Shown here: positions 1 through 64,000 of the stretch, one piece after another
Numbering within the stretch: position 1 is the stretch's first letter
Layout: each line of letters opens with the position of its first letter
Source of the DNA: Vitrella brassicaformis CCMP3155
Lineage: Eukaryota > Protista > Chromerida
Assembly (NCBI GenBank): GCA_001179505.1
Contig: CDMY01000494.1
Span: 1 to 64,000, forward strand
DNA: 64,000 nt
Direction: 5' to 3'
Translations under genes and position numbers: made by a program
The notes under the pieces: model-generated
What the model was told of the DNA's origin: nothing
What the model saw: the letters and a program-made list of their open reading frames with translations, nothing else
Database searches by the model: none

Positions 1-99
1 ACCAAGTCCCGCATATAAGCTCGCAGACACGATCACGCATCATGAATGGGGCCTGGCTGATGGCTGTCTGACACATTGCGCCCCACCTCACCCCCACAG

Positions 100-713
100 G
101 AAGCCTGGCTCTGCAGCAACTCGCCAATGGGGCGTATCGGATCGGCAACGACTCGTTTCGCGTGGTGCCGCTGAGTGAGCTGCCTGCTGGCCACCGCTAC
201 GTGGCGAGCTACAAGGATAGCGACCCGGTTGTCAGCTGGGGCAACGACTGGTTGTTCCGGTCCTTCTCATCGCTGCTGATGGTGATGCTGGCGAATTGGT
301 GGAGCGTGGAGGAGGGCGTGGGCGACCAGGTTGTGGTGAATCGGCAGTCGTTCATCGGCAGTCGTCGCTATGGGCGACTGGTGAGTCGCCGCCTGCCGCA
401 GACCGAAGGCATCGCAGTCGGCTACTGCGTCGGTCACAGCGACGAAGTGGACGAGCGTCGGCTGGTGATCGTGAGCGGCTTCAGACCCAACGAGACCATC
501 GCGGCCTACGTGTGGGCGCAGCAGGGCATCATCCGCCTGCGCACCACGGAGCGATCCGCCGCCGCTGCTGCTGCTGCTGCGCCGCCTCCCCCCTCCCTCA
601 CCCCATCGCAGGCCCTCTCCAGCCGCTTCCCGGTGTCGACGCCTCTCTGGCTGAGTGTGTTGCGCCGATTCGAGCTCGAGACCAATGTCATCACCCCTCG
701 CACAGTGGGCTGA
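100..713 (+). CDS. Last exon of an uncharacterised lineage-specific family protein (5' part lies upstream of the window)
   Basis: Acceptor ccccacag at 92-99. The exon reads SLALQQLANGAYRIGNDSFRVVPLSELPAGHRYVASYKDSDP...RFELETNVI, TGA at 711-713. Motifs are shared with the genes at 3689, 6289 and 57600. Confidence 0.65.
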
Positions 714-1685
714 GGGCAGGGGGATGTGGGCGCGGCGGGCGGGCGTGTAGTGCATTCGACATTGACGGTCTGACGTGACGTGTGAGGGGCGAATGAGATG
801 AATGTCTGTCTGTCTGTCTGTTGGTCAGTCTGTTGGTCAGTCTGTGTGTGGAATGGACGAGCAGTGTACAGTCAGTTAGACGGTGACAAAAGCGATGGAT
901 GCGTCGCTTTTTGGCCGACCGGCCACATGTCGCCCAAATGTTGCTCAAAACCGTCCGTTTACGTGGACGGAAGGGGACAGACGGTGTGATCTGGCCGGGG
1001 AGGGGATGGTCCGGACGGCTGGTGGTGCGTGCATGATGTATGCAGACAGACGGTGCGTGTAGATGGATGGACTGGGGAAGGGGAATCGGGTGGCTGTCTG
1101 CCTGGCCGTCCGTCCCTTCGTCCGTCCGTCCGTCCCTCCATACGTCCGTCTATCTGAATGTCCCCGTGTGCGTGGAATGACTGAGTGCTGTACACCTGTG
1201 TGGGTGAGAGTGGCTTCTTGGAGGGTGGCCAAGGGATCTGTCACCTTGTTTGCCGACCAACCAGAAGGCGCTATACCACTTCCGCCTCATGAATGCAATG
1301 CATCCAGATGTCTGGGTGGGGCGACTGTGGTGGCCTGGGCAGACAGGTGTGCAGATGCCGTGTGCGATGGATGGATGAATGGACTGGGAAGGGGAATCGG
1401 ATGTCCGTGTGCATAGTCCATCTAATGACGACTGGGTGAAGCGATCGATGGGATGCGTGTCTGTGTGCCAGCCAGCCTGTTTGTCTTTCTGTCTGTCTGA
1501 ATGTGTTTCTGTGCGTGGAATGGCTGATTGACGTAGAATGGGTGACGCACGCATCAACCACGCATCCCTTCATGTCGAATAAAAGGCCAGCATCGTCAAT
1601 CCATCCATCCGTCCATCCATCCATACTTACCCGCAATCCCACCACTACTATCAACATGCACCTACCCCTGGCCCCCTTGGGCTAC

Positions 1686-3178
1686 TCACAACAATCCCAA
1701 CACAACGAACCTCTGCCTCTCCCACCTGGCACCACACCGGTTGACCACACCCAGCTGGCCCCACACCACATCCACACCGCCACCATACATGGCCGGCATG
1801 CCGTGTCGCGCCGCCTCCTCCCTTATAGCCTGCCTCACCACCTCATGCAGACCCACACGCCGGCACCCCACACCCCCCACCACAAAGCACCCCTCCGCCA
1901 GCTGCTCCACCCGTCCCTCGTCGGCCGTCACATCCAGCGAGGCAGCCAGGCTGACGAAGTTGCTGAGTATGGTGTGCGATCGACGCCCCAGCGGCCCTGC
2001 GCCACGCCCGTTGCCGAAGTACTTCTCGATCGGGTGAGTGTCGGCGAGGAAGGATGCGATGCGCCATGAGTAGATGGGGTCATTGATGGGGAATGGGGGA
2101 GGGGGAGTGTTGGGGTGGGCGAGTCGGGGGCTGGGGAGGGTCTCGAGCACTCGCGTGGCCGACCAAGCTGGGCGAAGCGCACTGTCGATGGCCTCGGTGA
2201 TGAGTTGCTGTACATCGGCACTGAGGTACTGCAAGTAGGCGTTGCTCATCCACATGGCTCGCGCGCCTTGGGCTGGCGGCAGCGCCATGGCTGGCACAGT
2301 CAGCAGCGGCGGCACGGCTCCAAGCTTGATCAGCTTCATCAGCTTCTGGTGCCCGAGGTAGTCATTCGCGGCGACCAGTGCCAGCGGGGTGTTCCCGTCT
2401 AGATTGCTGTCATTGATGTCCTCTGCCGCGCCGCGCTCCAGCAACCAGTCGATGGTCGCATTGATGGTCCTCGAGGAGCCCGGGGACGCCGCAGCAGCGT
2501 GGTGGAGTGGGTAGGACTGGCTGGCGTCATGTGTGTGGATGATGCCCCGGCCGCCCCCCTTGCTATACAGCAGCTCCAGTAGCCGCAGCTGACACGACGC
2601 CTCACCCAACGGCCGTCTGCAGAAGGTGTGGATGGGATGACGGCCGTTGTCGTCCATCTGGGTGGCGAGTCGGGGCTGGAGGCGGATCAGCCGCTGTGCG
2701 ATCTGCAGCTTCTCGTGCGGCTCCATCCAGCTGGAGGCCACCTGATGGAGCGTGTTCTGTCTGAGGACTGGGGAATGGTCCAACAGGACGATAACCACGC
2801 CATAATTACCCTGACAGGCAGACAGGCAGGCAGGCAGACAGACAGCAGATCATGACGGCTGCACTCGTCCCCATCATCCCCCCCCACACATGCTATGTCC
2901 TCACCTGTGCAAGAGCCAGCTGCAGTGGGTCGCCACGGTTGACATCGCTACCTCCAGCGAGGAGCGCCCGAATGACGCCCGCCATGTGTGGTTTCTCCTC
3001 GTGATACTTGACGGCCAACATGACCAGCGTCATGTGCTCCGGTTGCTCCCGGCTGAGGCTCGCGCACACTCACGATCGTCTTGGTATCGGCCCCCTGGCT
3101 GATCAGCCGCCTGGCACCAGCCTCATCTACTTCACCAGACGCCATGGCAGCGACCAGCTGCCGTGTGGCGGTCGGCAT
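1686..3178 (-). CDS. Ankyrin-repeat protein (2-3 exons)
   Basis: Splicing GT 2904 to AG 2811 gives DVNRGDPLQLALAQ|GNYGVVIVLLDH. Further ankyrin-like repeats: GRHPIHTFC, YPLHHAAA, DGNTPLALVAA. The N-terminal RRLISQGAD segment needs a 28-nt intron or a frameshift at 3046-3073. Start codon uncertain. Confidence 0.75.
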
Positions 3179-3688
3179 GTCTGATGGAATGGCGACGATG
3201 ATCTCATGCTGCCCGCCATACAGATCAAACACGCTCTCGACTGTGTCGGAGGGACCACAGACAGATGGGCACCTGCAAATGCAAATCAGAAGAGAGCAAT
3301 CAATGAATCGACGAAGCGATGAGTCAATGCATTCATCGGCCGAAGATGTGGTGTGGTTTCCTGACCGACCATTCTCGCGGCTGCTGACTCCTGGCGTAGC
3401 GCAAAGCCATGCTGCGCTGGTAGTTGGGGACGAAGCAAGTAGCACCGGGATACCAGGGCCTCATCTTGCCCAAGAAGTCCTTCATCGGTCGGCAAACGTG
3501 ATTCGAAGCTCGCAAGCGCCCGAAGTTTGCCCGAGGGAGTTGCCGCCATCCTCCTTCATTCTCTCTACTCACAGTCACGTAAGAAAGCAGAAGGAGCGAA
3601 CATCCATACCGACTTCCTCAGCAGAGCTGTGTGGTGTGTGCATGTGCGCTGTTTCAGGTGCCACATCGTTTGTTGGTTAGGTTAGTCG

Positions 3689-5035
3689 ATGGCGTTCCGT
3701 GTTACTAGCACACGCCAGCGCCCGAACCCCCGGCCAGTGCCTTCCCTCTGGAGCATCGCACTCAACAAGGCCGCCTCCATGGCCATGGCCAGCGAGGGCA
3801 GCAGCAGGCGTCTGGCCCTCCTCGCACAGCTCAGCAGACAGCCCATGACGGAGATCCCCGCTGGCGTGACGCTGCCGATGGCCCTCGAGCAGCACAAGGA
3901 GCAGATCATGACTCGGGAGGGCCTCCATGGCGTGCTGTCGTTCGCCACAGGCAATGTCCTGGAGGCGGCCATCAAGACGGTGTACGTGCTGGAGAAGGGC
4001 GGGGCGTGGCGGGAGTGGGTGGGGCCCCTCCATCTCGCCAAGCATCATGGGTGCGTGGATGCCCTGCCCATCCAGATGACGGCGCGCGACCTGCGGCACA
4101 TCGGCATCAAGTGGCGGTTTGACGGGCGGCCCGAGAGAGTACGCCAGTTCTCCCTCTTCGGCCATCGACTCAAGTTACAGAACGGTGAGAAGCTGAGTCT
4201 GCGCGAGATGGAGTACGAGGGCTTCTGGCAGTGCCACGAGGCGCCGAAGGCCGGCTGCGCATTCTCATACGACGCCAAGGACCCGCCATGTGACGACAAC
4301 ATCAGTGGGTTGCGCACGACGACCAACAAACGGATAACACTCATGTGCATGTTGCCCACCTCTGTGTGTGCAGACTTTTCTGTTCTCACCGGAACATTTT
4401 CCAGCTTCCAAGGCGCCGTGCTGTACAGGTATGTAAGGCTGGACACTCACACACCACACACCATCAAGCAACCCACCAGCCACAGTCTGCTCTTGGTTCG
4501 CCTTCACAGCATTCAAGGCGGCGAGGAGATGGGCGGCATGAAGACGCTCGCCTATAAGGACATGGTTAAGGAGCTCGACCCGCAACGATACGCCCGTGCC
4601 CTGGCCATCCACCAAGAGCGCTCACCTGCCCGCCTGAAGGTCCAGTACGAGGCCCATGAGGACACCTTCAGGGCCGTCTCCGCGCCACCCGACGAGACGG
4701 ACAAGATCTCCGGCAGCCGCATCACGCTGCACGGCGACAAGGCGGGCGACGAGTACGCCCTCTACTTGGCCATCGAGCTCCGGCAGGAGGAGGACGACCC
4801 CTGCATCAACGAGGACGACGACGATGACTTGTTCGGTGTGTTCGATGACCACAACGGGCCGTGGGAGGTGGTCGTGGTGAAGCTGCTGACGACGGCCAAG
4901 GGGACCAGCCAGAAGGAGGCTGCCGTGGCCAAGGCGAGGGAGGTGCTGGGGGAGGCGGATATGCGGATGCTTTTCAACCGCCTCCTGACGCAGGGTAGTA
5001 GCAGCCATGCGCAGCGGGCGTCGGCGGCGCCTTAG
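3689..5035 (+). CDS. Uncharacterised lineage-specific family protein (probably 3 exons)
   Basis: 448-aa ORF containing two in-frame GT-AG segments (4305-4373, 69 nt; 4429-4509, 81 nt) with intron-like composition. Motifs VYVLEKGGAW, FGHRL, YDAKDP and GDKAGDEYALYL are shared with paralogs. Confidence 0.7.
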   Translation: MAFRVTSTRQRPNPRPVPSLWSIALNKAASMAMASEGSSRRLALLAQLSRQPMTEIPAGVTLPMALEQHKEQIMTREGLHGVLSFATGNVLEAAIKTVYVLEKGGAWREWVGPLHLAKHHGCVDALPIQMTARDLRHIGIKWRFDGRPERVRQFSLFGHRLKLQNGEKLSLREMEYEGFWQCHEAPKAGCAFSYDAKDPPCDDNISGLRTTTNKRITLMCMLPTSVCADFSVLTGTFSSFQGAVLYRYVRLDTHTPHTIKQPTSHSLLLVRLHSIQGGEEMGGMKTLAYKDMVKELDPQRYARALAIHQERSPARLKVQYEAHEDTFRAVSAPPDETDKISGSRITLHGDKAGDEYALYLAIELRQEEDDPCINEDDDDDLFGVFDDHNGPWEVVVVKLLTTAKGTSQKEAAVAKAREVLGEADMRMLFNRLLTQGSSSHAQRASAAP

Positions 5036-6288
5036 ATTGAACGCCTTTTTGTAAGTGACTTGAAGTAGATGGGGGGGGGAGTGTGGCCCTTTCTGGGTGC
5101 GTCTGCTGCTGCTGTTGGTGTGGTGTGGTGTGGTGTATGTTAGTTGACGGCTTTGTGTGGCTCGTGTGCGGGTGGCGGCGTGTCTGCGGGCGGCATTAAG
5201 CATGCATGTACTGACGGCGGCAGCACGCATGACGGCATCGTCAGAAACGCTGCCGCCGGCCCGAGACAACACGCCGAACCAACGCCTGTGTCTGGTGGGT
5301 GTGCATATGTAAATATAAAAGCATCGTTTATGCCTAGAAGACAGTCTGTCGATCGATGTGTCCACGACGGCTGCACATGGCCTCCGTGTATGAATGGATG
5401 CCGTGGCTGATTGGTGCGCTGATCGTGCTTTTCTGTCCGGGCTGTGCTGCGTTTGTATATGTCATAGCTCTATGGTCAGTGTGGCGCTGCTGATGCAGTG
5501 TGGCGGACCAATGGCGTGGTGTACGTGACGTGAAAGAATTGAACGCATTTGCCTTGAACGAACTTGATAGATACACATGGGCAGATTGATTAACTTGGGT
5601 CCAAGCAACGATGCGACCACTACAAACCGATATCTGCACTGACCACGCGTGTGTCCATATGAATGCTCACTCGCAGCCCACCTGATCCATCCACCAATCC
5701 ATCCATCCATCCATGCATATGCACCCCCACCCATGCAGCAACAAGCACAGGAAAACAGGCCATTCCTTTAGGGTTTAGGGGCGTCTCCGTCACAACCAAT
5801 CAGCCGCAGGGGTGCAGATGAGTGAGTGGGTCAAGTGGGTCAACACTGAGCAGGCCGCGCCACGTCAATCCTACAACCGACGGTGCATATCCCATTCAGA
5901 GCAGTACACCCTCTTCCCAACCACTGCTCACAGTGCCACACATGCCCCTCCCTCCCTCCCTCGATGGCATCGCATGTGTCTGTGTTCCCGTCCTCGTCGT
6001 CCTGTTGGCTATCGCGACGGTGCCCTGCGTCGCTGGCACGGCATCGTCTTGATAAGCAACAGCATGACGAGGACGAGCCACACAAAACAAACTTCTTGGT
6101 GCCATCTCAGACACACTTGCCCCAAATACACACGTACACACCAATACACACGTACACACCAATAATACAAAAGGCCGCAACAGCCTCACCAATAAGATAA
6201 AAGGCACACACAGTCAGGCGGCGATTCTGACGCTCATCCATTCAGACTTACGTATCGGAACACCAAAAAATGGCTCCTCCACTAGGCC

Positions 6289-7416
6289 TCACTCATCGTG
6301 GAAGGTCTGCTGGATGCCGAGCCTATCATAGTCCATCCCCATCGACTGCATGAACCCCTCGGTTGCAGCCCAGCACCGCGGGTACCGACCATGGCCACCC
6401 TGCGCACCAGAGATGGGCTGCTCGAACGACCGCACGTCCACCCCAATGGCCGTGGGCCCTTCTCCGACAGACACCAGGGCTGCGTACGTGTCCTCCGCCT
6501 TGTCGCCCGCCAGCCCGATGTAGCGCACCTTGAAGTCCTCGGGCCACATGTACTCCAAGACGGTCTTGTCGGTGATCGGTTCGTCGAGCAGCTTCATGCC
6601 GTCGGCCTCGCTCACGTGCCCCCTGGCCAGCTGGCCTCTGGTCAGGTGCTCTCTGGGCACTGCAGGAAAGTCCAGGATGCTGATGGAGTGCGTGAGGATC
6701 CGCTGGTTGATGTAGCCGCTGAATGAGGGATAGATGAAGGAGAAGACGACATGCCGAGCGAGTATGCGGATGGCAGGGTCCTTGGCCTCGAATGCTGCTT
6801 GGTATGGGTGGCCCTCGAGGCCTTCACGAGGCACGACAGCGATGTCCTCTGTGCCGATGCGGTACTGGCGCCTTCGCAGCCGAGTCAGCCCGAGAGTGCC
6901 GTCCTGGTCAGTGTCCAGCTGCCCTCCGAAGGCGGCGAATTGCGCGATGGCGTGGGGCATGTTGGACATGGCTCTCTTGTAGGGGAAGGTCAGGTGGAGG
7001 GATGCGGGGCATATGGGGACGGGCAGGCTGTTGCTGCCGCTGATCATGCGCTTGTTGCGGGCGATGTAGATGCCCTTGGTCCATCTCTTCCAGCCCTTGG
7101 TGACGTCCAACAGGTGCGCCGACCGCACAAGATAGTCGAAGTAGCTGAGGCCGACGGGCAGAGGAATGCTGGTCGGCTGACGCGACACGTCGAGCAGTCC
7201 GGTCATGCCCTCGGCCGCCAGGGATGCGTCGATGCGGTCGAGGATGAGTGCGGGTGTCACCCTGCGGTGTCCATCGGCCTTGTTGGTGCGCCGCAGTGCC
7301 ACGCAGCTGGCCAGATCAGAGCAGAGGAGGATCAGTGAGAAGATGACCTCGTCGATGAGGCTGAAGAAGCACACGCCATCGGCGGAAGGAACGGACGTCT
7401 TGTCAGCTGGCGGCAT
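6289..7416 (-). CDS. Uncharacterised lineage-specific family protein with F-box-like N-terminus (single exon)
   Basis: 375-aa ORF. N-terminus FFSLIDEVIFSLILLCSDLASCVALRRTNK is F-box-like. LGLTRLRRRQYRIG...HPYQAAFEAKDP matches the 100-713 paralog. Confidence 0.7.
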   Translation of the reverse strand: MPPADKTSVPSADGVCFFSLIDEVIFSLILLCSDLASCVALRRTNKADGHRRVTPALILDRIDASLAAEGMTGLLDVSRQPTSIPLPVGLSYFDYLVRSAHLLDVTKGWKRWTKGIYIARNKRMISGSNSLPVPICPASLHLTFPYKRAMSNMPHAIAQFAAFGGQLDTDQDGTLGLTRLRRRQYRIGTEDIAVVPREGLEGHPYQAAFEAKDPAIRILARHVVFSFIYPSFSGYINQRILTHSISILDFPAVPREHLTRGQLARGHVSEADGMKLLDEPITDKTVLEYMWPEDFKVRYIGLAGDKAEDTYAALVSVGEGPTAIGVDVRSFEQPISGAQGGHGRYPRCWAATEGFMQSMGMDYDRLGIQQTFHDE

Positions 7417-7477
7417 CGCGCCAAGGGAGAAATACTCCTATTCCTCCTTGAACGAGGAGAGAGCTTGACTTACGAGC

Positions 7478-10400
7478 TTGCGAACCGTTGCGTTTCTCGC
7501 CGAGACGGCCAGGAAAAAGAAAGCGCGCCTAGGAAAGAGCCAGAAAGACAGAGCGCCCTCTTTTGTTATCCGGCAGTCTGCGCCATTTTCTCTCCACCTC
7601 CATGGCTCCACCTCTTCTTCAAAGAGCAAACGGTTGCCCCCTCCCTCGCCGTCTTTCCGCGTCCTTGCCTCCCCCTGCCCTTCGCACCCGTCTCTTCGGC
7701 ACACAGGAGACGAAGACCATGAATTGGAGACAGAGATGGTGGAGTCTCTGGGCCTCCCAGAAGATTGCAACAAGGAGGCTTGGGCAATCGTACGCACCAA
7801 AGCAAAAGAAAGAAAACATGCAGATCATTTCCTTCCATGCACAGACCATTGGCCGGGTTCGAGAGGCCGTGCACTGGCTCTTTGGCACCGACGCCCTTCT
7901 TTTCGGCTCAGCAGCTTACAAGCTGGCTTTATGGGAGAGCGACGTCGACCTGTCAGCTGCCATCCCGGCCGACAAGGCCGACCAGCTGCTGAGAGAGGGC
8001 GTGGTCGACGACCGTCAGCTGGCAGAGAGGGTTCACGAGCTTTCCATGAGGGAGAAGGCAGCAATGAAGGAGTACGAAGCCGCCCAAAGGGAGAGGAAGG
8101 TTAAACACGATCTGAAACAAGTGGAGGTGAGACAAGAGTGGAAGGAGCAAGAGCACGCGGCGTTGAAAGCATCTTCTGTTTCATCCCAGCGGGATGTGGT
8201 GGACGACGGCCTCAACGGGCTGCTCGCAGGGGCGGGTGAGGGGGCCAGGGCCGGCTGGCGGTCTGGCCTGGATCACCGATCCGACGACGCTGGAGAGCTG
8301 CGCGAATGGGTGTGTTGACAGACAGACAGACAGACAGAAAGACAGTCGGACAGACATCTGCTGTGTCCGTGCTGGTCGGTCAGGATTCTGATTTCGTTTT
8401 GAGGTGACCCCTCTGGGCCAGCTTACGCCCATGAGCAACTCGCAGCTGCCCTCCCCACGGCAGCACTGGTACGACAACCGGCCCATCCTCTCACCAGTGC
8501 CGCCATCGAGGCCGCTGCCGGAGGGGGACGCACGGCTGAGCGGACTGGCGGGCGGCGCGTCTGCTGGTGGCCATAGCCTGGAGCTGAGTGCGTCGGTTGA
8601 CGACACCATCAGCAAGCTGCGCGAGATCGCGCGCGGCTGGGGGCGGACAGGGCACTGAGGAGGGCACTGAGGAGAGCACTATGGCAGCGAGGGAGATAGC
8701 AGGTAGGCAAGAGGTCAGACAGACAAATCATGGCCGATAACCCTCACACGAGCCGTTCCCTCGTCTCCTTCCCTTCCCCGCCCCGCAGCGTTGCGCGAAA
8801 GTATCGCATGGCTAGAGAGAGAGTTGCAGACGAGCGGCGAGGAGGTGCTCAGGCTTCAGACGCTCATCGCCAGCAGCAGGTGGTTGACCAACAACCCACC
8901 AGAGCCCACGGCGCGGCTCCGATAGGCCGTGCACCGGCTCTTTGGCACCGACGCCCTTCTTTTCGGCTCAGCAGCTTACAAGCTGGCTTTATGGGAGACC
9001 GGCGCTCAGCTGTTCCGGCCGACAAGGCCGACCAGCTGCTGAGAGAGGGCTCGGCCAGGCAGGGGCGTCAGGATGTCCGGGTGTTGGCCTGTGAGAAGCT
9101 GAGGGATGACCTGAAGCATCGGGTGAGTGAAGGACAGGAAGGAACCCAGGAAGGAGAGAAAGAACACGGAGACATGTGCGCTGCGTGCATGTCAACAGTA
9201 TGGGGCCGACATGGCCATCCACGCACGAAATGGGGCGCGTGTGCCGATCGTGCACTGCCACCTATCGAAGGTACCAAAGTGACACACATCAGATGATGGT
9301 TTGTGTCTGGTGTGTGTCTGGTCAGAGCCAAGGAAGGTGGAAGGCTGATGTGGCCTTTAACAACGGCCTGGGAAGCCACAAGGCCAAGATCCTCCTCGCA
9401 TATATGGAGTCTTCTCCAATTATCAGGGAGCTGGGTAAGCGGAGACACCGGTCACCGACCGTTTGCAAAACACAGTGTGACAATTCACGGCTTGCTCTGT
9501 TCCTCAGCCCTGCTGGTGAAGCGGTGGGCGAAGGGAAGGGGACTGTGCGGTGGCAGAGGGCTGACGTCCTTGGGATGGGTGCTGCTTGTAATATACTACG
9601 ATCAAATGAGGTAGACAAGCGGATGGATTCACACGGGATCACATGTTTCATGTTTTATGTCAGGACGCCACCTCTACTGCCCAACCTGCAGCAATCGTGT
9701 GGTGGCAGTCCTAGACGCGACGAGACGGTCACCACCTACGACTTCGACAAGGACGCATACATCAAACACAACGTACCTACGGGCAGATTGTAGCATGCAA
9801 AACAACTAATGACCCGTGTCTCTCCTGTGACTTAGGTTTACCCACTCGTCGACAAGTCCGACGCCGCTTTGCCTGCTCCCCCGATGAGCCACCCCTCGCC
9901 GTCTTTCCGCGTCCTTGCCTCCCCCCTGCCCTACGAGCACGTCCGTAGTGAGCAGGACAGAAGGCTCATGGCCTTTGTCAAGGATGCGGAAGACGAGCTC
10001 GGGTTTCTCGACCACATGAGGTGAGGCCTCAAAGATATAGGGGCGCAGGAGGGCTGCGCATGACTGGCCTGTCTGTGGTCGTGCTGGTCAGGCGACGGCA
10101 GAACCGACATGCAGCCAACAGCCACAATCTCAAGCTGCACACAGTATTCTACGAATTTTTTTACAGTGAGACAGCCGACTTCTATGCAGAATCAAACAGA
10201 CCACAAACAGATTAACGCTTCTTCGTTTTTTTTGCTTGCGCCCCAGGTTCTATAGATCGTGGCTTGACGCCACGAAGCACATCATATCCATTCGCCTCGC
10301 CCCGCGCCGCATCACCAAGACGGATTATCTGGCATCTTCGGTGAGCGACAGCAAGAAGGAAGCGAGAAGAGCAGGACGAAATAGAAGCAAGTCTGTTGGC

Positions 10401-11284
10401 TTGTGTTTTGCAGGAGATCTCTGACAAAGAGGAATACAGGCAGCGGCTTGACGTGCGGAAACAAAGTCAGTAGAAAAGACTTGCAGGGATCACTCTCTGT
10501 GGCTGACGTTTTCAGCACCTATGGGTTGAGGACCCAATCGAGACAGGCAGTGTCCATTTCGTTGACGCCATGGTACACATACATACATACATACATACCT
10601 ATGTGCCGTTCTTCTTCAGAAAAAACGAGAGATGGACCAGGAGATCGCTCGTGCCCTGGAGATGCTGGCCCGCCACAATCCCCGAGTCCTGTTTGGTGAG
10701 ATTGTGGCAGACAAGCTCTTCTACGGGCCTTCTCCTGGCCGCGGCCCGCCCCTCCATCGAGGCCCTGTACTGAAGACGTTCAAGATGAACTTGCCGGTAT
10801 ATGCAAATGAGACATAAGTCAAACAGATGAGATGAATGCACGGGGGCTCCTGTTTGCTTCAGGGGGATGGAGGCAGATATGTTGGCACAAAGGCGTGTGT
10901 CCTCAATCGCATCAAGGAGCTCTGCTCTCAGTTGGGAGGTGCGTAGACTGACACGTATCAACATCGCAGGACACATCCATCCATCTTGACTGCCCTTACC
11001 AGGGGTGACCATCGAGACACCGTTGAGAGGCAGCATCAAAACAACTATCAACGTGTCAGGTGAGCGTCGCCACACGACCCGGACACAGAGCGACACTATC
11101 ACGCCTCCCTTGCCTGGTTCCAACAGGCCCCGAAGCAGCTGTCTCCGCGGCACTGGGATACCTCAACATGATCAAAACAGGCAAGCGCCTACCCGACCAG
11201 CCGTCCACATCACCAGCCCCTGGTACGTATTCCAACCAGACACCAACCTGGACCACGCGGGGCCCGCCACGGAAGAAGGGATGA
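7478..11284 (+). CDS. Cid1/GLD-2/TUTase-type non-canonical poly(A)/poly(U) polymerase with C-terminal KH domain (copy A; multi-exon, catalytic exon duplicated)
   Basis: Spliced exons give LLFGSAAYKLALWESDVDL (~7890-7955), ARVPIVHC (9235-9260), KADVAFNNGLG (9345-9370), LVKRWAKGRGL...LTSLGWVLLVIYY, PPLLPNLQ, FYRSWLDATKHIISIR and WVEDPIET. These are followed by a KH-like FKMNLP|GDGGRYVGTKACVLNRI...VTIET...TINVSG|PEAAVSAALGYL; stop at 11282-11284. Start and 5' exon choice are uncertain. Confidence 0.75.
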
Positions 11285-11975
11285 CATGGGGCGGCACCAA
11301 GCACTTCACGGCCGATGACGTGGGGTGGTGTCGGTGTGTGATTCTGTTACTTGCAAGCCGGTGAAAGAACACAAACCACTTTAACCGAGCCAGGCAGGGA
11401 GCCAGCTGGAAGTAGTCGCAGCCTGTATGGCCCGTCGCCCTGCTTCTATCTACAGGTGTTTTGCTCTTATCGGTGTCTACATTTTATGTTGTGGTGTCTC
11501 TTCTCTGCCCATCTCTGCTACGCCTTGCCCTTCTCTGGGATGACTTTCGTTCGGATCTCCCACAGGTCTATTGCTTTCAATCGGCGTCTTCTCGTACGTG
11601 TGCGTATGGCAAGAGACATGTGAAGAGGTTGTTTAGCTCGATGCCACGCAGAGTATCACTCCGCTTATGCCTGTGTCTCTTTCAATCGTGCACTATACCA
11701 GCTCAGCATACGCTGGCACCCTCTCTCTGTCTCACAGACATCGTTCGCAAAGTCCGTTCGCACTAGTGAATGCCGCAAAAACGGAAAGAAACCACTGATG
11801 CAGGCGATGACGCAAATGCAACATTTGGCCCTCTTCATGCATGGATGGGGAAAATGTAGGGAGGAAGCAAGGAGAGGACACATCAACCATAGCCAAGAAC
11901 TATTAGACACATGGCCCCAGCCAGCAAGGATCATGCCCATACATTCAACACCCAAACTTTGTGTGACAGTCTGTT

Positions 11976-14900
11976 TTAGCTGCCACTTGGCATCACTGCA
12001 AGCCACACACAAGTACAAACGCATTTGACCGGCAGCTCAGTCGATTCTTGCACTGTTCTCTGCCTTGCGTACCCATTCATCATCCGATATCGTGTCGCCT
12101 GTCGCCGCTGCTGCTGCTGCCGCTGCATAAAGCCAATCAGATATGGATGACGGGTGATGGCGTGCTTGCTTTGTCTATGGTAGACTGGGTACCGGCAGGT
12201 CGTTCTGGTGGCGGTAGGCTGCCCGTCTCTCTCAGGTGTGTCAGCAGTTCCACAGACTTTTTCACGGCCCCCTCGGTGCCTGCACATATCAAGGAGAAAA
12301 ACGATTTCGCATCTCCTTCGATTGACCAATATTTTTCCTATCGATTGACCTTTTATTCTTATTTTCATGTCCCCGGTTTCCCTCCTCTTGGGCACGTCGA
12401 TCTTCACCGCGACTGTGGCCCACCACCCACACACGCACAAAGAGCAGACACATACATCTTGCTTCCTGCTTCCGAATTGTGCACATATCCTCCGCTTACA
12501 TTGGCCGCCGATTTATGATTTGGTTGATCGTGTCGCCTCTCCGGCCGAGGATCAGCCCCCTCTCGGTCTGATACAGGAATGAAACCGCCACACACACATG
12601 TGTGCACGTATAACTCAGGTATCAGAATGTATTTGCTCACCGGCGAGTTCATCTTGAATTTCTCGCGGACGAGCTTGCCGGGCCTTGGCGGGTTTGCCGG
12701 CAGATGGCCGATGACTTCATCGATGCTCTGGCCCGCCGCCAGGGACTTGAGGGTGCGATCAAACTCGTGCATCATCCGGGCGCGCATCTGAAGAGGAGCA
12801 TCAGAGGCAGAGACATGTGCGTGTGCATTCATCTGTGGCTCCATGCAATCGTCTGTATACCTGCGGCTTCACCGTGTACATGCGGTCGGTCTCTATCGGG
12901 TCCTCGACCCACATGTCCTGAAGAGGCAGGGGAACTTCTCGCTCGCATCAAAGCAGGCCGTTTGTCCATTCATTTTGTTGCTGTGTACCTCGGGGTGGTC
13001 AGTGTAGTCCGTCTCCCTATCGTCGGCCCTCTGTGATGTCTGCACACGCACATGCCAAATGCCGTGATGTGGTCTCCCCTCTCTCCTTCTCATGTCACCT
13101 ACACTGGCGCTGTCTGTGTTGATGTATTTCCTCTGTCGTCGGTGTCGCTGCAGGTATTCTTCCTTGGTGACGACGTCGGGGGCCAGGCGGATGGCGACGA
13201 CGTATTTGCGGAAATCGAACTGCTCCTTGTAGAAACTAAACAAGACAGAATCAAAGGAGAGAAGGTACAGAAGCAGGGTTTTGGGCCGTGTCTCCATCCC
13301 TCCCTCCATCTCCCTGTGTGTGCACATGTGAAGCTTATTTACCTAAAAAACTCATACATGAGCTGGGGCAGCTCGAGATTCGCGCCGTTGGCGGCGTAGG
13401 GGTTCAGCCGTCGCCTGACACACACACATACATGAGCTCGATAAGTGTCTAAGCGGAAATCCTGTCTACGGCTCAATTCACCTGAATTTCCTTCTTCCCT
13501 CCAGCTCCCGTCTTGCCTCCTTGGTCTGCTGGCTGACCTCGTTGTCGCTGTCGCTGTCGTCCATGACGGCGGCCTGCGTGGAGGGGGAGGGAGCAGACGT
13601 CTGGCTGCTGGACTGGGTAGCGGGGGAGGGGCCCGGAAGCGATCGATGCGACGACTGTGGGGTGGAGAGCGGGGGCCGTGTCTCCTCAGTGGGTGGGTCC
13701 TGGAACCAGACCTGATGGGGTGATATGAGGGAAAAGGATGAACCGTTGCTGGACCTCTCTCTCTTGTGCCTCTTCTGTACATCATGTTCGAGGGCAGCCC
13801 GCCTCTTGAAGTCATGTGTGTGCTCCAGGTGCTTGGGCGGCGCCGAGCCGTCTTGAGGCTTCTATAGATTTGGCAGCAGCGGTGGGCTCCTAATGAAGAC
13901 ACACAAACGCACAGCCGAACACCGGTCAAGTTGTACACTCCCTTCTCAGTTGATGCACTTGAATCACCTTGTTTGTGCCCAAAACACCAAGAGCAGCATC
14001 CAGACATACTTCGATAAACACCCGCTGCCCGTCTCCGCCAGCGCCCTCACCTTCACCCACATCTTGATGAGCCACCCTGCAGACAAGGCCCGCAGTGGCG
14101 CAAACAAGTCAAGGACTTTGCAATCCGCGTGTATATCAGTTTGTTACCCAGCATGTGTACGGCTCTCGACGAATGAAAGTAGGCCCGGAGGAGGTGGGAG
14201 TTGTGGATGCCCAAAGGATTGTTGAAAGTAATCTCAACCTTCCCATGGGCATCCCCCTAGCCAGACATGAACGTACACACAGAACACGAGAGGCCACACA
14301 ATGCATTTATTGTGCTTGTCGGCACTGTATGGTGTGTACATGTCGCAGCGTGCAGCGCACGATGGGAGTTCGCGCGCGACTGATGGGCACCGTCTCCATC
14401 TCAAAATTGTAATTCTGACAGGAACCCATACAGACAGACAGACAGACAGACAAAGAGAGAGAGACAAAGAAACAAAGAGACAAAGAGATCCGTGAGCATC
14501 CGATGTGGTGTTTCCGCGTCTTGTCTGTTCTATTCTTCTTCCGTCCTTCAGATACTTGTCCACGAGCTCACACGCCCGGCCACGGGGGTCGACGGCTCTC
14601 GACCGCTGCCTCTCGTCCATGAGCCTCGCCATCTGCTGTTGGGGGATGGTGGCGACGAGGTCGATGTCGCTGCTCTTCATGGCCAAGTTCTAGACGTATG
14701 AGCCGAAGAGGGTGATGTTGGCCGTGTCTAAGACGTGCTTGACGGCCACCCGTACTCGGCCCATCGTCTGTTTAGAGGGAGACAGAGAAATGTGTGTGCC
14801 TTCACTCTTATCTTTCACGTACCTCTGCCCAAGCCTGGATCTCCCGATCTCCCAAGGGGTTCCGGCGGTTCGCTGTCAGCGCTTCTTGCTGCATGTCGGC

Positions 14901-15436
14901 CTGCTTCTGTGTGGGGACCGGGAGAAGGACAGTGCACGGCCGGCTCTGCGTCCACAGCCAAGAATGGGCGATGGATGCCTTTCTTTCAAGCTTTCATTGC
15001 CCACCTCTGTCTTCTTGATGCGCTCGAGGTCCTGCAAAGCCGCTTCGAGATCCTCTTTCTGAAGACAAGAAGCACAATTCGTCCTGTGCTGTGCTGGACA
15101 GACGTGTCTCTGCCTTTGGCCACTTGTTTGCGAAGAATCGACAGATGCTCGGTGAGCTCGGCGCTCCGCTTGTGTTGCAGCCGCAGGACTGCCATGAAGT
15201 TGTCTGCAGCAGACAGGATGTTTGAGCCCCCTACATGTGAATCCGGGTAGCGTGTGCACATACCCTTGTCCGTCGCCCTTGCCCGCTTGTATTCTCTCTT
15301 GACGGCCTGGTGGTGCCGCACTGCGGTCTGAAGCCGTCGGACCGCTTCCTCCCTCTCCCTCCGGCCCCTTGTTTGTTGTCTTCTCTGCGATAGAAAAGGC
15401 ACAGCATGAACAGAGTGCACATGTGTTTGCTTTCAT
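11976..15436 (-). pseudogene. Disabled TUTase-KH paralog (copy B), inverted relative to copy A
   Basis: Shares motifs and intron positions with copy A: AWAE|TMGRVR, LFGSYV*NLAMKSSDIDL, ARTPIVRC, VEITFNNPLGIHNSHLL, LIKMWVK...LSKYVWMLL, PPLLPNL*, FDFRKYVVAIR, WVEDPIET, FKMNSP|TERGLILGRRGDTINQI. In-frame TAG at 14690-14692 and 13862-13864. Apparent phase break in the KH exons. Confidence 0.75.
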
Positions 15437-16067
15437 GCATGTGTTTAGTCACTGTCGTTTTTTGTTCGGGCCAGTGCGGCACGTGTGCTGGCTGTTTCTG
15501 CACGGAACAGAAGATAGGAACGACGCGTGAAAATCGAAGAGTGCCAGCCGACTGATCTCATCATTTTACCTCCATCTCCCTCTCCACCGCAGGCCTACGC
15601 ACACACACGCGCGCACACGCGGAGAGAGAAAGAGGGTCGTGGACTCATCGATGTGGATATTCGTGGGCAGGTTTACCCCGAGAGGCCAAGGAAACAGCAT
15701 ATGGCGGGCATCCCGTCTGAATGGGCGACGACAAGAGATGTGTGACTTTGCAGCCTTGCTCATGTGAAAGGACCGTGTCTTTTCGTGGCACACCGTGTGT
15801 TTCGTTGCACTCGAATGTCAGATGTTGTAGATCTTGCTGGTTGGGCTCCACAAGGTGCGTTCAATCCTCAACTCAAAAGATCCGCAAATCTAAGCTCGCA
15901 TGCCGGGGGCCCTGAAACCCCGGGGCCAGCCTCAAACAACGAGGCCAAGTTCACGATGATTCGATTGAAGGCAATACACCGTGCAGTCTATCAACACCGC
16001 CCCCATACGCAGAGAGTAGCACGCATCCACACATTCTCATCCACCCAGTGTGAGTCGAGTCACGCAT

Positions 16068-19000
16068 CTATCGCACGATCTCCCCCTCCTGCTTCATGTG
16101 CTCCACCTCCCCGTTGCACTGTGGGCACCGCAGCGGCTCGCCCGTCTGCTTTGCCCGGCCACACCAGCCCTCCTTGCATGGGTGGCACAGGCAGATGTGC
16201 AGACAGGGGAAGAACCGCCATACGGCATAGGTGTCGTTACCACACACCAGACACTTCGGCTGGCTGAGGTGGCGGGCTTGCTTGGTCGCCGCTGCGAAGA
16301 TCTGAGCTAGGTTGGTCTGCTGCTGCGTCGCCATGGCCATGAAGGCGTCCAGCTCCTCGGTGCTCTGAGTCTCCAGCAACGCATCCACCGTCAGACTGAC
16401 ACGACAGACACCACGATTACAACACATGCACAGTGAGTGGGTGTGTGGGGCACTCGTTGCTGCTCACTTGGGTCGTTTCTTGACTTCGTTCCGGAGTGCA
16501 TCGATCTGCCCGATCTGGGCGGCGTAGCTGTCGCGCTCATCCTGACGACGCTGACACTCATCTACCAACCTGCACACACATGGCACCGAGGACAGAGGGA
16601 TTCTGTGGCGGGTGACTGATTCGGTGTCCCTCTCATCTCCCTTTCCACTCACCGGTCGATCTTGGCCTGCATTTGCTCTACTTGCATGCGATGGACAGCC
16701 GCCTCCTGCTCCAGCTGGGCAGACACACTGCACACACCGCATCATAATGAACACCGAGACATCTGTGAAAGCTGGTGGATGTGGATGTCCATGTCACTCA
16801 GGCGACTGACCGACCTCGGGGGCTGCTCCTGGCGTTGCAGCAGTTGGTGACGCAGCTGGGCCCGCAAGCTGAAGCCAAAACACGTCCCACTCACACACAC
16901 ATGGATCTGCCGGCGCACACAGCCGTGATGGGTCCTACCGCTGGATGTCTTCATCCCGTTGCTGGCACAACGCCTGCTGCTGCTGCAGCCGCCCGGTCAA
17001 CCTGCACACAAAAGAGGGCGGAATATGGATGGATGATGGTGCGATCATGTGTGGGACCGATTCCACTGACCCCTGTATGGTGAACTCCTGCTCGCGTATG
17101 TGCTGGCCGTGCACCGCCTCGACAGATCGCAACCTGACAGTGGATGAAGAGGCAGACACGTGTGTAAGGATGGGTCAGGTCCCCGTTCCCTGTGTGGCGT
17201 GGTTGTCTGACTTACTTGTCCTCCTGTGCGGCAAGGGCATCCCTGAGGGCCTCCTCAACCGCACGCACACGTTTCTCGCACTCCACCTTGGCCTCACGCA
17301 ACCTACACCCATTGATGCATCCATGACCATGACGGAGCATGTGTGTTGCCAGCCTCTTGTTTGGTGTGGATTGATGGGTGGATGGATGGATGGATGGAGC
17401 GTGCCTGCTTGTCTATCTCGCCCTGCAGCTCAGACACCACCCTGCACACAAAACAGAGAGACAAAGCACCTTTTAAATGCACTGCCCAGCCCGTCAGCCC
17501 CACGTGCATGTGTGGCCTTTCTGTACCTCTCGTGCAGAGCCCGCGAGACGCCGCCCATGGCCTCTGTCTGGCCGACCTTGGGAGGCGTTTGGTGCTCGCG
17601 TGTCGACTCCGATGCCTTGGACGCACACCGCCCCTTGCTGGTGGGGAGGGGGCTGGCCTTCTCGGGCTTGGCAGATGGCTTGGTGGTGTCGGTAGAGCGG
17701 GTGTCGGTGGGGGTGAGGGCAGCGAAGGGGTTGTTGAGGAGGGGACTGTCAGACGAGATGTCGTCTTCATCATCAGCAGCAGACACACCCGGTGGGCTGG
17801 TCTCCTCCCCGCCGCCGCCCTCCTTACTCCCTCCCTCGCCGCCCCCCACACCACCGTCGCCACCAGCGTGGCCCTTGGGTCTTTTTGGTGTTGTTGTGTT
17901 TCTTCCGGCCCCCCGTCCTGCCAGACTTGGCCTTGGCCGCCGCCTGGCGGGCTCGCTCGTCCTTCTCCTTCTCCCTGGCCTCCTCTGCGATGAGCCTCTG
18001 CATCATCCGCTCCGCCTCCTTCTCCTTGATGCGCATGGCGGCCGCGCCGTCCTCCTGCTGCTGCTGCTCACGCTGGCTGCTGTGGGATGGTTGGTGACTG
18101 TTCTTCTTTCTCCTGGCTGCTGCTGCTGCTTGAGCCGCGTGCACCCCCCTGAGTCACATACAACCAAAGGCAAGATGAGGGACTCAGCCAAAGTGTGTGT
18201 GCTATGTCGGTGAAGGGAGAGGTTACTGCAAGGGCAAGAATCGGTAAGGGATGTTGGGGTCGTCAGGGCACTCCTCCACAATCATGTCCGATCCCAGCAC
18301 AAGGACATACGGATGGGGCAGCTCCAGGATGTTCAGTCTCTGCTGGATGACATTGGACACAGAGCTCGCCTCGAGGACATCGCTACAACTGCTCAACACA
18401 TACACCTGAGAGAGACAAGGCGACAGAGTAGACAGAGGAGCCGAGTTGAGACGTGATGTGCTGTGCTGTGCTCGCAGACATACCATTCCTGTCTCCATTT
18501 GAGTGATTACTGAGGGCCCGTTCAGATCCACACCTGGAACCAAGCCAGCTATCGCCCCCTATTTACACACACGCGCAGAGAGAGAGAGAGGGAGAGATCC
18601 AAGCATAGATTCCCCGCCCCCACGCGCATACATGTTGGTCGATGAGGCCGAGGATGAGGGTGGCCTTGGTGCTCCCACTGAAAGGAATGCCGACCCGACA
18701 AACGCACAGTCCGTAAGCGATCTTTGGTAGTTCTTTCTTACACGGAGTCTCGCACATAGACGACTCCCATCATTCGTGCTTTGACGCTGGTTTTGCTCAG
18801 GTCTATGCCGGGCTTGAGCTCGTTGGTGCCAACCACACGACGACCGCTGCATCCATCCATCCATCCATCCATCCACACACACACGTGTGCGTGTGCATGG
18901 CTTCCGTCACTGCCCACTTGCTACGTATGCAGCAACGGGAGCCAGCTGCCACTGCCACTAGCTCCTCAGGAGTCCTTACGAAAGGCATGCAGACAGACAG

Positions 19001-21551
19001 GGGCACAGACACATCAACCAGACAATCCACGGTGCTGGCCGCTGCACGTACCCCTCACTTACGGCAAATGAGGAATGGCGGGGTCGTCGGGGCACTCCTG
19101 GATGGCCGAGAAGGAAGGGAACGCCACCACGTGGTGGTTCGTCATACCTTTCATCTCAGCGCTGGATGGATAGATTGAACAGTGAGTGATGACACACCCA
19201 CACACCAGACACACAGCGCCACACCTTACCTTGTGTCAGGACAAACGAAGCCTCCATTGAACGCATACACCTACAAATCCCCGACACACACACTGTGCCT
19301 GCCTGCCCGCCCGCCTGCCTGCCTGACATAGAGCCCTTACCTTGCCAGTCTGCACGCCAAATGAGGTGGGAATTGTGGCCAAGATGCTGCTGCCCTGTGC
19401 GTCGTTGATCACGACGAGCGACTCTTTACCCGAGTCGCCAACGGGAGCCCTGAAATGGGACATAATCCATATGTATGGATGTGCATCTGTAGTTGGTTAC
19501 TCCCTGCTTTGCGTACTTACACGGCAGTGACGCGGCCCCTGATGGCGCATTCGAAGTCCTTGCAGCCCGAATGCACCTCAGAGATGGGCACAAACCTGAC
19601 CAGATGAACAAATAGATGACACACAGGCAATGTACCGCCCGGTGAGTGAGCCATCTCACACGCCCTACCTGTCCTTGCTGGACGCAGAGGTCCCCCCACG
19701 GCCTCCACTGGTCCCTTGAGCGGTGAACGGCACCTTGCCGCACCCACGTGCTTCGTCGCCCACGTCCTGCCCTCCCGCCACCTCACTTGCTGCCGACGAC
19801 CTACGCGGATCGTGAAGGGGTGAGAAGGAACCATAGGCAAATACATATCCACCACATCCCCCCACCCCTCCCCCTCCCTACCTGTATGTGTTGCCTGTCG
19901 CTGCACTGGCAGCGCCGCTGCTACTGCTACTGCTCCTGCTGCTGCTGCTGGTGGTGGTGCTGGTAGTAGTGGCGGTGCTGCTTGCTGCCCCGTTGGTCTG
20001 TTTGGCGGTGTAGGAGGGGGTGGGTGTGGGTGTGGGGGAGGGGGTATTGGTGTCGGGGGTGAAGTTGGATGCGAAGTCCGGGATGAACATGCCGCCGATC
20101 TGGACACTGGTCATGACGTTGCCCATGTTGGAAGAGTTGAGCGAATTGAGTAACTGCTGCACCTCACCCAGGTCGCTACTGGCCACACACACACACACGT
20201 GCAAACACGTTCGTGCATTCCTGCACAAGGGTGTGTGTACCTGACTGACGGGAATAGAAACTGAGCTTTCGGCATGGCTGGGTCGTCGTCACACACGGAG
20301 ATCTTGCTGCCGGCACCAAACAGCAGCACACACCGGTGCGAGCACGTCCCCCGCCACGCCTTCAGCTGGGGAACACTGCAAAGAGCGCCAAAATTGGTGG
20401 GGTGCGCCAGATGGAACGACACACAGACAGACATACATGAGCGCATGTGCGTTAGCCACCCCCCCCCTACACACCTGTCCGAGGGCAGCCCGTTGCCTCC
20501 TTCCATCCGGTACACCTGCACCACACAAAGTGGTGTTGTGTTTGCACACACGGCAATTATGTTAATGTGTGTGTCTGGTGGATGGCACGGCTCGCTGTAG
20601 TGACTGACCTTGCCCGCGGCTCCGTCAAACGTACTCGGCAGCAGCACCGGGATGGTGTTCTGGACAGAGGCGTGCCAACGAGTCGTTAGTTGCTTAGATG
20701 CATTCCTCCCTCCGTCCGTTGCCACACGTCAATAGGTGTGTGTGCTGACTTACATGGCCGTCTCCAATCATCCAGGCAGCGTGTGCGGGATAGCCCTCAA
20801 CAGACGAACACAGCCTGACATATATTCACAAGAGAGAATGACCATCGACGCAGTGTGGTGGTTTGGGTGTGATCAGCGAGCGGCCCTGACGGCTTACTTG
20901 AAGAGAAGTCGCGCCTTGACGGCGATGTCAGCCGCGCCGGGGACAATGTCGCTGATACGAACCACACGGCTTTAAACACCACACACACATAGATAGATAC
21001 CCACTCACTCCCACATGTGGATGTTGCAGAGGCGATTGCTTCATCCCTCACCGCTGCTGCGTCGGTGCGCTGCCGACGCGTTCGTACTCCTGTATGTCCA
21101 GCACGTCAGAGCCCACCGAGCTGCACACACGATACATACGCACACACATGGATACATACCATCGACAGACAGAATGTCACGCGTCCGTGTGCTGTGCGGT
21201 GATCTTCTTCCTTCTCGCACAACATGCATTGCATCTCACAATTGTTTGGTGCACTTGGTGACACGTATGATGTCGCGCTTCTTGACCGGGCCACACTTGT
21301 CCACCACAGCCTGCCGCAACCGAGCAGCGACCGAGTCTGAGCCGTCCGGCCGGTCACTCACACGCACATCCCTACACCTGCAGCGACAAACGGACCTCTT
21401 GAGCGATCCGATGGCTGGTGCATGATTTGATGGCCTCCTTCCATACCATACCGTTGGGCCCGACACATGCGATGAGGAGCATGCCTTCGGTGCGGCTGCC
21501 CTCGAGCATCGCCTTCACCGTGCCATGCACCAACGAAGGGGATGCAGCCAT
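16068..21551 (-). CDS. RPA70-like multi-OB-fold protein with coiled coil and C-terminal C3HC4 RING (about 20 exons; two apparent 1-nt frameshifts)
   Basis: RPA70N-like DVRVSD...KKRDIIRV...VLDIQEYE. Three OB-A-like units ending ISVCDDDPAMP, IQECPDDPAIP and VEECPDDPNIP. Coiled-coil exons follow, then RING CLVC...PCLHICLCHPC...CPQC at ~16110-16260. Most splice phases join correctly. Confidence 0.7.
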
Positions 21552-21783
21552 GGCGATGAGTGGGATGGGCCAGATCTCCTCAAAATACCATCAAAACAAG
21601 CCTCCAGGACTCCAGGAACGAGCCCTAAAGAAAACCTCGTGAAACCGATTAATCGGTGTCGAGTCTTCTTCTCGGGGAGCTTCTGCGAGGCAGGCCACCT
21701 ATCAGGAGCTGTCCTGAAGACCGATTGAGTCGATAAGTCGATAGATAAGTCGATAACCGATACCCAAGCCACACACACGAGAT
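21552..21783. promoter_or_regulatory. Putative bidirectional promoter with clustered GATA/TCGATA repeats
   Basis: 232 bp between divergent ATGs (21551 -, 21784 +). GTCGATAAGTCGATAGATAAGTCGATAACCGATAC at 21729-21763. Confidence 0.45.
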
Positions 21784-23013
21784 ATGTCGTTGCCATACGC
21801 CTCGCCGGCCTCACAGCCGCTCACCGGTGTGTATCACAGCCTGGACGACACGTTGCGGGTGGAAATCAGACACTCCTTCATCAAAAAGGTCGGAGAGAAC
21901 AAGAGAGTGGCACGGCAGCAAAGGCATCACGGCGTTGTTCATCTTTGTGTATGTTCCTGCAGGTCTATGGCATATTGGCGGCGCAGCTGGCCGTCACCTT
22001 CGTGCTGGCGGCCTCCCTGACCAGTGCTGCGGCCCTTGCATGGCTCCAATCCCACCCCGCCATCCTGTTCATGGCCATAGTTGTGCAGCTGGGCCTCTGC
22101 ATCAGCTTCATGTGCTGCCCACACCTGCTCAGACAGTAAGAAAGACAGACACACATGCATGGCGCGCCATGCACTCACTCTGTTGGTGACCAAACAGGTA
22201 TCCGACCAACTACATCCTTCTGGGCCTCTTCACCGTCGCCGAAGGGTTCCTTATCGGTGTGTGTAGTGAGAGAGACGAGGGAGGGAACACAAACCAGGCG
22301 GCAAGCGTGTGTTGTGTGTGGTGCGTGGCGTGCAGGTGTGGTGTGTGCGGTGAGCGATCCCGCCATTGTGCTGGTGGCGCTGAGCCTGACGCTGGGCATA
22401 GTCATCGGACTCACCCTCTTCGCATTCCAGACCAAGTCAACCAGCCAGCCAGCCACACATATACACTATCGAGAAATCTGTATTTGTGCGTGCGTGTGTG
22501 TGCGTGTGCGATGTGTCTTCAGATACGACTTCACGTCGTGGGCGCCGTACCTGTTTGTGGTGGCGCTTGGGTTCTTCCTGACGGGTCTGATGATGGGCAT
22601 CATGGGCATGTTTGGGGTGCACATCAAGCTGCTCCACATCCTCTACTGCGGCTTCGGTGTCATCCTATTCTCGATCTACCTCGTTTTCGACACACAGGTG
22701 AGTGAGGTGACCCACCAGCCAGCCAGCCAGCGGAAGGAGCATCCCGGCTGCATATATGCTGTGTCTGTCTGTGTGGCTCAGATGATCGTGGGTGCCAAGC
22801 ACGCCAGATTTGAGTTCTCGGTGGACGACTACTGCTTTGCGGCTCTGATGCTCTACATCGACATCATCCAGGTTCCTCATGACACACACACGCACACACA
22901 CACACATACGCAGGAGAACTGATACGCAGAGACGTGCGTCTTTCTGTTGTCTTGTGTGTCAGATATTCCTCTACTTGCTCCGCCTCCTCCAAATGCTCAG
23001 GAGCTCAGACTGA
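21784..23013 (+). CDS. Bax inhibitor-1 / lifeguard (TMBIM) family membrane protein, ~7 exons
   Basis: Spliced product IRHSFIKK|VYGILAAQL...YPTNYILLGLFTVAEG...FAFQTK|YDFT...YLVFDTQ|MIVG...DDYCFAALMLYIDIIQ|IFLYLLRLL; TGA at 23011-23013. Confidence 0.92.
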
Positions 23014-23490
23014 CACACACCAAGCCGGCCGCATAGCAAACAGACAGACATACAAACGTACGGCAGAAGCTTTGCGGATTTCTCAATGTGAAGCAACACG
23101 TGCCTTCGTGTTCATGTTGTATTGGCGGCTAGCGTAGCCAGGGAGGGATGGATTCGGCGGGGCGGGGCGGGGGGGGCGGGATCGGCCTGTGCATAGTTTT
23201 TCAAGACAGCCAGCCTCCTGTGAATATGTGTGCATTGGTACGTACGTGTCATCCGTCCCATCCTTCAGTGTGTGCACTTGACGTCGAGTGTGCGGCGCTG
23301 CTGCTACTGAATGCACGTCCACTGAGTCTCAGCGGACGGCGATTCCGTCGCAGCGGCACGCCATGCCCGACGTCAAAGGCACACAACGTGCAGAGCAGTC
23401 GTGTGCTACTGCTTGAGTAAAGGGTATTTTTAGCCGTCTGTGTGTCTGTCTATATGGGACGGATTTGCTCGCGAGTGATTCACGTGGATT

Positions 23491-25169
23491 ATGCCCCCGA
23501 AACGGAGTATGTTTACGCATGTGAACAAGCGATCCGCCGACCCAGCGGATCACATGGCGTCCCCGCCGGCTTCTCAGGCCCGGCGGTCGTCCATAGGCGC
23601 AAATAGCTGTGGGATTTGCTGCGAGGAGTACTCCGTCGACGGCGCACACCAGCCGCAGATGCTCAAATGCGGTCAGGGAAGATGCGTGAGAACATGGAGG
23701 CAAAGCTGACCATGTTTCCTCGTGCGTGCAGGCCACACCTTCTGCAAAGAGGTGGGATGGATGGATGGATGGACGGACGGATGGCAAAGAGATCTCTGTG
23801 TGTCCTCTCATGTTGTCTTCCTCAGTGTGTGGATCAGCTGGTCAAGAGCCATCGTCATGGTCTGCCTAGCGCCACATGCCCCACATGCAGGTCAGCCAAC
23901 GTCTCACGGATCCACACGCACACACCACTCCATGTATCAATGGCATCGTGCATCTGCACAGGAAGGAGACCCCCGCTTCAGATCTCGTCAAGAACTACGC
24001 CGTCATCAAAATGCTCGAGGCCGACCGTGCGCGCCACGACAGGGAGAGGGAGCGGAGGAAGAAGCTGCAGGAGCAGCTCGACGCACTCAAGCGGCAGGTG
24101 GCCGAGGAGAAGATCCAGCGGGCACAAACGTGTGTGTGCGCGCGTGTGTGTGTATGGCACCTGTTACCGCCCATCGATCTGTTTGAGTACTTCATAGTGG
24201 ACCTCGAAAGAGTACACACTGAAATTACGCCAAACCTGCTACGTGTTCAGGTCACGCGCATACACATGCACCACATCACCCACACACATGCAGTCACGGT
24301 GGATGGGTTCCTTACGCATTGGTGTGCCTCAGCGAGTGACGTCTGACTCATCAACGGGGCCCAGCGTGTTTGGCGAACAGCACATACGTCTAGCTGATGA
24401 AAGGATGAGTGCATTCATCCATCCGTCCAGCCACCCATCCACCCATCCACCCATCCACACAGACAAACATCCACCCCCCTCCCTCTCTGCACGGACGCCC
24501 GCTCCGACGCTGCTGTGCAAAGGCTCGAGACACCACTCAGGAACAGGTCCATGAAGCTCATCTACCGGTGGGCAGTCGACAACGTGGTGTAGGCGCAGCC
24601 AATGACTGACATGTTTGTCTCTTCTCTCTGTGTGTGGGGGGTGGGGTGTGGACACAGTGCGAGTCGTGATGGGTGGGGGTATCGTGACCTGGTGGCCAAG
24701 GTCGGCGCCAGGAGGAGCGGCGGGTACGTCTTCCTCATGTGCAAGAACCAGTACCAGTTCGGCGTCTGTCTGCCCGATGGCGACCTCAAGTAGGGCGGCA
24801 CTTCCTACGGCTGCAGCATGTGGTTCTTCGCACTCGACGGCGTGTTCTCCCTGCCCGTCCGCATCGACATCCCCCCGTGCGACCAGCAGATGGCGGCGGC
24901 GGCCAGGGGCGGGACAGTGAGAGGGTACGCTCGACCCATGCCATGAAAGACAGACAGAAAGATGCGTCCCTCTCCCACTGTGTGCCCTTTTTTTGCCTTT
25001 CCCTTGCAGGTGTGCGCGTCTGTCGTTTGGGAGTGGGTACCTCTACTTGGGGCATGGTGGCATGAATGGTGCGGCGGCCGACCTGTCGTACTGCCTGCAG
25101 TCGATGTTCCCCGCCCTGCCTGTCGGCCTCTTCACGCTCGACGAGCTGGAGGTGCTGCACATCGAGTAG
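23491..25169 (+). pseudogene. RING finger + coiled coil + TLDc-domain gene with one in-frame TAG (pseudogene, sequence error or readthrough)
   Basis: RING CGICC...LKCG|HTFCKE|CVDQL...CPTCR. TLDc MKLIYR|ASRDGWGY...FGVC...YLYLG...DELEVLHIE*. TAG at 24791-24793 lies inside the TLDc exon. Middle exons are uncertain. Confidence 0.65.
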
Positions 25170-25482
25170 GGGGTGGTGGGGTGGGAGGGGACAGTGTCAT
25201 GACATTGTATAGGAGGGGGACCCCTGTGGGCGTGTGTGTGTGTGTGTGTGTGTGCACATTCTCATCAAGGTGGGCCCAACGGATGGACGCAGTGCGAGCG
25301 TGTCGATGAATAAATGGGAGCGAAAAGGCCAAGACTGTTTCACGCACTTGCTGACGCTTCAAACGGACCCTCAATACTGTCATAAACCATCCTTTCTCTC
25401 CGACTTCGATCGGGCTCCAAGGGCTCATTTGCGAGCTTTGCCCCCCAAAAAAAACGCCGAGTCCCCTCCTCCGCTGCTGTCA

Positions 25483-26846
25483 ATGGCCTTCTTCCTTGCT
25501 GGTCGGCGGCAGACGCAGGGGCTGCCCAGGACCAATCTGTTTCAGGTGCCCCAACGGACAGAGCTGCTGAGATGGAACTCACACGCAGACCTCGCCCAAA
25601 CCCACCCCTCACCAGCCACCAAAGACGGCCGGCCGTCAGTGCGCAGGGGCCCTGGCAACGGAGTGAGCACCCAGACGGCCCTGCTGATGGCCGGCATGAA
25701 CAAACAGCACCGCCAACGGCTGACCAAGAAGAGGACATTCCTTCTCTCTGATGGGCGGAAGTCTGCTGAGGATCTGGAGGCCGTGTTGAGGGACCACCAC
25801 CAGAGAGAGGTTAGGGGCAGGACGGTGCGAGACAAAAAGAAGCGGGCCGGTGATCAGGGGTTGGGCAAGAGAACCGACAAGGGGGAGGTGAGGCGAGTCG
25901 GCCACAAAAGGAGGCTGGATGACTGTTATCGAAAGCGGGACGAGCACCTGCAGCTGTTCGACGGTATGCCGATGCACCACATGATTGAGTCTCCCCTCAC
26001 TTGTTTGCAATGCATGTTGTGTTGTTGTTTCAGAGACGCGTGTGTGCCTCCGCGAGTGGCGCGATGAGATCCGCTATGAGCGTGCGGCGGCGCACCGGTT
26101 CATGCGTGAGCTGCACGTGTGGCAGGGGAGGGCCTTTGAGTGGATCATCGACGACAGACAGCTCTCACAGGCGCTCGAGTCGCCGAGGGGCGAGCCCCTT
26201 GTCAGCCCCTACTTCGTGCTGCGGAAGGTGAGCATCCCAACCAAGAAAATCAATTTCTTCTCCTCTGTCTGTGTGATCTTTGTGTCTGTCCTGTTCCTTC
26301 CTTCATTGCCTGCAGGCTCCTCGCCTGCCTCTCCGTCTGGTGTTCTTCCCTAATGGCGACGTCGAGTCGGGCACCAACAAGGTGAGCATCCACCCATCCA
26401 CGTGCATCGGTCCTTTGGACACTCAGACATGCAGAGAGGCTTTCTGCGACCAATGTTTGTGTGCGCAGTGTGCCCTTTACGTCGAGTACACGCCTCGTCA
26501 GTGTCTGCTCCCTCAGTCCATCCACTGCGACGGCATCTACCTGCCCCTCGAAGACGCGCTTATCTACCACTCCATCTCATGCAGAACGACACACAAGACC
26601 ACTGACGAGTCAGGCAGCCCTGCGTGTGCAGGGCCTGCAGCTGCTGCTGGTGGTGTGTGTGATGGTGGTTGGCCGTTGGTGGGTCCGCTGGATTTGTGGG
26701 TGTGTGTGGGCGACGTGGTGAGGGGGCCGGTGAGCTTGTGTGGGGGTATGCACTTCGACGGATGGATGGACTTCTGTAGCAAGAGAAGCGTCGTTCGATT
26801 TGTGCAGGAGGCGGGATATCTCGCTATCAGGTGTCAGGTGGAGTGA
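25483..26846 (+). CDS. Protein with basic N-terminus and MATH/TRAF-like C-terminal domain
   Basis: Exons read FEWII...LVSPYFVLRK|APRLPLRLVFFPNGD...CALYVEY...YLAIRCQVE*, resembling the MATH pattern (SPxF, LxFFPNG, LYV, LxIxCxV). Confidence 0.55.
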
Positions 26847-27719
26847 CCGACCGATTTCTTACCTAGCCGATGGATGGTGTCTGTCTGTCTGTCTCTTGCT
26901 CTGTTCTTGCTGGAAGCTCTAATAGATACATGTACACAACACATACATACATGTATACTGATTCACTCATCGAGCGCCGCGCCATCTGTGCGCTCTCTCT
27001 GTTGGTCTCATTTCTCGCTGTGAGTGAGTATACCCCCTACACACCGGTCAGTCAATCGACACCTACTTCCTTCCATGCATCTGTCTGTGCGTGTCGGCTT
27101 CGTTCCGCTCGGTAAACTGCCTGTCAGGTCTCATTGCACTGGTGCGAATACATAAACATACATAACATACAGACATACACGCATACATACATGTGACACC
27201 CACTGGTCGGCCTTTTGCCTCTGGAAGACCTTGGGTGAACTAAAGACCTTGAAGGAAGAAGCTCAGTGTGTGCTCGTGAGTCCGCGTGGATATTGGTGTG
27301 AAGGCCGCCCGCCCGTCCGCCGTATGTCATAGAGTATGACTCCCCCATCCGCTCATCCATCCATCCACGCCAGGTAGGTCACACACGGCACACACGTCAC
27401 CACACCACACCACACCACACCACGTCTCAGCTTTAGCTCTGCATGCATACAGACATACGAGACGGAGGGAGAGGGAGGGAGGGAGGGAGGTGAAAGATGG
27501 CCCGGCCGAGAGACGCGAAAAAACGTATGCGATTACAAAACCTGTGAAGATGGTGTGGATGGATGGATAGATAATGTCCCACAAGCTAAGCTAATCAGCC
27601 ATACCTTCCTGCCAGCCTATTCCAGTTCCCCTCCCCTCCACCCACCTAGGCAAAACCCTAGCAAAAGGTCCTACGCAGCAAACCAGCCAACCGGTCAGCC
27701 AACCTAATGTTAAGTGGTC

Positions 27720-27740
27720 CCCCTCTCTCTCTCCCCTCTC

Positions 27741-27774
<34 letters not shown>

Positions 27775-27780
27775 CCCTTC
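27720..27780. repeat. (CT)n microsatellite
   Basis: ~60-bp imperfect CT dinucleotide tract just past the WS/DGAT stop codon. Confidence 0.9.
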
Positions 27781-27801
27781 CCTGTCTCGCTAGTGATCTG
27801 T

Positions 27802-30800
27802 TTATTTGGTACGGTCAAGGCCGACAGTTTCGGCCTTGAGCTGTTGAAACTCCTCCAGCCAGCACTTGGCGAGCAGGTCAGGCCGCCTCAGTGCGTGTGT
27901 GTCGGCCTGCACAGCGACCAGCATGTGGTCGTGGTAGCTGAACACCGCCAGGCCGACCCCGACCTTACAACCCAATAAAGGCAGACACAGACAGAAGAGA
28001 GGTGAGTGACATAAGGGCGTTTTGTGGATGCCTAGCCTAGCAGATAGTGCTATGTGTGTGTATGTACCTCGTATGGTATGGGGACGAAGAAGAATAGGTC
28101 ATAGACGGGAAGGCCGCCGAAGACCCTCTGGGTGGTGGGGCCCGGCACGTTCGTCATCACACAACTGATCTGCACGCACACACACACACACGAAGGCCAC
28201 ACGGCACACATCTGCCATTGTATGTGCCCCCTTGGTTGCTTGTCTTGTAAGTGTGTCTGTCCTGACTGACCTTGCGGGTGAATCGCTTGAAGATGGCGCA
28301 GAAGACCCATCCCGGGAAGGCGTACATTAAAATCTCAAAGGCCATGAAGGCCGGCAGCAGCACACCCGAATACACCTTCCCCGCCGCCCTCTGCTCCTCC
28401 TCGCTCATCCGCCTCCACCCCTTCCCCTTCGCCCGCAGCCTCTTGGCGCACCCAAGGATGTCCAGCCAGCCACTGGTCTCTGTGGCCCTCGTCCCCCCTG
28501 CTTTGCCCGACCCCTCCTTGTATTTCGCCATCTGTGCCGTCACGCGACACAGCCGCTCGACCGAAGACGACTCCACACATGTGGGGAAGGGCAGTATTCC
28601 CCCTCCGTACACGTTGCGCAGCCCGTCGCCTGTCTGGCCCGCCTTGCGCTTGTTGACGGCCACCAGCAGGCGCATCTCGTCCTGCAGCCGGACAGGCTTG
28701 GGGTCGGTGCTGCGGGCGAACCACGACCGTCTCCCGGGGCTCAATGCGGCCTTGTCGCTGCTGTCGCCCGTCCGTGTGGAGACCGACTCGTTGCTCATGG
28801 AGGGGAAGAACAGCGGCAGGCAGAAGGGGAAGCCGCGATTGGCGCTGCCGTCGGTGGTGCTGGCCCGGTGTGGCGACCGCTGGAGGGGCGTCCTCTCGGG
28901 GCTCAGGCAGCTCCGCAGCGACGACAGGAAGCTGGGCCGACTTCTGTCGTGAGGATGGTGCCTCGCCGGGCAGGGGGCGAAGAGCGCCGACCTCAGGCTG
29001 GGCAGCGACCGGCTCGTGCGGATGGTGTCCTTGCGTGTGTGTGAGGCGGCCACGGGGGTGGTGCATCCTTGAGGGGTCAAGGTGCCGTAGGACGGCGCCA
29101 TGACGGCCGTTGGTTCGCTCAGCGGGGGGAAGGCCATCGGGGACGAAACAGCCGAGCCCAGCTGAGGGGCGTTGACACTCGATGATGACGCCTCATTGGT
29201 GGACTTGGGAGAGGCGGCCGTGAGCGGTGTGGCGAGGGAGGGCAGGCGTGAGACGTCCAGGGTCTCTCCGGTGCCTGTCGAGTCAGCGACCGAGCCCCTG
29301 CGGAGGTCGCCGTCCATGAGTGTGGGGGTGGTGACTGGCGTGTCGGTGGTGAGATAGCTGCCCGGCCTGGGCCGTCGCTCTCCGCTGCCAGAGTGGTTGA
29401 TGGTGTCCTCCTGCTGCTGTTGGTGCTGTGCATATCGAGTGTAGGCGCCGACGAGGCAGGCCGTCATGACGTCGTTGACTGTCATGGACTGGGAGCCCCA
29501 TGAGCGGCCGGCGACTGGAGGGACATACACAGGGGACTTTGGCTCGTCGGGCGACTTGGGCTCCTCGTCGCTGCTCGTCGTCCCGGTCGTCTCGCGAGAA
29601 TAAATGGGTCCCTTCCGCTGCCGCGTGCCGCACCCAAAGAGGGACTCGCGGCACCTCTTCTTCTTGTCGTCGTCTCCCTTGCCGCTCTTCCACTGCTCAT
29701 GCTGGCCGCTGTTGAAGTAGTCCTTGATGGACTTGACCTCCTGCAGGCTCACTCGCACCGGCAGACTCACACGCCGCTGATTGGACGCTAGCGGCCGGCG
29801 CATCGACGGCGCATCCCAGGACCGCTCCACAGGCCATGTGCAGCTCTGCAGCAGCAGGGACGGCGCCCGCCACAGACGCAGAAGTGGGCGGATGCGGCTG
29901 AGGAGCGAGGGCCCTCGGCGTTTCATGGCTGGGCGGGATGGTGCTGGGGAGGGGGAGGGCGAGATGTCGGGGGAGGGGACCAGGGAGGGGCTCATGATGG
30001 AGGGAGGGTCCAGCAGGTCGTTCGTGTGGATCTCAACCAGAGCTGCCAAAGCAAAAGGGGATGGATGACCGACAAATAGTCAATCCGTAGAGCGTTCAAT
30101 TCGATGCAAAGCAGGTGTGGTTGTTTCTTGTCTCCCTCCCTTACCTATTCCGTCAGCGAGTGTGTGGTGGTATCTGGCAATTAGCACGGTAAAGGGGCCC
30201 CTGAACACGCCATCACTGGTCTGGTCCTCACCAGGGGCTGAGGAGTGGTCAGCGTAGGCGAACAGCGGGTCATCGAGCATCACATTCTCTAGCACATGCA
30301 GCCGCCTGCACCCACAAGAAGGCAATGACGCATGCCATCTCCCTCGCTCGCTCGCTCGCTCCCTCCCTCCCTCCCTCCCTCCCTCCCTCCCTCGACCCTT
30401 CCTTGTGTGTCTCACGCACCACGGGGGGTGTTCCTTGTGCAGAGGCTTGTTGTTGACCTCAGCGACGAATGCCTCGAGGTCTCCCCGCTTCACCACCCGG
30501 TGGGGCCCCCCGCCGCGCACCACCTCATCCAAGGGCACAGCGCTCACGTGGTAGTCGATATCGACGTCATCCTGCGGCACCCAGCAGTACCGCCACAGCT
30601 GACGCTCCACGCGACACCGCAGCCTCGGGTGCTTGAGCACCACCCTTTCCTCGTCGCCCGACGATGGGCCGTCGGCGGCCGTGGTGGCATTGAGCCACCG
30701 GTCGGTGACGAGCTTCTGGATCTCCTTGTGAGGGACGTTGCCGCAGATGAAGCAGCCCGTGATAATGAAGTGCGGCTGCCGCCACAGGTAGTCCTCCTGC

Positions 30801-31045
30801 CCGTCGAGAGGGATGCGGTCTGTTGGCGGCGGTGGGACGCCATTGCCATTGCTGCTGTCGCTCTGCTGCCCTCTCTTGTTGCTGCTCCTTGTCCGTGCAT
30901 TCCTGCGGCAGATGAGGAGCGAGTACAGCTTGTTGACAACGGCCCTCGCGACAAAGAAGAACGTCAGCGGTCCCGTGAAGATGCTGATGGCGGCGATGAG
31001 GACGGTGATGTCCCAGACGAGTGTGAAACAGCGAAACAAACCCAT
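27802..31045 (-). CDS. Wax ester synthase / diacylglycerol acyltransferase (WS/DGAT), ~5 exons
   Basis: N-terminal hydrophobic anchor, KHPRLR, DIDYHV, PLHKEHPPW|RLHVL. Catalytic HHxxxDG as YHHTLADG. Also TVNDVMTACLVGA, CVMTNVPGP and GVGLAVFSY; TAA at 27802-27804. Confidence 0.9.
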
Positions 31046-31307
31046 CGGTGCACGAGGGCGGGCTGAATCAGCAAGTGGGATTCGCAGACACAAATTGGTC
31101 ACACTGATAATGCATGTCGGTGCATCTCACGATCGTACAATAGCGAGACGGTCTGGAGAGCGAAGGTCTCGCGAGAGAAGGTCTGTATCTCTATCCTCCG
31201 TGAAACGAACACGTAGCTCGCAGGGCCACGCCCCGGATTTGCGCCTCGCAGCAAGATGGTCTGATAGCCGATAGCCTCGGCCTTCCCCGCCCTCCCTTGC
31301 GGTGGCG

Positions 31308-34216
31308 ATGGAGTCGCCGAGCAAGCGGCGGAGGCTGAGCTGTGCGGAGGTGAGAGGGGGCGCGGGACAGCCCGCGTGATGCACGACGTGCATCCACAGC
31401 ATGTGATCTTGTCGTGTGTGGGTGTGGATTTGATTGTGGTTCAGCTGGAGTCCATCGCCAGCGTGATGGCGGGTGTGAGGGGCAGGTATGAGCACGTCCT
31501 CGACAAGATCAACGCGCTGGACCGACAGGTAAGGGGCAGCCGAGACATGAGCACCGAAGAGTGAGTGATCCCTAGTGCATGTGTGTGGATCTGTGTGCAA
31601 TCAGGCCAGCGAGGCGTTGACGCTCAGGGAGAGCCAGGAGCGGACACTGGGCAAAGACATGTGCCCCAACGTAGCTAAGGTAACGGACCGACATGACGAC
31701 ACACCGGCAGCTTCCTGACCGTTGCCTCCGTGCCTCTCCCTCCTGGTGTGCATGTGCGTGTCTGTGCAGATGGTGTGTCTGGATTACGAGAGGTTCAAAG
31801 TCCTGCTGTCCAAGATAGGACCAGCCGACAACGTCACGCCCAGCACCCAGGACATCCTCATCAATATCGCCCAGCAGAAACTCTCTGCCATGACACACAA
31901 CCTACACCTAGATGTAAGCACGGTCACAAACTGACAGCCGCCCACGTATCTAGACAGGGAGGAGGCAGCATTCATCCCTTGTGTGTGCGTGTGTGATGTT
32001 TTCTGTTCAGTCCTTGGCGCCGTCGCTGCTCACCCTCCCTGACGCGCTCCTGTTTGACCGACTCGGCCCCCTCCTCGGCACCGAGTCCGTCATCGGCGGC
32101 CTCTCGCGGGCCCACTCGTCCTTCCTGGGCCCCTCCCACGACCCCGACATGCACACCACCGTCACCTTCATGGCCGACCGCGCCATCGACCTGACCGACG
32201 GGCAGCTGGAGGCGTGGCGGCCCCGGCTGGCCAAGACCAAGGGGGCGGTGCTGCGTTGTCACATGAACATGGGGATGGTGCGACTCCTGGAGGGCATGAG
32301 GGACAGCCTCGAGAGTCTGGAAGCCGACAGCCACAGCGCGCAGGAGCACGAGCTAGAGGGTGTGGACGGATGGGGGGCGGCGTTCCCTCTTTTGGAGACG
32401 GTAGTGGTGGGCGGGCGATGGGGGTGGGTCTCATATCTGCGGGCCTGGGGACTCGGGTGAGTGACGAACAACACAACACACACCCAAAGTCCCAGACACC
32501 CACCACACCACCTACCCCTGCCTGTCGTGTGAGGCAGGTCGCTCGAGTGTGTCGAGTTGCGCAAGCTGAGCACGGAGGAGCAGACGGCCCACGACAACGA
32601 ATTTATGGCTTACGACACATGGTATGGGCGCGACTGGCTGCAGGAGCACGACGGCGTACGCACCCTCACCCTCTCGCCCCCATTCGCGTGGGATGCGCGT
32701 GAGGCGATGATGCTTGTCGAGCGGACGAGCGTCGACACGGTGAAGAGCTTCAGCGTGACGGCGGACGAGCCGGACCTAGAGGGGTGGGTTAACTATAAGG
32801 TCGGGAGGACCTATAATGACATGGAAGTGGAGCCGCTAAGGTCGCTCGAGGACATCGAGGCCACCATCAATGCCAAACAGATCACCCCAAGCATCATATC
32901 GGTGAGAGACCAATGCGCGTACACACAAGGGAGTGGTCATTTGCACCCTGTCCGTTGCCTGTGGTGTCACACAGTCACTGAACGCGGTCCACAAGTACTG
33001 TGTGGACCCTGAGGGCAATGAGGACTACAGCAGCAGCACATTCGACTTCCCCTTCGCCATCCTCTGGCCCGCACAGCCCGGCAGCCCCATCCGCAACATC
33101 TACGACGACGAGAGCCCCGCATTCGCGTCATCCACCCTCACCCTGGCGGCCTCGCTCGCCACATCGGTGACCTTCCCCACCAGCCTCGCACAAGACAACA
33201 TCATCCAGGCCTTCTACTCCCTGCTGCCCAAGCTGGTCTTCACATCAGCCCGCACCCTCACCCTGCAGAAGGCCAGGGACACCAACAACCCCCTCCCACA
33301 GCCACTGCTCTTCAACCTCGGCCGCGTCTTCCCATCGGTGCGGTCCATCGACATGGGCAGGGCGCGGCAGCTGGGCGAGGAGGCCGTCGTCAAGGCGATA
33401 GACGACCTCCCATCGCTGCGAATTTTGCGCTTCGCACGGCAGCCCTCTTTTCATGGGAAGCCGTTTTTCCTTCCATCGTACTTGAGGAACTGTGCCGGTG
33501 CTGGCCCACTGCTGCACATCAAGTGTGCGTTCTACACGGGTATGAATGGCAGTGAGGATTGGTCGGTGTGGGAGGGGCAGCCAGATGAGGGCGGTGAGGA
33601 TGGGGCGGGTGGGGCGGATAGCGGCAGCAAGATGGATATGGATGTGTCGTTGGGGGAGGCAGAGGGCGACAAGGGCAGCAGCAACAAGGGCAAGGGCATA
33701 GAGCGCCGCATCCGGCACATCAGCGTGTTTTTCGCTACCCCACTCTTCTGGGGTGCTGCGGAAGCCGGTGTGGGAGATGGGGAGCTGGGGCGGGGAGGGA
33801 GATGGGGAGTGAGATGGGAGGCAGATGGATGGAGATGGCGTGTTTTTCGCTACTTCGCTGCAGAGGGCGGAGAGGGAGGTGAGGAGGGAGAGGAAGACGA
33901 GGAATGGGAGGCAGACAAACCCGAAATGCTAGTCTGGTCTCGGCTGTTTCGCACATGCGTCAAGGCCATCGCCACTCTGCCCAAGCTAGATTACATCACA
34001 CTCACCACCGACGATACACTCCCTGTCGAGTCGCTGCACGAGGATGGGGAGGCAGGCGTAGCCGAGCGGCTGAGCCCTCACGGGTTCGCCGCTGTGCAGA
34101 CAGGACCCTGTAGCGTTGAGCTGTATCGGAAGGGGCTGCCCGTCACGGCGGGCCAGCGACTGATCACTGACTACTTCTCGCCTATCTGTGTCGATAATAG
34201 CAACGGGATGGAGTGA
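31308..34216 (+). CDS. F-box/LRR-like protein with N-terminal NLS and coiled coil and a C-terminal PIP-box motif
   Basis: MESPSKRRRL|LESIASVM... is followed by F-box-like LLTLPDALLFDRLGPLLG, LRR-like FPSVRSIDM, LPSLRILRF and LPKLDYITL, and QRLITDYF at 34154-34177. Stop at 34214-34216. Confidence 0.6.
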
Positions 34217-36112
34217 GACCGTCGTCAGATTAGTGGTGCCGGCGTTTCCTCTGTACCTTGATGATGTCATCAGTCTCGTTTCTGGCGATTCCATCGGCCA
34301 TGAGCGATCCCGATGGCATTCGATGAGGTGCAGGGGAGCGCATTTGGCCCACTCATGTGCCTTACTGACTTGACGGTTACATGAGTCACTCACTGATCAT
34401 CAGAGAGCTGGGGGCACACGGATGTGGTGTACAGATTGACTCGTGCTTCCGTGTGCGCCTGCTTTATCCATATCTCTCTCCTTGTGTTGTGTCTGGCTGG
34501 AGCGCACTGTTTCTTCTCCATCTCCTCTCTCTCGAGCTCGCCTGTCGTCCTCTCTCTCGAGCCTGTCTCTGAGTCTGTCTGCCTGGTCACTGACTGTGTG
34601 TGTGGTCGTGGCGTTCAAACCGAAACAGCGGCAGTCCCCACAAGTGTCCATCCGCTGTCTCAGAAGCACTGGACACCCTACACACACACACACACACACA
34701 CGCAGAGCCACCCATCCACCCCCTCAGCACATCACACAGACACCTTTTCCGTGTCTGACGACTGACTGATTGTACGGTACGACAGCACTTTTTTCTACCT
34801 GCCTCTCTCTCGCCCTCTCTGTGTTGGCTGCCGTCCCCTGCCAACGCAGAGTCTCGTAGCTGCTCACTCGGCGCTGTTTTGCCTCTCCTTTCCCTCTGGT
34901 GAGCTGAGCTGTGACGTTTTCGTGTGCGCCGCTTGTCTGCCAAGAAGTGGCGCACACTCGCCGGTCCGGATCTTCCTGGTGTCATGTCTGCATGGATCAT
35001 CTGTCCCCGAGGGCCGCCGATTCTCTCACTCAGTCACCTGCTGTGCTGCTGCTGAGAGATGTGTGCTCGGTGTGCTGTCTTGGGTGGGATGATCCATGCA
35101 GATATCCCGCCAGCACCGGACTCGAGTGGCCATGGCCGCTGGGGGTTTAGAAAACCCTCGCGGCCGGCGGTCTGCGGTGACGTGCGACCTCGTCGTCGTG
35201 GGCCGTTCGAGAGAGCCAGGCAGGCAACTCACACAGCTTGGAATCGAATCACGCAGCGGTGGTGCTGCATTGGCAGGGTGGGCTCGTCTCATCCGCGGTA
35301 CCACTGTGGGGATCACTTACTGGCTGGCTGTATGGTCGTACGTATGAGGGAGAGGGAGTGGTGGTCGGGGTGTGTGTGTGGGTGTAGGGGGGACGTTCAA
35401 ATGGCGCGGGCTTTGTTGTGTGTCCGCATACAGACACGTCCATGCATGCGCCAATGTCGGGCGGCAGCCACGGTCAAGGCCCATCCGCGGTCTGGGGAGC
35501 AAGGGGCCACCACACACACACACACACACACACATCCAGGCATGGCCAGACAGACACACAGACAGACAGACAGACAGGGGCTCTCTTCTTCTCTCTATCC
35601 TCCGTGCGTTTGATCTTCTGACTTGACCCGACTCGATGTATGCTGTCTGTTTGTCTGTCCTGTTCTGTGCAGTCAGTCACGTGTTTGTCCATCTGTTTGT
35701 CCATGGATGTGGGATGCTCCGTGATGATCTGCTGGTCGACAAGCCGGGATACTCATCTTTGTAGATTCTTTGCGCAGTGGTGTTGTTGTTCTTTCTGGCT
35801 TTGACTCGCTCCCTCGCGATGGAGATGGTGCACTCTCGTCGATCGAGTGCATCGTCACCATCGCGAAGCAGCGAGTTGAGGACACAAAGACACACCAAGG
35901 TGCAGCTCTTGGATATGGTATTATGACCTACCGGCCAGAAGAAAGGAGGACAATACCTTCAACGGATGCTCGCCATGCACTGGGGGGCCGGCCCCCTCCG
36001 TTCTGTCCCGGCCGCCGTCACAGCCCGCGTCTTACGGTCTTCTTACGACACATTACAGGGCAAATCTCTCAGCTGCCGCACAGCTGTTGTACACATGAGA
36101 AATCGGCCGGCG

Positions 36113-39100
36113 ATGCCCATGATGATTTCCTTCTCTTGGCTCCCTCTTGCACTCCTCCTGTACCACTGTGAGGCTCACAGATGGGAAGGGGGCAGGTGCA
36201 TCACCCCTGTTGGCTCCTGCTGCACCTGTTCTGTTCAGGCCGGCGTGCATGGACCTCCGAAGCCACCCCGGGCCGCTCTCTGGGGAAACAGTCACCTCAG
36301 GCAACGAAGAGCCTCAAAGCCACTGCAGGTGGGAAACTGCTCAGTTCCTTGTGCATTGTTCCTCACGTGCTCTGTTGCAGGCCCCATAAGTCGGGGCGCC
36401 GTTCGCCTGTTTTCTCCCCCCTCTGTGCAGCACCCGATGAGCACACTCAGCGTTCCTTCTCGACGGAGAAGTTTCACGAGCAGAGCCGCCGACAAGAGGA
36501 CACAGCCCCTCGCCAGCGCCGTTCAGATGAGGCGACCTCCCGTGGAGAGGACGGGGGAAGGAGGCCCTAATATTGATGAGGACACAGCGGCTCTTCCGGC
36601 CAGCCTCATCGACGAAATGTCCGCCGGCCTGCGCGAGAAGGCTCTCTCCTGGCTGCAGCACAGGGAGGAGGCGTCTACGGATGTATTATCGCTGGAGCGC
36701 CGTGTTGAGCGGCTGCTCGATGAAAACCCCCTGCCGACTTTGTTGAAGGCCAGCCAGCTGATCAACGAGGGCCTGCCTTTGGATAGTGCCAAGCGCATGT
36801 CGTGTGGGCAATGCACCAAGACATATGACGACTGGTACGAGGTTCTCTACGGGCGGCATCCATCTGACGTACCAGCAACGGAGGATGAGCAAGCGCCGGT
36901 CGGCGCCGATCATAAAGAGACACAGAGTTCTGTCCAGGAGGGTGAGAGGGATGACGCAGAGGACGTCGAGAGGGCCGTGGACGCCCTGCTCGAGAGCGGC
37001 GATGTCTCCGACACGGTGCCGTCTTTCTTCTTCTGCATGTCGTGTCTCCTCGACGGCACAGAGGTCCGGAACGCGACCGACAAACGCGAACCAGCTGCCA
37101 CCGCTGGAGCTTTCACACAGAACGCCACTGCATCTGCCGACAACAAAAATGGGACGGCGACAAAGGAGGAAGCCGCGGGCACGACTCACAGCGATAATGA
37201 CATTGAGGGAGAGGGAGATGTGGTGATCGAGGTGCTCACGATGCCTGGCGTGCCCGAGAAGGGACCCGTGAGCATGATGCGCATCAATGGGACTGAACAG
37301 CAGTTGGGCAAAGACGACACAAACAAGGAGGAGAAGGAAGTTGACAGCAAGGCAGAGAGGGCTGACGCGATGGCCGTGATGGCATCCCTCGACCGCATCC
37401 TCGCGAGAAGATGCCCGTGCGGCGATGACGACGATGACAAGAAGCAGGGCGGCAAGCCCAAGGGCCAGAAACACGCTGCAGCCTTCATCCAGACCACGAT
37501 CAAGGTCAGGAGGCATGCGATGCGCAAGCACCACCGGCAGCACAAGAAGCGACCGACCCATCGCAGCAAACCGGCGCCCTCGCCTATGCCGTCTCTGCTG
37601 AGGATGGAGGAGAGACATGAAGACACCGCAGACTCGCAGCTGCAGCTCTTCTGCGACCTCTACTGCCAGACCATCAAGCGAAGAAAACAGCAGCAGCAGC
37701 AGCCTCCCCCTCCTCCGTCTTTCCTGGAGCTGGACAGCCATCGAACCGCCGTGAACCTCTCCCTCACCCGCCCCACGCCGTACCTCGTACCCACATACCC
37801 CCGGCCATACATCGCCACCGCCTCCCTCCAGATGGTGCCTCTTGGCGGCCAGCCCGTCTCTGCCTTCCACCAGCAGGGCATCGATGCGTCTCCTTACCTG
37901 CTGTCTCCGTTGCGCAAGCCCAAGCCGGTCGAGATCAAGAAGGAGGACGTCGAGCGGACGAAGCCGAGTGACGTCAAGGAGGAGGCAGAGGAGGCGGACC
38001 CCCTCAAGAATGATGAGGGCAACAGCAAGAAGCTTGCAGAGGTGCATGTTATGGCCGAGAAGGCGCTCAATGAGGCTGACACAGCTGTTACCAAGATGAA
38101 GAAGGACATCGGACAGCTCAGTGCTGACAAACAGGCAAGCAAGGATGCAGTGCAGTAGTTGGCTGGCGATGGTGGCTGCCATCGTGTATATGGCTCGATG
38201 TGGCAATGCAGCGTGAGATCCACACCAACTTCAAGTTGGTGTTCGACGTCAAACAGATCGCCCTCCTGGAGAGGCAGAGACGCAAGAAGATACTCGCGGC
38301 AGAGGCACACCTACAACGAGTGGGCGACGGTGCCAAGGACCCAAACACGCCACTTGTGTGCGCGCGCGTGCGTGTGTGTCAGCTGGTGGACCTGGTTGAC
38401 GTCTTGAAGCAGGCATATCTCCGGGCGAGCAAGAAGTTCTGCAGAGACAGACGTCAGACACACACCAGACCGTCCATCCAATATGTTCACACATAATGCT
38501 TGCTCTTTCCCTCGCTTCAGCTCGCGTGTTGAGTGAGGAGGGTGCCTTGCCTGTGAAGCGACCAACAGCCACAGTACGAGAGACACAACACACATGAGGA
38601 CGAAGGACACCACACCCACATGCATATGCATGTCTTTTCCTCACTTGTGTGTGTGTGTGTGTGTGTGTGCGCTGCGCTGCTGTGTGTCCAACCAGTGCGT
38701 CAAGAACCCCAAGGTGCCCGGCATCATCGCCATCAAGGTGAGCAGTAGAGATAAAGATGGACAGACAGAGACAGGGCATACGAGTCACTTCACGCAGGGT
38801 GAGAATCTGCACCGGTGTCTCGGCCTGGAGCTCGTCAGCACATCAGGCGAATGCGGATAGCCGAACCTGCCTGAAGGAACAAACACACAATTGTATACCT
38901 ACCGTGTCGTGAATGCTGCCCACTATCTATCTCGCCTGCAGAGTTGACAAGGTCCAATCCATGTTGGAGAAAAACCAGAGCATCACATTCGGTCGGTGGA
39001 TCCAACACAAGCACATCCGCTCACCCAGGCATACTGACTGACCCGTGTTCGGTGCGGTGGGCGTGTGTTCAGGTCAGAAGAAGTATCCTCGTCTGGACAA

Positions 39101-39272
39101 CAATCATGCCATCTTCGACGACATCGAGGTCAGGGACCTACGACCGAGAAACGTGCATACCCTCTGTATGTGCACGCGTGTCTCTCTCTCTCTGTTTCCT
39201 TCACAGGTGCGCCAGACGGGCGAGTACATCCTCTGTCTGCTCCAATACCGAAAGAAGGAGAACCTGCCTTAA
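36113..39272 (+). CDS. Probable secreted multi-exon protein (signal peptide, acidic region, coiled coil); 3' exons uncertain
   Basis: MPMMISFSWLPLALLLYHCEA resembles a signal peptide. A long open exon (~36380-38140) has CGQC/CMSC and AFIQ/SFLEL motifs. Downstream exons splice to ...YILCLLQYRKKENLP* at 39270-39272. Possible in-frame TAG at 38858-38860. Confidence 0.45.
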
Positions 39273-39910
39273 GCAGGGGCGGCCTTAACCCAGGTGCTGG
39301 AGGGACCGCAAAAGGCATCCGCCGCCACCTTCTCGGTCATGTCGGTCGAACCCGTCGGCACAGTCGTTGTCGCAAAACGTGAGAGAGCGGATGAGAGACA
39401 CCGGCGGCTTGGCTTCCTTTCTTGATCGTCGCTCTCTCGTCTGTGTGCGCGTGTGTGTGCAGCACTGGGCTCGAGTGCTTTCAGTGTGTTTGGGAGGGGT
39501 GGAGGCATGTTCATGGTCGTGTCGATTGTGGCGGTCGTCCCCCACTTATTGGGGTTTGTTTGAGTCGAGTCGTCGCGGCGGCCATGCCATGTGGCTGTGT
39601 GGCCCGGTGCGATGTCATGTAGAGGACGTGTGGATGGATAAGCACTTGCCCATGCTCACAAGGACCTCTACCATAGGCCGTCGGAACATGTGTCAAGCCA
39701 TTGCATTGTAAACGCATCGCGTCCGTCCTATCGACGTAGAGCCCACCCACAAGCCAGCTATGTATGTCTATGTCTCTTCATCAAGTGCCGCCCTCCTCAG
39801 TCTCCTGCCGCCCCGTCTCTTCCAAAATGCCAATCTCTGCAGCAGCGACACCTGCAGGACAGAAACATGTACATGGCTCATCCACGTGTCGATCTCGCTC
39901 ACTTCTTACC

Positions 39911-41315
39911 TTATAGAGAGCCGGTGGGATGTCCTGCAAACTTCGCTGCACATGCCTGTACTCCTGACACAGCTGTGTCCATGACCAGATGGACGAACAA
40001 CAGTGAGAGTGCCTCCATGGCGGGGGGGGGGGGGGGGGGGGGNNNNNNNNNNNNNNNNNNNNNNNNNNNNNNNNNNNNNNNNNNNNNNNNNNNNNNNNNN
40101 NNNNNNNNNNNNNNNNNNNNNNNNNNNNNNNNNNNNNNNNNNNNNNNNNNNNNNNNNNNNNNNNNNNNNNNNNNNNNNNNNNNNNNNNNNNNNNNNNNNN
40201 NNNNNNNNNNNNNNNNNNNNNNNNNNNNNNNNNNNNNNNNNNNNNNNNNNNNNNNNNNNNNNNNNNNNNNNNNNNNNNNNNNNNNNNNNNNNNNNNNNNN
40301 NNNNNNNNNNNNNNNNNNNNNNNNNNNNNNNNNNNNNNNNNNGGGGAAGGAATTGTCTCCCTGACTTACCGCGCACGGCCAACAGCAGCACACGATGCCC
40401 AGATCGTATGCATGATCGATGGCGGGTATCCGAAAGACATAGCGGATTTTGCCGCGCAGCCACGCACAGATGAGACACAGGATGATCAGGTGCAGGAGTA
40501 TCAACCCCTGGTACAACAATATGACCAGCGAGAGATCGCTGTCGCTGGCCAATTCATCCATCTCGGTGGAGGCGCATTCCTTGTGCAGCCGCTTCATCGA
40601 CTCATCAAACAATGTCCTCTCCGTCTGCAGCACACACCCACACCGAGAAAGAAACATGGGCACTCACTCATTGAGGCGGATGGGCCCGTCCGTCGAGTCG
40701 ACTGACCTGATTGGCTCTGTATCTCTGAGCATATACCCAGGCGGATGGCCAGTCCATCAGCCCCTCGTAGACACCAGACACCCTCTCGCCCAGCAGCTGG
40801 CTGTGCCACACCACAGACATCCTCGATGGGCACCCGGCAAGGATGGAATACGTGTGCTCGAAATGACGCTGCCCACACGCGTAGAACAGATACGTGTACC
40901 CACAGGACACGAGAAGCGAGAAGAGGGGGACCACCAGAACGGCACAGCAGTGGAGAGTTCTGGCCTTGTGGTGGGTGATGCCGGCGAGGCACCAGGGGCA
41001 GCAGCAGTGACACCCCACAAGGCACGACAACGCATCCAAATCGCAGCTGCATGCAGTACAGGCAACACCAAACAGTTTCAACACCGTGTGACACACGATG
41101 ATCCTGCAGCTGTTTCTGCAGGCACTGGTGTGGCATTCTTACTCGAAGAGGCCGTCCCCCCATTGGCCCTCCCACCCTTCAACATCCACCAGGTGCTGCT
41201 GTTCCTCGCCTGCTTCAGAGCCTCCCGTTCCGCTTTGTGTCTGTCGTGGCGGCGGTGGGGAGCCGATCAAACTCCAGCGATGCAGCGGCAACGAGAAATT
41301 GGACGTGTCATTCAT
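39911..41315 (-). CDS. PLAC8 family cysteine-rich membrane protein
   Basis: Spliced WGDGLFD|CDLDALSCLVGCHCCCPWC, hydrophobic helices, then LRGKIRYVFRIP...CCCWPCAVSQ|MEA. One intron spans the 40043-40342 gap. Confidence 0.85.
40043..40342. other. Assembly gap (300 N) flanked by poly-G
   Basis: Run of N preceded by ~21 G. Confidence 0.99.
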
Positions 41316-41417
41316 CAGAAAGAGCCGCGTATTGGATTCATCCGCGCAGAAAGAAAGACGCCCCCAAGCAGCCCCCAAGGCTCATAAGCTCGCTCAAAAG
41401 AGCTGGGAGGACAAGGG

Positions 41418-42373
41418 ATGAGTGTAGGTTGGGCAGTGGCGTCAGGCATCATCACGCAGCGATTCCTTGCCCTGCAAGACAAGGTAAGTGGGGGAGGAAT
41501 CATGATCGGAAAACGGAGAAGAGATCTTTGAGGTGGTGTCCTCTCTGTCCGTTCCCTTCAGTGTATGCTCGATGCTGAGTTCCAGGACCTAGTGAACGAC
41601 CTGCAGGTCAGCATCGCACACGCCCCAGTCGCTATTTCACATTCCGTGAGCTTCTGGTCGCAGGAGAATTTCGATGTGGAGGGTGACTCAGTAGCGGATG
41701 TGGTCAAAGAGATCAATGACCGTCTGACCCCTCTGGGACTCAGGCTAGACGTACGCTGCACTCATGCACACACACACGCACAGAGAGAAAGAGAGAGAGA
41801 GAGGTGCATGGCCCTTGAGGCATGTGGTACAGTACGGTGTGTTGTGTGCTATTCCATCCATCCATCCATGCATTAGCACGTGCGTCTCGACTCGGGTGAC
41901 GTGATATGGGGCCTGAAGCTCACCAGCAAGGAGGACGGCCAGAAGATGAGGCAGGCCGCACTACTCGACCACGCGCAGCTGGAGGTCGGCAAACCAGGCA
42001 ACAGAATGCTCACCGTCGAAGATGTCAAGTTTTACAAGGGTAGGGCATTAGAAATGGGAGGGAGGGAGGGAGGGAGGGAGGGAGGGAGGGGGGAGCGGCC
42101 CATCGCATGCCATCCACCCACTTGAATGATTCATTCATGTCATGTAGGTGTATGTGACCGGTTTGTGAAGGACCGCAGCGCGTTGGACGACAAGGCGCTC
42201 GAGGAGGTGGCCGAGAGTGTGTTGGGTGCAGGGGACGCCAGGAAGTACACGAAGAAGGAGCACGTGTGCTGTGGCCACACCTACTCTGACATGGACTTCG
42301 CTCGTGAGTGGGGTGCTGGGAGGGCGGCCCTGCACTTGTGTGATGTGTGGTCGATGCACACATAATCGACTCT

Positions 42374-42405
<32 letters not shown>

Positions 42406-42921
42406 ATGATGCAGTGGACACGTTGAAGAAGAACGGCTGGCTCGTGTACGTGACGTGAAGAAGAGCTGTGTCCGACAGACAGACAGACAGACAGAAAATC
42501 GGAATCCTGTGTCCATCCATCCTTTCATCCGTGTGTGAATGCAGCCCTGCTGACCTCGACGCTTCCGGGCGCTTTGATCACTTCCTGCCCGGCCCACGCA
42601 CATACCTGGTAGTCACATAGGCCCAGCTAGCTGCATTTGGCAGACATGATGCCAACCACGCACCTGTGTGCCTTTGTGTTGTGTGTGCAGGAGATCTTCA
42701 GTGACGACGACAGCGTGTCGGATTGCCCTCTGTGCGAGCAGAAGACCGTGATAGGGGGCGAGAGCTGCCCCAACGGGCAGTGCCCCCAGTGGTTCCACAC
42801 ACAGTGCATTCAGGAGTATTTCCAGCAGTACCCCGATCGCAGTTGCCCAAGCTGCCGTGTGAAGTGGCCCGAGGAGGGGGGCGGCCGTCATGGTGACGAC
42901 GACGACATGATGGGATCATGA
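41418..42921 (+). CDS. NSE1: SMC5/6 complex subunit NSE1 (winged-helix region + RING-like finger)
   Basis: IITQRFLALQDK|CMLD..., VVKEINDRLTPLGL, TLKKNGWL and LPGPRTYL|E. C-terminal CPLC...CPNGQC..WFHTQCIQEYF...CPSCRVKW is the NSE1-type RING; TGA at 42919-42921. Confidence 0.85.
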
Positions 42922-43386
42922 CAATGATGGATGACGACAGAAATGTGAATAGAGCGGGTGTTCGGTGTGTGTACAGAGCGGGTGGTGTGGTGTGATGTCA
43001 TGCGTTTCTATGAGGTGTTCTGTGCGTGACGATGCTACTTTATGCACTTCATCCATCCATTCATCCATCAGTGTCTGTGTCCACCCCACCTGTCCATGCA
43101 CATGGATGTAATTCTAAGCTACCACAAGCATATGCAGTATGTGCACCCCGCGCCCTCCCGGCCGAAAAAGGCTCTCTGTCGGCAGGCCAGCCATCAGGTT
43201 TCTGCAATAGCTACGTCTCAGAGAGAGGTACAGAGACAGATAGAGAGGGTCCGAAAAATTTGAAGATCTGCAGCAGCCCAACGTAGCTATGCATGTTGAG
43301 CCCTCTCCGAGTCGTAGGCAGGCTACAGCTACCCCTGGCTGATTCGTCTGTACCTGTCTGTCTGTCTGTCTGTCTCATTCAGTCAG

Positions 43387-46300
43387 TCAGAAGGCAATCC
43401 GGGACTCGTCGATGTCCACCCGCACCACATAGCGCATCCTGATCTGATTCTGGGGAGGGACCAACACACAACACAACCAAGACACGCACATCCACATGTC
43501 TGTCTACCTCTGTGTGTGGTGTGTGACCGCTTAGCTTACGGTGTTGTATACGATGAACTCGTTGTAGAGGAGGTCCGATTGGGGCTGCAAGCCGGCCGCA
43601 GCAGCAGCAGCGGCGCCCATGTTTTGATGGCCATAGGTTCTCGCATGGGGGTCGTTCCACGCCTGCAGAGGGGCCACACACATGCCGACATCGATCGCAT
43701 CAGACGTGTGTGGGGTGGGGAGGGGTGTGTGTGTGACCTCTTGGATGTTCTTGGTGTTGGGTGTCTGTTTGCCGTAGGGGACGTGTATCTCCCCATCGAG
43801 TGTGGTGTAGTCGTTAGGGTCGGGGTGGCAGCCGCCGATGCCCCACGTCGAGTGACACCCTGTCAGACACACAACACACGTCACACACATGATAGAGTGG
43901 ATGGACGGCCGGCAGGCTTTGGCGTATTTTGTTTGTGTGGGACGCACCTCGTGATTTGCAGGCCGTGGCGGCCGCGGGGTCGGACTGCAGACGCTTGTAG
44001 TGGTCGCCACACGCCACTTCACACTGCACCATATGTGGGTGACATGAGAAGCCCACTCACTCTGTGTGCCATTCATTGGTGTGCGTGTGTGTGCCTCTAG
44101 ATAGATGTACCAGGACCAGCACGGCTTTCCCGCCAGCCTGGCTCGCCCAGCAGTAGTTGGAACTCTTGGTCACCTGCACACACATACACATACACACACG
44201 CAGAGAGAAAGAGAGAAAGCGGCGAGTGTGTGGAAGCCTGTGTATGTGTTTGGTTCGTGTGTGTGCGTGTGTGTGGCTGTCTGTCTGTCTGTCTGACCAT
44301 GTCGGCGAAGTAGACGCCCTTGTCAAACATATAACCACTGACACACACCACCAGATGGAGTCAGCTGCAGCGCAGCGACGGGTGGGTGTTGGTTCTATCT
44401 ACGTCTCTCTCAAGTAATTTACGCGTGGGGTGCCTCTGGCGGTGCGATCCTCAGGCCCTGGCTCAAGATGCCCACCCAGTTGGTCTGCAATGACAGTCAC
44501 GACTGACTGCAGACAGAGCTGTGTCTGTCGCTTGGTGGGTGTCTGTCAGCGGCTGGCTGGCTGGGCTGGCTGACCAGTCGTGACCCGTGCCAGAGGAGCT
44601 TCTTGCAGTGGAGGCTCTTCCGGTACTTGCGGGTCTCAATCTCACGCTCAGCCCTGTGCCACACACACACACACACCAGACACACTGACTCATGTGACGT
44701 CATGCTGTGTGGGTGGCCATTGGTGCGGTTTGCAAGCTTACGCGAACACGTCGACAACGGTGACTTTGCTGTAGTGGGTCCCGCCGTGGGTGTCGTTGAC
44801 GTACTTCTCGACCATCTGCAGATGGAGGGAGGGAGGGAGGGACAGACAGACAGACACCAACACACACACATCCGTCCATCGTCTGATGGGTGGGTGGTTT
44901 GATGTGCGGCTGCCAGTACTGCGTGCCTTGCTTGCCTTGTATTGCTCGTCGTCCTTCTCCAAAGGTGTGAGGTCTATGTTGAGCTTCTCGTACTGAAGCA
45001 CCACGGGGTCCACCTCCTTCCTCTGAGCCACCAGACCAGACACACACATGGATGGATGGACGGATGGCTGTATGGCACTGCAGCCAGGGGTTGTTCTGTT
45101 TAGAGACCTTCTTCTCCTTCTCCGCTTTGTCCAACAGCTCGTTCGCTACGCCATACTGATCACACACACAGACGCACACACACAGAGGCATCGCATCCAC
45201 GTGTGTGTGTTGCCCTGCGCGGCGCGCATCCACCTCGTAGAGCGACTCCATGAGTTCGATCTTGTCCTTGAGTGCATTGGCCGTGTCGATGACCGGGGGC
45301 GTCTCCTTGACCTTGAACTGATGTGGTATCACCTACACACACACACACACAGAGAGAGAGAGGGAGAGAAAGAGAGAGAGAGAGACTGCCCTTCTGCTCC
45401 ATATATGTGTGTGTGTCTGTCTGGAAAGGTGGATACATACGGTGTAGAATTGGTTGCTCATGTCCTTCAGCCTGGCCCTGAGATGACCGAATGAACCAGG
45501 CGGACGATGCGTGTGTGTGCGACGACAGTCTGTCTGTCTGTCTGTCTGTGTGGGGTGAGTGTGAGTTACTACTGACTGGAATCGCAAGTTGGTGATGTCC
45601 TGCCCGGTGTCCTTGGCCTCCTTGAGCAGGCCGTCGATCTGGTTCAAAATCTTGTAACCCGAGTTGAGCGTGCGCTTCGACAAGCCACCTACACACAGCA
45701 CACACACACACACATACACAATACCGGTACCGGTATATGTGTGTGTGTGGTGTCTGCGCACCGAGGGGCATTTTGTTGACGTCAATGCGGCTCTCCTCCA
45801 GCACGTGGCGCATCATGTCACCTGCACACAAGCCACCCCCCGCCCCCCCACACAGACACAGACACACAGACACATTCACACACACACAGACGGTAGATGC
45901 TGCATAGCCCCTCCCTGCCCCTGCCTTTTACGGTCGCAGATCATTTCGATGAAGTCGCGCAGCCGGGGGTGCAGCTCAACCACCACCTCCTCATCCTCAC
46001 CTGCACCCTTCTCGCCCTCAGCACCAGCAGGGTCCGCCCTGCACACACACACCACACACCACACACACCCACACAACGAAGACACAGATGGCACAGATGG
46101 ATGGTGCGGCTGAGTGTCCGTCTGTCGGTCTCTCGATCTTACAGAGCCAGAGATGACGCGGCGGCAGCTGCAGCAGCGGCAGCAGGTGCTGCTGCCTCCC
46201 CCTGCCCCTCCATGTCCTCGTCGTCTGCCTCTTGGGCCTTGAGCTTCTTCCTGAGCGGTGTGGGCATGTGCTCGTCCTCATCCTCGTACTCATGACCCTC

Positions 46301-49300
46301 CAACTCCAACACACGGTACCTAGCACCACCACACCACACACCACACACACACCAGACACACAACACATAATGGGTAGGAGGACGGGGGTAGTGGATTTCT
46401 TTACTTGTCAGGTTTTTGCTGCGCGTCGAATCTGTCGACCCAGTCGATGCCCGTGCGCTCCTTGAACTTCTCCTCGTAGTCCTTCTTGGCCATCGCCAGA
46501 TTGCCGCCGTAGGTCTCTATCCTGCACACCATGTGTGGACAGACACACACACACACACACACATGTACTATGTATGTGTTTCGGCGTTTGTGGGAGGGTC
46601 AAGTCAGTGCCTAAGCAGTGACTTACATCTCCCCCGCATTGCCAGGTCTGTCGCTCATCCAGTACTTGGCTCGGTGCTGGAAACCGCCGCCTCCCTCGTC
46701 GCCCGTGCGGCCCCACTTCTTGAACACCTGCACACACACACACACACACGCACACACACACAGGTGGTTGGTCGATGTGCGTGTGGCTGGGGGGGGGGGG
46801 GGGGGGGNNNNNNNNNNNNNNNNNNNNNNNNNNNNNNNNNNNNNNNNNNNNNNNNNNNNNNNNNNNNNNNNNNNNNNNNNNNNNNNNNNNNNNNNNNNNN
46901 NNNNNNNNNNNNNNNNNNNNNNNNNNNNNNNNNNNNNNNNNNNNNNNNNNNNNNNNNNNNNNNNNNNNNNNNNNNNNNNNNNNNNNNNNNNNNNNNNNNN
47001 NNNNNNNNNNNNNNNNNNNNNNNNNNNNNNNNNNNNNNNNNNNNNNNNNNNNNNNNNNNNNNNNNNNNNNNNNNNNNNNNNNNNNNNNNNNNNNNNNNNN
47101 NNNNNNNGCACCCACACACACACCCGGTATGAGAAGCCCTGTTTGTCTCTCTGTGCGCCGCCGCCCGATCTCGGCTTGGTCTCGTACTCCTCGATGCCGC
47201 CCTTGCCGACGAGGAGCTGCATGATGTAGAACTTGTTGATGGAGGTGTCCATCTCGACCTTGGTCAGCGTCACGTTGTAGGCGTTGTTGTCCTCATCGAC
47301 GTACACCTTGTTCCACCGCTTCATGCCGTCGTGCTTCACCTGCACACAACACACATGTGAGATGTGGGGGGTGTTGGGGCTTTGGTTCTCTCTCACCTTG
47401 AGAAGTTCTGAGTTGGGTTTGATGGGGGGTCGTTTGCGCTTGGCCTGGCGGGCGGCCTCCTGCTTGGCCTCCTCCTCCTTCGCACGCTCCTCGTCAGCCA
47501 ACAAATCCTACAGTGGGGGGAAGGAACAGACATACAGACACACAGATACAAGCAGTCCTCTCCCTCTCCCTCTCCCTCTCCACCTCCACCTCCACCTCTC
47601 TCTCTCTCTCTGCGTGTGTGTGTTTGGGATGAGGGGAGGGGTGTGGGTACCTTGACTCTGCCCAGTTTGTCGCCGTGTCCTCCGCCGAGCAGGTACGGCT
47701 GCAGGTATTTGCGCTGCCGCAGCAGGATGCCCTGCATCATTCACCACACCACACCACACCAAACCGAGAATGCAATGCATAGTACCATACAAGCATGGAT
47801 ACAGAGGATGCCTTCCATCCCCCGACCTACCTTGGCTTTGGGATCCTCCTCCTCCTCGTCATTGTCATCATCCTCCTCATCCTGACAGTCAGTCGGCAGC
47901 AATGAAAGATGGCATGCCGTCCCACCCTGCCCCGCCCCGCCCCTCCCACCCCGGCTCACCTCATCGTCCTCTTCCTCATCGTCCTTGGCCGCCGCCGCCG
48001 CCATCGCCTCGTCACCGTCATCGTCCTCATCCTCGGCGACGACCTTCTTGCGACCGCCACGACCACCACGGCCGCCGGCCTTGCCCTTCCGAGCAGCCTT
48101 GCGGACAGGCGCACGCCGTGCTGAGCGGTGAGAATGAGATGACAATGACACGAGAAGATGCAGGGTGTGTGTGTGTGTGTGTGGTGGTTGTGTGGCTGTG
48201 GCACCTTTGGGCTTGGCTTTGCGCTTCTTGGCGGGCGGTGCCTTGGCGCCAGGGGGGACGGGATTGCGGAGCGCCAGCGCCAACACAAAGTCAGACTGAC
48301 GGACCGACAGGCAGCCAGGAGAGAGGCAGGTACAGAGAGAGGCATACGGGCGCAAAAACGTTCNNNNNNNNNNNNNNNNNNNNNNNNNNNNNNNNNNNNN
48401 NNNNNNNNNNNNNNNNNNNNNNNNNNNNNNNNNNNNNNNNNNNNNNNNNNNNNNNNNNNNNNNNNNNNNNNNNNNNNNNNNNNNNNNNNNNNNNNNNNNN
48501 NNNNNNNNNNNNNNNNNNNNNNNNNNNNNNNNNNNNNNNNNNNNNNNNNNNNNNNNNNNNNNNNNNNNNNNNNNNNNNNNNNNNNNNNNNNNNNNNNNNN
48601 NNNNNNNNNNNNNNNNNNNNNNNNNNNNNNNNNNNNNNNNNNNNNNNNNNNNNNNNNNNNNNNGGGGGAGGGGCTAGGTGCGGGTGTGTGCCTACCACTA
48701 CGATAGGAATGTTGAGGTCCTCGGCCTCCTTCCACCGGGCCGTCTTGGACGAGGCACGGCTCGCGGCAACCAGATGGGTAACAGAGGGGCCACACGTCTT
48801 CTCCCTGCGTGTGTGTGTGTGCGGGTGGAAGCAAACACACATACACACAAATGGATGGATGGATGGATGGATGGCTGTGTGTGCTGTGGATGCTTACTCT
48901 ACTTCTCCGCCGTGCTGCTCGACCTTCTTCATGAGGTGTGGCCTCTTGGGGTTGCTGAAGCTGCCGATGAAGCTGAACCGCATCCCGATCATCTCGCTAC
49001 CCTCCGGCACCTCTGACAAATCCTACACACACACACACACACACGCACACACACAAGTGACATCCATACAAGCATCAAGCAGGTGTGGATGGGATACCTC
49101 ATCCTCAGAATCGTATACGACGGCAGCGGCAGCGGCAGCTGCCGGCTCGCCCGCCTCACCGCCGCCACGCTTCCCTCTCCTGCACACAAATGTACATGTC
49201 CTTATTTCCTGCCTCTCCTCTGTGTCTTTTGCTTCCTGACTGGCACGGCACACACACACGCGCGAACGTACCCCTTCCCTCCCCCGGCACCCCCAGCAGC

Positions 49301-50969
49301 AGCAGCGGCGGCCGCACCACCACCACCACCACCGCCCCCTGCGCCGCCCCAGGGGTCCCCCCACTTCTGTTTGGCTGGGTAGGTCTTGGGCTGCTTCCAC
49401 TCCTTGGTGAACACGGCCATGCGCTTCGCCTCATTCTACACCCACACAGTCCGTGTGCGTGTGATGTCTGAGGTTTGCTGTGGGGGTGTGCTGTGGTGTG
49501 CCTGACGTACGGTGAATTTGAAGGGCTCGGTGCGTTCGAGGTCTGAGGGGTCCTTGACGCCGGTGGCGGAGTTGTCGTAGGGCGTGTCGGGGTCACACAA
49601 GTCCACCAACACATACCTGTGGAGAGGTAGAGGGGTGTGTGTGTGTGTGTGTGCACGTCACAGATCGGCATAGATCGGCATTCATTCATTTGTGTGTGTA
49701 TGTCACTTGAAGTCGCATTTGGTGGCGCCGCTGACGTAGCCGCGGCAGCGGATGGTGCCGCCCTCCTAAATGAAGCCCACACAGACACCACAGACACACG
49801 GACACACAAACAACGGCAGGCAACACAGAATGGGCGGCTTGTTGGTGCGTGGCTGTTGCCTACCTGCATGAGGGCTCTGCAGTCGCATATGGGACACTTG
49901 GGGAGCAGCCCAAACACCACCGCGTCGGCAACGTACAGCGCGGCCTGGGCCGGCTGCACCACACACACACACACACACAGACACACACACAGACACAGAC
50001 ACACAGACACAGACGATTGGCAACGTATCCATGTGTGTGTTTCTTCTCTGTAAGTGAGAACTCACTTTGGTTTTCTTTTCAATGTAGAAGAGGCCATTGG
50101 ACTGCAGCAGCGGCTCGAGGACGTTCATCTTCTTGGCCTGCAGGACCGTTGCGAGCGACCACATCAGCTCGCTGGCCTCCTTGATGGGACGAACACTCGG
50201 ACTAACACGCACACCACACACATATCATTGGATGGATGGATGGATGGATGGATGGAGGGGGCGGTGTGCCCCCCTCCCGGCCTCCTCCCGGCCTCCCGGC
50301 CCTCTCACTCACTGGTTCTCGTCGATGTGTTTGTCGAACCGCTCGGCCACCGACACTGCGTCTGCCCAGCGCACTGCCTGCCAACCTGCACAACACAACA
50401 CACACAACACCACACCAGGACCGATGGCAAATGGACAGACACAGACACAGACACCCGCACACGCCCACAGGCCCGTCAGGTCGGCCTGCATCACCTTTGA
50501 GTGAGTTGATGTCTTTTGCGAGTTTGGGTATGGCGCATTTGGTGTGGTAGAACTTGTCGTCGAACCCGTCGTGGAAGTCGCTGCGCTTCGGGACATTCAG
50601 CCGCAGGGCGCCCTGCTGAATGGCCAAGCCGCACAACTGAAGGAATGAATGGACGAAGGAATGGACGAAGGAAGGGAGCTATGCGGGGTGGTGTTGGGGA
50701 TGATGAGATGCTCTCTGTCCATCCATCCATCTGTGTGCCTGTCTGTCTGTCTGTGTGTCTGTCTGTCTGTGTGTCTGTCTGCGTACCTACCTGGCAGCTC
50801 GCCCGGCCAGTCGGGGCATAGTCCACCTGCAACCACACACACACACACAAAATGCTCCAAGACGTCAGGGAGGGCACTGAGCGTGGCGTCGTGTGTGTGG
50901 CGTCATATATCCATGGCAGCCGTGCTGTGTGCCTACGGTACCCACCTCAGGGTCAGGTTTGTGCGTCAT
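43387..50969 (-). CDS. PARP1: Poly(ADP-ribose) polymerase 1 (ZnF-PADR1-BRCT-WGR-regulatory-catalytic; ~30 exons)
   Basis: MTHKPDPE|VDYAPTGRASCQ|LC...FYHTKC (zinc finger). DAVVFGLLPKCPIC...CRGYVSGATKC (PADR1). MRFSFIG...VEQHGG...THLV (BRCT). NKFYIMQLL...KKWGRTG (WGR). KMPLG|GLSK...NQFYTV|IPH (regulatory). LLWHGSR, GLRIAPPEAP, GYMFDKGVYFAD and LLYNEFIVY show the H-Y-E triad is intact. Confidence 0.95.
45689..45761 (-). other. Self-complementary intron: (AC)n - ACCGGTACCGGT palindrome - (GT)n
   Basis: Intron sequence GTGCGCAGACACCACACACACACATATACCGGTACCGGTATTGTGTATGTGTGTGTGTGTGTGCTGTGTGTAG. Its removal restores MPLG|GLSK of PARP1. Confidence 0.85.
46808..47107. other. Assembly gap (300 N) inside a PARP1 intron
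   Basis: Run of N preceded by ~20 G. Confidence 0.99.
48364..48663. other. Assembly gap (300 N) inside a PARP1 intron
   Basis: Run of N followed by a G-rich tract. Confidence 0.99.
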
Positions 50970-53221
50970 CTGTATGTGTATGCGCGGTCACCCGGCACAG
51001 CACGCCCTCGAGCTCCTCTCAGAAAGCCTCAGCTAGTCACGCGATGCGATTCGTGTCGATGAATGAAAGGACCTCCAGCATCCACCGCTTAGATTTCGGG
51101 CGGCACGTAAACTTTTGTGAGGCCGGAAGTGAAGATGGGATTCAATTCAAGCAAACACGTTGGTTGGTCCTTACTCCCCAGCCCTTCGGCAGGCAGGTAG
51201 GCAACCGACCACGCCACACAGACCACATAGATAACACACACAAGGACACAGCCAGTGCCAGACTGAGTCATCATATGCCACGGAGCTGAGCTGTCAGCCA
51301 CACGAAAACCGGTGGAAGTCTTGCTGGTGTGCCACCGATGTCCATCCATCCATCCATCCATTCATCCAGTCAGCAACGCAGGCAGGACGAAAGCGCCCGG
51401 TGAGTGAGTGAGTGACCGATACACAGACATGCAGACATAGACAGACAGACAGGCAGGCAGGCAGACACTGAATGCGATGACTGAATGATGCAGAGAGATA
51501 GGGAGGGAAAAAGAACCCGAGAAGGGGCCCAGCAGCCATGCCACGGAGAAATAGATAAAGACTTGATATACATAGTCATTCAGAAAGCGATTCGGCCACA
51601 CCACACCATACACACAGATAGATTGCCCCGGTCCGTCATGAGAGCGAGAGCATGACACACACACACACACACACACACACATATGTATCCCTTTCCCCGC
51701 CCGCCATATTGGTACCACACCCCCGTAATCGATACCTACCGTCAGTCAGTCAGCTGTTCTCCCCACCCCAGCGCATCACTCACTCACACCCACACTCACA
51801 CTCACACGCATCCATCCATCCATCCATCAGCATGATGTAACATACATAGCACGGAGAGATACTTACCTATGCATTGCTATGATATCGATCACCGTCAGTC
51901 AGTCACAGTCACGCCGCCACTCATTGCCGGTCTGTCTGTAATGAATGGTAGGGAGGGAGGGTGCCGGTCAGCACCATCTTCCATCCATCCATCCATTTAT
52001 CAAGCTGTACACACACACGCAACACATGACGAGTCGTCCTATTTTCCGCCGGACGGGGGGGGCAGCCACCGGCCACAAATATGACTAATCGCATCTCAGC
52101 CCCAGCCCCAGCCCCCTCGCTCGCTCGCTGCTGCTGCTGTCATCTTTGTGTTTGCTGCCTGCCTGTAAAAACAAACAGCCGTTCGTCATCGGCAGAAAAG
52201 GGCTGGGCTGGGCTGGGCTGCCTGTCTCCTCCTCCCCCATTTGGATAAAGAACCTTTAAGCCATCCATGCATGAAGGCACTCGCTCACGCACTCGCTCTT
52301 GCTGTGTTCAGTAGACAGTTAGTGGTAAGAAGACAGTAATCGATATGTTTATGTGTGGCTTGACAAACAACAAGGGAGCGAAAACAGTTGCCGCACGAAA
52401 AACGGCCTTCTTCCTTCGTTTGTTCGTTCGTTGGTTCGTTCTGGCAGGCAGGCAGACAGGGAGGCAGACAGGCAGGGAAGCAGAGGAAGTGCAGGCTGGC
52501 TCGCGCGCGCACACTCGTCACCATAAAGATCACATCACACCACACGCACCACATACATCCATTCATCCATCCCCCCATCCATCAACACGAGGCGAGTCAT
52601 CATCAGTCGTGTCGTTCTCTCTCCGTCCGTCCGAGAAACTGACAAAAGCCCCCCATATGATGGTCCTTCCAGCCGTCCGTCCATTGAGCTGCATCCGCCA
52701 CAGTGGTAGCCCACTACCGCCAACGCAGCACAGCGCAGAACTGTAGACCAGCCACGCTTTGCGACGGAGGTCGGCGCTGCGCTACCACTTGTTGAGAGAA
52801 TTAGCTCTCTGATGACGCTCCCCCCGTGGATGATGTGAGCGGCCAGACAGACATACACACACGCTTCCATCCATCCATCCATCCATTCGTTCGTTTCTTA
52901 GACAACGACACCACTCTGTCAGCCAAGCCACATGTGTATCAGCCAGCCACCGGATGAGTGAGTGAGAGGGGTTGTTTAATTACAAAAATCGGCACACTCG
53001 AGGCAGCCTGCCCAGCATCGACTATCTGGAGAGCAAGCTGTCTCGATTGGCCTGACGAAATACGATAGATACGTACAGACATACACAGCGCACCACAACA
53101 CACGTACACATAACAACACGCACACACAGGCAGGCAGCCAGCCAGACAGACAGACAGCCACATCAACTACACCCAGATATGCACTCGTCTATATAGCCAC
53201 TCCCCCTCCCCTCCATCTCCC

Positions 53222-55897
53222 TCACTCCATGCCGCCATCCATGCGCTCGTCCCCTGCTTCTGTCTGGAAGCTCACGCGGTGCTGCTCGAACGCCCCACGG
53301 TCGTCGTCGCCCTCACCGTAGCCGATGGCGGGCGCGCCGATGCGGTGGTCGATGGACGGAGGGGAGGTGGGGAGTGTGGGGACGATGGGGCCGATCATGG
53401 TGCCCACGTCGAGCGCCATGTGGTCGTCCTCCTCCTCGTCCCCCACATACTCTGACTTGATGTAGGGCAGCGGCCGGCCGTACGATGAGCCACCAGCCAC
53501 CTTGGTGTGCATGTCCTCTCCTGCACACGTGTGCACACACGCACGGTAGAGGTAATGACGGACAAAGATTTTCTTGCCATTCTCTGCCTTGTGTTTTTTT
53601 TCCCCTTTTCTCACCTGTGTATGGCTGCATCATCTCTTGCTCCGGTGCCAGCTGCTGCTGCTGCAGCTGCAGGGCGGCCTGGACGTGCTGCATCTGCAGG
53701 AACGGCGAGGTGGGCGGCGCGGAGAGCTCCTGCAGGGGTCCATCGGCAGGGGGCGGCAGCACCGACAGCTGCGGCACGTGCTCGTGGTGGTTGACGCCCA
53801 TGACGGGCGGCGTGTCCGCACCGCCGTCGGACGCCATCTCGATGCGTCTCCTCACCATCCGGGGACTGCCCACGGGCGATCGTGAGCCGACGGGGCTCCC
53901 CGGGGGCGCCGACTTGGCGCGCGATATTGGGAAGATCGTCGGGTCGATGGGCAGGTGGCCCATGAGGTCGCTGATGTTGCTGATCCGGGGGAAGGCCGGC
54001 CCGTTGTTGTTGTTGTTGTTGTTGTTGTTGCGGTGGAGGGGGGACGTGGAGGGCGACCCGGGCACGCTTCTCACACCCTGCAGCAACGTGCCCGGGGGCT
54101 GCAGCGTGTTGCCGCGCGTCTGTTGGGGTGAGGGGATGGGTGTCGATGGCGACCATGGTTGCGCGACGGGCGTGCGGGTGTCGCTGGGCGCGCTGGGCGA
54201 GGGCGACGATGAGCCGCCGCTGGTCGACAGCTGGATGATGGGAGGGTGGTGGGGGAGGAGGGAGGCGGGGAGGCTGCTCTGGCAGTACTCCTCTGCCGTC
54301 TGGTAGGAGAACACCATGCCCTCGGGCGCCATGGCCTCGTAGTAGTGGCAGGTGTTCTGCGGGATGCGCACTCGGATCCTCACTGAGCCGGGCGGCTTCT
54401 GCGGCACGACTGTACGGATGAAGGCGAAGCCCTGGTTGACCACGCTGTCGAAGTCGGGGTCGTCGTGGTTGCTGCTGAGCTGCTGCGGGTCGGCCTCGCG
54501 GAGCGTGAAGCGCCGGCCCTGTGCCAGGATGCCGTCACCGAAGTCGATGAGGAACTCGTGATCGTCGACAAACAGATGCCGCAGGAAGTGGGCACCAGCA
54601 CGGTTGAACCTGACACACATGAGGCACCACATGAACGAACCAGCGATAAGCTGTGGGTGTCGCGACGTACCTGAGTTTGATGTATGAGTAGTTGAAGTTG
54701 CTGGATCTGTTGGCCACCATGGCGTTGGGGAAGAACATCTCGACGCGGAAGAAGGGGTCGATCGTCGGGTTGCCCTCCAGCAGCGTATCCACATACACAC
54801 TGTCCTCGTACCGGGCAGCAGGGGGACACTGACCCCCTTCAGCAGCCCCGGCAGCAGCAGCGGCAGCAGCAGCAGCATAGTTGAGCAGCTCCTGTGTGGC
54901 CGACACGTGTGCCTTCTCATACAGACTGTGTGCCTCGGAGGTCACCATCCCGTCGATGACTTCAGTGGGGTCGAGGGATGCGTGGCGGCGCTTTGACCGG
55001 CCGGTGGAGCTCTGGGCTGAGGGGGAGGGAGGGGGTGGGGCGGGGGAGGGGGGCTCGGGCGACCGCTCGTTCTCGGGAATGTTCAGTCTGCGAACCACCT
55101 CCAGCCAGCACCCCCAGGAGTTCTGGTAGTGATTTGTCGCGAACTTCTGCTTCAACACGTGCTTGCCGCACACGCGACACAGCGTCCGCTCGGCGCCACT
55201 GAACGGCCAAGGAGGGAGGGAGGGAGGGAGGGATACAACACAGACAGACAGACAGGCAGGCAGATATTGGCTGGTGTGTGGTCGTGGAGCTGACTCAGTG
55301 TGGTCTCTCTCTTGTCAAGCGGGCCTTACTTGTACTCGAAGTCGAGCCGCACGTCGCCGACGAAGTCATTGCCCCGAGTCACCTTCCGCTCGCGAATCGT
55401 CGTCTGCGGAAACTCCCACACCTGATAGATAGATCAGATCAGGTGACAACCGACACACACACGTCACACCGGCTCCTTCCCTCCCTCCCTCCCTTCCTCC
55501 CTCCCCAATGCGTCTGTGTACCTTTTCGAAGGCCTCGTCGATGAGGACGTGGTCCGAAGCGATGCGCTGGTTGAGTGGACGGCACTGCTTCATGAAGTAT
55601 TCGGGGAGCGACCCCATCTCCTCCAACCGGTACGCACACATCGTGGAGAAGCTTCCTCGCCCACCCGACGGACCCTCCGTCGCTCGGTGGGGTCACGTTG
55701 GCCTCGTGAACGGCTTCCGGTAACCACACAGATCTCCCGTGGTGCTCCAGCGGGATCTCGCACAACGAGGGCGTCCTTTCGGCTATGCCTGTGTGCGGCT
55801 CATAGCGGTGAGGCGTTCCCTGCTCCTGCGCCAGGGATCCCGGATCAGCAACTGCGAGCTTGTCGGCAATTCCGATGCGAGCTTTGACGTTTTTCAT
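53222..55897 (-). CDS. Hypothetical protein, possibly a transcriptional regulator (C2HC-like finger, unknown globular domain, polyA/polyN/polyQ and S/P-rich tail)
   Basis: Phase-consistent exons: TLCRVCGKHVLKQKFATNHYQNSWGC; a beta-rich segment FFRVEMFF...YIKL|RFNRAG...VRIRVRIP; N9 and Q-rich tracts. Start uncertain. Confidence 0.55.
54003..54030 (-). repeat. (AAC)9 coding repeat (poly-Asn)
   Basis: gtt x9 on the + strand, read as N9 in the - strand ORF. Confidence 0.9.
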
Positions 55898-56489
55898 ATA
55901 CCTTGTCTCTGGAATCGCATGTCTTGTCCGGATGCCCCCTTGTATGATCACGAGGAGATCTTTTGTGGAGAAGCGTCCAGCATTGCTTGTGGCTCACTCA
56001 TTGTTTTGTTGTGCCATGTTCAGGGGTGTATGGGAGAACAGTGAGGGCAGTCTGCTCCCGCCTGCCCAAGATCCTCAGAACTACAGGGCAAATGGGCGAG
56101 GTGGGCAGGGCAGGGCAGGGCAGCAGCAATGGTGTGGCGCGACCGACGATGGTTGCTTGTGTGTCTGTTGCTTATCAGGACTCTGTGGCTGCTGGACATT
56201 GGCTCTGGGCGGGCATCCAGGAGTAAGTGCGGTGCACACGCCCACACACTGAGACCGACGGCATCTCTCTACTGTGTGTATGTCGGTATCTGTGTCCAGT
56301 TTTGGTTTGTGTGGCGACCGGCACACGGCATACATCTACATCAAGCCTGACGCGTCGAACACCGACACACACGTGTCATCGAGCGGCGGCGATGAGCAGA
56401 GGTATGTGACCAGATGGATGGATGGAGGACGCAGTCGTGACTAATGAACCACACCGGCCGATGTGTGTATGTGTGTCTCTCTGTGTTGC

Positions 56490-56770
56490 AGTGTTCTCTG
56501 ATTGCGCTGACACGGATGGCGAGAGCAAGCATCGCTGAGCAGATAGCCCGATGCGAGAACATCCTCGAGGTGAGGAAGCATCACTCCTTCATTCATCCCT
56601 CCCTCCCTTTCTCCCCCATCCGATGTGTGGCTGTATCTGTACCTCAGTGCTGGTATTGCGGCCCTCGACCTCGCCGAGCGTATCGCGTTCCCTCCGCTGC
56701 CGCATCAGTGTCACACAAGAAGAAGCGGAAACACGAGGGCGGCTTCAAGCGGTCGATGGATGGGCAGTGA
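56490..56770 (+). CDS. Possible small spliced gene or fragment
   Basis: Exon ...ASIAEQIARCENILE ends at GTGAGG; the next exon reads CWYCGPRP...KKKRK. No homology recognised. Confidence 0.2.
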
Positions 56771-57599
56771 CAAACAGGCATCAAGCGGCGAAGGGTGTAG
56801 TGGGGGGCGCTTGGGATGGTGAGTCGTGTGCTTGGCGGGGCCTTTTGCAAGCAAGTGCGATATGCATCATATGCACGTGGGTAAGTCTAGTAAGCAAGCA
56901 GGTGTGGGTGCTAAGTGGCGCCCGCGTGCGCCGTAGCTTGGCAAGGTGTAGCCGACGTATATCTATGTGTACGTTCGTGGATCCATAGACCTGTCATACT
57001 GTACTCAGTTAGGCAGTCAGGCAGGCAGGCGGGCAGGCAGGGAGACGTGTATTAATGGTGTTTTGCAGATGGATATGGCCATTAACTCTCTTGGCTGGGT
57101 GGGTGGATGGATGGATGGATGTTCCTGCTTGCTGATAATTCATTGGGGCCGGTAATCAAGAGGGGAGAAAGGTCCCTCGAGCCCGGCCGGCAATGAATAG
57201 CTTCATATATCCATTCTGGACTGTACCCATGTCCATGGACCCGAGTCGTGCGCGTCGTGTAGGGGTGTGGGCTCGTCTGCATGACCGTCTATGAGAGAGA
57301 CAGATATGGATCGGTTCCCTTCACACGTTGGACAGGGTCGGTCACGTCAATCAATCACTTACAAGCTCCACCAGCAGCTGTCTCCTCCAACATTCAACAC
57401 AAAATCAGTCGCACATGAGAGAGGAGCTACTCTGCATGCTCGGTTGAAAAAGACTCTCGGATATAAAATGTAGGCACCGATCGATGGCCCCTGACCAACA
57501 AGCACACACACACACATAATCAATCACCACACACGACGCCATGTCTCTCTTTCCTCCGCCCTTGTCGCACTCTCCATCATACCTCGCTTTGTGGGCTGT

Positions 57600-58393
57600 C
57601 GCAGAGAAGCTTGTCTGAGACACAAGCTGAGCAGCATGAACACCAGGTATGACGAGATGCAGGGGCAGAGGCAGCCGGCCCAGCGGATGAAGGCGATAGC
57701 GATGGCCGGCCGGCAGCTCAGTACCGTCGGACATTAAAGGTACCGTCGTTGTTCTGTTGCAGCTGCAGGCTGGTCCCCTGGTAGGTGAGGCGGTGGCCAA
57801 AGGTCTTGTAGATGGCCAAGATCAGGGGCAAGTGATGTAAGGCTGTTGCTGTGGGCAGCGAGTCGGCCGATATCTGCAGGGGCCGCGTGGTCAGCCGATA
57901 GATGAATGCCAGCCGAAGGAACTGACCCATTGCCCGCCATTCCTCGCCAGTGCCTTGATCCAGGAGATAGACGAATCTGAAGCCGCCCTCCACATCGTCA
58001 CCGCAGCACCGTCACCGTCCCCCTGTCGATGACGTCACTCTCCAGCTCGAACCGTGCCAGCAGACACCAACCAACACAGGGTAGCAGACGGCGAGCGGCT
58101 GACCGTTCCTCGGCGGGCAGCCCCTGGAAGAATGCCGGCAGGGGGCGGACGCTGGCCGAGCTGCTGGATGTCAGGTTGTTGTTGGCCTTGTCGGGCAGGT
58201 TGACGGCGCTGCGCTGGGCGCAAGGAGACGGCAGCGTGTTGAAGGGCGTCCGTGGCATAGAACCCTCAGCTTTGTCAGCCGAGGGCGGCTTGTCGTGGGT
58301 GACCGTCTTGTCGGGCGAAATGACGATATTCGGTGAGCCCTGGGAACCTGATCCAGTCAGCACAGAGACATTTACGATATGAGACATAGTCAT
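57600..58393 (-). pseudogene. Degenerate fourth member of the lineage-specific family
   Basis: LLARFELESDVI, then stop (57998-58000), then VYLLDQGTGEEW...FGHRLTYQGTSLQLQQ, then a frameshift/deletion near 57735-57720 before ELPAGHRY. Confidence 0.65.
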
Positions 58394-58507
58394 GGGTGCA
58401 GGTTGAGGGCTGTGTTCACTAGCTCACCGGTATTCTTGGCGAGAGCCGTGGCGGTCGAGGCGACGGAAGAGCAGGACATCGAGGGAGGTGAAGTGCACGA
58501 ACTGCCG

Positions 58508-60928
58508 TCACTGCCGCTCATGGACTGGTTTGCCGAAGATCTGGTCGTTGACGCTGAGCTGAAGGCGACGCAAGCCTCTCAGACGCAGCAGCGATGTCGA
58601 CGTCAGATTGCCCACACTGGCTGCGTCTACATCCTCCGGTACTGCATGCACGAACACATACAGACATATACACACCCAACACGTCACCCAACCATCCCTT
58701 CCCTCACTCACCTGTGATGCTGATGATGAGCAACCCAACCGGCGGCAGATTGTCCGCTTTGTCACCCCACGTGATGCCCTCAGCTCCCACATCCTCCACC
58801 CCCAGATTCGCGTACGTCAATTCGCTCTCGACGCTGGCCTCGAGCACACGTAGGGCCTGGCTGGCCGTCACGCCACGACATATCAAATCGGCGCACTTGA
58901 GTTTGCTGGCCAGCTGGCAGGCGATCCGGCAGCCGAGGCGGCTGGACAGCGTCAGCCTGCATTCAGCCCGAGGGAAGCAATCGGGCAGGGCTGAGATTCC
59001 TGGTCGGCCACGCCGCATCAAATATGTCTCTGAGGACGAGGATTGGGAGGCCCTCAAGAGAAGCCACACACCCACCACGCGTCAAGACGTTCTGAAAGCA
59101 AGCAAACAAGTGTGCAAGTAAAAAGGCACGCGACACGCTGACTGCATTTGGTTTACCTTGAGCGCAACAAATGCACTCCAAATGAGCCCTGGATCCCCCT
59201 CGAGCATCAGAGTGCCGATGCTCGCCAGCCGTGCAAAGGGTTGCCCGTCCTCAACGCCGTCGCCCGACCACTTCGCCGCAAAGGACGTGAAGAGCGCTGC
59301 CTTCTCCTGAGGAGCTGCAAGGCCTGGCAAGTGGGTCGGCGTGCGAGTAGAGTGGCGGAAGAAGTGCATCACGCCTGCCGAAGAACTCTCTGACAGGTAT
59401 CCCGGCGCGAAAGTGAGGGATTCAAGGGATGGCATTCTCGACAGCTGCAGTAGCTTCTGCTTGGAGAATGCAAGTGTTTGGAGCCGTCCTTCAGTCCGCA
59501 GGTTTCTCGGCTCGACAGTGCCACCCGAGACCGTGAGCTCTCTGCTGTCCCTACGCTGAAGAGCCTGAAGAAACAGAGATCAAGAGCGAGCACATCTGCA
59601 GGTCATGTGCATTGTCTATGCGTACCAGTGGCGAGTCTCCGCCCTGTGCTCCGGAACAATCCTTGTCAAAGACACCAGCCAGATGGGAGACGTCCTGCAT
59701 TAATGCCAAGGACACGCAATGATGGACAAGGTGAGTGAGTGGAGCTCGCCATGTCGCCATGGATTCATCGTAAGCGTCTTTTGGTCTGTGTGTGTCTCTG
59801 CATACCTCTGTTTTGGTTTGAAGTCGCCAAATTGTCTGTCTGTCTGTCTCAGTCGGCAGGAGGGAACCCAGGTCCATCACCGTGGGTGAGAGGAGAGAGC
59901 TAATGTTCGGGGCTGACATATATGGTCGGCAGAGGGTGGAGTGGAAGTTCTCAAGAGAAGAGATCAAACATTTCTGCTGGGAGGCTGATTGAGAGGTCCT
60001 CAAGAGATGTCGCACATCCACCACGCGTCAAGACATCCTGTAGAGAAAAAGAAGAAAGGGCATTTTTTGATCACGGGTATATCATGCTCAAATGGGAGGG
60101 AGGCAAGAATCGATACGCTGACTACACTTTGCAACCTACCTTGAGCTCCACCATTGCATTCTCAGTTTCCAAAGGATCGCTCTTGAGATCCAGACTGCCG
60201 ATACTTGCCAGCCGTGCAAATAGCCTTCCATTCTCGCCTCCATCGCCGCGCCAGTTTGCCGCAAACGACTTGAAGAGCGCTGCCTTCTCCTGAGGGGTAT
60301 CCAAGCCAGGCAAGTGGGTCGGTCTGCGAGTAGAGTGCTGGAAGAAACGGATCACGTCCGCGGAACCAACAAAGCCTGACAGATCTTCCGGCACGAGAGT
60401 GAGGGTTTCGAGGGATGGCATCTCGAAGCAGTCAGCAAGACCGATGGCATCAGACGGCAGGTTGACGATGCTGGTGAGAGCGTGAATATGGGGGAGAGGG
60501 CCACGCTGGCCGCCCTCACATGGGAAGTACCCATTGATAGTGGTCAGGCTCCCGTCGGGAAGTAGAGCTGATGAAGCAGGGTCTCGGCCTGACTCCTCCG
60601 CATCACGCCGCTTCGTCTCGATCATCTCCCTGCGCCCCTCAACGTGTCCTTGCAACAGCGAGTTGAGATCGTCGAAGCGCCGCGACCGGCGGTCGCGACG
60701 AACGGTCAGTGTGGTCAGGTTCGTCAGGCGCCTGCCCCACTGCATGGCCTCCCGCTCTGATATCTCAAGTTTGTCTCTGAGGAAGGCCTCCCCCGCGGAG
60801 GTGTCGATGACCACATGGCGGTAGTGCGGGGTCACAGCTGCGACAAGCTCCTCGGGAAGGGCGCGGACGCACCACATGGGAAGGTACGCCAGTACGCCAC
60901 ACAGATGGACGTCCTGCGTTAATCCCAA
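58508..60928 (-). CDS. F-box/LRR-like lineage-specific protein with an internal tandem duplication (possibly a pseudogene)
   Basis: Two ~125-aa units MPSLE(T/S)LT...FF(Q/R)HSTR.PTHLPGL..PQEKAALF.SFAA.W...FARLASIG.L...K|(D/N)VLTRG. Both units need a 3n+1 short intron or a frameshift. Start uncertain. Confidence 0.6.
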
Positions 60929-61096
60929 GGATCACACAAAAAAGTTGGAAGCTGGCCGTCTCGTCGAGAATTCTCTTATCGTGCGAGCTTGGAAGAAGAA
61001 GTTACTGAGGACTGGAAGGGGCTGATAGCGTAAGATATAGCGTCAGCGATGGCATTCCGTGTGACTGCTGTGCGTTCGTGGCAGGTTTGACTCATA

Positions 61097-64000
61097 ATGG
61101 CACTGGTAGAGCGCGACCTGACGATTCGCTTTGCGGGTGACGGAGCGGCAGGTGCGCCACTCGTCATCAAGGAGAGCGTCGCGCGGCTGTTCAAGTACTT
61201 CGAGTCGGTGAGGAAGAAGGGTACGAGGGTGGGAGGCAGATCGCTGATGCATTCTGGTGGTCTGTATTCCTGCAGATGTTAGACGGCCCGTTCATAGAGG
61301 GCCAGGAGGGCGAGATCTGCTTAGATGGGCTGGTCAGCAGGCGCACCGCTGAAGTGGTGCTGCGCCCCGAGCCCGACATAGTCACGGCCATCACGAAGGA
61401 CACCTTCATCGAGGCGCTCGTCGCCCTCGATTTCTTCCAGTTCGAGTGGGACAGCGACACACGTCGGGTCACTGGGCAGAGCCTGCTCACACGGATCCAG
61501 CGAAAGGTATGCGAGCAGAGCAAGGAGGTTGTGGCAAACCACACTGGGGCAAGGCACCTCTCTACTCCTGAATGGGTGTATGTATCTTGCATGCCCTGCA
61601 GGCCCTGCTGTGCGGCCGGCTCGATGACGCAGACATCGCCAACGGGCTACTCGACAGCTTCGGTACACACGGCACGCAACAACATCCCCTGTTGTGAGAG
61701 GGCGTGAGAGATCGATGCAATGATACCCCCATCAATGCTACCCCCTGTGCTGTGCTACCCTGTTATGATGGGTGCGGTGCAGGCGACAACGCGTGTGTGG
61801 CCGAGCTCATCCTCGGGAGCGAGGATGTGCCGAGGTGTCTGGCGCCGTGGCTCATCAACAGACCGTTGGTGATTCAGGAGCACTGGCAGCGGAGACTCGG
61901 TCACGAATGGCAGTGGCAGCGGTGCTCCCACGCGGCGATCTGGCTGCTTAGCGGTATTGCGAGGGCGATCTCCCATGGCCAGTTTGACGTGTCGAGGCAG
62001 CAGCTGGATGACTTTCTCACCGCTGCCACCGGATCGTCAACCATCGCAGAGGCGCATGGTCAGCCCAGAGCAAAATCGTGTGCACAAATGTATGTATGTC
62101 CTTCTTTGCATCTGTCCTTTTCCAGCCAGTGTGTGGGAAGAGCCGACCTTATCGTGGTCCCTGGATATCATCGACCTGTACCCCTTCGACGACAGCACAG
62201 ACCACCCCCTCGTCACCGACCTGCCCTCCGTCATCCTCACGGCAGGCGGGTACGATGAGGAGGGGCACAACCCTGGCTTCGGCCTCGCCCTCGAGCCCTC
62301 CCGCCCACCCGAAGACACAATGGTGTCGGAGGTCAGGACCTGGTCGGTCAGCCTGACGAGCTGCCAGGAGCACGCGAGCCGAACGCGATTCGCCGACTGC
62401 TTCGGCGCGTCGTCGGTCGTGTTCGAGGTGGACGTGCCCGACAGCGGTGACCCGGCGAGAGTGGTGGTGCTGCACGATGCGGCCAACGCTGCTTGTGGGA
62501 TCGACTCGGACCCCGCCAGCTCTGTCACAGGCTTCGGTGTCACATTGCTGCAGGCCAACAAGGGCATGGCCTTCACCGTCGACAACCTGACGCCCGAGGC
62601 ACTCCAAGAGATGGGGGTGAGGGAGGTGACTCTCAAGGACGTGCGGATGAAGGTGTGGATCCCGCACTTCCCCATGCGGGCGCTGTCGCTGCACTGCCTG
62701 CGCAAGTGCGTCGAGGACAACCACTGGGAGGGCGTCGCACAGATGGCCAGGTACGCACGCACGTGGACAGAGAGAGAATCAATTGACGCGTCGCTTTTCC
62801 CTTTGTGTGTGCATGGTTCAGTGCCATCGATTCGGAGGTTGCCAAGTTGCTGCTGGTGCACCTGTCACACACGAAGCCCCGCCCATACGCCCTCATGGCC
62901 TCGTGGGCGAAGGGCATCCGCGGCGCACCGTCGGTCGACAAGTGGACATGGGACGAGCTGCAGCACGCCCTACCCAACCCGCCACGGATCGAGCACCACA
63001 TTGCCGACATCCCCGCGCTGATCCCGTCGGTGCTGCCGATGCTGGACGACCACCAGCGGAAGGCCTTGTGGTCCGCAGTGTCAGCAGGGACAGGCCACCG
63101 GCCGCTGCACCTCGTCAAGGCCCTCATGGAATACATGACAGCCAAGGAGGTATGTAAGGGTCGATGGGCGGCTGCACTCGCTTCTGTGTCGACAGAGTGT
63201 GTTCTTGTGTGTTCCATCCCGTGTGCAGGCAGAGTTGCGTTCGGTGCGTTTGGAGTCGCTCAGGCAGCAGCAGACGGCCACGGAGGCCGCACACTGGTCG
63301 GGCAAGCTAGAAGACATTGACGGGTACGCTGCAACGCCCTTACACACGCGCACACACAGGAGCTGACACGCCCACGAATTCACGCTCGTTGGTGGTGGGT
63401 GTTGGTGGGTGTCTCAGGCTGCATGACGAGCTGCACCAGGTCAAGGAGGCGAGAGAGGCCATCGACAAGGGCGGTCGATCGCCGACCCCACTGACGGCCG
63501 CCATCACCAACGACCTGCCCATCTCGCGTCAGCTACACAAACGGGCCAAGAGGAGAGCACTGCATGGTCCATCTCATCTGCCGCGGTGCTGTTGTCCTCT
63601 TCCTTCCAGATGGGATGCGGCTCCTCAAGCAGCACCTGCATCAGATCGACGATGAGAAGAAACAGGTCGGCCTTGACTGACAGGAATGTTGTAGGCATTG
63701 CAATGCACGTGACATGTCAATTGGCCCCACGAGTATCTGTGTCGTGTGGTGCAGATGGCTGTAGAGGTCGATAGGCTTCGGTGCGAAATCGACTCACTCA
63801 AGCAACAGCACCAGCACCAGGTGGGTATTGACGCACTGACACCAACACCTGCGGGCCTCACCCTGTGTGTCACCTCTGTGTGTGTGTGTGACGGCTGCAG
63901 GTATCGGGGCCGGCCAGCGGGTTGCCCAGCCACCTACCATCGCCGCGAGAGGACCACCTCGACACATCCTTCACATCGGCACCATCACCAGCACAGCATT
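61097..64000 (+). CDS. BTB/POZ-domain protein with central beta-rich domain and C-terminal coiled coil (runs off the window)
   Basis: VARLFKYFES|MLDGPFIEGQEGEICLD...FIEALVALDFFQ is BTB-like. Phase-consistent exons continue to ...HQIDDEKKQ|MAVEVDRLRCEIDSLKQ|VSGP. Confidence 0.65.

What the first reader, a model, noticed from the sequence alone, without database searches (positions are those of the whole stretch)
16068..21551. RPA70-derived gene with three tandem OB-A-like folds fused to a coiled coil and a RING E3 domain
Seen: splicing gives an RPA70N-like N-terminus (DVRVSD...KKRDIIRV...VLDIQEYE) and three repeats of one unit. Unit 1 (~20975-20245) reads RVVRISDIVPG..IAVKARL...GKVYRMEGG...ISVCDDDPAMP. 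Unit 2 (~19600-19060) reads FVPISEVHSG..CAIRGRV..VINDAQG..GKVYAFNGG..IQECPDDPAIP. Unit 3 (~18845-18235) reads RVVGTNELKPG..SVKARM..LIDQHG..GMVYVLSS..VEECPDDPNIP. A KE-rich region, a coiled coil and a C3HC4 RING follow. Knowledge: human RPA70 DBD-A, as I recall it, runs KVVPIASLTP..WTICARV...VDESG...KVYYFSKG...VMPCEDDHHLP. Canonical RPA70 continues into DBD-B and the Zn-ribbon DBD-C, and RING ligases such as RFWD3 act on RPA in trans. Inference: this is an ssDNA-sensing ubiquitin ligase in one chain, built by triplicating DBD-A and replacing the trimerisation domain. I know of no described protein with this architecture.
Basis: partly seen in the sequence, partly recalled or inferred. Interest (0 to 1): 0.8.

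Follow-up and report, generated by a model that had tools for sequence, protein, structure and literature searches.

The report
RPA-like OB repeats beside RING module
A spliced gene of the alga Vitrella brassicaformis carries three diverged RPA70-like OB units upstream of a coiled coil and a RING finger, a layout shared with a paralogue, but in this copy the reading frame between the two halves is broken in the only RNA form seen, so a single OB-RING protein is unproven here.

Summary
The last exon is a complete C3HC4 RING, but it scores just under Pfam's cut-off. Searched exon by exon against a profile of 21 real RPA70 genes, the first and last exons of all three units match the start and end of RPA70 DBD-A. 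The middle exons and the N-terminal domain are not detectably RPA-like. No Pfam OB family hits any piece.

RNA contigs join unit 3 to the KE-rich exon, the acidic exon to the coiled coil, and the coiled coil to the RING. Two links fail. KE-rich to acidic needs an unobserved 100-nt intron (17926-17827); a paralogue has continuous coding sequence there. The one RNA contig across 17814-17093 contains a 37-nt exon that puts a stop in the next exon. That form encodes about 805 residues without the RING. The 1047-residue fusion needs that exon skipped.

The paralogue CEM16770.1 (OB-like unit, ubiquitin domain, coiled coil, RING) shows that the OB-RING layout belongs to a small Vitrella family. The layout appears new, ssDNA sensing is untested, and this copy may be decaying. 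The scan's first readers noted that paralogue on other DNA of this genome (s1-239474).

The parts
21447..21551 (-). Exon 1 with the proposed start codon (ATG at 21551-21549). This is the N-terminal part of a possible RPA70N-like domain.
   Evidence: Open frame and GT donor. There is no RNA contig here. The following 49-nt intron is uncertain.
21052..21397 (-). Exons 2 (21397-21240) and 3 (21120-21052), the rest of the N-terminal domain.
   Evidence: Support for RPA70N is weak only. hhalign puts E2 on the N-terminal region of RPA70 at P 0.05. Pfam DUF5575_N scores E 0.005, below its cut-off.
20241..20969 (-). OB-like unit 1: exons 4-8 (20969-20898, 20814-20754, 20659-20609, 20515-20475, 20375-20241).
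   Evidence: All boundaries are GT-AG and in frame. The first and last exons match the start and end of RPA70 DBD-A. Exons a, bc, d and e are conserved in the paralogue locus L104, while its introns differ.
19669..20178 (-). Exons 9-10: a Ser/Thr/Pro-rich low-complexity linker.
   Evidence: Translation in frame. A CAG-repeat stretch is shared with L104.
19063..19595 (-). OB-like unit 2: exons 11-14 (19595-19521, 19449-19341, 19270-19230, 19161-19063).
   Evidence: Intron phases match unit 1, with exons b and c fused. The last exon ranks second of 2063 pieces against the RPA70 profile.
18227..18846 (-). OB-like unit 3: exons 15-18 (18846-18742, 18677-18632, 18558-18484, 18405-18227).
   Evidence: RNA contig 6 of X1 covers 18403-18226 joined to 18147-17939. 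The last exon is the best RPA70-profile hit in the window.
17927..18148 (-). Exon 19: the Lys/Glu-rich region.
   Evidence: Joined to unit 3 by RNA. It is homologous to residues 380-436 of the paralogue protein. Its frame ends at TAA 17826-17824 if it is not spliced.
17827..17926 (-). Candidate 100-nt intron (GT..AG). It is the only GT-AG intron of the usual length here (the gene's other introns run 49-216 nt) that carries frame 1 into frame 2.
   Evidence: No X1 contig lies on 17815-17909 (most likely 17815-17938), although the flanks have depth 8-9 (depth arithmetic). Its composition is intron-like, CA-rich at the 5' end and TG-rich at the 3' end. Against it: no contig bridges it, the acceptor is a poor GAG, and its 5' part is homologous to coding sequence in the paralogue.
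17527..17826 (-). Exon 20: the acidic, Ser/Thr/Pro-rich linker.
   Evidence: RNA contig 5 covers 17814-17526 without a difference. It is homologous in frame 2 to residues 472-548 of the paralogue.
17405..17441 (-). Exon 21: 37 nt with a GC donor. It breaks the frame.
   Evidence: The length of contig 5 (453 nt) and the bin depths fit only 288+37+87+41 nt. With this exon the frame stops in exon 22 at codon 806. The paralogue has 33-nt and 54-nt exons here instead.
16468..17302 (-). Exons 22-27 (17302-17216, 17133-17071, 17001-16939, 16868-16815, 16727-16653, 16569-16468): a heptad-rich, probable coiled coil.
   Evidence: RNA joints at 17216|17133, 16815|16727, 16653|16569 and 16468|16395. E22 is 87% identical to L103 while the next intron is 49% identical. 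The coiled coil is inferred from composition only.
16068..16395 (-). Exon 28: C-terminal C3HC4 RING and the stop codon (16070-16068).
   Evidence: Pfam zf-C3HC4_3 at E 4.4e-6. PDB matches to CGRRF1 and XIAP. It is 97% identical to P0002 and 96% to the C-terminus of CEM16770.1. Two variants appear in RNA.
16065..17159 (.). Block shared at about 91-96% identity with other genomic copies of the coiled-coil + RING module.
   Evidence: DNA runs X2 and X4 show about 3.5 times the flanking depth here, with a variant sequence. L103 and L104 align here. Introns are as alike as exons, which points to a recent duplication or gene conversion.

Best explanation
This is a transcribed, intron-rich gene of Vitrella brassicaformis. 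It belongs to a small lineage-specific family with this ancestral layout: RPA70-DBD-A-like OB unit(s), then a Lys/Glu-rich and acidic linker, then a coiled coil, then a C-terminal IAP/CGRRF1-type RING.

In this copy the OB unit has been multiplied to three diverged units, behind a possible fourth N-terminal OB. It has no DBD-C trimerisation part.

For the family, the likely working is that the OB part selects a target, the coiled coil pairs two chains, and the RING brings an E2. The target would be ssDNA, or a partner bound in the OB cleft. All of this is inferred.

At this locus the two halves lie in one transcription unit, but the frame between them is not continuous. Exon 19 to exon 20 needs a 100-nt intron that has not been seen directly. 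The RNA form that is seen carries a 37-nt exon that ends the frame in exon 22. The main product is therefore probably an OB-array protein of about 805 residues without the RING. The alternative is that this copy is decaying. The 1047-residue OB-RING fusion would need an unobserved minor splice form.
For: - Exon model and frames.
- RNA joints and contig arithmetic.
- RING.
- RPA70 likeness of the first and last exon of each unit. They are the top 3 of 2063 pieces. Shuffles give z above 7. hhalign places them on the start and end of DBD-A with 0-1 shuffles reaching the score.
- The paralogue CEM16770.1 has a ubiquitin domain and a RING, and its locus holds exons homologous to a, bc, d and e.
- The paralogue's KE-rich and acidic parts lie in one uninterrupted exon.
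- The paralogue has 33-nt and 54-nt exons where this locus has 37 nt.
- The 3' module is multi-copy.
Against: - No profile search or fold of a whole unit could be done, because only single exons could be searched. The OB fold is therefore inferred from its two ends and its length.
- Pfam finds no OB family in any piece, nor in the paralogue's protein.
- The RNA evidence is one low-depth set of assembled contigs, and assembly drops minor forms. An in-frame form could be common. That form would skip exon 21 or use the GC donor 4 nt upstream, as in the paralogue.
- The downstream exons are all intact.
Confidence: 0.55

Rival explanations
1. One reading: the main product is a single 1047-residue protein with three OB folds, a coiled coil and a RING. 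It acts as an ssDNA-sensing ubiquitin ligase.
For: With the 100-nt intron removed and exon 21 left out, the frame is open from 21551 to 16068. No RNA lies on 17815-17909. All downstream exons are intact and spliced. The paralogue keeps the same order in one annotated protein.
Against: The assembled RNA form contains exon 21 and stops in exon 22. No contig bridges exons 19 and 20. The candidate intron has a GAG acceptor and is partly homologous to coding sequence in the paralogue. ssDNA binding is untested.
Confidence: 0.3
2. Two separate genes: an OB-array gene ending at TAA 17826-17824, and a coiled-coil RING gene starting at the ATG at 17559.
For: Frame 1 stops at 17826. The first in-frame ATG of frame 2 lies at 17559. 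No contig joins the two halves.
Against: An OB-gene mRNA would have to cover 17938-17824, and RNA is missing exactly there. Contig 5 starts at least 255 nt upstream of that ATG and holds earlier out-of-frame ATGs. With exon 21 this gene would also stop in exon 22. In the paralogue the equivalent region is one open exon.
Confidence: 0.08
3. The units are not OB folds or RPA relatives. The likeness would be a shared short acidic C-x-DDP-x-x-P motif and chance.
For: Only the end exons match. Exon classes b, c and d give nothing. There are no Pfam or PDB hits exon by exon. Pfam finds no OB family in CEM16770.1.
Against: Two independent exon classes land on the correct, collinear ends of DBD-A about 120 residues apart, which is the length of a unit. 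The shuffle controls are clean. The three last exons are the top three of 2063 pieces.
Confidence: 0.12

Closest known systems
RPA70 (RPA1/RFA1), domains DBD-A and DBD-B
   Same: The first strand region and the last strand plus A-B linker of each unit align to DBD-A in profile comparisons. Units 2 and 3 abut as DBD-A and DBD-B do. There may be an N-terminal OB.
   Different: There is no DBD-C, zinc ribbon or trimerisation part. The middle of each unit is undetectably diverged. By eye, the GEIRATAF aromatic residue is Pro. There is one extra unit, a long low-complexity linker after unit 1, and a coiled coil and RING downstream.
RADX (CXorf57), a single-chain RPA-like multi-OB ssDNA-binding protein
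   Same: Several RPA70-like OB folds in one chain, with no heterotrimer core. Exon 2 gives a weak sub-threshold hit to DUF5575_N. My recollection that DUF5575 is the RADX family was not verified.
   Different: RADX is from animals and has no RING. The similarity here is below any cut-off.
Vitrella brassicaformis CEM16770.1 / A0A0G4FQP4 (RING-type domain-containing protein, 837 aa)
   Same: A paralogue. It has a homologous OB-like unit, KE-rich and acidic linkers, a coiled coil and a RING that is 96% identical.
   Different: It has one OB-like unit and a ubiquitin-like domain in place of units 2 and 3. It lacks exons 23-25. Its frame is continuous. Its annotation seems to mis-splice the middle of the OB unit.
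RING ligases that act at ssDNA or on RPA: RFWD3, RAD18, HLTF (HIRAN-RING), RNF138
   Same: The proposed logic is the same: a RING ligase brought to single-stranded DNA.
   Different: These ligases reach ssDNA through WD40-RPA32 contacts, SAP or zinc-finger domains, or HIRAN domains, not through RPA-like OB folds in the same chain (from my own knowledge). No sequence relation was found.
IAP/CGRRF1-type C-terminal RINGs (Pfam zf-C3HC4_3)
   Same: Same ligand spacing, a position at the extreme C-terminus, and the best PDB matches.
   Different: The score is just under Pfam's gathering cut-off. There are no BIR or other IAP domains.

Membership tests
RPA70 family (Pfam Rep-A_N, tRNA_anti-codon/DUF223, REPA_OB_2, Rep_fac-A_C) | DBD-A OB fold recognised by a family profile | tested here: inconclusive
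   No Pfam hit for any exon or open piece. Even so, the first-exon and last-exon profiles align to the start and end of DBD-A (P 0.005 and 4e-5). The three last exons are the top hits of a local RPA70 HMM.
RPA70 family | DBD-C with its zinc ribbon (Rep_fac-A_C), the trimerisation core | tested here: not met
   No piece of the window matches profile columns 452-597 above noise. The sequence after unit 3 is KE-rich linker.
RPA70 family | N-terminal Rep-A_N domain | tested here: inconclusive
   hhalign puts E2 on the N-terminal region at P 0.05. There is no Rep-A_N hit, only DUF5575_N at E 0.005-0.7.
RPA70 family | Conserved DNA-stacking aromatic residues in the OB cleft | tested here: inconclusive
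   By-eye alignment of the exon-c motifs with the GEIRATAF consensus puts Pro at the Phe position in all three units. hhalign does not support any alignment of this exon class.
RING finger, zf-C3HC4_3 type | Eight zinc ligands in cross-brace spacing and a family profile match | tested here: met
   All eight ligands can be read in the sequence. Pfam gives E 4.4e-6 and 26.8 bits against a cut-off of 27.0. PDB matches are CGRRF1 (E 0.025) and XIAP. The AlphaFold model of the exon alone was too poor to use (mean pLDDT 50).
   The RNA form seen stops in exon 22. The exon 19-20 junction has not been observed. This counts against the main form seen, not against a minor in-frame form.
   Needs EMSA and autoubiquitination assays.

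The most novel reading that the evidence does not exclude
Vitrella has built a lineage-specific toolkit in which RPA70-type OB sensors are fused in one chain to protein modifiers: a RING E3 here and in CEM16770.1, and PARP in other loci noted by this scan. A minor in-frame splice form of this gene would then give a three-OB, dimeric, ssDNA-activated ubiquitin ligase, a direct-sensing alternative to the RPA-RFWD3 and RAD18 route.
Probability: 0.25. Interest if true: 0.7.

Novelty: new variant of a known kind. Interest (0 to 1): 0.45.

Why it matters
Known ubiquitin ligases reach single-stranded DNA indirectly, through RPA or small DNA-binding modules. A chain that joins RPA-type OB folds to a RING would be a one-protein sensor and effector. 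Together with the OB-PARP fusions reported elsewhere in this genome, it would point to an unusual expansion of DNA-damage signalling parts in a free-living relative of apicomplexan parasites.

The finding is also a caution. The layout is real for the gene family, but this copy shows how a reading-frame break and a frame-shifting mini-exon can hide behind an attractive domain string.

Tried and rejected
- Pfam on open pieces and on exact exons gave nothing for the OB parts.
- PDB sequence searches with one exon and one exon profile gave no RPA match.
- The all-representative HMMER search with 18226-18558 returned only a repetitive protein, which I take to be spurious.
- The ESM Atlas feature search gave no usable hit.
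- The metagenome scan with the last-exon alignment found no relative.
- The word search with the C-terminal part of P0003 found nothing. One likely reason is that the cluster representative is a 119-residue fragment, outside the length window. The word search with the 190-residue frame-2 piece also found nothing.
- AlphaFold on the RING exon alone gave mean pLDDT 50, so I ran no fold search.
- I did not use the paralogue's annotated protein to fold an OB unit, because its locus shows the annotation skips the conserved bc and d exons.
- I rejected the idea that the two frame problems cancel. Exon 21 has stops in the other two frames.
- I rejected an assembly error. Two DNA runs from different studies match the window exactly over 17130-18840.
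- A 125-nt deletion between the GGCGGCGGC direct repeats at 17944-17936 and 17819-17811 would give the wrong frame.
Full report
**What is in the sequence**

The region 21551-16068 holds a minus-strand gene of many short exons in a 57-61% G+C genome. Reading the strand by hand and checking every boundary by script gives 28 exons. All have AG acceptors and GT donors except one GC donor.

The order is as follows.
- Exons 1-3: the N-terminal part.
- Exons 4-8: unit 1.
- Exons 9-10: a Ser/Thr/Pro-rich linker.
- Exons 11-14: unit 2.
- Exons 15-18: unit 3, directly after unit 2.
- Exon 19: Lys/Glu-rich.
- Exon 20: acidic and Ser/Thr/Pro-rich.
- Exon 21: 37 nt.
- Exons 22-27: heptad-rich.
- Exon 28: the RING and the stop codon.

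The three units share intron positions and phases. These are phase 2 after the first exon, phase 0 twice (the second just before a 'VY'), and phase 2 before the last exon. One intron is missing in unit 2 and another in unit 3. Together with the common ECPDDPxIP end motif, this supports an old internal duplication. Otherwise the units are far diverged: exon-level BLAST finds little else.

**Organism**

A 90%-identity cluster around the RING exon contains CEM16770.1 (A0A0G4FQP4) of Vitrella brassicaformis CCMP3155, on contig CDMY01000483.1. Notes from other agents of this scan name the same genome. Its lineage is Alveolata, Colpodellida.

**RING**

All eight ligands are present in zf-C3HC4_3 spacing. 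Pfam gives E 4.4e-6 and 26.8 bits against a cut-off of 27.0. The nearest solved RINGs are CGRRF1, XIAP and cIAP. A single-sequence AlphaFold model of the exon was too poor to use.

**Are the units RPA70-like OB folds?**

In one search a script walked the exon list only to test frame continuity; nothing joined was printed, saved or searched.

Exon by exon, Pfam and PDB sequence searches find nothing.

To get a fair comparator, I fetched 102 metagenomic loci carrying the conserved GEIRATAFN motif. I confirmed ten full-length reading frames as RPA70 by Pfam and built a local profile from 21 of them.
- Searched against all 2063 stop-to-stop pieces of the whole 64-kb window, the three best hits are the last exons of units 3, 2 and 1. 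All map to profile columns 248-296, the end of DBD-A and the A-B linker.
- In residue-shuffle tests these exons score 7 to 12 standard deviations above shuffles.
- In profile-profile comparison the first-exon class aligns to the first strand of DBD-A (P 0.005-0.006; 1 of 200 and 0 of 100 column shuffles reach the score).
- The last-exon class aligns to the end of DBD-A (P 7.5e-5 and 3.9e-5; 0 of 300 shuffles).
- The two matches lie about 120 profile positions apart, which is the length of a unit.

The middle exon classes are not detected. The N-terminal exons are only weakly RPA70N-like (P 0.05; Pfam DUF5575_N E 0.005).

I conclude that the units descend from an RPA70 DBD-A/B-type OB domain, but their cores are strongly diverged. 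By eye, the Phe of the GEIRATAF motif is Pro in all three units, so ssDNA binding cannot be assumed.

**One gene or two, and one frame or not**

Run X1 behaves as RNA, because it shows CT..AC joints. Its contigs support these links.
- Contig 6 joins unit 3 to exon 19 (18403-18226 to 18147-17939).
- Contig 5 joins exon 20 to exon 23.
- Contig 4 joins exons 25-28.

Two links are problematic.

*Exon 19 to exon 20.* Exon 19 is read in a frame that ends at TAA 17826-17824, while exon 20 is read one frame over. The only GT-AG intron of usual size that connects them without a stop is 17926-17827, which is 100 nt; some GC-AG variants also exist.
- In favour: no X1 contig lies on 17815-17909, although both flanks have depth 8-9. 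The bin depths are fully explained by contigs 5 and 6. The segment also has the intron-like composition noted for this genome, CA-rich at the 5' end and TG-rich at the 3' end.
- Against: no contig bridges it, and the acceptor is GAG. The paralogue has one uninterrupted exon here (L104 4730-5818). That exon's coding sequence is homologous to the 5' part of the candidate intron. Relative to the paralogue, this locus looks like a +1 shift near 17874.
- Two DNA runs from different studies agree with the window, so this is not an assembly error.

*Exon 21.* The length of contig 5 (453 nt) and three bin depths fit only the sum below.
- 288 nt of exon 20
- 37 nt of exon 21
- 87 nt of exon 22
- 41 nt of exon 23

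With the 37-nt exon the frame reads on into a TGA in exon 22 at codon 806. Exon 21 has stops in its other two frames, so no upstream frame can rescue the RING. The paralogue has 33-nt and 54-nt exons at this place and stays in frame. Leaving exon 21 out gives an open frame of 1047 codons. Using a GC donor 4 nt upstream, at the paralogue's donor position, should also keep the frame; I worked that out by hand and did not run it.

The form seen therefore encodes the OB array without the coiled coil and RING. The fusion protein needs a form not seen.

**The family**

The locus of CEM16770.1 (L104) contains exons homologous to a, bc, d and e of unit 1 with the same phases. The deposited annotation skips bc and d. 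These exons are followed by:
- a Ser-rich linker;
- a ubiquitin domain (Pfam E 2e-7);
- KE-rich and acidic parts in one exon;
- small coiled-coil exons;
- a RING 96% identical to ours.

A third copy of exons 22-28 is held in a Logan contig, L103. DNA runs show about 3.5-fold depth over 16065-17159. There, introns are as alike as exons, which points to recent duplication or gene conversion. Further upstream, exon 22 is 87% identical and its intron 49%.

The chain of links is therefore complete at the family level.
- OB to KE-rich: RNA at this locus.
- KE-rich to acidic: an open exon in the paralogue.
- Acidic to coiled coil, and coiled coil to RING: RNA at this locus.

The OB-RING layout is ancestral to the family. 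This copy carries two frame disturbances.

**Mechanism**

All of this is inferred. In the family, the OB part would select ssDNA or a protein or peptide ligand. The coiled coil would pair the C-terminal RINGs, as IAP-type RINGs act as dimers. The RING would recruit an E2 to ubiquitinate nearby proteins. At this locus the likely main product is an OB-array protein. It could compete with or regulate its RING-bearing paralogues, or the copy may be decaying.

**Novelty**

Literature searches found no description of an RPA-type OB plus RING chain or of this Vitrella family. The big protein searches found no relatives outside Vitrella, but they were limited by exon length and by the length window. 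I rate it a new variant of known kinds. Interest is moderate, held down by the unproven fold core, the untested function and the broken frame here.

Noticed in passing
L104:3765-4301 (CDMY01000483.1, gene of CEM16770.1): The deposited protein model appears mis-spliced in its OB-like unit. It reads the bc exon in another frame and skips the d exon. Exons homologous to ours (ending ...ANTFAGHPGK, and LYRMEGGKALRAEF) lie there with matching phases.
   Followed up: partly
L104 between 6340 and 6641, compared with window 17086-16780 and L103:320-639: The paralogue on CDMY01000483.1 lacks the three coiled-coil exons 23-25 (180 nt, in frame). The window and a Logan contig from SRR29906534 both keep them.
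   Followed up: partly
window 18565-18597: A (GA)n/(GT)n microsatellite inside the intron between exons 16 and 17 attracts very high depth in all runs (about 2000 to 34000). It produces many false 'joints' to 20014-20980.
   Followed up: no
window 17364-17412 and 18841-18899: CATC/GGAT tetranucleotide repeats sit in two introns. The first replaces the place where the paralogue has its 54-nt exon.
   Followed up: partly
window 16945-18213 (+): A 422-codon ATG-started open frame lies antisense to exons 19-24. All frames are nearly stop-free in this G+C-rich low-complexity stretch, so it is probably not a gene.
   Followed up: no
window 17944-17936 and 17819-17811: A 9-nt direct repeat, GGCGGCGGC, flanks the RNA-free gap. 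Both RNA contigs end at the sixth base of a copy. I have no explanation for this.
   Followed up: no
window 16847: The paralogous variant seen in RNA (X1) and DNA (X2, X4) has a 15-nt in-frame insertion in exon 25.
   Followed up: no
window 21780-22930 (+): The upstream neighbour on the other strand is a multi-exon gene encoding several hydrophobic stretches, possibly a membrane protein. It was not examined.
   Followed up: no
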